A DNA stretch of 64,000 nucleotides, from contig NC_052158.1 in assembly GCF_902713615.1 (NCBI RefSeq), positions 49,515,531-49,579,530 of the forward strand, read 5' to 3'. The stretch comes from Scyliorhinus canicula. Its lineage: Eukaryota. This document shows, piece by piece, positions 1-64,000 of the stretch (its first letter is position 1; each line of letters opens with the position of its first letter). The notes under the pieces were generated by a model. The model was given only the letters and a program-made list of their open reading frames with translations. It did no database searches and was not told the origin of the DNA. The position numbers were made by a program, and so were the translations under genes.

Positions 1-410
1 GCCACACTTCTGAAAGCCGTGCACAGTTCAGATCAATATATTGAAAAGGACAAAGGAATTGGAGAAGGTGCAAAAAACATTAATAAGGATGATATTTAGA
101 ATCAAGAGATTATAACTATAACTATCAGAAAGGACTGAACATGATAGCACACTTTTCCCTAGAAAAGAGAAGGGTGAGGGGGGGGGGGGGGGGGGGGGTA
201 GCATAGAAATTTTTAAAACAATGAATTATAAAATTAAGAGTTTGGGAGTCAATGGAGAAACAATGTTTCCACTTGTGCAGGAGAATCCAATACTAGGGTC
301 CAGAAATATAAGATGGTCAATAATAAATCCAATGAGGAATTCCGGAGAAACATCTTTCCCAATAGAATGATTAGAATGTGCATCTTGCTCCCACAGGGAA
401 TGTTTGGGGA
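1..410 (+). mobile_element. Old CR1-type LINE 3' (RT C-terminus) remnant
   Basis: Degenerate match to the RT C-terminal and 3' sequence of other CR1 copies in the window (LEKVQ, FSLEKRR, FF.QR-like segments); interrupted by a poly-G run. Confidence 0.5.
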
Positions 411-1030
411 AAAGTGATGTATTTGGTGGGAAGCCAGTAAGTAGATCTTGGAGAAAGGAATAAAGGATCTGCTGATAGGGTGAGATAAAATAGGTCGGAA
501 GAAAGATCCTGTGGAACATAAGCACCTGTAGAATGGGAGGTGGGGGGGCGGGGGGGGGGGGGGGGGGGAAGTTTTCCACGTCGGAGCCACAGTCAGACCC
601 AGGCCTCGGGAAGTGAGTTTGGTCTGAGAGGATTCGGTATTTGTTTATCAGAGATGGGATTTTGTGGATGTAAGAGATTTTTCAGCACAAGAGATTTAAA
701 TTGATTCATGTACTGAACTGTGAAAATGTCTCTGCCCTGGTGACAAGAATTATGGCAGAATCATTCACATCTTGACCTTTCATTGCTGCCCCTTTCAGTC
801 TGGTGTTGTACAGCAGCTCTCAGTCCACTCAGCTTGTCTACCTCCAGCAGTTCCAGCATCTATTACTCAGAACAGTATTCATGTTCTGTCAAATGTTCAC
901 CTCTTCCTTGAGATTATTTACAATCAAATCAACCCCAGATGGTGTAATTCAGTGCCTTTTTTTGTCATTTTCTTTTCACTGCTAACAGCAAAAGGACATT
1001 TTCTGGAAGAAGAGGATGCCTCTTCTGAGA

Positions 1031-1218
1031 TGGTTAGGTGGATTGGCCATGCTAAATTGCCCGTAGTGTCCTAATAAAAGTAAGGTTAGGGGGGGGGGGG
1101 AGGGTTGTTGGGTTACGGGTATAGGGTGGATACGTGGGTTTGAGTAGGGTGATCATGGCTCGGCACAACATTGAGGGCCGAAGGGCCTGTTCTGTGCTGT
1201 ACTGTTCGATGTTCTATG
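1031..1218 (+). mobile_element. HE1-type V-SINE, 5'-truncated
   Basis: ggttaggtggattggccatgctaaattgccc...ctgttctgtgctgtactgttc; near-identical to the 3' half of full copies at 26045, 38492 and 62391. Confidence 0.85.
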
Positions 1219-1373
1219 GAACTTACCACCTCTATAGGTATTTAGTTGTTTCTCTTCCCACACCCAGTGGTGCCGAAGGAAGACATTCATCTGTCCCAAA
1301 GCAATGTTTTTCCTGGAACTACCCTGTCACCAGAGGCTTATAGCTTTGACCTCTGGGAAAGAACAAAGAAGAA

Positions 1374-1663
1374 CATTCGGCCCATCGAGTCTGCATCGAC
1401 CCACTTAAGCTCTCACTTCCACCCTATCCCCGTAACCCAATAACCCCTCTTAACCTTTTTGGACACTGAGCGCAATTTAGCATGGCCAATTCACCTAACC
1501 TGCACGTCTTGGGACTGTGGGAGGAAACCGGAGCACCCGGAGGAAACCCACAGACACGGGGAGAACGTGCAAACTCCACCGACAGTGACCCAGCGGTGAA
1601 TCGAACCTGGGACACTGGCGCTGTGAAGCAACAGTGCTATCCACTTGTGCTACCGTGCTGCCC
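1374..1663 (-). mobile_element. HE1-type V-SINE
   Basis: Reverse strand reads GGGCAGCACGGTAGCAC...GGTTCGATTC (tRNA-like A/B boxes) plus V-domain GGGTTTCCTCCGGGTGCTCCGGTTTCCTCCC. Confidence 0.85.
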
Positions 1664-1999
1664 TAGCTTGAAGGGCACCACTCCGCACTAAGCATATCTG
1701 ACCAGGAGTCTCTCCCACTCTTACCGCCAGCCATTGGTGTGTTGGAAGTATTTTTCAGTTTGCTAATCAACCTGTTTGGCCCTATTATGAATGCACCTTC
1801 CTTGGCCATCAAATCGTGGAGTGAAGTTTGAACCCTGGGTTTCTGTCTCAGAGGCAGGGACGCTACCCACTGCACCACAAGAACACCTCAATCGGTGCTT
1901 CCTAGGATGGACCTGTCCTTAATGACTTTACAATGCCCCAGAGACCACGTACGTGAGGTGCTTCTCCCTTCCCCTGTTTCATTTATAATATTTTTAAAA

Positions 2000-2208
2000 G
2001 AATTTAGAGTGCCAGTTCTTTTTTTCCAATTCAGGGGCAATTTTAGCATGGCCAATCCACCTACCATGCACATCCTTTGGGTTGTGGGGGGAGACCCACG
2101 CAAACACAGGGAGAATGTGGAAACTCCACATGGACAGTGGCTCGGATCAAACCCGGGTCCTCGAAGCCGTGAGGCAGCAGTGCTAAGCACTGAGCCATTG
2201 TGCTGCCT
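2000..2208 (-). mobile_element. Older HE1-related SINE
   Basis: tRNA-like head ggcagcacaatggctcagtgcttagcac and tail ccccttaattggaaaaa shared with several other copies. Confidence 0.75.
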
Positions 2209-2214
2209 TCCCGT

Positions 2215-3549
2215 TTCATTCTGAAAGTAGTAAATGACAAATGGGTAGTGGGGGAAAGGCCTGTATGGGAGCAGATGGAGGCAGCCTCATGTAAGGATAT
2301 GATTTTGGGGGCACTGTTAACTGCCTCTGCCATTCTCGCCGGCCAGGTACTCCACAAGCCCGGTAGTGGCGGCAGCCCTGAGGGTGTGGGGCTAGTGGCG
2401 GCAGCACGTGGGAGGAGGAGGCTTCGGTTTGGGCACCAATATGTGGCAAACACCGGTTTGTTCCGAGGGTGCTGGATGCGTGGTTTCAGGGATGGCAGCT
2501 GGGAGAGGGGGAGGATTGAGCGGTTTGGGGATTTGTTTATCAACGGTGGCTTTCCGTGCTTAGAAGAACTGGAGGAGAAAGTTGAGCTGCCAGGTGGAAA
2601 CAAGCTCCGTTATTTACAGGCGAGGGACTTCGTGCAACGGCACGGATTGACCTTTCAGCACCTGTTGCCCCAGGGGCTACACGATAAGGTGGTGTCAAAC
2701 ACGGGAGTAGGGGAGGGGAAGGTATCGGAAATTGATAAGGAGCTGATAGACTGGGGGAGGCCCGATGGGGCAGGTGAAGCGGATGTGGGAGGAAGAGTTG
2801 AGTCGGGAGCTGGAGGCAGAGTTGTGGGAGGATTCCCTGAGGAGAGTTAATGCATCCCCGTCGTGTGTCAGGCTTATACAATCTCCTTATACAATTTAAT
2901 CCCCTTATACAATTTAAGATGATCCACAGGGCACAGATGACTTTCCCGGATGAGCAGGTTTTTTGAAGGGGTGGAGGATATGTGTGGGCGGTGTGTGGGA
3001 GGGCTGGCCATATGTTTTGGGCTTGTTCGAAGCTTGGGGGAATTCTGGCAGGGTTTGTTGACGTTATGTCGGAGGTTCTGAAAGTAAGGGTGGTCCCAAA
3101 TCCAGAGGTGACAATTTTTGGTATGTTGGAAGACCCAGGATTCCAAGGGGGCGAGAGAAACCGAAGTCTTGGCCTTTGCCTCCCTGGTTGCCTGGAGATG
3201 GCCCTTGCTAGAATGGAGGGACTCGGACCTCCCAAAGCCGAGGGTGTGGGTGACTGCATGGTGGAATTTCTGAGGCTTGGGAAAATGAAGTTCGCCCTGA
3301 GGGGCTCGATGGAAGAGTTTGCTCGGACATGGCAGCCGTTTATCGCCTTCTTTGGGAAAAATTAAGTTGTCAGCAAGAGTGGGAGGGAGGGTTAAAAAAA
3401 AGGGGAGGCGGACAAGGTGGGGACGGGTTGGCAGGGAATTTTTGTTGGGGTGTTAGTTATGTAAAGCCATGTTGGCTGGTTTGGAGGTGTGTTGTCCACT
3501 GTTTTAAAATTTATAATATAAATGCCTCAATAAAATATTTTTCAAAAAA
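2215..3549 (+). mobile_element. L1-clade LINE, 5'-truncated ORF2 C-terminus
   Basis: Peptides (WEQMEAASC, HMFWAC, KFALRGS..F..TWQPF) homologous to the ORF2 end of the full-length element at 43011; ends with AATAAA and an A-rich tail. Confidence 0.85.
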
Positions 3550-3630
3550 TTACGCACCATCAAATCATTACAAATAAACTAAAATGAATATATTTATTAA
3601 CAAGATTTTGGACAGCATAAGAGTTCTTAC

Positions 3631-4699
3631 TGTTTATTTCTTTTGTTCCGTTTACTTTTATTTTAGGTCAGTGGACCCATAATCGGGATGAGTCTTTAAG
3701 CAGATGACTCAGTTCAACCAGTCTGCTTGTCAGAATATTGTGTTCCCAGGTTTTGTTTTTGGAGAGCAGAGGCAGACTCCTTGGCACGGGGTGATTCTTA
3801 GGAACCTGTTTTGGAGGAAGTTGGTTCGAATGCTTAAGTGGCACCGGTGGGTTGGCCAGGGACAGTGTTCTGTCTGACAACGATCAGTGATTGGTTCCTG
3901 TGTGATGCTTTCTGAGAGAACTGGTGAGAGGTATTTAGACCTTGGAAATGAAAGGAATGCTGTCTCTCTCCTACTGCTGAAATGAAAGAACTGCTCTATT
4001 GTTCTCAAGCCACTGAGTGCCTGGCACATCTTTGCTGTGAACTTGAAATGATGCAGAGTCTGCAGAGAAGGTAGACAACTTTGCCAGAAAAGTACCAAAA
4101 CAAAAGCTGTACTGACTAGAATTCATCCCAGCGAATCAAAATGTTTCATCCCTTTATTTTATTAATATTGTATTTATGTTTCCACCACAGATTTCCCCTC
4201 TGTTGTTTGTCTGTGCTTGTGTGTGGAGAGTGGGGGTAGTTGGGAAGGGGGAGTTTTGGAAAGGGATATTCGATAGTTAGTTACATTTTCTATCTTTTTA
4301 ATTATAAAAGGTTACTTGTGTGAAAGGTACAAACCTGGTGACTAGTTTGTTGGGTTCAGCCAAGAACATAGAACATAGAACAGTACAGCACAGAACAGGC
4401 CCTTCGGCCCTCGATGTTGTGCCGAACAATGATCACCCTACTTAAACCCACGTAACCCGTATACCCATAACCCAACAATCCCCCTATTAACCTTACACTA
4501 TGGGCAATTTAGCATGGCCAATCCACCTAACCCGCACATCTTTGGACTGTGGGAGGAAACCGGAGCACCCGGAGGAAACCCACGCACACACGGGGAGGAC
4601 CTCGGGTATTTTAAATAAAATCAAATTTTACCTGTGTTGCGCCTCCAGATGAAGTGAGGCTGGAATTGAGCCTGCACTACCCAGAGTGTGCTGATAACA
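3631..4699. mobile_element. Probable solo LTR with an HE1 insertion (4364-4600, minus)
   Basis: Non-coding ~700 bp ending ...GATAACA, LTR-like composition; no TSD verified. Confidence 0.35.
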
Positions 4700-4794
4700 G
4701 AAGCATAAAAAACACTGCCAGAAATTAATGGGACTAAAAAAACATTGCAGAGTATTTACAACACAGGATTAGGAAGATGGTGTATGTGTGTAAT

Positions 4795-4904
4795 AGAACA
4801 TAGGACATTACAGCGCAGTACAGGCCCTTCGACCCACGATGTTGTACCGTCCTGTGAAACCCTTCTAAAGTCCCTCTACACTATTCCCTTATCGTCCATA
4901 TGCC
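4795..4904 (-). mobile_element. CR1/HER1 LINE 3' end (left part, split by ERV)
   Basis: Joined to 13463 onward, it restores the reading frame ...AFKWSLDRHMDDKGIV-stop, followed by the TTCTATG-like tail. Confidence 0.85.
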
Positions 4905-5480
4905 TGTGGTATTGTGTGAAGCAAATAATGGCATGATGGGAAAACTAGTCAAGTCTTCTTGGTACAATTGAATTTAAACCTAAGGCACAGATACAAACAG
5001 CCGAGGTCAACCAAGAACTGGCTGACTCTAACACTCAGATAAGACGCGTTCGTCATGAGACCAGAGGAGTCTAAATATATACGATAAGCTAAAAAACTGT
5101 CTCTGCCTGTATGTAAACAAGTTTGTCCAGTTCTTAAAACAAAGACAAGATAATGATATGAAACTCAAGTCCCCTAAAGGTCCGCAAGGTGACGCCATTG
5201 TAACGATTATTACTTATGTTTTACTTTCGATCAAATTCCTGACCAAGCTGTATTCATGTTATCTTGATCCTATAATGTATAAGAATCGCCTTCTTTTCTG
5301 TACTATCGCAGACTTGGGACGGACTCCGCAGTTTGTAATTGACTGCCTTCCGATCCAAGTATCAGCCATTTTCTGCTAGCAGTTCTAATTAGTGAATAAA
5401 GTTCAGTTTTGCTTATCTAATGAATGCTGTTTGAATTTCTCTATCACAGTCAAGACGCGGGGAAAATATAAAATACAACA
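4905..5480 (+). repeat. 5' LTR (576 bp)
   Basis: TGTGGTATT...AATACAACA imperfect terminal inverted repeat; TATA-like sequence at ~5271-5284, AATAAA at 5395; direct repeat of 12887-13462. Confidence 0.97.
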
Positions 5481-5482
5481 TT

Positions 5483-5494
5483 TGGCGCTGCGAG
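5483..5494 (+). promoter_or_regulatory. Primer binding site, tRNA-Ser-like
   Basis: CA-TT-TGGCGCTGCGAG immediately after the LTR; one mismatch from the complement of vertebrate tRNA-Ser(CGA/UGA) 3' ends over 12 nt. Confidence 0.65.
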
Positions 5495-5585
5495 AAAAAA
5501 TCCAATATCCTGAAGTGAGCTTCCATGAGGGACTGAGAAAAAATGATCAAAGCCATGACCGGAGTAAAGAGACGGACGCCGGCAC

Positions 5586-5594
5586 AAGGTAAGA
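5586..5594 (+). promoter_or_regulatory. Candidate retroviral major splice donor
   Basis: AAG/GTAAGA consensus in the leader; a matching acceptor TTTCTTCTCACAG/ lies at 11470, upstream of env. Confidence 0.55.
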
Positions 5595-5723
5595 TTGACC
5601 TTGGTCTCTCTCTCTCTCGGATCTGTGCTGCGACCCCTCATCCCTGACGGAAGTAACTAAACAGGTGACGGTTCTCGAATCTAAATTTGACTGTGAGTAC
5701 ATTTTTTTTGTGTAATTAGCCGG

Positions 5724-5976
5724 AGGTCAGGGACCTTGTTGATCTCGTTTTTCATCCGCATCAGATTTATACAGGCTGTCAATAAATTTGGGTCCGGGAC
5801 CCTTTGATTAAGTTTTGGGGTCAGGGACCCTCTCAGTAATTTTTTGGGGTCAGGGACCCTGTCAATAATTTTTTGGGGTCAGGGACCCTCTCAGTAATTT
5901 TTTGGGGTCAGGGACCCTGTCAATAAGTTTTCTGGTCAGGGACCCTGTCAGTAATTTTTTGGGGTCAAGGACCCTC
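5724..5976 (+). repeat. Tandem 29-bp hairpin repeats in the ERV leader
   Basis: Eight GGGTC-AGG-GACCC-type inverted repeats, six at ~29-bp period. Confidence 0.9.
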
Positions 5977-6039
5977 CAATTTGATTTGGTACCAGAAATT
6001 TTGTTTGAGCGTTTTTTTTGCCTGTGGCACATTTTACTG

Positions 6040-8000
6040 ACATTATGCGACAAACTTTAGACAAAACTAGCGGCAACTCCCCTCTATTTTTCATGTGTTT
6101 AGAAACCTCTTCTCAAGAACGTAATATTCGAAGATTGGCTGCAGCGCTGCTTTAAACAATAAATTAGGTAACAATATCTGGCCACTGGGTTACACAGGGA
6201 TTTTGGAACTTTGACAATAGCATTGATGCAGGAAAAAAAAGCAATCTGGAAAAAAAAAATGCCGGTTTCAAATTGTTTAATTTTACAGTGGAAAAAAAAA
6301 CAGTTCACTTAACGCAACGAACAATCACAATGAGTTGGAGAGATAAAGCCCGCAAAAGAGATATTAATGAGTGTGTGAACGGTAAAGCGAAAAATTGGGA
6401 GACTTTAAAATTGTAATGTGAGCTTTGGTATGGAAAACAGTCAAAATGATAAAAAGCAATTCGGCAATAAGAAACCTCCTCTCACCAGACAGATAGGGCT
6501 AGCTCGTAAGATTATAGGAAAGGAGGATCCTCCCAGTTGCTCTGGCATGCCGATGTTCCCATATTCAAGCGATACGGAAGACAAGGAGAATTTGAACCCT
6601 GGACCCCACCCTCATTTTGCGCTCCCCGATTTTACAATTCCACTTTCCTAAGTCCTGACTCCCACTTCTGATCCCATTACCAATGAAACTCCTGCTAACG
6701 TATCCCCCTTAGCGACACGCACTCGGTCACAGACGCAAGCTGTAAATATCGAACAACCCTTCTCTACGGAAAACATGATAATTGACTAAAAGGTATTGAT
6801 TAAAAGATCCACAATAAGGAAATTATAGAAGTGAAGTTAATAAGTTATCAATTTAGAAGCATGCTGGCAATAATGACTAAAGTTTAACATTGCTTTTGAA
6901 TGAAATTTAGTAGATCAGATGATGTTAACTAACTACTGCTTGGAATGTTGTACTGGCCTTATTATGATAACAAGTGGTTCTTCTGAAGGAGAACAAAATG
7001 TGTACTCGAATTGTTTTAAAACTAATGGCAAAACATTCATATTTCCTCTTGCAAATGTTCCCAAAGTTGTTCAGTTCACACTATATCAGTTTAAAAGAAA
7101 GTAACTTTACGAATAAGAGTAATTGAAATATGAATAAGTTTTTAGATTGCGTGAAAAGACGTAAATGGCATCACGCCAAGTTCTCCGCCCCTTAGATTCT
7201 GCAGGAAACATTAACCATTTCAACAGACAGTTGGTCTTTTTTGAATTGACAAAAAAATAATACTTCTCAGAGAACAGCTAATGCCTCTAAAATTAATCAG
7301 TGCAAATTGACTTAAATTGAATAACACAGATAAAGTTTTCGAAAGAGAATGAAAAATTTTTGTTCAAAATTTGTCCGCAAGGACAAGGGCTGAATCCAAG
7401 AAAGAGAAAGAGAGACAGCGGAAGAGATTGAAGGAGAGAGAGAGAGCCAGCGACAAGAGACAGGAACTGTTAGAGAGAGCGAAAGAGAGCGAGTCAGGGA
7501 GAGGCAGAGATGGAGTGGTAGGCAGATAAAGAGAAAGAGCAACAAGAGTTCCAAAGACAGACAGAGTTATGTAGAGAGGGAGAGAGATAGATAAGAGAGA
7601 GAGGGAAAGAATTCATATTTCATTTTTCAGACTTTGACTTTAAAAATTATGTTTCAAGCTGTGATGATTTGAAAGAGGTAAAGAGATATCGATGCCAACA
7701 TGGTCCTTGTTATTACTTGAAACCTTCGCGATAAAAGGTTCCCGTTAACTTTGTAAGGCGGGTGGCATAGAATCTTTACGGTGTCACCTTCGAGCTGTTA
7801 ATTGGTTTGTACGGAGCGCGATTACTCCGTGATTTAAATTATAATCTCCTGCAGATGCGGATAACTCTGCTTAATAACACATAAACAGGGCAAAAAGCGT
7901 GCGGACCCTGACATAAAACATCACACACGTAATTTCCTTAATCAATTGTTAAAATTGTAATCGGAAGGACCATCTGGCATCAGACAAAGTGTGCAATGGG
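6040..8000 (+). pseudogene. gag: Heavily decayed gag
   Basis: No long ORF; remnants: MA-like NSPLFFMC...WPLG (~6075-6190), VSPLATRTRSQT (~6700), zinc knuckle C*NCNRKDHLASD (7947). Confidence 0.6.
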
Positions 8001-8299
8001 TAAAACTTTAGATACAACTTTTTAAAATGGCAGCGTACTGCAAACGCTGGGTGAACAACTAAAGACCTATCAACAGTAATAGAAGCTCAACAAGTGATTT
8101 AGGAAAATAATAGGGGGTCAACTGCTAAAAAGTTAGTTGCTCTATGGAGGGAATATTGTCCAAAATTGAAGGATGCCTCCTTGTTAGCCAGCTGGCAGGA
8201 TAAAGAATTAAAATTGGGTATGGAATTGACAGGTCTTGAAAACGGAATGCGCATATGGAAAAGAACCAAGTTAGGCTATCCACCTTGATTAGAAAGTTG

Positions 8300-11200
8300 C
8301 TGATTAGACACTGCAAATTCGGAGCGGTAATACAGTGCATTGATAATGGTATGTTTATAGAACTGTCTCAAATACGAGGTCACCAGCTGCAGAATTTAAT
8401 AACTTCTGTGCCTGCGCCTGATTGCTCTGTGTTCTATGCTGGCAGCTAACGTTAACCCTGAGTACCACTGTTTAAAACACCCGATATAGTCCAGATGAGA
8501 GAATATAGTGACCCAAGCCTTGATAACGGCATTACTATATCACCTATCCCGCAGGCCCATCTTCGAAATTTACCCCTATTCACTACTCCACAGTGGTGGT
8601 CGATTGATTTTGATCCCTCACACTTTTCACCTCCCTTAGATATTCCCAATCCACATGTCACTCTTTGCTACGATCATACAGTAACCTCGCCCGATTTGGA
8701 GAGCATTTACCAAGACAAAAAAAGGGTCTGCCTTTCTTGTCGATTTACCCCACAGCCTATGGCATCAGTCGAGACTTGTATCACCCCACGTGACCCTTTC
8801 TGTCAACGAAGGCTACAGTGCCAAGTCCTTGGGATTTCTGGCAGCTGCACTAAGAGGACAAGCTGATCCTTTCCTTAATGATAGTCAAACCCTACCCGCA
8901 GGCACTTTAGAATATTTTAAACGCCCATTTGTCCACATTGGCACACTGCACCATCATCATTCAACCCAATCTACGACTCCTGAACTACCCACAGATTTAT
9001 GGGCAGCCTCCAAACACGAAGTTGGTCTCACTAATGTCCCTCCTGTTGTTATTAGAGTCAAACCTGATATGCCCTTGCCCTCTATTTCACAGTACCCTTT
9101 GCGGCCCGAGGCTGAAGAAGGAGTCTCGGTCATGATTCATTCGTTCCTTCAACAGGAAATTCTGATACCGTGCCAATCGCCCTGTAACACCCCGATTCTT
9201 CCACTTCTTAAGATAGGAAGACCATCCGAATGGCGTTTAGTCCAAGACCTCCGGCTTATTAATCAGATAGTTGAACCCTTACATCCTATTGTCCCAAATC
9301 CAGCGACAATCCTTAGCAATGTCCCACCGGAAGCGACTATTTTTACCCTTGTTGATTTGCAACATGCCTTTTTTGCGATACCCCTCGCCCCTGAATCACA
9401 GTATTTGTTTGCCTTTACATTTAAGGGGACACAATACACTTGGACTAGACTCCCACAGGGCTTCATTCATTCTCCAACCCTTTTCTCACAGGCATTGCAC
9501 TCCCAGTTAGCGACATTAGCACCTCCTGGTGGCTCCACCATCATTCAATATGTTGATGACTTACTCCTTGCCAGCCCTGATTTCATCGCTAAAGAATTAA
9601 CTCCGTACTCCTCTCAAAATGCTCCTCTTAAGTTTGAACTACCTGATTCAGCAAAGCAATCTTTTATTACCCTGAAAAATGCCCTGGCTACCGCCCCAGC
9701 ACACAACCTATGTATGACAGACCTTTTCACCCAAATTCTTACTGCTGTCCATTTGTTAGTCCAGGCAGCCTCTAATCTAACCCTTCACCAGCAAGTACAA
9801 GTGCATACTTCACATTCTATCGTGGCTCTCCTAACGTCTCAACAAACCCAGCATCTGACTCAAGCGCGATTGAGCCGCTATGAGATTTCACTATTGCAAA
9901 ACCCCTACCTCTCTTTTCATTATTGTTCAACCTTAAATCCTGCCGTGTTCCTCGAATAGCCCCCCGATAACCTTAACCACCACACGATTGTTTACTTCGG
10001 AATCACTTCCTTACTGCACCTCGCCCGGATTTAACAGACAGGCCTATTGATAATCCATATCTAATTTTTTGTGTTGATGGCAGTTCTTCCATTTCCCCAT
10101 TTGGTGTCCCACAGTCGGGATATGCCGTGGTAACAGACACTGACGTGCAACAAGCAGCAGCCTTCCAGACCCCTGTCTCTGCACAACAAGCCGAGCTATT
10201 CGCCCTTACTCAAGCATGTATTTTGGCCACAGACAAAAGTACTAATGTTTACACTGATTCTAGATATGCCTTTGGCGTGACCCATGATTTCGGCCGCCCC
10301 TGGCAACAGCGAGGTTTTCTCACCTCTGTGGGAACTCCCATTCAAAATGCACTTTGGGTTAAAAATCTCCTCGATGCTATTCAGCTTCCCCGTCAATTGG
10401 CAGTTATTAAATGCATTGCGCACACGAAGGGTGACACTCCTGTTCAATTAGGAAATACCCGTGCTGATTCAGCTGCTAAAACTGCAGCTTCATCAACCTC
10501 TTTAATTGTTCCCAGTGGGCTAATCAGGCTCTAAACCAGGTACCTGCATTACGGACGAAGGGCATGCCAGAGATAGCTGAAGTTCGAAAATTTGCAGAGG
10601 GACGCCTCTGATTCTGAGTGAACACTATGGAAGTCAATGAGGTGTTCGCACTCCTTGACACGAGACCTCTGGCTGACTCCAGTTGGTCAAGTTTGTATTC
10701 TGAATTCTTTATTGCCGTTACTTGTTAATTATTTGCATTCTTGTACCCATCTTGGTAAGGAGGGAGTGGTACAGATACTCCTAAAAACTTGGTGGCACCC
10801 AGATTTGAATACAGCAGCGCAAACGCGGCTGGATCGATGCGTCATTTGCATGAAACATAATAAGGGTAAAGGTATTAAATGCCCTCCGGGACCACCCCCT
10901 TGCCAGATGATCCTTTTGCTTGTATACAGCTTGATTTTATCGAATTGCCAAAAGCACAGTGCTATAAATATTGTTTAGTAATAATTGATGTGTTTAGTAA
11001 ATGGATTGAAGCCTTCCCCACCACTAATTGTATGGCACATACAGTAGTGAAGTTGTTGTTAACGGAAGTCATGGTGAGCTCAGACAATGGACCACATTTT
11101 GTAGCTCGGTTCAATACTGAATTGTGCAAAGCACTTGTAATTAAACAGCAACTGCACTGTGCGTATCACCCGCAGGCAGCAGGAATTCTGGAAAGAGCCA

Positions 11201-11715
11201 ACGGGACTTTAAAAGAAAAATTATCTAAATTAACTGAAGAAACTGGATTAAATTGGCTAAAAGTATAACCCTTGGCACTGTTTCACATGCGAGTGACTCC
11301 CCATTCGCGGACCGGACTGTCAGCTGCAGAGATAGTCTATGGTCGGCCAATGAGGACTCCCTGGGATGCCCATGAAAAACCCCTAGAGGGAGTAGACCTC
11401 CATGTGATGGGGGAACAAATGCAGAACTATTTGAATCAATTAACACTTTCTTTGAAGTTTCTTCTCACAGGTAAAACAGATACATCTACCAGTAATGACA
11501 GGGACAGCCGTCCCTCGATATCCAGTGGTCAAACCCGGAGACCTCGTGTTGGTAGAAAAAACTGGGACAGAAAGAAACTAGGACAACGCTGGAGCGGACC
11601 CTTCCTCGTATTACTGACGACGCCAACTTCGGTCAAACTTGAAGGACGTTCAAGTTAGATACATCTATCCGATTGCAAGAAGATAGTCTCCAACCCAGAC
11701 GAGAACACAGGATGA
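8300..11715 (+). pseudogene. pol: pro-pol pseudogene: protease C-terminal remnant, 2H domain, RT, RNase H, integrase
   Basis: CKFGAVIQC; two PHVTL motifs; LVQDLR, DLQHAFF, LPQGF, YVDD; VDGSS, SAQQAEL, YTDSRY; HHCC, DFIEL, SDNGPHF, ERANGTLK; frameshifts, stops and internal deletions. Confidence 0.95.
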
Positions 11716-12855
11716 AGATCTTCAGTATAATTTTTGGACTTTCTGGACTACTTAGCCTTGATGGCCACTCGGTAGTAAAAAAAACGAACTAAACGAGACC
11801 TGCCATCCAATACCTATTTACATATGTCATATCTTTACGCTGAAAAATTGAATATTAGCAAGTGTTGGGTTTGCACCCACATCCTCGTCCAGTCAAGGGA
11901 AGGAATACCTCTCCAATCTCTCCCCCTTCATACCGCAGAAACAGTTGAATGGATTTTACGACAAAATCAAACAGGCATCAGGGGAGATTGGAGGAATATG
12001 AAAATATGGAAGTCTGCTGGCTATGACATGACTAAATTTTCAGCTTCATATCAACCTAACTATAATCATGCCCTAACTCCACCCTCCCTCACTGTCCACT
12101 CATATAATGTTCAAGGTTCCGTATGTTTTAATAAATCAGAGAAAGGAAAGTTAATGGGGCAAAGTAGGTGCAACCTACCAATATAATCCCCTGGATGACA
12201 TCAGCTGATGATTTTACAGCCTACAATGGAACCTATTTCATATGTGGCACTAAAGCATATCCGTGGCTCCCCATGGATTGGACAGGATCCTGCTTTTTGG
12301 GATATGTCATACCCCAAATGCATCATCGACCCACCCTTAAGCACTCCCCCTCACGAGCAAAAAGAACAATTTCTAAAACGGCACGGGCAAGGCATGAACG
12401 AACTGATCTACATGGCCTCAGCATTGGAACATCTGGCAAACGTAATGGCAACAGAAGCCAGGGACACTGGACAGGCACTGGCCGAGGTCTCAGCTGAGCT
12501 AGTGGCTGTCCGGACCGTGGCATTACAAAATCGACTGGCTTTGGATTATCTGTTAGCCTCGCAGGGAGGAACGTGCGCTATCATAGGCCAAGAGTGCTGT
12601 ACTTACATTCCAGATGGCTCTGAAAATATCACTAACCTGGCCGACCATATTAAGAGACAGGCTGCTCAAATTCAAGAAATTGGCAGTGAATTTCACGACT
12701 ATAACCCGCCGGGTTGGCTAGGATGGTTGGGTCATGGATTATTTGACTGGATCTTTAAGGCCTTTCTTCTACTGCTACTAATACTACTAGGGATAGGATT
12801 GCTTGCCTGCTTGTGTAAATGCATTTTCAAACGAATCATGGATATACCTATTTAG
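11712..12855 (+). pseudogene. env: Gamma-type envelope, frameshifted
   Basis: Signal peptide MKIFSIIFGLSGLL, CWVC, RAKR cleavage site, LQNRLALDYLLASQGGTC-AIIGQECC, hydrophobic TM anchor. Confidence 0.95.
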
Positions 12856-12874
12856 CTGGTTGTCATGATATGAC

Positions 12875-12886
12875 AAAAGGGGGGAG
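12875..12886 (+). promoter_or_regulatory. Polypurine tract
   Basis: AAAAGGGGGGAG directly before the 3' LTR TG. Confidence 0.9.
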
Positions 12887-13462
12887 TGTGGTATTGTGTG
12901 AAGCAAATAATGGCATGATGGGAAAACTAGTCAAGTCTTCTTGGTACAATTGAATTTAAACCTAAGGCACAGATACAAACAGCCGAGGTCAACCAAGAAC
13001 TGGCTGACTCTAACACTCAGATAAGACGCGTTCGTCATGAGACCAGAGGAGTCTAAATATATACGATAAGCTAAAAAACTGTCTCTGCCTGTATGTAAAC
13101 AAGTTTGTCCAGTTCTTAAAACAAAGACAAGATAATGATATGAAACTCAAGTCCCCTAAAGGTCCGCAAGGTGACGCCATTGTAACGATTATTACTTATG
13201 TTTTACTTTCGATCAAATTCCTGACCAAGCTGTATTCATGTTATCTTGATCCTATAATGTATAAGAATCGCCTTCTTTTCTGTACTATCGCAGACTTGGG
13301 ACGGACTCCGCAGTTTGTAATTGACTGCCTTCCGATCCAAGTATCAGCCATTTTCTGCTAGCAGTTCTAATTAGTGAATAAAGTTCAGTTTTGCTTATCT
13401 AATGAATGCTGTTTGAATTTCTCTATCACAGTCAAGACGCGGGGAAAATATAAAATACAACA
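12887..13462 (+). repeat. 3' LTR (576 bp)
   Basis: No difference from 4905-5480 found by eye. Confidence 0.97.
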
Positions 13463-14022
13463 CCTATCCAATGACCATTTGAATGCATTTAGTGTTGGTG
13501 AGTCTACTACTGTTGCAGGCACGGCATTCCACGCTCCTACTACTCTGAGTAAAGAACCTGCCTCTGACATCTGTCCTATATCTATCTCCCCTCAATTTAA
13601 AGCTATGTCCCCTCGTGCTGGACGTCACCACCCGAGGAAAAAGGCTCTCGATGTCCACCCTATCTAATCCTCTGATCATCTTGTATGCCTCAATTAAGTC
13701 ACCTCTTAACCTTCTTCTCTCTAACGAAAATAGCCTCAAGTCCTTCAGCCTTTCCTCATATGATCTTCCCTCCATACCAGGCAACATTCTTGTAAATCTC
13801 CTCTGTACCCTTTCCGATGCTTTCACATCCTTCCAATAATGTGGTGACCAGAACTGTACACAATACTCCAAATGCGGCCGCACCAGAGTTTTGTACAACT
13901 GCAACATGACCTCATGGCTCCGAAACTCAATTCCTCTACCAATAAAAGCTAACACACCATACAGCTTCTTAACAACCCTCTCAACCTGGGTGGCAACTTT
14001 CAGGGATCTATGGACATGGACA
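13463..14022 (-). mobile_element. CR1/HER1 LINE RT C-terminal fragment
   Basis: LYKTLVRPHLEYCVQFWSP, FSLERRRLRGDLIE, TRGHSFKL motifs. Confidence 0.92.
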
Positions 14023-14024
14023 CC

Positions 14025-14500
14025 GGAGTCATGGTGTTACTCCCTGCATCACAGTGATACTCGCCGAGTCACAGAATCACGCCCGAGTCACAGTGTTATT
14101 CCCCAAATCAGTGTTACTCTCCGAGTCACGGTGATACTCTCCGAGTCACAGGGTGACTCTCCGACTCACGGTGTTACTCCCCGAGTCATGGTGTGTTTCC
14201 CTGCGTCATGGTGATACTCTCCGAGTCACGGTGATAATTTTCGAGTCACAGTGTTACTCCCCGCACCACGGTGTTACTCCCTGAGTCACGGTGTTACTTC
14301 CTGAGTCACGTTACTTCCCGAGTCACTGTGTTACTCCCCAAGTCATGGTGGTACTCACCGAGTCACAAATCACTCCACGAGTCACAGTGCTACGGCCAAA
14401 TCACAGTGGTACTCCACAATTCTCAGAGCCACTGAATAAGTTACTCCCCAAGTCACAGTGTTACTTCCTGAGTTACAGTGTAAGCCCACAGGTCTGAGTC
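14025..14500 (+). repeat. 20-bp minisatellite (CCGAGTCACAGTGTTACTCC)n
   Basis: About 22 imperfect tandem units with a quasi-palindromic GAGTCAC-N-GTGTTACTC core. Confidence 0.85.
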
Positions 14501-15145
14501 ACTCCCTGAATAAGAGTAACTTCCCAAGTACTGGTTCATTCTTCTCTCCCAATCTCTTCTCTGCTCCTCCCTCCTATCGCCATCTCTCTTGTCTAGGTGC
14601 TGATCCTACAACTGCTAAATAGCTGCTCTGGATGCTATGGATCTTCCTTTTCTGGTCTGCTGTTAAACAGATCTGAGGCTACACATCTCACACTGATATT
14701 ATCATAGAATCCCTAAAGTGCAGAAGGAGGCCATTCGGCACATCGTGCCTGCACCAGCCCTCTGAATGGGCACTCCAACCCAGGCCCAATCGCCCACTCT
14801 TTCCCCGTAACCCCATCTTGGGACAATTTAGCCTAGCCAATTCACCTATTCTATCAGTTTGAAAGCCTCCGAGGATGGAGAATGTTATTCCCACACTAGA
14901 AATCTCTTTCACAGGGAAGGAGGTTTTTAGAGATGGCATTCTACAATATCCACACTTGTTCAGGAATGAATATTCAGTGATGGATTAAGATTCCTATGAA
15001 TTTCATCCCATAATATTCACGCTAATAATCAGGCAGTCTGACTATCCTGTGGGCAATCAGGTGTGGAAATGCCCCTTATGCTGTTTGTGAAGATCCAGCT
15101 CAGAGACCAGTTTACTCGATGTTTTGTGCTGAATTGGTTGACTGA
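14500..15145 (+). promoter_or_regulatory. Inverted, internally deleted copy of the ZNF promoter module
   Basis: 14650-14930 and 14937-15145 match the reverse complement of ~40560-40670 and ~40160-40295; the core promoter/exon 1 between them is missing; SINE inserted at 14702-14850. Confidence 0.75.
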
Positions 15146-15714
15146 AGCAAACCCAACCCAGGGAAAGAGCCTGGAAGTTGGGTTACTTGTTCCAGAGTAG
15201 TGGAGTATACTGGGAGTCAGGCCTGGTGACCTGGGAATGAGTGAGGAGGATGCTGAGAAAGGACAAGCTGGGTGGAAGGCCATTCTTGGAGAACTGGCAT
15301 TGTATCGAAGTTTAAAAACTAAAACATAAAACAGCTGTCACCCTCACACACTCCATCCATGTCAACTGATGCCCCAACACGCCCCTCCCAGATGACCCCT
15401 CATGCCCTCCATGTCATCCTATGTACCCGGTCGGAACTCCCACATATTTTGCATGCCAAATTATGCATCCAATTTACGGTTCCTCCAGAGTACCCAATTC
15501 ATTTTTTCCAATTAAGGGGCAATTTAACGTGGCCAATCCACCTACCCTGCACATCTTTGGGTTGTGGGGGCGAAACCCACGTAAACACAGAGAGAATGTA
15601 CAAACTCCGCAATCATAGTTCCTCCATGCCAACCTGTTCTCCACCCAGTCCACATGGCCCTTTATAGTCTCTATGCCAACTTTGTGCTCATTCAAATCGG
15701 CCCATGCCCCTCAC

Positions 15715-17700
15715 CCGGGAATGTATAATAAGGGACAAAGAAATAGCTGAGCAATTGAATACATACTTTGGTTCTGTCTTCACAAAAGAGGACACAAATC
15801 AGATACCAGAAATGTTGGAGAATTAAAGGTTTAGTGAGAGGGAAGAACTGAGGGAGATCAATATTAGTAGAGAAATGGTGCTGTGAAAATTGATGAAATT
15901 GAAGGCGGATAAATCCCCAGAGACTGATAATCTGCATTCCAGAGTTCTTAAGGAGGTAGCTCTGGAAATAGTGAATGCCTTGGTGGTCATCTTCTGGGAT
16001 TCTATGGACTCGGGAACAGTCCCTGCAGATTGGAGGGTAGCTAATGTCACTGCAATATTCAAAAAGTGAAAAGGGGCTGGTTTAGCACACTAGGGGCTGG
16101 TTTAGCACACTGGGCTAAATCGCTGGCTTTCAAAGCAGACCAAGGCAGGCCAGCAGCACGGTTCAATTCCCGTACCAGCCTCCTCGAACAGGCGCCGGAA
16201 TGTGGCGACTAGGGGCTTTTCACAGTATCTTCATTGAAGCCTACTCGTGACAATAAGCAATTTTCATTTCATTTTCATTTTCGAGAGAAAACAGGGAATT
16301 ATAAACCAGTAAGCCCAGCATCGGGAGTGGGGGAAAATCTTGAATCCATTATGATGGACTTTATAGCGGAATATTTAGAAAGCAGTGGCAGGATCAGTCA
16401 GAGTCAGCATGGATTTATGAAGGGGAAATCATGCTTGACAAATCTGTTGGAATTATCTGAAGATGTAACGAGTACAGTTGACAAGGGGGAGCCAGCAGAT
16501 GTGGTATATTTGCACTTTCAAAAAGACTTTGACAAAGTCCCGCATAAGAGATTATTGTGCAAGATTGAAGCGCGTGGAATTGGGGGAAGGGTATTGAGAT
16601 GGATAGAAAACTGGTTGGCAGAGAGGACACAAAGAAGAGGGATTAATGGGTTCTTTACAAATTGTCAGGCAGTAACTAGTGGAATGCCACAGGGATGGGT
16701 GATGGGACCCCAGCTATTCACAATATATATTCATGATTTGGATGGGAGGATAAAATGTAACATCTCAGTTTACAGATGATATCAAGTTGGGTTGGAGGGT
16801 GAACTGTGACGAGGATGCAGAGACAATACAGTATGATCTGGACAGGTTGGGTAAGTGGGCAAATCAATGGAAAATGCAGTATAATTTGGATAAGTGTGAG
16901 GTTATTCACTTTGTAAGCAAAAACTGGAAGGCAGATTACTACCTGAATGGTTGTAAATTGGTGAGGGGAGTGTGCAGCGAGACCTGGGTGTCCTTGTGCA
17001 CCAGTCACCGAAGGTAAGTATGCAGGTACAGCAGGTGGTAAAGAAGGCTAATGGTAAGTTGGCCTTCATTGTGAGAGGTTTCGAGTACAGGATCAGGGAT
17101 GTGTTGTTGCAATTATACAGGGCCTTGGTGAGGCCACAACTGGAACATTGTGTTCAGTTTTGGTCTCCTTTTCTGAGGAAGGATGTTCTTGTTCTCGAGG
17201 GAGTGCAGTGAAGGTTTACCAGACTGATTCCAGGGATGGCGGGACTGTCATATGAGGAGAGATTGACTAGTTTAGGATTGTTCTCACTCGAGTTCTGAAG
17301 AATGAGGGGGGATCTCATAGTGACTTATAAAATTCTAACAGGACTCAACAATGTAGATGCAGGGAAGATGTTCCCGATGGTGGGTGTGCCCAGACCCAGG
17401 GGTCACAGTCTGAGGATTCAGGGTAAACCATTTCAGACAGAGATGAGGAGACATTTCTTCACCCAAAGAGTAGTGAGCCTGTGGAATTCATTACCACAGG
17501 AAGTCATTGATGCTAAAACATTGACTATATTCAAGAGGCAGCTAGATATAGCACTTGGGGCAAATTAGATCAAAGGCTATGGGGAGAAAGCAGGATTAGG
17601 CTATTGAGGGATGATCAGCCATGATCGTGATAAATGGCAGAGAAGGCTGGAAGGGCCAAAAGACCTCTTCCTGCTCCTATCTTCTATGTATGTATCGATG
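15715..17700 (+). mobile_element. CR1/HER1 LINE, 5'-truncated, decayed
   Basis: QHGFMKGKSCLTNL, YLHFQKDFDKVPH, LVRPQLEHCVQFWSP; SINE inserted at 16073-16280. Confidence 0.92.
16073..16280 (+). mobile_element. Short tRNA-derived SINE with (TTTCA)n tail and duplicated head
   Basis: GGGGCTGGTTTAGCACAC twice, GGTTCAATTCC B-box; second copy at 35407-35580 (minus). Confidence 0.75.
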
Positions 17701-18387
17701 TATATCCACTGCTCTTACACCAACCATACCAGCTCACCCGTTATCAACAATGGGCAGATCTCAACAACCATGCTGGGGTTAAATAAAATGAATTTCCAAG
17801 TGTCTGTTGTAAACTTTATTTTTTTAACCCATTGATTGATTTTAATAACCCACTTAGTACATTTACATTCCTTCTAACAAACATTTCATTCAATTGCCTC
17901 ACCCTGTCTTTAAAAAAAGCATTGAAATTCATAGTCCCACATCAAGTGTCGATAACCACTTGGAGCTGTCAATCAAAATCATATGGCAGGCACCCGACTG
18001 TAGCAATGGATGGTTGTGAAATGTATCATGCAACATTAATCCAGTCAATCCATGAGTCTTATGTTATCAAACAGCGTGAAAGGCAATACTTTTTAACATT
18101 CCTGTTTCTCCACCATTAAAAGCAGGAGGTTTAAATATCTGGATAAAAACAGGTTTAAATATCTGGATGGCTTAACAGCTCCTTTTGACAGTTAATCTTG
18201 ACACTTTTGACAATTACTTTTGACCATTCTTTAAATTCTCAGTTCCAGTGAGTTTATGCACTTTTCTTGCACCTTCATTTTTATTTTCAGGGATCTCAAA
18301 AGGGCAGTTTCCCTTTTGAGCTGCTGCTGGCCAGAAGTTGTAGGCAATACAATCTGAGACAGATTGTGCCCCATTTCATTCAAAGTT

Positions 18388-19361
18388 TAATTGCACAAGC
18401 TTACAATGAAACTCATTCTGCTGTTGAGGATCTCATTGTCTCTTTGGAGATGCTGTTAAAGAATTTCATTGTTCCTCTGTAGGTGCTGCTGAAGAATCTC
18501 ATTGTTTCTTTGCAGATGCAGCTGAAGAATCTCATTAGTTCTTTGCAGATGATGCTGAAGAATCTCATTGTTTCTTTGCAGATGCTGCTGAAGAATCTCA
18601 TTGTTTCTTTGCAGATTCTGGCTAATGTTTGTCTTAAATTCAGTCAAAGTATGCCGAGGCAAGTTAGAAGTGGTCTGATAATTTACCATAGTTTCAACCT
18701 GTTCCTGATGTAAGCGCGCAAGTAGTTTCAGATCATCTTCCTTTTCCTCACCAGCAACATGGGTCTGATGTTGTCCGTGTGCTCGTGGAGACGGTGGAGC
18801 TTCTACTCCCAAAGCCGCAGGTTCCTCACCACCGGAAGGTTCGGAGTGACTTCCCTCCACCACAGCAGCCAGATCATCACAGACCTCCTCCTTCACACAG
18901 GCAACAATATTTAACTTTAACTCACCAACACTACCCTCCAAATGAGATGTCTTACCCTCCTGACACTCCTCTCCCTCCTCCACTGCAGCTGCCATGCCAC
19001 ATTGCTGTGAGGTATTCACCTCCATCCCTTCCTCATCAGCCCTTTCAGGAATCTCGGACACTGCTGCCAACTCTCCTCCATCACCATCTGATGTGTCCAG
19101 TGACACCTGTGTATCTGTCAAAGGAAGAAAATCACAGTTATTATCTTTTGTCACACAAATTAACTCTCCTCCTGATGGTTTAAACACTCAGCTGCTGACA
19201 TCACCTTCCCTCATCCCCATATCTGATCCACCATTGGTTATCGTGGGGGTGGAGAAGCCAAACAGCTTCCTTGTGAACTCCTCCTGTTCCGTCAGCTCCT
19301 TGCTGTACGGAACCCGCCGTCCAGTCAACAAGTGCTCCTGGGCGTTATGGGTCAGATTTAC
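18388..19361 (-). pseudogene. Harbinger Myb/SANT-protein-like C-terminal exon with 11-aa coiled-coil repeat
   Basis: Acceptor tttcttcctttAG at 19362-3; frame VNLTHNAQEHLLTGRRVPYSKELTEQEE resembles the K.AHN.RE...TGGG.P...LT..EE segment; acidic linker; (LQRNNEILQQH)n; two in-frame stops. Confidence 0.5.
18425..18620 (-). repeat. 33-bp coding tandem repeat (~6 copies)
   Basis: gaagaatctcattgtttctttgcagatgctgct units. Confidence 0.9.
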
Positions 19362-19880
19362 CTAAAGGAAGAAATTAAAAATGAATCATTGTCCAGACTT
19401 TGCTGTGTTGTCTTGTGATACGTTTTCCAAGTATTGGAGACAGTTTTCTGCCTGCACCCAATGGGGACTTCTGATTAGAGATAAAGCTTATGAAAAAGTC
19501 AGAGCCATCTCCAAGGCAACTGCATTTTACAAAAGCTCATAAAATAGTGAAAAAATATAACGTGATCTTTCAGTAATTTTAACTCAAAATCTGCGATTTA
19601 AAGTTTCAACAATTAGCATATATATATATATATATATATTTAATATTCAGATATTTCTGTCTTGGCCATCGCAGGGAAACCCGAGCACAAGCTGCAGCAT
19701 CTAAGCATATTAATATCTTCTTTTGGTGGTGTTTAGCGGTCTGGTCAAAGGTTAAATTGAGCTCTTGAAATTATTAGACTGATGATGGAAGAGGTTGGAG
19801 ACAGATACTGCTGAGACAGAGTGCTTTGGAAGGACAGCTCCCCTGTCTGAACACTGGAGGGGAAACAACACAGACAACTC

Positions 19881-20065
19881 TCAGTGTAAGGGAAGTAGGT
19901 GAGCCGCAGTGTGAATGTGTTGGTGTCTGTGGAGGTCTGACGACCGTGAGAATGATTTGTCACACATGTTGCATGTGAACGGTTTGTCTCCTGTGCAAAT
20001 GTGTTGCTTTGTGCGAAGGGAATGTGACTTGGGGAAAGATTTATCACATACCGTACAAGTGAATT
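19881..20065 (-). pseudogene. C2H2 zinc-finger remnant (two fingers)
   Basis: CTVCDKSF..., CNMCDKSFSRSSDLHRHQHIH; truncated upstream by a CR1 3' tail (20070-20370). Confidence 0.8.
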
Positions 20066-21189
20066 TGTAGATTTTAAAACAAGGGAGCATTTTTTAAAAA
20101 TAGGGCTGGACCTTTCAGGAAAGTTGTTGTTCGGAAGCACTTCTTCAAGGTAAGTGTCTTTGCGGTTTGGAACTCTCTCCCACAAACAGCAGTGGAAGTG
20201 AGATCAATTGTTAATTTTAAATCTGAGATAGATAGGTTTTTGTTAAAAGATGTTAAGTGATATGGATCGGTCGGATGCAGGTATATGGAGTTAGGTCACA
20301 GATCAGCCATGATGTCATTGAATGGTGACGCAGGTTCGAGGGCTGAATGGCCTATTCCTGTTCCTCTGAATACATTGGGGTACGCGGATGCCATCGACTC
20401 TGAAAATAGCTGTTCACATACTTGCATGGTAAGGCTTTGACGAATTAGCGCTGACAGAGGGTCGATGACCATGAGAATGATTAGTCAGATAGCGTGACTT
20501 ATTTGCCCTCCATTTTGCCGTGGGTCGTTACCTAACCTCCCTATTTGGTGCCAGACCCGATAGATGTGTCTGGTGCTTAGGTTGAATTAGAAAAACGTGT
20601 TTGTTGATCTTCATGCTGTCTGCTGAAGACAGTGCCACGTCATCTTTTAACATCTTTATTAAAATTGCTTTAGTATACTGGACTACACTACATAGATTCA
20701 AAATCCCTCAGAATAAGTGCCAATTGCCCAAATACATTGTTGTTAATAAGTCCTAATCATTTATCTTCCCATAACATCGTCAAGGGTTAAATTGAACTAA
20801 TTGGACTGATGGTGGGAGAGGTTATTTGTCACACACCTCGCACCTGAAGGGTTGCTTTACCGAAAGGGAGAAGCAAAAAATAAATTATGGTCCAGACTTT
20901 GCTGTGCTGTCTTGTGAAAGTTTTTCCAAGTGTTGGAGAGTTTTCAGTCTGCACCCAGGGGAACTTCTGACTAAAGATCAATCTTATGTCAAAGTCAGAG
21001 CCATCTCCAAGACAACTGCATTTTAAAATACCTCATAAAATTAGTAACATTAAAATTAAACATGTGATCTTTCTGTATTTTCAGCTCAAAAACTATGATT
21101 TAAGTTTCAAACATTAACATATGTATATTTAATATTCTGTATTTAATATTCAGAGCACTAGAAGGTAAACAATACAATTCTCAGTGTGA

Positions 21190-22300
21190 GGGAAGCAGGT
21201 GGCCCGCAGTGTGAACGCACTAATGTCTGAGTGAAAATATATTTTTTTTACACAGCAGTGTATTCAGAGGGCTGATTAGTCTGAGAATGATGTGTTGCAT
21301 ACCATAGATTTGAATGGTTTGCCTCCTGTGTGAATGTGTTGCTGTGTGCAGAGAGAAGGTGACTCAAGGAATGATTTGTCACAGACCATACATGTGAATA
21401 TGATAATGTACGCAAGAAGCTGATGTACGCGAGAATAGTTTGTCACGTACCTTGCATTGCAAGAGTTTCTCCCCTGTGTGAAGACGCTGGTGTTTACCGA
21501 GAGACGATGACTGTGCAAATGATTTGTCACACACCTCGCACGTAAATGGTTTCTCCCCCGTGTGAAGGCGTTGGTGTTCACGGAGGTTCCATAACTTTGA
21601 AAATGATTTGTCACACATTTTGCATGGGAAGGGTTTCTCCCCTGTGTGAATCCTCTGGTGTGATCGAAGAATGGTACTTCGACTGAAAGTCATCCCACAA
21701 ACATCACACGGGAAGGGTTTCTCTCCTGTGTGAAGGCGTTGGTGTTCACGGAGGTTTGATGAGAACGAGAATGATTTATCACAAATTTTGCACGTGAAGG
21801 GTTTCTCCCCTGTGTGGATGCGTTGGTGATTACGGAGGGTCGACGAGAATGAGAATGATTTGTCACAGATTTTGCAGGTGAAGGGTTTCTCCCCTGTGTG
21901 AATGCGTTGGTGTTGACGGAGACCTGATGACCATGTGAACGATTTGTCACACACGTCACACGTGAAGGGTTTCTCACCTGTGTGGTGGCGTTGGTCTTTA
22001 CGGAGGGTCGATGGAAACAAGAATGATTGGTCACACATTTTCCACATGAAGGGTTCCTCCCATGTGTGAAGGTACTGGTGTTGATGGAAGGTCGATGACT
22101 GCGAGAATGAATTGTCACACACCTCTTATAATCCTGTGCCTGACACACACCTCACAGTTGAACATCCTCTCACCTGTAGGAATGAGTCAGTGGTTCATGA
22201 GGTTAGATGAATGATTGAAACTCTCACCACACATGGAATCCACTCACACTTCTTTGCAGCCTCACACTGACCGATCGGCAACAGGTTCCACAACACTGAC
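21190..22300 (-). pseudogene. C2H2 ZNF gene/pseudogene; six intact fingers in ORF 21379-22122 flanked by degenerate fingers
   Basis: TGEKPF linkers, CX2CX12HX3H; broken fingers, stops and frameshifts on both sides. Confidence 0.8.
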
Positions 22301-23196
22301 CAGTTTCAGAACTGATGCTATATTAAAGTTCTCTTGACCCGACCGAATTCCAGATGATGGTTTCAATGCCCAACCTTCTCTGTGCTGAGCATTGTTGAGA
22401 AGGGACTGCATGTGCATTTATTCCTTGGGTGATGGTCAGGATCTATCCACGATATCTATCCTCTCTGTATTCTCAAAACAAGAAAAGGAAAGATTATTTC
22501 CTTCAAATCCTCTTCTCTTTTGCTGAACAGTGAGTGTCAGTCTGCTATTTCCCTGTGTGGGGAGTCAGATGCAAATCCTTTCTTTTTCCTGTCTCACACC
22601 CTCTGTTTTCAGCAGGGACAATGGACAGTGACCAGGAGCAGACAACATGGCTATTTTCTTTATTCCTCCCAGACCTCATCTTCCCAGGCACCGTGATGGC
22701 AATGGAAAAAAGACAGTTGGGCAGAGTGTAAAACAGGCTATCAATTCACCAAGAACTCGTATTGTCCTTGCAAAGACCAGTTTTACCCTTCAAATATGTG
22801 CTTAATATAAAAACACAGAAGAAATGTTAATTCAATGGAGATTTTGAAATTTCTCGACTTGTTTTCCCAAATTATTTGAAGAAAACACACTGGGCAGGAA
22901 GTGCTGGAAGCTAAAGAAAACATTTCTTCAATGTAGCTGATTGAAGAGTCTGGTTTATCCTGGGAAATTAGATACACTGCACTCACTCAGACTGCACATC
23001 CCAAATTCAGCTCTCAGGCACAGCACTGGGCAACTATCAAATCCAAGCCCAGGCTTCTGGGAAAGGCTGAGGCCTTCAGGTAAAATCTTTAAAGACATTA
23101 AAATACATTTTAATACATATGTCACTGGCCTCAGATAATTCCACCTCACCTTCTCATATTCAGCAATGACCCATCAACAAAACTCAGCCTGTAAAT

Positions 23197-23620
23197 CAGA
23201 AGGGAAATGCTTCCAATAAACACTCAATATCCAACACACAGCCAATCAAACAGCTCAGCACAAAGCACCGAGTAAACAGGTCTGTGAGCTGGATCTTCTG
23301 ACACAGCATAAGGGGCATTTCCACAGCTGATTGCCCACAGGATAGTCAGACTGCCTGAACATTAGTGTGGATATTGTGCAATGTAATGATTGTAAATTGT
23401 GCTCCTTCACTCACCATCTCCTGACTTGGTTTAGAGTCCCTACAGGAAGTGAAGCAGCTGTGGTAGAGGAAGAGGAGAGAATGGGCAGAGTGGGTGGGCT
23501 CTCTGATTGACGTCTCTCACAGACAATCCAAATATTTCTGCAGTAACAGGAGTTTCCTGAAGTTTGGGAAACTGACCGGGGAAACGGAGGCGGCTTTGAG
23601 CAGCAGCTCAGGTGGGGATT
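23197..23620 (-). promoter_or_regulatory. ZNF promoter/first-exon module, copy 1
   Basis: ATG/GTGAGT donor at 23415/23414; ETS-like ACAGGAAGTG, GGGTGGG box, CRE-like TGACGTC; repeated at 40105 and 49717. Confidence 0.7.
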
Positions 23621-23727
23621 TAATAGAGATTTATCATGTGGGAATAGCATTCTTCATCGCTGTCGGCTTTCAAATTGACATCAGTGTGGGATGTGTAGCC
23701 TCGGATGTGTTTGACAGCAGATCAGCT

Positions 23728-23910
23728 TAAAGTCCAACATATTTGTTTCGAATCACGAGTTTTCGGAGTGCAGCTCCTTCATCAGGTGAATGAGGAAGGA
23801 GCCCTGCTCCGAAAGCTAGTGATTTTAAACAAACCCGTTGGACTTTAACATGATGTTGTAAGACTTCTTACTGTGCTCACCCCAGTCCAACGCCGGCATC
23901 TCCACATCAT
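23728..23910. mobile_element. Penelope-like palindromic short element
   Basis: Imperfect inverted repeat aaagtccaac...gttggacttt centred ~23788, with hammerhead-like cores; absent from the other promoter copies. Confidence 0.65.
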
Positions 23911-24663
23911 GGATAGCAGATCAGAAGAGGAAGGCAGTGGTGGGATGAGCAAATGCACAGGAGAGAGAGGGGCCTGACAGGTGGAAGAAAAGATAATGGG
24001 CGAGGAGTTTGAGGCAGTATTTGGGGAGACTCTGTTACTTGAATGAGTGACCATGGGAACTTGTGGAGTTATGCTGTAACTTGGTGTAAACTGTGCTTGG
24101 GGAGTGTTTTTGACTCTGAGATTAACTCCAGCATGACCAACTCTCACAAAATACAATAAGGTTCAGTTTGACTGTTGTTCCTCGGGGTCGTGCAGCAGGG
24201 ATGAGGAGGGAACTCAGTGCCTGACCTGTTCACTACTTTTGGCATTTTTTACATGATTCTACTTTTTAAAGCACACACAGAGATCATTTGGTCCATCTGC
24301 TTTCTTTGTATGCTCATGCTCCTGTCTATTCTGTCTCCAATGTGTCTCTTGTCAATCCAAGATGGTCACTGATACCTGTCTGTGCTGTACTCCCTGGTCT
24401 ACACTCAGATAAGAAAACACCTTTTCTGTTGTCAGTGGGGCTGCTATGACTTGTGGCACTTTTTTCTCTTCAGCTGCATGCAGAGAATCTGCTGCAATGG
24501 TGAATCTTCCGACCGCCATCGCTCTGGTTCCTACCAAGGGTCAGTCTATGCTTTTCAATTTGATTCAGCCACTCTGACTTGTGCTTCCTCACATTCCAAT
24601 TGGCGAACAGATGCTGGGCACCAATCACCACTGCTTGCGGCAGAACTATAACTCCTAGCAGGC

Positions 24664-24894
24664 TGTGGCGAACCACTGTGTGCACCTGTATTAGGGGATG
24701 TAAGGTAGGAACTGCACTGCAGGTTCACCGGTAGCCCCTGCCAGCTAGCTCCGCCCATAAGGAGCCATATAAGTATGTGTGTCCACCTTCTGATCAGCCA
24801 TTTTGGCAGCTGCAGTATGAGGTCACACATCTGACTGTAATAAAGCCACTGTTGTACCAATCTGAGTCTTTTGTGCAATTGATCGTGCATCACA
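24664..24894 (+). mobile_element. Probable solo LTR (~230 bp)
   Basis: TGTGGCG...CATCACA termini, TATA-like sequence and AATAAA; absent from the paralogous region near 41340. Confidence 0.55.
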
Positions 24895-25437
24895 AGCATT
24901 GCGGGCCGGCTCTCCCCGATTCCATAAGACCGGAAGACATAGGAGCAGAGTTAGGCCACTCAGCCCATCGAGTCTCCACCATTCATTCATGGCTGACATT
25001 TTTCTCATTCCCATACATTCTCCCCAATAACCCTGATCCCCGAATTAATCAAGAACCTATCTATCTCTTTCTTAAAGACACAGTGATTTGGCCTCTACAG
25101 CCTTCTGCGGCAAAGAGTTCCACAGATGTAACTGGCCTCCTGACTCCCCAAAGCTTGTCCACCGGAGTGCGACTTGAGAGGAACCAGACCCGAGACCAGA
25201 GCAGTACTGGGAGGCAGCATGAGAGGAACGTTAGCCTTAGTAAGTAGGAACCTGGGTATTTCTACTGTCCAGTCTTTAAAGAAATAATTGGTCTTTAGTT
25301 TAGATTCAGTAGTGTTTTAAGTATAATAAATAAGGTCCTCAGTGTACACTTAATATTCTTTAAAGAAGAGGAAGTAAAGGTAAAATGAGTAAATTAAGGC
25401 TAAATCATGGTAGGGCAGCTTGGCCATGTTGAATGCT

Positions 25438-26670
25438 GTGTGGTGTGTGTCCCTTTCAGAAAGGTTTTTGTCTTATCACGTGGCTTCAGTGATGTCATTA
25501 TGTGAGTGGAGCTGGGCTGTGGCACTGGGAGTTTTTTTTTTGTTTTGCTCTCATATTTGGCTGCTGTGGACTCAGACAGAGAACAGAAGTTTTTTTTGGC
25601 CTGCCCCTCTATCTTCATTTTAAAAGCTGTTGCAGACTGCTTGATAACTCAAAAGAGATAATTGCTTTCTGGAAGGAATTCAAATCTGCTGTTCGAAAAG
25701 GGGAACAGAGTATCAATAACAATAGGTGGATTGGCTATGCTAAATTGCCCGTAGTGTCCAGAAAGGTTTGGAGGGGTTACTGGGATGGGGTGGAAGTGAG
25801 GGCTTAATGTGGGTCGGTGCAGACTCGATGGGCCAAATGGCCTCCTTCTGCACTCTATGTTCTATGTAAACTATAGCTTTGACAAAGGGTCATCTGAACT
25901 TGAAATGTTAGCTCTTTTCTCTCCCTACAGATGCCAGACCTGCTGAGATTTTCCAGCGTTTTCTCTTTGGTATCGATAACAAGTCTTATACAAGTGAGAA
26001 TGCCGTGTTGGGCCACGCCTTTCAAAATGGGTTTCTGGGTTTACATGGTAGCATGGTGGTTAGCATAAATGCTTCACAGCTCCAGGGTCCCAGGTTCGAT
26101 TCTCGGCTGGGTCACTGTCTGTGCGGAGTCTGCACGTCCTCCCCGTGTGTGCGTGGGTTTCCTCCGGGTGCTCCGGTTTCCTCCCACAGTCCAAAGATGT
26201 GCGGGTTAGGTGGATTGGCCATGCTAAATTGCCCGGTGTCCTAAAAAGTAAGGTTAAGGGGGGGTTGTTGGGTTGTGGGTATAGGGTGGATACGTGGGTT
26301 TGAGTAGGGTGATTATGGCTCGGCACAACATCGAGGGCCGAAGGGCCTGTTCTGTGCTGTACTGTTCTATGTTCTATACTTGGATTTTGTTACTGAATTT
26401 GAACAGTTAAAGGGGAATTCACTAATGGTTAGACATAGATTACAGCAGCTGTGTGGGGTCTTTATGTTTGTAATTGATAAAAGTTCTTGCTGTGTGTGTT
26501 TATACAAATCCTTAGAATAAAGCTTGTTTTTTTGATTAAAAGCACTGAAGAAGAATGTTGAATAACACCTGAAAGAAAGCCTCTTGTGCTCATGTTAGGC
26601 AAATTAAGCAATTATTAGTCGGGTGAACTCCATAATATACTTTGGAGTTTTTAAACACTGGCCCATGATG
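25438..26670. mobile_element. Probable solo LTR with SINE insertions, splitting a CR1 ORF1 N-terminus
   Basis: Flanks join to MVGQLGHVEC...MWEV...C.KC, as in the ORF1 at 62989. Confidence 0.45.
26045..26377 (+). mobile_element. Young HE1-type V-SINE
   Basis: tRNA-like head, V-domain, HER1-like TGTTCTATGTTCTA tail. Confidence 0.9.
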
Positions 26671-28890
26671 TGGGAAGTCAGGGACATTCCAGTGTCCAGA
26701 ATGACAGTGTGCAGCAAGTGTCTCTGTGTGCAGTTACTCAAAATCCATGTTTAGAATCTGAAGCTTCAACTGGAGTCACTGTGGAGCATCTGCAAGAATG
26801 ATCTCTTCATGGAAAACATGTAGTGAGCTGGTCACACCTGAAAGAGGTGCAGCTCCCGTTTGCCCTTGCTGTCAGTTCTTGACTTCTTTAGAATTTTACA
26901 AAAGACAAACGTACTGACAGGGTATTAGGCTCAACCAGAAATATGTTTATTAACAAAAAAAACACAGAATGTTAATAAAATCCTCCACTGAAAAAAAATA
27001 TTTCTGCCCAAACCTTAACCAGTTCAACTCAAACCCCCTCAGGATTTGTTTGCTACTTTAAACTATCCTTAAACCTCAGCCCCACTATCCCTTGAATTTG
27101 GCTGATAAGTCCCTACATGGTTGGTTCTTCTGTGCATGCTGTAGAACTGTGAATCAGACTGACTCTTCTGGACTCTCCTTGGTGACTGCAGTGTTACACC
27201 CTACTGTCTTGGCATTATTACAAAACATTATCAAAAACTCGGTGCTCAGTACTTTTGTAGTCATTTAGTGTGGTTACTGCCTTGGTCCAAACAAACCAAT
27301 TCATCATGATGTTGCTTCGACTGAAACAATGGAGCCCATCCAGGTGTGGTGTCTCTGGCTCCCATACTCTATATGTGATAAAGTCCATTTCTCCTTGGGT
27401 GTAGTTTGTTTAATGTCAGTTATCTGATCAGCTCTGATGGTCTCCCAGTTTCTTCATTTGGATTATCTGATGATCACTGTTTTGTGTGTTTGAGATGTCT
27501 TTACACAGAATTGACTTGATCTCGGTGTTGACATGCTTTGTAGATGAACCCGACAGTACAGCCTGCCTCTGTGTGTTGAGGTTCGGCCTGATTGTTTGCC
27601 GTGTTTATGTCCATGAAGCTTTTGGGTTTTTAGTTCAAAAAAAGTGCAGCTGGAGGGGATTCCAATCCGACAAATCCCCCCCCCCCCCCCGTTTCCAATT
27701 TATTCCACATTAATAGTCCGAAAGAAAATGATCAAACCTGTACCAAAAAACTTTGTACTTTTTAATCTGTTCCAATTTTGTCTATCCCTACACATACATT
27801 GCACATATAATCTTTGAAATGTTCAGGTCTTCACTTCCAAATGATATCTCTGAGCAGATAGAAGTGGCATGAGAAAGATGCTTTGAAGTGAATTGTGGTC
27901 AGACTCGACCATCACTTTCTCTCTCCCAAACAGGTACTGTTGAAATGCTCACAAGCAAAGACAATATGTAGTCACTCTTTCTCTTTAAACAATAAGTACA
28001 TTTAAAGTATCCAATTATTTAAATTTAGAGTATCCAATTATTCTTTTTCCAATTAAGGAGCAATTTAGCATGGCTTATCCACCTAGCTTGCACATCTTTG
28101 GGTTGTGGGGACGAGACCCATGCAGACATGGGGAGAATGTGCAAACTCCACATGGACAGTGACCCAGGGCTGGGATTGAACCTGGGACCTCAGCCCGTGA
28201 GGCAGCAATGCTAACCACTGCGCCACCCTCACTCTTTCTTAATCTGTACATAGAATCGTTCAGTTTGTGTTAATGTTCTGATACAAACACAACTGGTTGT
28301 CCTTGCTGCATGAGGGTTGCTCCAAGACCTGTTTGACTGGCATCTCAGCTGACTCCATCATTGACACCATAGTACCTCAGCACTGGTGTTCTCGTCATTG
28401 GTGTCTGATGTGAGTGAAAGCTGCTTTTGGTTCTGTGACCCAACACATCCTTTGCAATGAGCTTGTGTAGAGATTCACACTGATGACAGAATGACTAAAA
28501 CTTGGGTTAGTTAGTTCCCATGTGGGTTCACTGATATTTCTAAAGGTCCAACAACTATGTGACGGTTTTATTACAGAATTCACACCGATACGGTTTCTCC
28601 CCTGTGTGAGTGTTGATGGACTAGGAGATACACTGACTGTGTGAATGTCTTATCACACACCTCACATCTGAATGGTTTCTCACCAGTGACAATCTGCTGG
28701 TGCTTCAGAAAGTCAGAGGATATGGTGAAAGCTCTCACATGAACATCGCATTGGAAGAATATTTGCACAATGTGATACCTTTGCTGTTCCAGGAGAGTTG
28801 AAAACATAATTGAAGCATTATCGCAAACCTCACAAATAAATGGTTACTACCCTGTGTGGATCTTCTTATGGAGCAGGAGGGTCAATGACT

Positions 28891-30702
28891 TTAAAAACGC
28901 TTTTTTGCCCACCTCACACATGGATGTTTTCTCCCCCTGTGAAAGCTTTGGTGTACATGGAGACTTGATGATGTAGAGAATGATTCATCACACACCTCAC
29001 ACTTGAATGGTTTCTCCCTCGTGTGAATGTCTTGGTGTCTGTGGAGGGTGGATGAAGTTGTGAATGATTTGTCGCACACCCCACACTTGAATGGTTTGTC
29101 CCCCGTGTGAATGCGTTGGTGTAAGAGGAGTTCCGATGATGACGAGAATGATTTGTCACACGCCTCACACTTGAATGGCTTTTCCCCTGTATGAATGCAC
29201 TGGTGCCTATAGAGAGTCGATGACTGAGAGAATGATTTGTCACACACCTCGCACTTGAACGGTTTATCCCCTGTGTGAATGCGTTTGTGTATACGGAGGT
29301 TCGATGACTGTGAGAATGATTTGTCACATACGTCGCATGTGAATGGTTTCTCCCCTGTGTGAATGCGTTGGTGTGTGCGGAGGTGCAGTGACCTCATAAA
29401 AGATTTGTCGCAGATCACACATGTGAATGGTTTCTCCCCTGTGTGAATGCGTTTGTGTATGCGAAGGTTCCCGGATAGTGAGAATGATTTGTGACACATC
29501 TCACATGTAAATGGTTTCTCTCCTGTGTGAGTGCGTTGGTGCACAACCAGGCTCGATTGCAGCATAAATGATTTGTCACACACATCGCAAATGAATGGTT
29601 TCTCCCCTGTGTGAATGCGTTGATGTACGAGGAGGCCCGATGCCAGCATATATGATTTGCCACACAAGTCACACGTGAATGGTTTTTCTCCTGTGTGAAT
29701 ACGTTGGTGTGTGCGGAGGTTCGATAACTGTGAGAATGATTTGTCACACATTTTGCATACAAATGGTTTTTCCCCGGTATGAATGCGTTCGTGTTTGTGG
29801 AGCGTTGATGACTCAGAGAATGATTTGTAACATGTTCGACACGTGAATGGTTTCTCCCCTGTGTGAATACGTTGATGTTTACAGAGAGTCGATAAATCAG
29901 AGAATGATTTGTCACACGTTTTGCACGTGAATGGTTTCTCCCCTGTGTGAATGCGCTCATGTACATGGAGACTCGATGACAATAAAAAGGATTTGTCACA
30001 CATTTTGCATGTGAATGGTTTTACTCCTGTGTGAATGCGTTGGTGTTTGCGGAGGTTCGATGAAGTTGTAAATGATTTGTCACATACCTCGCACGCAAAC
30101 GCTTTTTCCCCTGTGTGAACGGGCTGGTGTTTGTGCAGACTTGATAAATGGGAGAATGATTTGTCACACACTTTACATGTGAATGGTTTCTCCCCTGTGT
30201 GAATATTTTGGTGCGCACGGAGAGTTGATGCCAACAAGAAAGATTTTCCACACACTTGACACATGAATGGTTTTTCCCCTGTGTGAGTGCGTCGGTGTGT
30301 CCGAAGATTTGATGAATTTGTGAATGATTTGTTGCACACTTCACACGTGAAAGGTTTTTCCCCTGTGTGAGTGCGTTGGTGTGTGCGGAGGTTCGATGAC
30401 TGTGAGAATGATTTGTTACACACCTCACATGTGAATGGTTTCTTCCCTGTATGAATGCGTTGGTGTTTGCGGAGGTTCGAGGGATCGGTGAATGATTTGT
30501 CGCACAGCTCACATGCAAATGGTTTTTCCCCTGTGTGAACGGGCCGATGATTTTCCAGGCCCGATAATTGTGCAAAGCCCTTGTTGCACACCTCACATTT
30601 AAACATCTTCTCCCCAGTGTGGCTGCGTCTGTGAATCATTAGTTTCCTTTGGTGTGTGAAGGTTCGGTCACAGACCTCACACTTGAATTGTTTCTCTTCC
30701 AT
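28891..30702 (-). CDS. Tandem C2H2 zinc-finger protein, 21 fingers, 603 aa, no recognisable effector domain
   Basis: Uninterrupted ORF of 21 x 28-aa CX2CX12HX3H units with TGEKPF-type linkers; upstream acceptor ttttacAG at 31103-4; AATAAA (minus) at 28567-72. Confidence 0.92.
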   Translation of the reverse strand: MEEKQFKCEVCDRTFTHQRKLMIHRRSHTGEKMFKCEVCNKGFAQLSGLENHRPVHTGEKPFACELCDKSFTDPSNLRKHQRIHTGKKPFTCEVCNKSFSQSSNLRTHQRTHTGEKPFTCEVCNKSFTNSSNLRTHRRTHTGEKPFMCQVCGKSFLLASTLRAHQNIHTGEKPFTCKVCDKSFSHLSSLHKHQPVHTGEKAFACEVCDKSFTTSSNLRKHQRIHTGVKPFTCKMCDKSFLLSSSLHVHERIHTGEKPFTCKTCDKSFSDLSTLCKHQRIHTGEKPFTCRTCYKSFSESSTLHKHERIHTGEKPFVCKMCDKSFSQLSNLRTHQRIHTGEKPFTCDLCGKSYMLASGLLVHQRIHTGEKPFICDVCDKSFMLQSSLVVHQRTHTGEKPFTCEMCHKSFSLSGNLRIHKRIHTGEKPFTCVICDKSFMRSLHLRTHQRIHTGEKPFTCDVCDKSFSQSSNLRIHKRIHTGDKPFKCEVCDKSFSQSSTLYRHQCIHTGEKPFKCEACDKSFSSSSELLLHQRIHTGDKPFKCGVCDKSFTTSSTLHRHQDIHTREKPFKCEVCDESFSTSSSLHVHQSFHRGRKHPCVRWAKKRF

Positions 30703-31268
30703 GAAACTAGTGTTAATGGTTGTACAACAAATGACCTTGTATATTAGGAGATCCTATGAGTTTGTGGAGCCCTTCGCACACACCTCACACTTCAATCGTC
30801 ATCTGTAGCAATGAGGCTCGATGAATGATTGAAGCTCTCACCACACTTGGAATCCACTCACATCTTCCAGCCTCACCCCGACCGATCGTCCACAGCCGAA
30901 CCTTCGGAAAGGTCGGTTCTGATTAAAGATTTCACACCATTGACCAGTTTCAGATCTGATAATATGTCAAAGCTCTCCTGACCCGACCAATTTCAATGTC
31001 CAACCTTCTCTGTGTTCAGCAATGCTGTGAAGGGACTGGACCTTTGGTGATGGTCAGGATCTCTCTGCGGTGTCTATCCTCACTGTATTCTCTGGTGTAA
31101 TCCTGTAAAACAGGAAAAGGAAACATGATTTCCAGTTTGTTTGTCATACTTTGACAGGATGTGGGACTCGCTAGTTCGGCCAACATTTATTACTTTACGG
31201 AGATGGTGGTGAGCTACTTTCTTGAACTAATGAACTCCATGGGGTACAGGTACACCTACAGTGCTGTT

Positions 31269-31602
31269 CATAGAACATAGAACAGTACAGCACAGAACAG
31301 GCCCTTCGGCCCTCAATGTTGTGCCGAGCCATGATCACCCTACTCAAACCCACGCATCCACCCTATACCCTTAACCCAACAACCCCCCCTTAACCTTACT
31401 TTTTAGGACACTACGGGTAATTTAGCATGGCCAATCCACCTAACCCGCACATCTTTGGACTGTGGGAGGAAACCGGAGCACCCGGAGGAAACCCACGCAC
31501 ACAGGGGGAGGACGTGCAGACTCCACACAGACAGTGACCCAGCCGGGAATCGAACCTGGGACCCTGGAGCTGTGAAGCATTGATGCTAACCACCATGCTA
31601 CC
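31269..31602 (-). mobile_element. Young HE1-type V-SINE
   Basis: Full body; TGCTGTTC on both flanks. Confidence 0.9.
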
Positions 31603-32094
31603 CTGCTGTTCGGGAGGTGTTCCAGGATTTCGACCCAATGACAGTGAAAACATATCAATATAGGCAGCACGGTGGCGCAGTGCTGCCTCACAGTGCCGAG
31701 ATCCCATGTTCGATCCTGACTCTGGGTCACTGTCCATGTGGAGTTTGCACATTCCCCTGTGTTTGCGTGGGTTTCGCCAGAGTAGGTGGATTGGCTACGC
31801 CAAATTGCTCCTTAATTGAAAAAATGAATTGGGTACTCTAAATTTAAAAGAAAAGAAACATCAATATAGTTCCAAGTCAGGATAGTGTGAGGTTTGGAAG
31901 GGAATTTGCAGGTGACTCTGTTGCTATGCATACAATGCTCTTTTCTTTCTAGATGGTAGAGGTCGTGGGTTTGAAAGGTGTTGTTCAAGAAACCTTGATG
32001 AGTTGCTGCAGTGCATCTTGTAGGGAATGAATGTTGAAGGTGGATCGGTGCCAATCAAGGAGGCGGCTTTGTCCTGAATGGTGTGTGTACATTT

Positions 32095-34370
32095 ATAATA
32101 TTCTCGTGATTCCTTACCAACAGCCTTGTAGCCAAACAGGGACAATTTTGGAGAGTGCTTGTGTGACAACATCCCTTGAATAAAGCTCTTAGTTTTATTG
32201 AACCTCCACGGCCTCCTAAAGTTAATCCAGTGAACACAATTTGGCGATGAGGAAGCTGGAGAACACTGACAGCCACTCGAGGGAAACAAAAAATAAAATA
32301 AAATAGTTGCCGCACAAAAACTGGTGACAGGGAGTCGAGCAACGGTTACACCCACCCTGAGGGGAAAAAAGAACAAAAATTTGAAGAAAATAACTTTGAA
32401 GAGGAGCTGGCCATGTGCTCCACCCAAAATGAACCCTGTAGCCGTGAGTAGCAATTACCTTGCAACAACAAATTTAGAGCTGGGCGTGTTGTAAAACAAA
32501 GAAAACAGGCTGAGCTCGGGTTGTGCCTTTTTCTGGGTGAAAGGAAGCAAGGTAGTGCTGGAAATTCATGGCACATTGTGCTCACGCAGGTCTTTTCATT
32601 GAGAAAAATGGTGGCGGATTTTGAAACCATGGGACCATTTGCTGAGAATACAGAGCGATGGCGCTCATATACAGAGCAATTCGACTATGTTGTTCAAGCT
32701 AACAAGATAGCAATAGATGTAAAAGTCCCAACATCCTTGAACATAATGGGGGGACTTTAGCCTCCTTTGGAGTCTGGTATAGCCGGAAAAGCCAGGCACA
32801 AAAGCATGTGACAAAATAGTGGCAATCTACCAGTGCAATTTTTCACCGAACCTTCTGGTCATCGCAGAAAGGTTGAGGTTTCATGAGCGCAACCAAGAAG
32901 AAGTGGAATCAATTACATTGTTTGTAGTGGCACTGAAAAGATTGACTGAAAACTATGAATTTGTGGATGTATTCAATGATACCAGAGATAGGGCAGCACG
33001 GTGGCTTAGTGGTTAGCATAGCTGCCTCACGGCGCTGAGGTCCCAGGTTCGATCCCGGCTCTGGGTCACTGTTCGTGTGGAGTTTGCACATTCTCCCCGT
33101 GTCTGCGTGGGTTTCACCCCCACAACCCAAAAATGTGCAGAGTAGATAGATTGGCCACACTAAATTGCCCCTTAATTGGAAAAAATAATTGGGTAATCTA
33201 AATTTATTTTTAAAAAAATGATATCAGAGATAGATTAGTCTGTGGTTTAAGGAGCGAGAGACAATTCAAAAGTGGCTATTAACCGAAGGCAACCCGATTT
33301 TAAAGAAGTTGTTGTATCAATGGAATTAGCAGCCAAAGAAGCTCAACAGTTGAATTTAAACACAAGAATTCACAAGGTGTCAGCCGAAACCAGAATGCAA
33401 ACAGACTTGCACTTGGCATACGCGTGCTGAAACCGGACACGCAGGAGCAGATTGATCGTGCAATGACAAAGTGTGCAAAAATTGTGGAAGAATGGGCCAC
33501 ATTGAATGTGCATTTTGTAAAAAGAAATAAGCTTCAGGAAAAACTTGCAAAAAGCAAGAGCTGAATAAAACAAATGGCGAACAGAATAAAGGAAAGTGTT
33601 GATATAGTGGTACAAATAGGATGTGAGGAGAGACCCGATTCAGTCTGAAGATGGAGTTGTCATTAAATGTACTAGCTATTGCTGGCGCAATATCGGTACT
33701 GGGTCACTCCAGCTACTCGAGGGACAGCTGGTAAAGATGGAAGGGGAAATAAGAGCAGCCATCTCGCTGGTGCCAGAGACGGTTTATAAATAAAAGTTCC
33801 AACATACCTCTTTGAAACCCTCTTTAAGATAGTGTTAAAAATTTACACTGGATGAGTGGTCCATTGAGAGGCCTGGAATGATATCTAGTACATCATCTTT
33901 GTATGTATGAATGATTGTGTGTGTGTAGAATAGCGTGTAATTACAGCATCCAGCCACTAGATGGTGTAAGAGCTCATCTCACATGCCACATGTTCTGTGT
34001 TCGTGGAGAGAATTAGTAGAGAGGTTCGAGACAGTCGTGTTTTTCAGTAGTTCTGTGTATTGTAGTTATTTGATCTAACACTTCACTTTTTTGGCATACT
34101 TAAGAATTCACAATTTCTAGCGTTGTGTAAATAAATTGACGTTGATTTAGTACAAAGTCTGCATGTTCTTTGTAGCAAATTAGAACATTAATAATATTAA
34201 TTTAAAAAAACAAAAGAATATCACAGGGCCATATTGATGTAACAGTACAATTGAATGGACAGACGACAGATTTGTCTTTGCACACAGTCAAAGAAAATTA
34301 TCCAGCACTAATGGGCAGAACTTGGTTGGAAAAGATTAGGTTAAAATGGATCGAAGAAAACCTCCTGATA
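32095..34370 (+). mobile_element. Gypsy-type LTR retrotransposon remnant (LTR, PBS, gag, protease) with nested SINE and solo LTR (~33900-34224)
   Basis: TGGCGATGAGG PBS-like at 32241 (tRNA-Ser GCU-like); gag-like W.SY.EQF....AN, VIAERLRFHERNQ; protease-like GAAISLVPE, PALMGRTWL. Confidence 0.7.
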
Positions 34371-34699
34371 ATGATAATAATCTTTATTGTCACAAGTAGG
34401 CTTACATTAGTTACTGTGAAAAGCCCCTAGTCACCACATTCCGGCGCCTGTTCGGGGACACAGAGGGAGAATTCAGAATGTCAAATTCACCTAACAGCAC
34501 ACCTTTCGGGACTTGGGGGAGGAAACCGGAGCACCCGGTCGAAACGCATGCAGACTCCACACAGACAGTGACCCAAGCCGGAATCGAACCTGGAACCCTG
34601 AAGCTATGAAGCAACAGTGCTACACACTGTGCTACCGTGCTGACAGATTCTGAATCAAGCCGTACCAAAATCCTGAAGAAACAGACTATTGCTGAACTG

Positions 34700-36975
34700 G
34701 GAAGAATGTCTGGCACAAAAGTAATACAGGAAAGGTAGCCGATGCATGGCTGACAAGGAAAATTAGGGATAGTATTTGATCCAAGGAAGGAGCATCCAAA
34801 GTGGCTAAAGAAAAATAACAGGACCGAGGATTGGGAGCTGTTTAGAATTCTGCAAAAAAGGACCAAGGGATTGATTAAGAAGGGGAAATTAAAGTACGAA
34901 AGTAAGCTTGCAGGGAACATAAAAACTGACTGTATAAGTTTCTTTAGGTACGTGAAGAGAAGTAGAAATCAAATGTAGGTCCCTTACAGTCAGAAACAGG
35001 GGACTGTATTATAGGGGACAAAGAAATGGCTGAGCAACTAAATACATACTTTGGTTGTCTTCACAAATAAGGACACAAATAAGATACCAGAAATGTTGGG
35101 GAACGTGGGGTTGAGTAAGAAGGAGGAACTGAATGAGATCAATATCAGTAGAGAAATTGTGTTGAGGGAATTGGTGGGATTGAAGGCTGATAAATCCCCA
35201 GGGTCTGATAATCTACATCCCTGGGAGGTGGCCCTAGAAATAATGGGTGCATTGATAGTCATCTTCCAGGACTGTATAGACTGCGGATCAGTTCCTGAAG
35301 ATTGGAGAACATAGAATATAGAACTGTACAACACAGTACAGGCTCTTCGGCCCACGATGTTGTGCCGAACTAGTCTGAGGTTTTAATGTATTTAAAAAGG
35401 GAGGTATGAAAATGAAATGAAATGAAAATCGCTTATTGTCACGAGTAGGCTTCAATGAAGTTACTGTGAAAAGCCCCTAGTCGCCACATTCCGGCGCCTG
35501 TCCGGGGAGGCTGGTATGGGAATCGAACCGTGCTGCTGGCCTGCTTGGTCTGCTTTAAAAGCCAGCGATTTAGCTGAGTGAGAAAGCAGGGAATTATAGA
35601 CCAGTACGCCTGACGTCAGTAGTGGGGAAAATTCTAGAATCCATTATCAAAGAATTTATAGCAGTGTACTTAGAAAACAGTGGCAGGATCAGACAGAGTC
35701 CGCAGGGATTTATGAAAGGGAAATCATGCTTGGAAAATCTACCGAAATTCTTTGACGATGTAATTAATAGAATTGATGAAGAGGAGCCAGTGGATGTGGT
35801 GTATTTGGACTTTCAGAAGGCTTTTGAAAAAGTCCCGCATAAAAGATCAGTGTTTAAAGTTAAAGCGCCTGGGATTGGGGTAGTGTATTGAGATGGATAG
35901 AAAACTAGTTGGCAGACAGGAAACAAAGAGTAGAAATTAATGGGTCTTTTTCAAATTGGCAGGCAGTGACTACTGGAGTACCGCAGTGAACGGTGCTAGG
36001 AACCCAGCTATTCACAATATATATTGATGATTTAAATGAGGGAACAAAATGTAATATCTCCAAATTTGCAGATTACACCAAGTTGCATGGGGGAGCGAAC
36101 TGTAAGGAGGGCGCAGACATCCTTCAATGTGAATTGGACAAGTTGAGTGAGTTCGCAAATGAATGGCAGATGTAGTTTCTGATACAACGTTATCCACTTT
36201 GGCAACAAAAACAAGAAGGCAGACTATTATCTGAATGGCCATAAATTAAAAGAGGGGAATATGCAATGGGAACTGGGTGTCATCGTACACCAGTCACTGA
36301 AGGTAAGCATGCAGATGCAGCAGATGGTAAAGAAGGCAAATGGTATGCTGAACTTCATTGCGAGAGGATTCAAGTACAGGTGAAGGGATGTCTTGCTGAA
36401 ATTGTACAAGTCCTTGGTGAGGCCACACCTGGAATATTGTATGCAGTTTTGATCTCCTTATTTGTGGAAGGATGTTCTGGCTGCAGAGGGAGTGCAGCAA
36501 AGACTGATTCCTGGGATGGCAGTACTGACATACGAGGAGAGATTGAATCGGTTAGGACTGTATTTGCTGGAGTTCAGAAGAATGAGGGCGGATCTCATAG
36601 AAACCTATAAAATTCTAACATGACTCGACAGGGAGATGCAGGATGTTCGAGATGGTGGGTGTGTCCAGAACCAGAGGTCACGGTCTGTGGGTACGGAGCA
36701 GACCATTTAGGACAGAGATGAGGAGAAATTTCTTCACCCAGAGAGTGGTGAGCCTGTGGAATTTATTACTACAGGAAGGAGTTGAGTCCAAAACATTTAA
36801 TGTTTTCAAGGTGCAGTTAGATATAGCACTTAGGACGAAGAGCATCAAAGGATATGGGGAAAAGCGTGATTAGGCTATTGAGTTGGATGATCAGCCATCA
36901 TCATAATGAATGGCGGAGCGAGTTTGAAAGGCTGAATGGCTTCCTCCTGCTCCTATTTTTTTCTATGTTTCTATG
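34700..36975 (+). mobile_element. CR1/HER1 LINE, decayed
   Basis: KADKSPGSDNLHP, GFMKGKSCL, YLDFQKAFEKVPH, SKFADYTK, FFTQRVV; tail TTCTATGTTTCTATG. Confidence 0.9.
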
Positions 36976-37107
36976 TTTAGCACGGTGTTATTGCCACACA
37001 ATATGATGGAGAATATCCTCTTTTTACATTTATTTTTCAAAAGAGTACCCAATTCTTTTTTTCCAATTAAGGGGCAATTTGGCATGGCCAATTCACCTAC
37101 CTTGCAC

Positions 37108-48799: not shown

Positions 48800-50510
48800 C
48801 CTTTCTCCCTCTGTGTACCCGAACAGACACCTACTTGTGACAATAAAGATTAAATTAAAAACACAGGTAAGGACGTCAGATTTCCTTCCCGAAAGGACAT
48901 TAATGAATCTGATGGGTTTTTATGGCAATCGACAAAGGTGTAATGGTCACCATGACTGGACTAGCTTTTAAATCCACATTAGAAATTGAATTTAAATTTC
49001 ACCAACTGCTGTGGGGTGTTCTGAATCCAAGTCCTCAGAGCATTAACACAGGTACCTGGCATTATTAATCTAGTGGCTACACGACTGCCACCTCTGAATT
49101 AGAGTCTGTTCCACAACAAGCACCAGCCTGCAATTTCCCTGTGTGGTGATCAGCTACAAGTCCTTTCTTTTTCCTCACTTGACTATCACACACCCTCTAT
49201 TTCCAGCAGGGACACTGGATAGTGACCCAGAGCAGACAATGTAGCAACTTTCTTTCCTCCACCCATACCCCATCTTCCCACTGTGAGGATAGTGGAAAAA
49301 CCAGGTGGACAGACCATAAAACGGTCTACCAATACACTATGAGCTTGTGTTCTACTAGTGAAGACCAATTTTATCCTTCAAGTTAGTGTTTAATATAAAA
49401 TTTAATGGAGATTTTGACATTTCTTCACTTATTTTCCCAAATTTGAAGAAAACACACTGGGCAGGAAGTGCAAGACGCTAAGGAAAATATTGCTTCCTTG
49501 ATTGAAGGATTCTTCCTGGGAAATTAGATACAGTGCACTTAGACTGCACATCCCAAATTCAACTCTCACACACAAAACAATCAAATCCAACCCCAGGCTT
49601 CTTGAAAAGGCCGAGGCCTTAACGTAAAATCATTAAAGAAGACATTGAAATACCCCGATAATTCCCCTTCACCTCATATTCAGCAATGACCCATCACCAA
49701 AACTCAGCCTGTAAATCAGAAGGGAAATGCTTCCAATAAACACCCTCAATATCCAACACACAGCCAATCAAACAGCTCAGCACAAAGCACCGAGTAAACA
49801 GGTCTGTGAGCTGGATCTTCTCACACAGCATAAGGGGCATTTCCACAGCTGATTGCCCACAGGATAGTCAGACTGCCTGAACATTAGTGTGGATATTGTG
49901 CAATGTAATGATTGTAAATTCTGCTCCTTCACTCACCATCTCCTGACTTGGTTTTGAGTCCCTACAGGAAGTGAAGCAGCTGTGGTAGAGGAAGAGGAGA
50001 GAATGGGCAGAGTGGGTGGGCTCTCTGATTGACGTCTCTCACAGACAATCCAAATATTTCTGCAGTAACAGGAGTTTCCTGAAGTTTGGGAAACTGACCG
50101 GGGAAACGGAGGCGACTTTGAGCAGCAGATCAGGTGGGGATTTAAACTTGTCATTGTCCCATCTGAATAAAACCTCACTTTGACAGAGATTTCTAGTGTG
50201 GCAATAGCATTCCTCATCCTCGTGGCTTTCAAACTTGCATCAGTGTGGGTGGGATGTGTAGCCTTAGGTGTGTTTCACACGAGATCAGAAAAGGAAGGCA
50301 GTGGTAGGATGAGCACGTGCTCAGGAGAGAGGGACACTGGAGAGAGAGAGAGGGAGGCCTGAAACGGTTGAACGGAAAAGAGTGCATGAGGAGTTTGAGT
50401 CAGTGTTTGGGGAGAGACTGTTACCGAGGGAGTGGCCACAGTGACTTGTAGAGTTACGCTGTCACTCGCTGTAAACTGTGCTTGGGGACTTTCCTTGACT
50501 CGGAGATTAA
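48800..50510 (-). repeat. Segmental duplicate of ~39150-40900, including promoter module copy 3 (49717-50143; ATG/GTGAGT at 49937/49936)
   Basis: Colinear similarity starting at cctttctccctctgtgtacccgaacag. Confidence 0.85.
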
Positions 50511-50829
50511 CAGCACGGTACCACAAGTGATTAGCACTGTGGCTTCACAGCGCCAGGGTCCCAGGTTCGATTCCCTGCTGTGTCACTGTCTGCGGAGTCT
50601 GCACATTCTCCCCATGTCTGCGTGGGTTTCCTCCGGTTTCCCACAGTCCAAAGACGTGCTGGTTAGGTGGATTGGCCATGATAAATTGCCCTTAGTGTCC
50701 ACAAAAGGTTCGGAGGGGTTATTGGGTTTCGGGGATAAGGTGGGTGAGGGCTTAAGTGGGTCGGTGCAGACTCGATGGGCCGAATGGCCCTCTGCACTGC
50801 ATGTTCTGTGTTCTATGTTGTTCCCACCT

Positions 50830-51600
50830 ATTTTCTGTACCTTAAGATGGAAGTCTCACTCCTTTTCTTGTCCCTTTCTCTCTCTCTTTTATCTCATTTT
50901 CCAACCTCATCACTGCCATTTCTCTCTGTCTTTGCTGCAGTTCTATTTCTATTCTTTTTAATGACCGTTGCTCTAACTGGAACCAAACTCTCTCCACCTC
51001 AATTCCCCCCCCCCGAAGACATCACTGAGTCTACACTAGCTTGTCGGCTCCTCTGTACTCCTCCCACCTCCATCAAATTTAACTGTTTAACCTTCTTAGC
51101 TCTAGCTGGTATACCCAGTTTTAATTTCCCTGCTAATTCGACTGGCGGGTCTTTACGAAGCTCTTCCAAATAAACCAGAGCAAATTTAATGTCTCTTTTT
51201 AATTCATGCTGTAACCCAAATTTGCCGTATTCATCTAACTTTTCAAATCCCGGACGAGCCCCCAATTTATGTTACAACACCCTGGGTTAGGGTACAGTCA
51301 ATTCCAGTCCCTCAAGCCCCTGAGTCCCAACACAAGTGAATTAACTAACAATTGGTATATAGTTTTTGAGATCTTTGACCCTTGACTGTTCCAGTGACTT
51401 ACAGGCACCAGGTTTGTGTAAGTGAAATGCAATGTAAGTGAAACACAACAACTGTTTATTTATAACAATAGAGTGAAGGCATGCAATAATTATACTGGAA
51501 TAATGGACATCCAATCTACTATCCTCCCTTTTACCATCCCACTCTCTACCCAAACACATACAAGATGGAAACACAGGAAAGGGTGAGGGTAAAAATGATG
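50830..51600 (-). mobile_element. Gypsy-type element 5' part: LTR end, tRNA-Pro PBS, gag start
   Basis: Minus strand ...TGTAACA-taaat-TGGGGGCTCGTCCGGGAT (18-nt tRNA-Pro PBS at 51247-51264), then LEELRKD..VELAGKLKL. Confidence 0.75.
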
Positions 51601-52003
51601 TCGGGACTGGATGTCCTGCAACGTTTGATGCCTAAACAGTGTGCCTCTACTCTCAGATCGTTGGCACCATAGAGGTAGCTGTCAATAATCAAACAGTAAA
51701 GAGCAGGACTTCACCACTGAGGACCCTGTCATGGAAGGAGAGTGTCTGGATGATTGGAGAATAGCTGAGCACAACCTCCGTAATGTTGCTGGCAGTGATG
51801 TGGGGTCTAGGGGATCCTCATCTGGCCAGAAGTGAGTGTGCACAGGGAAGTTTGCCAGCACAACTGGCTCACTGGATGGCCATCTGACAGAAGGCAGGAC
51901 AGTCATAGTAAGAGTAGGGGAGGCTTAGGAGATATGATGGTCCTGGGATGGAAGACCTAACTGATCGTCAGTCTCTCTCCTCCAATTCCTCCCAGAAACA
52001 AAA

Positions 52004-52830
52004 GTGATTGCTGATGTTGAACCCATGGAGACTGCATCACATGTGCAGGGTGCTGCCACGTACCCTCAATACCCTGCTGCCCATCAGGCCGAGGAGGGGA
52101 CCAGAAGTGGAATCCAGCAACGTGCCAAGGTATACAGGAATCGTTGGTCCTTCAATGAGCTCACGGGCAGATTATCCAACAGAAGACTGCGTCTCAACAG
52201 AGAGACAGTGCAATACCTGTGCCATGCCCTCGTGGACATAGCACCCTGTGGAGGAGGAGGACACCTGCTCCCGGTGGCTGTGAAGGTCACTGCAGCCTTA
52301 AATTTCACTGAATCATTCCAGGACTTGAGTGGAGACCTGTGTGGCATTTCGCAGTCATCAACCCGCAAACACATCCGCAAGTTGATGTCTGGTTTGTATG
52401 TTTGGTAATGTGACTACATCACCTTCGACATGGACCAGGCCAAGATGCTCGGGCTGCAGGATTCACCACCATTGCAGAAATGCCCTTGGTCCAGGGTGAG
52501 CACCAGGGCATCAGGGAGTGCCCTGTATTAACAGGACGGGGTTTCACTCCTGAACCTTCAGATCATGTGCGACCACCACCTTAGGATCATGCACGTGTGT
52601 GCCCTCTATCCTGGAGTGTGTATGACAGCTACATCCTGGGCACTCCAAGATACCTGGTGTCTTCAAGGACCACTCCAGATGGCAGGTCAGCTCATGGGGC
52701 ACAAGGATACCCGCAGAGGTCATGGCTGATGATGCCTGTGCAGAGGCCTGAGACCGATACAATGAGGCGCACCCTGCCACACATGCTATCATTGAGTGGT
52801 GCATCGGGTTGGTCAAAATCTTGTTCCATC
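52004..52830 (+). pseudogene. PIF/Harbinger DDE transposase remnant
   Basis: RRLRLNRETVQYLC, LPVAVKVTAALNF, DLCGISQSS, GFHS.NLQIMCDH, GYP..WLM, YNEAH..T.AIIE. Confidence 0.88.
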
Positions 52831-53099
52831 ACCTGGACAGCACGGTGGCACAGTGGTTAGCACTGCTGCCTCAGTGTCAGGGACCTGGGTTCAATTTACG
52901 CCTTGGGTGACTGCCAATGTGGAGTTTTTCACTATCTCCCGTGTCAGCACACTCAAACCCATCCTTATTATGGTGTTTGCATCGGGGGCTTTTGATCTTG
53001 GACCATGAGGGGTTGGGGGGAGGGTAAAGATTAACATGACAGGATTCACCTGTATCAGATGAGAAATATCTTAATGGTGAACATTTTAATGAAACAGAT

Positions 53100-55080
53100 T
53101 GCCATTCCCTCCAGCAACAGATAGTGACCTAACCAATGCCCACCCTCACTCTTCTTGATCCTCCATGGTCTATTTCTCTGATTAGGTGTGTCCCCAGGAT
53201 GCATAACTGAGATGGAGACAGCTTGCTGCCTTACCTCCCTGTGGCCTTTGATGCTTTTGGCGGTCATCCTCTGGAAGACCTAGAGCCAAAGCTGACTTAC
53301 TGATGTCACAGGCGGCATCGTGCCACCCTGTTCTGCTTACTGCCTTTTAGATGCTTCAGTGTCAGGAGGGGCGGGATTCTGAAGAAAGAAGAACAAAGAA
53401 CAATGCAGCACAGGAACAGCCCATCAGCCCTCCAAGCCTGCCCCGACCATGGGACCTATCTAAACTAAAACCCTATGCATTTACGGAGTCCGCATCCTTC
53501 TATTCCCAGCCTATTCATATATTTGTCTAGATGCCCTCTAAATGCCTCTATCGTACCTGCTCCCACCACCTCCCCAGGCAGTACGTTCCATATATTTACT
53601 GCCTCTGTGAAAAAAACTTGCCTTAGTCTTAGTAAAACCTTAGTCTCCCTGGTGGAAGGCCCTGGGATAGGCTCCTGCGCTTACTGCGCTGGAGTGAGCT
53701 CCAAAGCTGGAGTGAGCTCCAGAAGCCTCTGAGTCATCTGGCGCTGCCAGTCCTGCAGGCTCCCCATTGTCTGCACTGTGGTGTCGACGCCCTCAGCTAT
53801 GGTCCTCAATGACTGGGCCACGCTCTGGAGTTCCTTGACAATGTCCAGCTGTGTCTGGGACATTTTCCTCAGTGACTGATGAGGCCCTCAGTCACGGTCG
53901 TCATGGACTGAGCCATAACTTGGACAACACCACACAAGACACAGATGATGTGCTCCAGATTTTCCACTGTGGTTGCCACTGTAGCAGTATTGGCCTGAAT
54001 GCCATGCAATTCGCAACATGTGCCTGAAGGCTTTGGGATTCCTCCAACTAGCCTTGCAGTTGTTGAGATATTGCTGACTCCCCCTCCTGAATGTCACTGC
54101 TGTGTCCTATCATCTGCATCAGCTCTGGGAGAACCTTGTCCAGAGGCTCGACATCTGGCTGGGACCCAGCTAAGTCCTGGGATCCAGCAGACCTTCGACT
54201 GCTGGCTCCCTTGGATATTCCTGCCTCCACCTGATGTGCCTCAGCAGCTGTGTGGTGCTCACCAGATAGTGCCCCCGAAGCCTATCAGCTAGTGTCGACC
54301 ACCAAGATGTGTGTCTCTGCGCTGTTGGAAGCTGTGGGTGATAGCTGTGACACATTGCTGGTGTTCTCAGAGCTTTCCTCTGAAGTGGTCTCTTAGTTGG
54401 CATGGAGGTTACAACCTCAAATGGCCCGGCCTCATCAGAAGGTGATCCTGTGAGATAATAGACGTGGTGAGTGAGAAGGAAGGACCATTTTATGGGACAT
54501 CAATAACTCACTTGAGACAGTTATCTGGATGAAGGGATAATGGATTCTCACCTGTGTGGCACAGGTCAACCTCGCTGTTGGTCACTGTTCTCTCCTTGGG
54601 CAACCCCTCAATCTCCAGTGACCTTTCCTCAGGGGGTGAGGACTCGTATCTCTGGCATCTGCCCTTCATCTTCATTCTTTTTCTCTTTTATGGGCTATCT
54701 TCTCCTGCGGGGCCAAAGAGGGCATTGTGAGCCATGCGCCTGATGGATCAGGGGTTCTATAGCTGGTGGCAGGTCTGGGCAATGCACCAAGAGATGAAGG
54801 GTTTGTGATGGCGAGTACCGGGAGTGGGGGGGATGGTGTTCCTGAGGAACAAGCTTGGAGATCAGATGTTGGGAGTGTGCGAGATGTCAGCAAGTGGCTT
54901 AGGTGGGTGGGTGGGGGGGGGGGGGGGGATGCCTGCATTCACTGCAGCTGCCACTGCCTCCCAGGTGGCATTGCTGACCCTGCTGCTGCTTCTTCGAGGA
55001 ACAAGGTGCCTGCCCCACGTCTCATCCAAGGCATCGAGAAGCAAGGTGTAGGTCTCCTTGCTACCATCCTTGTGTCTTGA
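53100..55080 (-). pseudogene. Harbinger Myb/SANT-like second gene remnant, convergent with the transposase
   Basis: LLDAL...WEAVAAAVNA; QEKIAHKREK exon; C-terminal coiled-coil-like LQSVAQSLRTIAEGV. Confidence 0.7.
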
Positions 55081-55162
55081 CTGGGATTGCTGAGGGAGCG
55101 TTTAAAAGCAGCTCCTGCTTGTTAGCAGCTGAGGTGCGAATCAAATGCCAAGGGAGTCAGAC

Positions 55163-55545
55163 ATAGAAAAACATAGAACATAGAAAAATACAGCACAGAA
55201 CAGGCCCTTTGGCCCACGATGTTGTGCCGAACTTTTGTCCTAGATTAAGAACAAATTAATCTACACCCCATCATTCTACCGTAATCCATGTACCTATCCA
55301 ATAGCCGCTTGAAGGTCCCTAATATATCCGTCTCAACTACTTCCACAGGCAATGCATTCCATGCCCCCACTACTCTCTGAGTAAAGAATCTATCTCCGAC
55401 ATCCCCCCTATATCTTCCACCATTCACCTTAAATCTATGTCCCCTTGTAATGGTTTGTTCCACCCAGGGAAAAAGTCTCTGACTATCTATTCCCCTGATC
55501 ATCTTTTAAACCTCTATCAAGTCGCCCCTCACCTTCTCCGTTCTA
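55163..55545 (-). mobile_element. CR1/HER1 3' fragment
   Basis: RGDLIEV, TRGHRFKV, FFTQRVVGAWNALP, FKRLLDRYM. Confidence 0.88.
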
Positions 55546-56214
55546 ACGCGATGGCGAAGATTCGGTAGGGGTGCGGTTTTTTGCACTAAGCATGGGTGAA
55601 TACAGGTCTTGATCTCACCAAACAAGTTGGTGCAAATCAGCCCGCCAAATGTAATTGTAAATGTAAAAGATCGAGGTGCCATTTTTAAAGGGTGCCGCAA
55701 ACTCAGTGAGCTGGATGGTCCCCTCCCCTTCTCAGTGTGCACACTCTGCTATGGAGTGGCTGAGGGTACCCCCATTTTAGACCTTTCCCCAGCCCCCCCA
55801 TTTCAGACCCTACCATTTCAGGACCCTACCCTTCACTCTCCCAACTTTTATGGCACCTCTTCATAACACCCCCTCTTCACACCCCCTTATTCATGGGTAT
55901 GGCCCCATCAAGCCCGACCATTGGCAGTGCCAATCCAGCATCCTGGCATTGACAGCCTGGCACCCAGGCATTGCCCCAGCAACCCTGGCAATGTGAGGCT
56001 TGCAGGTGCCAGTGGTATTGCCCTGCATTGTTCCTGACCACCTGGGGAGCTTCAATGGCCTCCGAGAACGTGGAGTGGCCATCATGCTTGGTTTTGCTTT
56101 TGGAGACCAGTGCTAATCGCCACCCGTTGTGACCTTGCCAGTGCAGCCAGTGGGTGACTCTTAGGTACTGTGAGACCATGGCCTCAAATGGTCTGTGCAT
56201 ATTGAAAAAAATAT

Positions 56215-56382
56215 GGGCTGGATTCTCCGGTCCCCAGCCGTGGTTTTCTGGTGGCGGGATTCTATTTTCCCGTCACTTGTTAATGGGTTTTCCCATTGAA
56301 GCCGGCCCACACCGACGGAAAACCCATAGGTGGGGTGCATTGCCGCGAGAAAAGAAAATCCTGAAGGCTGGAGAATGCAGGC
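56215..56382. mobile_element. Harbinger-type MITE
   Basis: Imperfect TIRs GGGCTGGATTCTCC ... GGAGAATGCAGGC. Confidence 0.55.
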
Positions 56383-57059
56383 TGTGATCCAGATCCCCCG
56401 GGCGCCCACTGGTCAGGTGACTCATGCGTAGATTTGCGCCCGGTGCAAAGCCCAATTTAGGCCTCTCCCATGATGCTCCTGGCGCAACAGGATGGCAAAA
56501 ACATACCCAAGAATTCCATACAAAATACTGGCAAATCACCAGGTAACACTGAGGATAAGGATGATGGAGGAATTAGTAGAGGAATGAGGATTTTAATCAG
56601 CTGATAAAAGTATTTTAAAAGAATGCCACTGTGAATAGTGATTGCTCCTGGAGATAGTAGGGTGGACAGATGTCGTGTGTCCACCATGGCCAGTATCACA
56701 ATGTGGGAATAGAACAATCTAATTGGGATATAGTTAGGGTAGATAGGAAGAAACCTTTCTCTTTAGTAGAGGGGTCAATAACCAGGGGCATTGATTTAAG
56801 GTAATGGGCAGGTGATTTAGAGGGGACTTGAGGAAAAACATTTCCTCTCAGAGAGTGCACTCACTGCCTGAAAAGGTGTTAGAGGTGAGAACCTTCACAA
56901 CATTTAAGAAGTATTTAGATCAGCACTTGAAACACCATAGCAGACAAGGCTACTGACCAAGTGCTGGAACATGGGAGAAGAGTAGATAGACTGATGGCCA
57001 GCATAGGCACCAGGGGCTGAAGGGCCTATTTCTGAGCTGTAAAACTCTCTGATTCTCTG

Positions 57060-58370
57060 AATTCCAGGCCTCACCCTGGTCATTCTTTTATTTCTCACAT
57101 AAGAGTAAAAAGCCTTGGGGTTTTCCTTGATCCGACCCGCCAAGGACTTCTAATGGCCCCTCCTAGCTCTCCTGAAGCCCTTTTTTTTTTTAGCTCATTC
57201 CTTGCTACCTTGTAACCCTCAAGCGACCCAACTGAAACTTGTTTTCTCATCCTTACATGCTCTTCCATTTTCCTCTTGACAAGGCATTCAACCTCTTTTG
57301 TGAAGCCTGGTTCCCTCACATGACCATTTCCTCCCTGCCTGACAGGGACATACCTATCAAGGACACACAGTATTTGTTCCTTGAACAAGCTCCACTTTTC
57401 ATTTGTGCCTTTCCCTGACTGTTTCTGTTCCCATCTTATGCTCCCTAAATCTTGCCTCATCACATCATAATTAACTCTCCCCCAATTATAAACCATGCCC
57501 TGCCATATGAGAGGGATAGGCCCTCTCCATTGCAATAGCGAAAGACACCGAATTGTGGTCACTATCTCCAAAGTGCCCTCCCACAAACAAATCTTAACAC
57601 TTGGCCCGGTTCATTACACAGTACCAAATCCAATCCCTCTTGTCGGCCTATCCACATATTGTGTCAGGAAACTCTCCTGCACACACTGTACAAAAACTGC
57701 CCCATCCGGACTGTTCGACCTATAGAGGTTCCAATCAGTATTTGGAAAGTTAAATTGACCCATGACAACTACCCTGAGACCTCTACACCTATCCATAATC
57801 TGTTTTGCAATTTCTTCCTCCGCATCTCTATTACTATTTGGAGGCCTATAGAAAACTCCTAACAATGTGACCGCTCCTTTCCTATTTCTAACTTCGGCCC
57901 ATATTACCTCAGTAGGCAGATCCCCTTTCAACTTCCTTTCTGCAGCCGTTAAACTATCCTTGATTAACAATGCTACTCCTCCACCTGTTTTACCACCTTC
58001 CCTACTCTAACTGAAACATCTATACCACGGAAGTTCCAACAACCATTCCTGTCCCTGTTCTAACCATGTCTCCGTAATGGCCATAACATCGTAGTCCCAA
58101 GTACCAATCAACGCTCCAAGTTCACCTACCTTATTCTGGATGCTCCTTGCATTGAAGTAGACACTCTTCAACCCACCTTTCTGTCTGCCGGTACACCCCT
58201 GAGATCTTGATACCCTCCTACGTACCTCTACTTTCAACACTGGCTTTTGGACTACAGCCCCCCCCGAGCCGTAGCAAATTTCCCTCCCAGGATATTAGTG
58301 CCCCTCTGGTTCAGGTGCAAACCGACCTGTCTGTGCAGGTCCCACCTTCCCCGGAATGTGCTTCAATTAT
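57060..58370 (-). mobile_element. CR1 LINE endonuclease region
   Basis: YFNARSI.NK, AITETWL, GVFYRPPN, VMGQFNFP. Confidence 0.9.
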
Positions 58371-59157
58371 CCAAGGAACTGAAACTGAAGCAGGTAATGA
58401 AGCAGGGATGGCCCTCATCACCCTGAGTAACAGTTAGACTGTATGTGGGAAAATAAACATTCCCTAAATTAAAGGATGGTTGTCTTTGCTCTTCCAATGA
58501 CTTGACATTCTCCAGTGTGACCCTGAGGTCAGACAGACAGTATTCAACACCAGGTAGTGCCTGAGAAACACGGTTTGTGGGGACAGTGAAGTATTATTTA
58601 GAACCACCTCCTGCTGCAATATTTTGTAACACCTGGACAAACTCAATGTGGATCACGCCATGGTCAGGGGCAGGTTACAGAGCAGCTGATTGTCCTGAGT
58701 GTTGTGTCCCACACTCACTAAGCGTGACACCAGGAATCTTTCCCTTGTTCACGTAACTGGGCAGCACGTCAGCACAGTGGTTAGCACTATGGCTTCACAG
58801 CGGCAGGATCCCAGGTTCGATTCCTGGCTTGGGTCACTGTGCGGGGTCTGCACATTCTCCCGTGTCTGTGGGTTTCCTTCGAGTCTCCGGTTTCCTCTCA
58901 CAAGTCCCGAGAGACGTGCTGTTTGGTGACTTGGACATTCTGAATTCTACCTCTGTGTACCCGAACAGGCGACGGAATGTGGCTACTGGCGGCTTTTCAC
59001 AGTAACTTCATTGCAGTGTTATTTGGGCAGCACGGTAGCATTGTGGATAGCACAATTCCTTCACAGCTCCAGGGTCCCAGGTTCGATTCTGGCTTGGGTC
59101 ACTGTCTGTGCGGAGTCTGCACATCCTCCCCGTGTGTCCGTGGGTTTCCTCCGGGTG

Positions 59158-60471
59158 AACAAAGAGAACAAAGAAAATTACAGCACAGGAACAGGCCCTT
59201 CGGCCCTCCCAGCCTGCGCCGATCCGGATCCTTTATCTAAACCTGTCTCCTATTTTCCAAGGTCTACTTCCCTCTGTTGCCGCCCGTTCATATACCTGTC
59301 TAGATGCCTCTTAAATGATGCTATCGTGCCCGCCTCTACCACCTCCGCGTTCCAGGCACCCACCACCCTCTGCGTAAAAAAACTTTCCACGCACATCTCC
59401 CTTAAACTTTCCTCCTCTCACCTTGAAATCGTGACCCCTTGTAACTGACACCCCCACTCTTGGAAAAAGCTTGTTGCTATCCACCCTGTCCATACCTCTC
59501 ATAATTTTGCATACCTCAATCAGGTCCTCCCTCAACCTCCGTCTTTCCAACGAAAACAATCCTAATTTACTCAACCTCTCTTCAAAGCTAGCACCATCCA
59601 GACCAGGCAATATCCTGGTGAACCTCCTCTGCACCCTCTCCAAAGCATCCACATCCTTCTGGTAATGTGGCGACCAGAACTGCACGCAGTATTCCAAATG
59701 TAGCCTAACCAAAGTCCTATATAACTGTAACATGACCTGCCAACTCTTGTACTCAATACCCCGTCCGATGAAGGCAAGCATGCTGTATGCCTTCTTGACC
59801 ACTCTATCAACCTGCGTTGCCACCTTCAGGGTACAATAGACCTGAACTCCCAGATCTCTCTGTACATCAATTTTCCCCAGGACCCTTCCATTGACCATAT
59901 AGTCCGCTCTTGAATTTGATCTTCCAAAATGCATCACCTCGCATTTGCCTGGATTGAACTCCATCTGCCATTTCTCTGCCCAACTCTCCAATCTATCTAT
60001 ATTTTGTTGTATTCTCTGACAGTCCTCCTCGCCATCTGCAACTCCACCAATCTTAGTATCATCTGCAAACTTGCTAATCAGACCACCTATACCTTCCTCC
60101 AGGTCATTTATGTATATTACAAACAACAGTGGTCCGAGCACGGATCCCTGTGGAACACCACTAGTCACCCTTCTCCATTTTGAGACACTCCCTTCCACCA
60201 CTACTCTCTGTCTCCTGTTGCCCAGCCAGTTCTTTATCCATCCAGCTAGTACACCCTGAACCCCATACGACTTCACTTTTGCCATCAACCTGCAATGGGA
60301 AAACTTATCAAACGCCTTACTAAAGTCCATGTATATGACATCTACAGCCACTTCCTCATCAATTAACTTTGTCACTTCCTCAAAGAATTCTATTAGGTTT
60401 GTAAGACATGACCTTCCTTGCACAAAACCATGCTGCCTATCACTGATAAGTCTATTTTCTTCCAGATGTGA
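59158..60471 (-). mobile_element. Young 5'-truncated CR1/HER1 (RT nearly intact) inside an HE1 SINE
   Basis: QHGFVQGRSCLTNL, GVPQGSVLGP, KFADD; flanking CCGGGTG direct repeats at 59151-57 and 60472-78. Confidence 0.95.
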
Positions 60472-60749
60472 CCGGGTGCTCCGGTTTCCTCCCACAGTCC
60501 AAAGATGTGTTGGGTGGATTGGCTATGATAAATTGCCCTTAGTGTCCAAAATTGCCCTTAGTGTTGGGTGGGGTTACTGGGTTATGGGGATAGGGTGGAG
60601 GTGTTGACCTTGGGTAGGGTGCTCTTTCGAAGAGCCGGTGCAGACTCGATGGGCCGAGTGGCCTCCTTCTGCATTGTAAATTCTCTGATTAATGTCAGCC
60701 TACTTGTGACAATAAAGATGATTATTATTATCAGTGAGAAGTAATAGGT

Positions 60750-61350
60750 GGGATCTTATCCAGTTGGAAACAGTGGGGTGGACGGAAGCAGGTAAGGAAC
60801 CTGTTTGATTCAGTCAGGGATTTTACTGTTGGCTTTTCACCCAGGCACTAGTTCAACATCCTGTGTTGCCAGCCCATCAGAGAGGGCGGGCAGGGTCAGA
60901 TTTGGAATCTGCCAGAGGATGCTCAGAATTACATGTCAGCTGGTTCCTGACATCTGCAGCATCTGGACAACATCTGACCCTGGCAGAGGTCAGAATGTCT
61001 GAACTGGAATCTGATTCCTGAGGATTCAGCAATCACAGGAATAGAGAGGAGAAACCGGGAAAGGTGTCCAGCCAGATCTCGGAAACTTAGCCGGCGATCC
61101 TACTGTGGATAAGAGGAATGGGTCAGCCCTTCAATCCAAGCAGTTGTGGATGGAAGTGGGGAGGGAGTGAACAGCTGAAGTGGCGTCCCTCAAACCCAGT
61201 GACAGCTCCCCCTGGGTGGGGGGGGGGGGGGGGGGGGGGGGGGAGAGGAATAGGGGGTGGGTGGGAAAATGGGTGCTCATAATTTTCTGCATTATCTCTT
61301 TACAGAAGCAGAGAGTGGCAAAGAACTGGCACGGCGGGTTCCGCAGTGAC
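60750..61350 (+). mobile_element. Possible Harbinger Myb-gene remnant
   Basis: LWMEVGRE-like segment and an acceptor followed by ERVAK..TGG.VP-like sequence; highly decayed. Confidence 0.3.
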
Positions 61351-62390
61351 AGACACCCTGAGCATACTGGGAATATGCTCCCATCAGGTCCATTGATGAC
61401 ACTTGATAAACAAATCTCCCTCAGATAATTGGGAAAGCATCCCTGAGACATTGCTGTTGATCAGGTGTTATTGCACAGAGCAGTCCAATCACTCAGTCAC
61501 TGACTCCAGACTCTTTGTTTCCAAGTAGATGAGGTGAGGTTTGGAAATTAAAACATTGAACAATAAAGAGGACAATCCAATTTATGAATAGTCCCACCAA
61601 ACAGTACTTTACAGGGAAATATTTCTCCAGTTCACAATCTGGAGATGAAGCCTGAAACCTGAACAGGAAAAGATGTTTCAAATCCCACCTTGTTGGCTTT
61701 GTTTATGGAATGGGAAATCATATCATAGAATCCCTACAGTGCAGAAGAAGGTCATTTGGCCAATCGAGACTGCACCGACTCTTTGAAATAGCATCCTACC
61801 CATGCCTGCTCCCTCGCCCCATCCCCACAACCCCACCCAATTCATAGAATTTACAGTGCAGAAGGAGGCCATTCGGCCTATCGAGTCTGCACCGGCTCTT
61901 GGAAAGAGCACCCTACCCAAGGTCAACATCTCCACCCTATCCCCATAACCCCACCCAACAATTCTTGGACAAGGGTAATTTAGCATGGCCAATCCACCTA
62001 ACCTGCACATCTTTGGACTGCGGGAGGAAACCCACGCTGATGTGCAAACTCCACACAGACATATCAGGAATGTTGTCAACATTAGGAATAGGACAACATC
62101 TAAACTATGAAGAGGGTGGGATCATGGAATGAGGACGAGAGCTGGTGGTCACACAGGTAATTCACCGTTTTAACCATCTGCTGGTAGAGATTAATCATCT
62201 TGCGCAAGTCAAGGAGACACAGCCGGAGTAAGGCTGTGGGAATTGCAACTTGGTAATTTGGTGCAGTGAGGTAATTCGGTGCAGAGTGAGAGAAGGTGCT
62301 TTTTAACCCTGGTAAGTGACTGGGAAGTAGTTTTTCTTTTCATTGTCTAATTTATTTATTTTTATTTTGAAATTTGTAATGAACAAATTT

Positions 62391-62733
62391 CAGCACGGTC
62401 AGCACGGTAGCATGGTGGTTAGCATAAATGCTTCACAGCTCCAGGGTCCCAGGTTCGATTCCCGGCTGGGTCACTGTCTGTGCGGAGTCTGCATGTTCTC
62501 CCCGTGTGTGCGTGGGTTTCCTCCGGGTGCTCCGGTTTCCTCCCACAGTCCAAAGATGTGCGGGTTAGGTGGATTGGCCATGCTAAATTGCCCGTAGTGT
62601 CCTAAAAAGTAAGGTTAAGGGGGGGGTTGTTGGGTTACGGGTATAGGCTGGATACGTGGGTTTGAGTAGGGTGATCATTGCTCGGCACAACATCGAGGGC
62701 CGGAGGGCCTGTTCTGTGCTGTACTGTTCTATC
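62391..62733 (+). mobile_element. Young HE1-type V-SINE in a CR1 5'UTR
   Basis: Full head (duplicated CAGCACGGT), V-domain and tail. Confidence 0.9.
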
Positions 62734-62988
62734 TAACTCCAATTGGCTTTATTGGTTGGCCAATTGGAGTATGAGCTCCCTCAATGATAGCTCATTGAGG
62801 GGGGCTATATAAGCACCTGTGTAGGCTTTGTGACCCAGTCTTAAGTTGACTGGACTGCTAGCAGCACTGTTCGTAGCTGCTCCTGTAATATCATTATTGT
62901 AAATACATGTTGGTGTGGTAACGGAACTCCTGCCTCCCGTGGATTACTACAAAATTGTAGCTGTATAAGTTTACCTAAGGTTTAAGAC

Positions 62989-63926
62989 ATGGCAGGAGAT
63001 CCCAGACCTGTGTCATGCTCCTCATGTGCGATGTGGGAGCTCAGGGACAGGTCCACTGTCCCTGGCTCTTTCGCGTGCAGGACGTGTGTTCAGTTGCAGC
63101 TCCTGTTAGACCACTTGACGGCTCTGGAGCTGCGGATGGACTCACTTTGGAGCATCCGCGATGCTGAGGAGGTCGTGGATAGCACGTTTAGCAAGTTGGT
63201 CACACCGCAGGTAAAAGTTACTGAGGGAGATAGCAAATGGGTGACCACAAGACAGAGCAAGAGTAGGAAGGCAGTGCAGGTGTCCTCTGCGGTCATCTCC
63301 CTGAAAAACTGATATACCGCTTTGGATACTGTTGGGGGAGATGGCTCACCAGGGGAAGGCAGTAGCAGCCAGGTTCATGGCACCGTGGCTGGCTCTGCTG
63401 TGCAGCAGGGCAGGAAGAAAAATGGCAGGGCTATAGTGATCGGGGACTCGATCGTAAGGGGAATAGACAGGCGGTTCTGTGGATGCAATCGAGACTCCAG
63501 GTTGGTATGTTGCTTCCCTGGTGCAAGGGTCAAGGATTTCTCGGAGCGGCTGCAGGACATTCTGGGGGGGGGGGAGGGTGAACAGCCAGCTGTCGTGGTG
63601 CACATAGGCACCAACGATATAGGTAAAAAATGGGATGAGGTCCGACAAGCTGAATTCAGGGAGTTAGGAGTTAATCTAAAAAGTAGGACCTAAAAGGTAG
63701 AAATCTCAGGATTGCTACCAGTGCCACAAGCTAGTCAGAGTAGATAGATAGGATGAATACGTGGCTCGAGAGATGGTGCAAGAGGGAGGGATTCAAATTC
63801 CTGGGGCATTGGGACCGGTTCTGGGGGAGGTGGGACCAGTACAAACCGGACGGTCTGCACCCGGGCAGAACTGGAACCGATGTCCTAGATGTTTGCTAGA
63901 GCTGTTGGGGAGGGTTTAAACTAATG
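62989..63926 (+). pseudogene. CR1 ORF1 (Cys motif/leucine zipper + SGNH esterase), disrupted
   Basis: CSSCAMWE...CRTCVQLQLL; IVIGDSIVRG, FPGARV, VVHIGTND, DGLH. Confidence 0.9.
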
Positions 63927-64000
63927 TGACAGGGGGATGGGAACCGATGCAGGAAGTTGGAAGGTAGTAAAACAGGGACAGAAGCAAAAGGAAGTAAGGG

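Follow-up and report, generated by a model that had tools for sequence, protein, structure and literature searches.

How can a provirus with ruined genes carry two long terminal repeats (LTRs) that do not differ at a single position? The question is raised by an endogenous retrovirus (ERV) at 4905–13462 of the 64,000-nucleotide stretch of Scyliorhinus canicula DNA analyzed here (the window). The element is a class I provirus of the chondrichthyan clade, in which pol and env are broken in at least 14 places and gag is undetectable. Its LTRs (4905–5480 and 12887–13462) form a maximal exact repeat of 576 bp with TG...CA ends and zero mismatches, exactly as the preliminary description of this locus had stated.

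A class I provirus interrupts a host LINE

The LTRs, the host flanks and the target site are laid out as follows.

4905–5480, + strand: 5′ LTR, TG...CA ends, AATAAA at 5395
12887–13462, + strand: 3′ LTR, same sequence as the 5′ LTR
4793–4904, − strand: left flank, 3′ end of a host LINE interrupted by the provirus; resembles eight other places in the window
13463–14036, − strand: right flank, rest of the interrupted LINE, with 190 open codons of the ORF2 end
4903–4904 (left) and 13463–13464 (right): target-site duplication of 2 bp (CC), atypically short, read against the empty LINE form

The empty form of the interrupted LINE is present in public sequencing runs as loose ends of 20 contigs from run X5 and 21 from run X9, and it runs on into the right flank. 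At this single locus, the duplication measures 2 bp, or 3 bp when the initial LTR base is counted as host; 4 bp is usual for class I ERVs, a typical rather than constant feature according to the available text of PMC4299795. A literature search on short target-site duplications returned no paper.

The reverse transcriptase (RT) groups with those of cartilaginous fishes. In a tree that kept all 45 rows (bootstrap values not yet fully stable, no class II/III outgroup), the window RT falls into a 12-row clade (support 100/99), in which the ten other named rows all come from sharks, rays or a chimaera; the nearest row is from Mustelus (76% over 166 columns). The best matches and tree neighbors are fish, reptile and mammalian class I-type Pol proteins, including WEHV1 and PERV. 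A BLAST search with the whole of Pol found no protein above 64% identity, and an RT alignment search found six loci (L001–L006), at 46–54% only. The integrase ends in a GPF/Y motif (PF18697, E = 1.3e-06, just under the cut-off), which the available text of PMC4299795 lists as a class I feature. Env is of the gamma type (PF00429, E = 1.2e-12, with a CX6CC motif within the frame 12199–12855); its six best named BLAST matches are all chondrichthyan, none above 78% identity. Membership in Epsilonretrovirus was considered and rejected: WEHV1 lies outside the 12-row clade of the window RT, and the element is epsilon-like in a loose sense only. Epsilonretrovirus carries accessory genes such as retroviral cyclin, and the 5′ region, which may be too eroded to reveal one, gave no Pfam match to a cyclin-type accessory gene.

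Gag and protease are eroded beyond recognition

Three stretches occupy the place of gag and protease.

5990–8310, + strand: non-coding, stop-ridden region at the gag/protease position, common to the family
8312–8425, + strand: protease-tail remnant (stretch 1), resembling ERVs of teleost, turtle and sawshark type
8510–8800, + strand: stretch 2, the end of a chondrichthyan-type protease tail plus a domain bearing two HxT/S motifs; divided at about 8710–8718 by a break common to the family

Each frame contains 49–56 stops over 5990–8460. Calling 6000–8300 gag rests on its position and on motifs judged by eye: one frame of 6061–8499 matched no Gag homologue among 1.84 billion representative proteins, and Pfam gave no credible match in any of the three frames of the 5′ region and none to a protease. 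Twelve related Gag proteins compared with the region reached a best real domain score of −3.1 bits, with controls scoring up to 4.1. Searches by tblastn with 120 and then 254 proteins found nothing upstream of 8240, and the same held for searches starting from loci L001–L006. The earlier view of gag as ‘barely recognizable’ was therefore too generous, as every one of these searches left it undetected. The reported loss of the protease active site is borne out by the tail remnant at 8312–8425, which is all that is left and has no Pfam protease match.

The domain behind the second protease tail may be 2H-phosphoesterase-like, judging by its motif only; it matched no solved structure. Fish retroviruses are known to carry 2H domains (available text of PMC9503650).

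Pol and env carry large deletions and frameshifts

Downstream of these remnants, Pfam recognizes RT, RNase H, pieces of integrase and TLV_coat.

8685–9959, + strand: 424-codon open frame, RT core with YVDD and two in-frame deletions (ORF, Pfam and relatives)
9977–10534, + strand: RNase H, in a different frame (ORF and Pfam)
10622–11700, + strand: integrase in pieces (zinc-binding part, core with an 8-codon loss, C-terminal GPF motif), with several stops and frameshifts
11712–12858, + strand: gamma-type env, frameshifted three times and with two deletions; its TM has immunosuppressive-domain and CX6CC motifs

Compared with its relatives P0001 and P0002, the RT has lost about 91 residues in frame right after YVDD (993–1083 of P0001; about 9582–9592 in the window) and about 44 further residues, again in frame, from the connection region. 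The integrase lacks eight residues at about 11071. Env is frameshifted near 11777, 12180 and 12386, and at the last two places about 38 and 11 residues are lost relative to P0121. The window copy carries five deletions of 8–91 codons in pol and env. Four lesions named in the preliminary description, namely the missing RT thumb after the YVDD stretch, the deleted connection region, the deleted integrase segment and the frameshifted env, were found again. Absent from it was an early pol break at about 8710–8718, a deletion with a frameshift relative to intact relatives. Its lesion list is further extended by stops and frameshifts across 9960–11660: a break near 9960–9983, paired indels around 10516 and 10586, stops at 10619, 11266 and 11656, and frameshifts near 10890, 11463 and 11555.

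The 5′ decay is a trait of a multi-copy family

Twenty public runs from seven studies, all of organism A, contain 47–53% of the sampled words, with no run higher; a word share of 0.47–0.53, found in all 20, equals a difference of 2.0–2.4%. Taking this share as proof that the copy is absent from those individuals was rejected, as contigs drop rare variants and the window species may differ from organism A. Contigs of four of the runs (X1, X2, X5 and X9) were compared with 4600–12886. All 30 bins were covered in all four runs, so the provirus belongs to a multi-copy family, and each run shows another letter at 181–221 of 8287 places (about 2%). The items listed from this comparison comprise 40 of 286 differences, 12 of 62 indels, 15 of 18 joints and 24 of 677 loose ends. 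About three of the 40 listed differences would be expected in the LTR, but there are none; 12141–12886 is likewise free of them, and the ranking may therefore pass over regions of high depth. Single contigs at depths of 270–890, set against 3–14 in X5 and X9, give a rough ratio corresponding to tens of copies.

Gapless high-depth contigs reproduce the 5′ region almost exactly: 7813–8115 in X1 (1 difference); 7813–8049 (0), 8066–8301 (4) and 8306–8535 (2) in X2; and 7512–7676 in X9 (2). These stretches, within 7512–8535, hold 2–10 stops in every frame. In X5, a contig of depth 612 crosses the pol break at 8710–8718 without a gap. Because high-depth contigs share both the stop-ridden 5′ region and this break, the loss of gag–protease and the first pol break are family traits, as the preliminary description had implied in proposing a non-autonomous lineage. 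At the level of the family, non-autonomy is very probable.

Most of the later lesions were not seen to be shared. Of the four large pol/env deletions behind 9500, none turned up in a second copy among the contigs of the four runs. An X1 contig of depth 428 lacks the integrase deletion, and at 11071 contigs of X5 and X9 end abruptly; contigs also end abruptly at 9592 in X1 (three letters left over, a weak case) and in X9 (104 left over), and one X9 contig fits a copy that retains the first env segment. In every run, some or all contigs are without each of the seven listed small pol/env indels, the absence amounting to 100% in all four runs near 10516 and to 8–47% near 11777. Other copies carry other deletions, at 8871–9009 (X1, X5 and X9) and at 9241–9498 (X2, X5 and X9; short sides), as expected for defective genomes copied in trans. 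With the stop-ridden 5′ region and one early pol break shared by high-depth contigs, the claim that gag decayed earlier than pol and env is supported.

The two protease-tail stretches resemble different relatives. Tails were found in 92 of 254 proteins, only four of them cognate chondrichthyan-clade tails. Stretch 1 (8312–8425) scores at least 50 with 15 of the 88 tails from outside that clade and with none of the four inside it, whereas stretch 2 (about 8510–8600) scores at least 50 with three of the four and none of the 88, its score leaning partly on a motif just behind the protease tail. The X2 contig at 8306–8535 spans the interval between the stretches without a gap, and the tandem-tail interval is therefore a family trait. 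There is about an even chance that the family is a chimera, in which a defective 5′ part of greater age became linked to the pol–env of a second ERV lineage at about 8425–8510; such a joining would account for an extremely eroded 5′ part lying next to a well-kept pol–env. A step in base composition near 8380 was rejected as evidence for a chimera because the intact relative L001 has it too.

Cis signals are kept and env RNA is spliced

The signals that act in cis lie in the leader, ahead of env and before the 3′ LTR.

5483–5494, + strand: primer-binding-site (PBS)-like motif, beginning 2 nt past the 5′ LTR
5588–5693, + strand: splice donors after 5588 and after 5692 (GT at 5589 and 5693), joined to the env acceptor in X2
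After 6792, + strand: third splice donor (GT at 6793), used in X2
5790–5976, + strand: 29-bp leader repeat, 6.5 copies, with a short stem-loop; candidate packaging signal
11457–11471, + strand: env splice acceptors (AG at 11457 and 11470), used in X2
12875–12886, + strand: polypurine tract (PPT)

The PBS-like motif may resemble the end of a serine tRNA. GT–AG joints leading from 5588, 5692 and 6792 to 11457 and 11470 occur in X2 alone, one of the four runs, among the 15 of 18 joints listed, and they speak for the family rather than for this locus. Those from 5588 and 5692 have depths of 145 and 53 and are absent from X1, X5 and X9. That X2 is an RNA run is a guess, which the GT–AG joints favor. 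From these joints, the family produces spliced env RNA, which marks it as a shark ERV family that is transcribed and spliced today.

The leader repeat folds modestly better than shuffled sequences (z = −2.3; 4 of 200 shuffles equally good). Its number of units is variable, with one X1 contig skipping 5840–5900, and an Rfam search of 4500–14000 gave no match. The retention of PBS, PPT, splice sites and leader hairpins that had been noted earlier is thus visible as a PBS-like motif, a purine tract, GT and AG sites used in X2 and the folding of the leader repeat. The pairing of cis signals with transcription that marks a trans-complemented ERV is found here, the former as LTR, PBS-like motif and PPT, the latter as X2 splicing at the family level.

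Decay preceded the insertion, or the LTRs were homogenized

Zero mismatches in 1152 LTR bases limit post-insertion change to at most 0.26% (95%), equivalent to about 19 changes in the 7406-nt interior. In a test that requires no rate, the probability of identical LTRs at 2% change is about 1e-10. A difference of about 2% from the main forms of the family and five large deletions, set against unchanged LTRs, mean that the decay came before the insertion or that the LTRs were homogenized later. The proposal that decay predates this insertion is thus supported by the LTR test unless the LTRs were homogenized, but the striking pol/env lesions are mostly not the common state of the family, so they do not prove that a decayed sub-lineage was copied. 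CpG sites account for 6 of the 17 changes toward A/T, against 13% expected (P = 0.015, among the 40 listed of 286 differences), which suggests an earlier dormant germline phase.

The proposed recent mobilization agrees with the identical LTRs, but ‘recent’ is a weak term in a shark. With the rate of 2.2e-10 per year assumed in the available text of PMC4422223, the 95% age bound is about 12 million years; with the 7e-10 per generation measured in that of PMC10587355, it is 3.7 million generations. The insertion would be much younger than the decay, yet it may be millions of years old.

Since the family spread without gag and protease, retroviral biology requires that Gag and Gag-Pol came from a helper. 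An intact helper with an open gag was not found among protein representatives, viral contigs, metagenomes or the 12 Gag proteins; the viral contigs contained no relatives, and the LTR pattern had zero matches in metagenomes. Three X2 contigs have the same LTR start with a different sequence before the purine tract, and X1 and X2 contain an LTR variant that diverges after 4979. A sister family or a helper may share the LTR, and the second element with the same LTR start is a possible partner. We regard it as likely, with moderate confidence, that the window copy is a decayed member of a helper-dependent family that was re-copied in trans. Gag–protease would have eroded beyond recognition long ago, possibly through the joining at 8425–8510, and the family would have spread in that state. 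With pol and env free of selection, sub-lineages would then have gained deletions, frameshifts and point changes, probably in part during reverse transcription and in part during germline residence. Finally, a decayed member may have been transcribed from its LTR, packaged via the leader and reverse-transcribed, and helper enzymes would have integrated the copy into the LINE, resetting the LTRs to identity. Several points count against re-copying. The decay of the window copy may be private to this locus, the searches above found no helper, the 428-bp exact tract described below lies in the same window, and the target site shows a 2-bp duplication in place of the neat 4 bp expected of a newly integrated class I element.

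Gene conversion and assembly as possible sources of LTR identity

Alternatively, an old proviral member of this non-autonomous family could have decayed in place, with its LTR differences erased by gene conversion between the two LTRs or with another LTR of the family. We consider this rather unlikely, although it would fit the many pol/env lesions unseen in other copies, and both the CpG-type decay and the irregular flank duplication are consistent with long residence. The window also contains a 428-bp exact tract (40104–40531 = 49716–50143) whose two copies lie 9.6 kb apart within a 1.75-kb duplication that is otherwise 91% identical; a third copy is about 99% identical in the 428-bp core and 80% in the flanks. 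Homogeneous tracts of such size and spacing do occur in the window, via conversion, selection or polishing, and this core includes a likely exon (judged by eye) and may be held by selection. At the provirus, a conversion tract must span all 576 bp to both ends, over which about 23 differences would be expected at 2% per LTR. Moreover, five large deletions per about 150 substitutions seem too many for host-neutral decay and resemble reverse-transcription loss.

An assembly artifact, in which repeat collapse or short-read polishing equalized the LTRs and some frameshifts are consensus errors, is quite improbable. It would be in line with the ceiling of 53% of words in any run, and 4 of the 11 listed small indels touch a run of at least four bases, compared with a background of 13%. 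At both LTR indel places listed (X5 and X9), the window LTR also agrees with the majority, and the 428-bp exact tract could share the same cause. Against this, a host zinc-finger frame is open over 602 codons, SINE pairs in the window remain at 94–97%, the large deletions and 2% substitutions are unlike polishing errors, and the 5′ decay is present in independent runs.

The 2-bp duplication and the richness of pol and env in deletions could reflect entry without helper integrase, through recombination- or repair-driven insertion of fresh cDNA, or extra lesions from a short error-prone replication burst without dormancy, but this is very improbable: the LTRs end precisely on both sides (TG...CA), each short of the two terminal bases that integrase trims, and the CpG enrichment suggests a dormant phase.

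Relation to known systems

By analogy, the provirus is best read as a further example of a known lifestyle, that of VL30, recKoRV and CfERV-Fc1(a), each taken here from the available text of the paper cited. Like the shark family, mouse VL30 (PMC4859993) is a non-autonomous LTR element that has a stop-ridden gag/pol-related interior, keeps PBS and PPT and often has identical LTRs (in 42 of the 86 full-length copies). VL30 has no env, whereas the shark family has a well-preserved pol and env and spliced env RNA; VL30 differs further in having a known helper and known polymorphism. The canid CfERV-Fc1(a) (PMC6407205) is likewise a class I element that spread by trans-complementation, with shared disruptive mutations and young identical-LTR copies. 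Its gag is recognizable, however, and sharing was established per locus; in the shark, the sharing visible in contigs is limited to the 5′ region and a single pol break.

In recKoRV (PMC6112702), an old degraded retroelement recombined with a younger virus and was remobilized afterwards, which offers a model for the tandem protease tails. There, young 5′ and 3′ ends surround an old core, whereas an old 5′ interior and a young pol–env would apply to the shark; recKoRV also differs in that both its parents are known. The elephant shark CmiERV lineages II and III (PMC4422223) and other chondrichthyan epsilon-like ERVs are comparable through the RT clade of cartilaginous fishes, in a tree built without the CmiERV sequences themselves. 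Their LTRs differ by 2.4–3.3%, according to the available text, whereas the window LTRs are identical. Identical LTRs are also a feature of ERVi (PMC10435555), but ERVi need intact genes and polymorphism, and the window copy, lacking intact genes, is not an ERVi. In its available text, that study names 37 host orders, none of cartilaginous fish, with 13 genomes screened and one catshark among the species tested for candidates. The available text of PMC11979771 describes LTR elements in a catshark genome as declining in recent activity. Our literature search, with subscription papers and repeat databases outside its coverage, found no description of a non-autonomous shark ERV family.

The family probably exemplifies the spread of an ERV by trans-complementation beyond the mammals, and does so in the vertebrate group that evolves most slowly. 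Confirmation of young polymorphic insertions would mean that sharks recently had a replication-competent partner, which genome screens for intact genes would miss. The locus also calls for caution: in sharks, identical LTRs are compatible with ages of millions of years, and tracts of at least 400 bp can homogenize locally.

A bolder reading, which we hold to be improbable, is a two-partner system still active in the shark germline, in which a Gag-less recombinant family of tens of copies with spliced env RNA and a Gag-Pol partner sharing its LTR start would produce new polymorphic insertions with a short target-site duplication. It would imply ongoing retroviral mobilization in cartilaginous fishes, a group without an invading ERV among the host orders in the available text of PMC10435555. 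Three X2 contigs have the same LTR start with a different sequence before the purine tract, and X1 and X2 contain an LTR variant that diverges after 4979. A sister family or a helper may share the LTR, and the second element with the same LTR start is a possible partner.

LTR ends and related LTR variants

The class I provirus (4905-13462) has exact TG...CA LTR ends, beside which the target-site duplication is just 2 bp (4903-4904 = 13463-13464). Contigs from two public runs, X2 and X1, diverge from the window at 4905 and 4979: some share the LTR start, with different sequence preceding the purine tract, and others show a variant LTR that departs from the window LTR after 4979. The contigs sharing the LTR start and this variant possibly represent a sister family or a helper.

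Internal regions of the provirus

The depth of X2 jumps in the bins spanning 7093-7646, and its contigs diverge from the window on both sides of 7260 and 7360. The 7260-7360 piece of the stop-ridden non-coding region (5990-8310) thus seems to be common to another abundant sequence. A third splice donor, at 6792, lies within this gag-position region and is joined to 11471 in X2 at a low depth of 16.5, with a short side.

Between protease and RT, the segment 8546-8800 carries two HxT/S motifs, which are also present in the shark relatives P0001 and P0002. Judged by motif, this would be a 2H-phosphoesterase-like domain; searches of Pfam and PDB returned no match to it in either. The nearest relative found for the provirus env is P0121, a JGI/IMG protein encoded on a 4,665-nt contig, whose open Env of 425 aa is 64-78% identical to it. 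The source of P0121 is probably host DNA within a metagenome.

Other elements in the window

An exact 428-bp tract (40104-40531 = 49716-50143) lies within a duplication of 91% identity, and its third copy, at about 23200-23600, matches at about 99% in the core and 80% outside. On the minus strand, the tract resembles a short exon together with the start of an intron, and its exactness may reflect conversion, selection or polishing. The remaining features are as follows.

14026-14415, minisatellite, 20-bp unit, about 20 copies; truncates the minus-strand LINE interrupted by the provirus
18419-18620, minisatellite, 33-bp unit, about 6 copies
21381-22184, minus strand, C2H2 zinc-finger array
28842-30699, minus strand, C2H2 zinc-finger array, 21 fingers, 602 open codons
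37458-37531, minus strand, tRNA-Lys call (ARAGORN), adjoining SINE copies
about 43500-48720, plus strand, L1-like LINE, long and rich in G, identified by eye

The tRNA-Lys call is probably a SINE head. Within the L1-like LINE, the endonuclease starts near 44740 and the RT motif lies near 46810, both read by eye, and G runs occupy 44504-44565.
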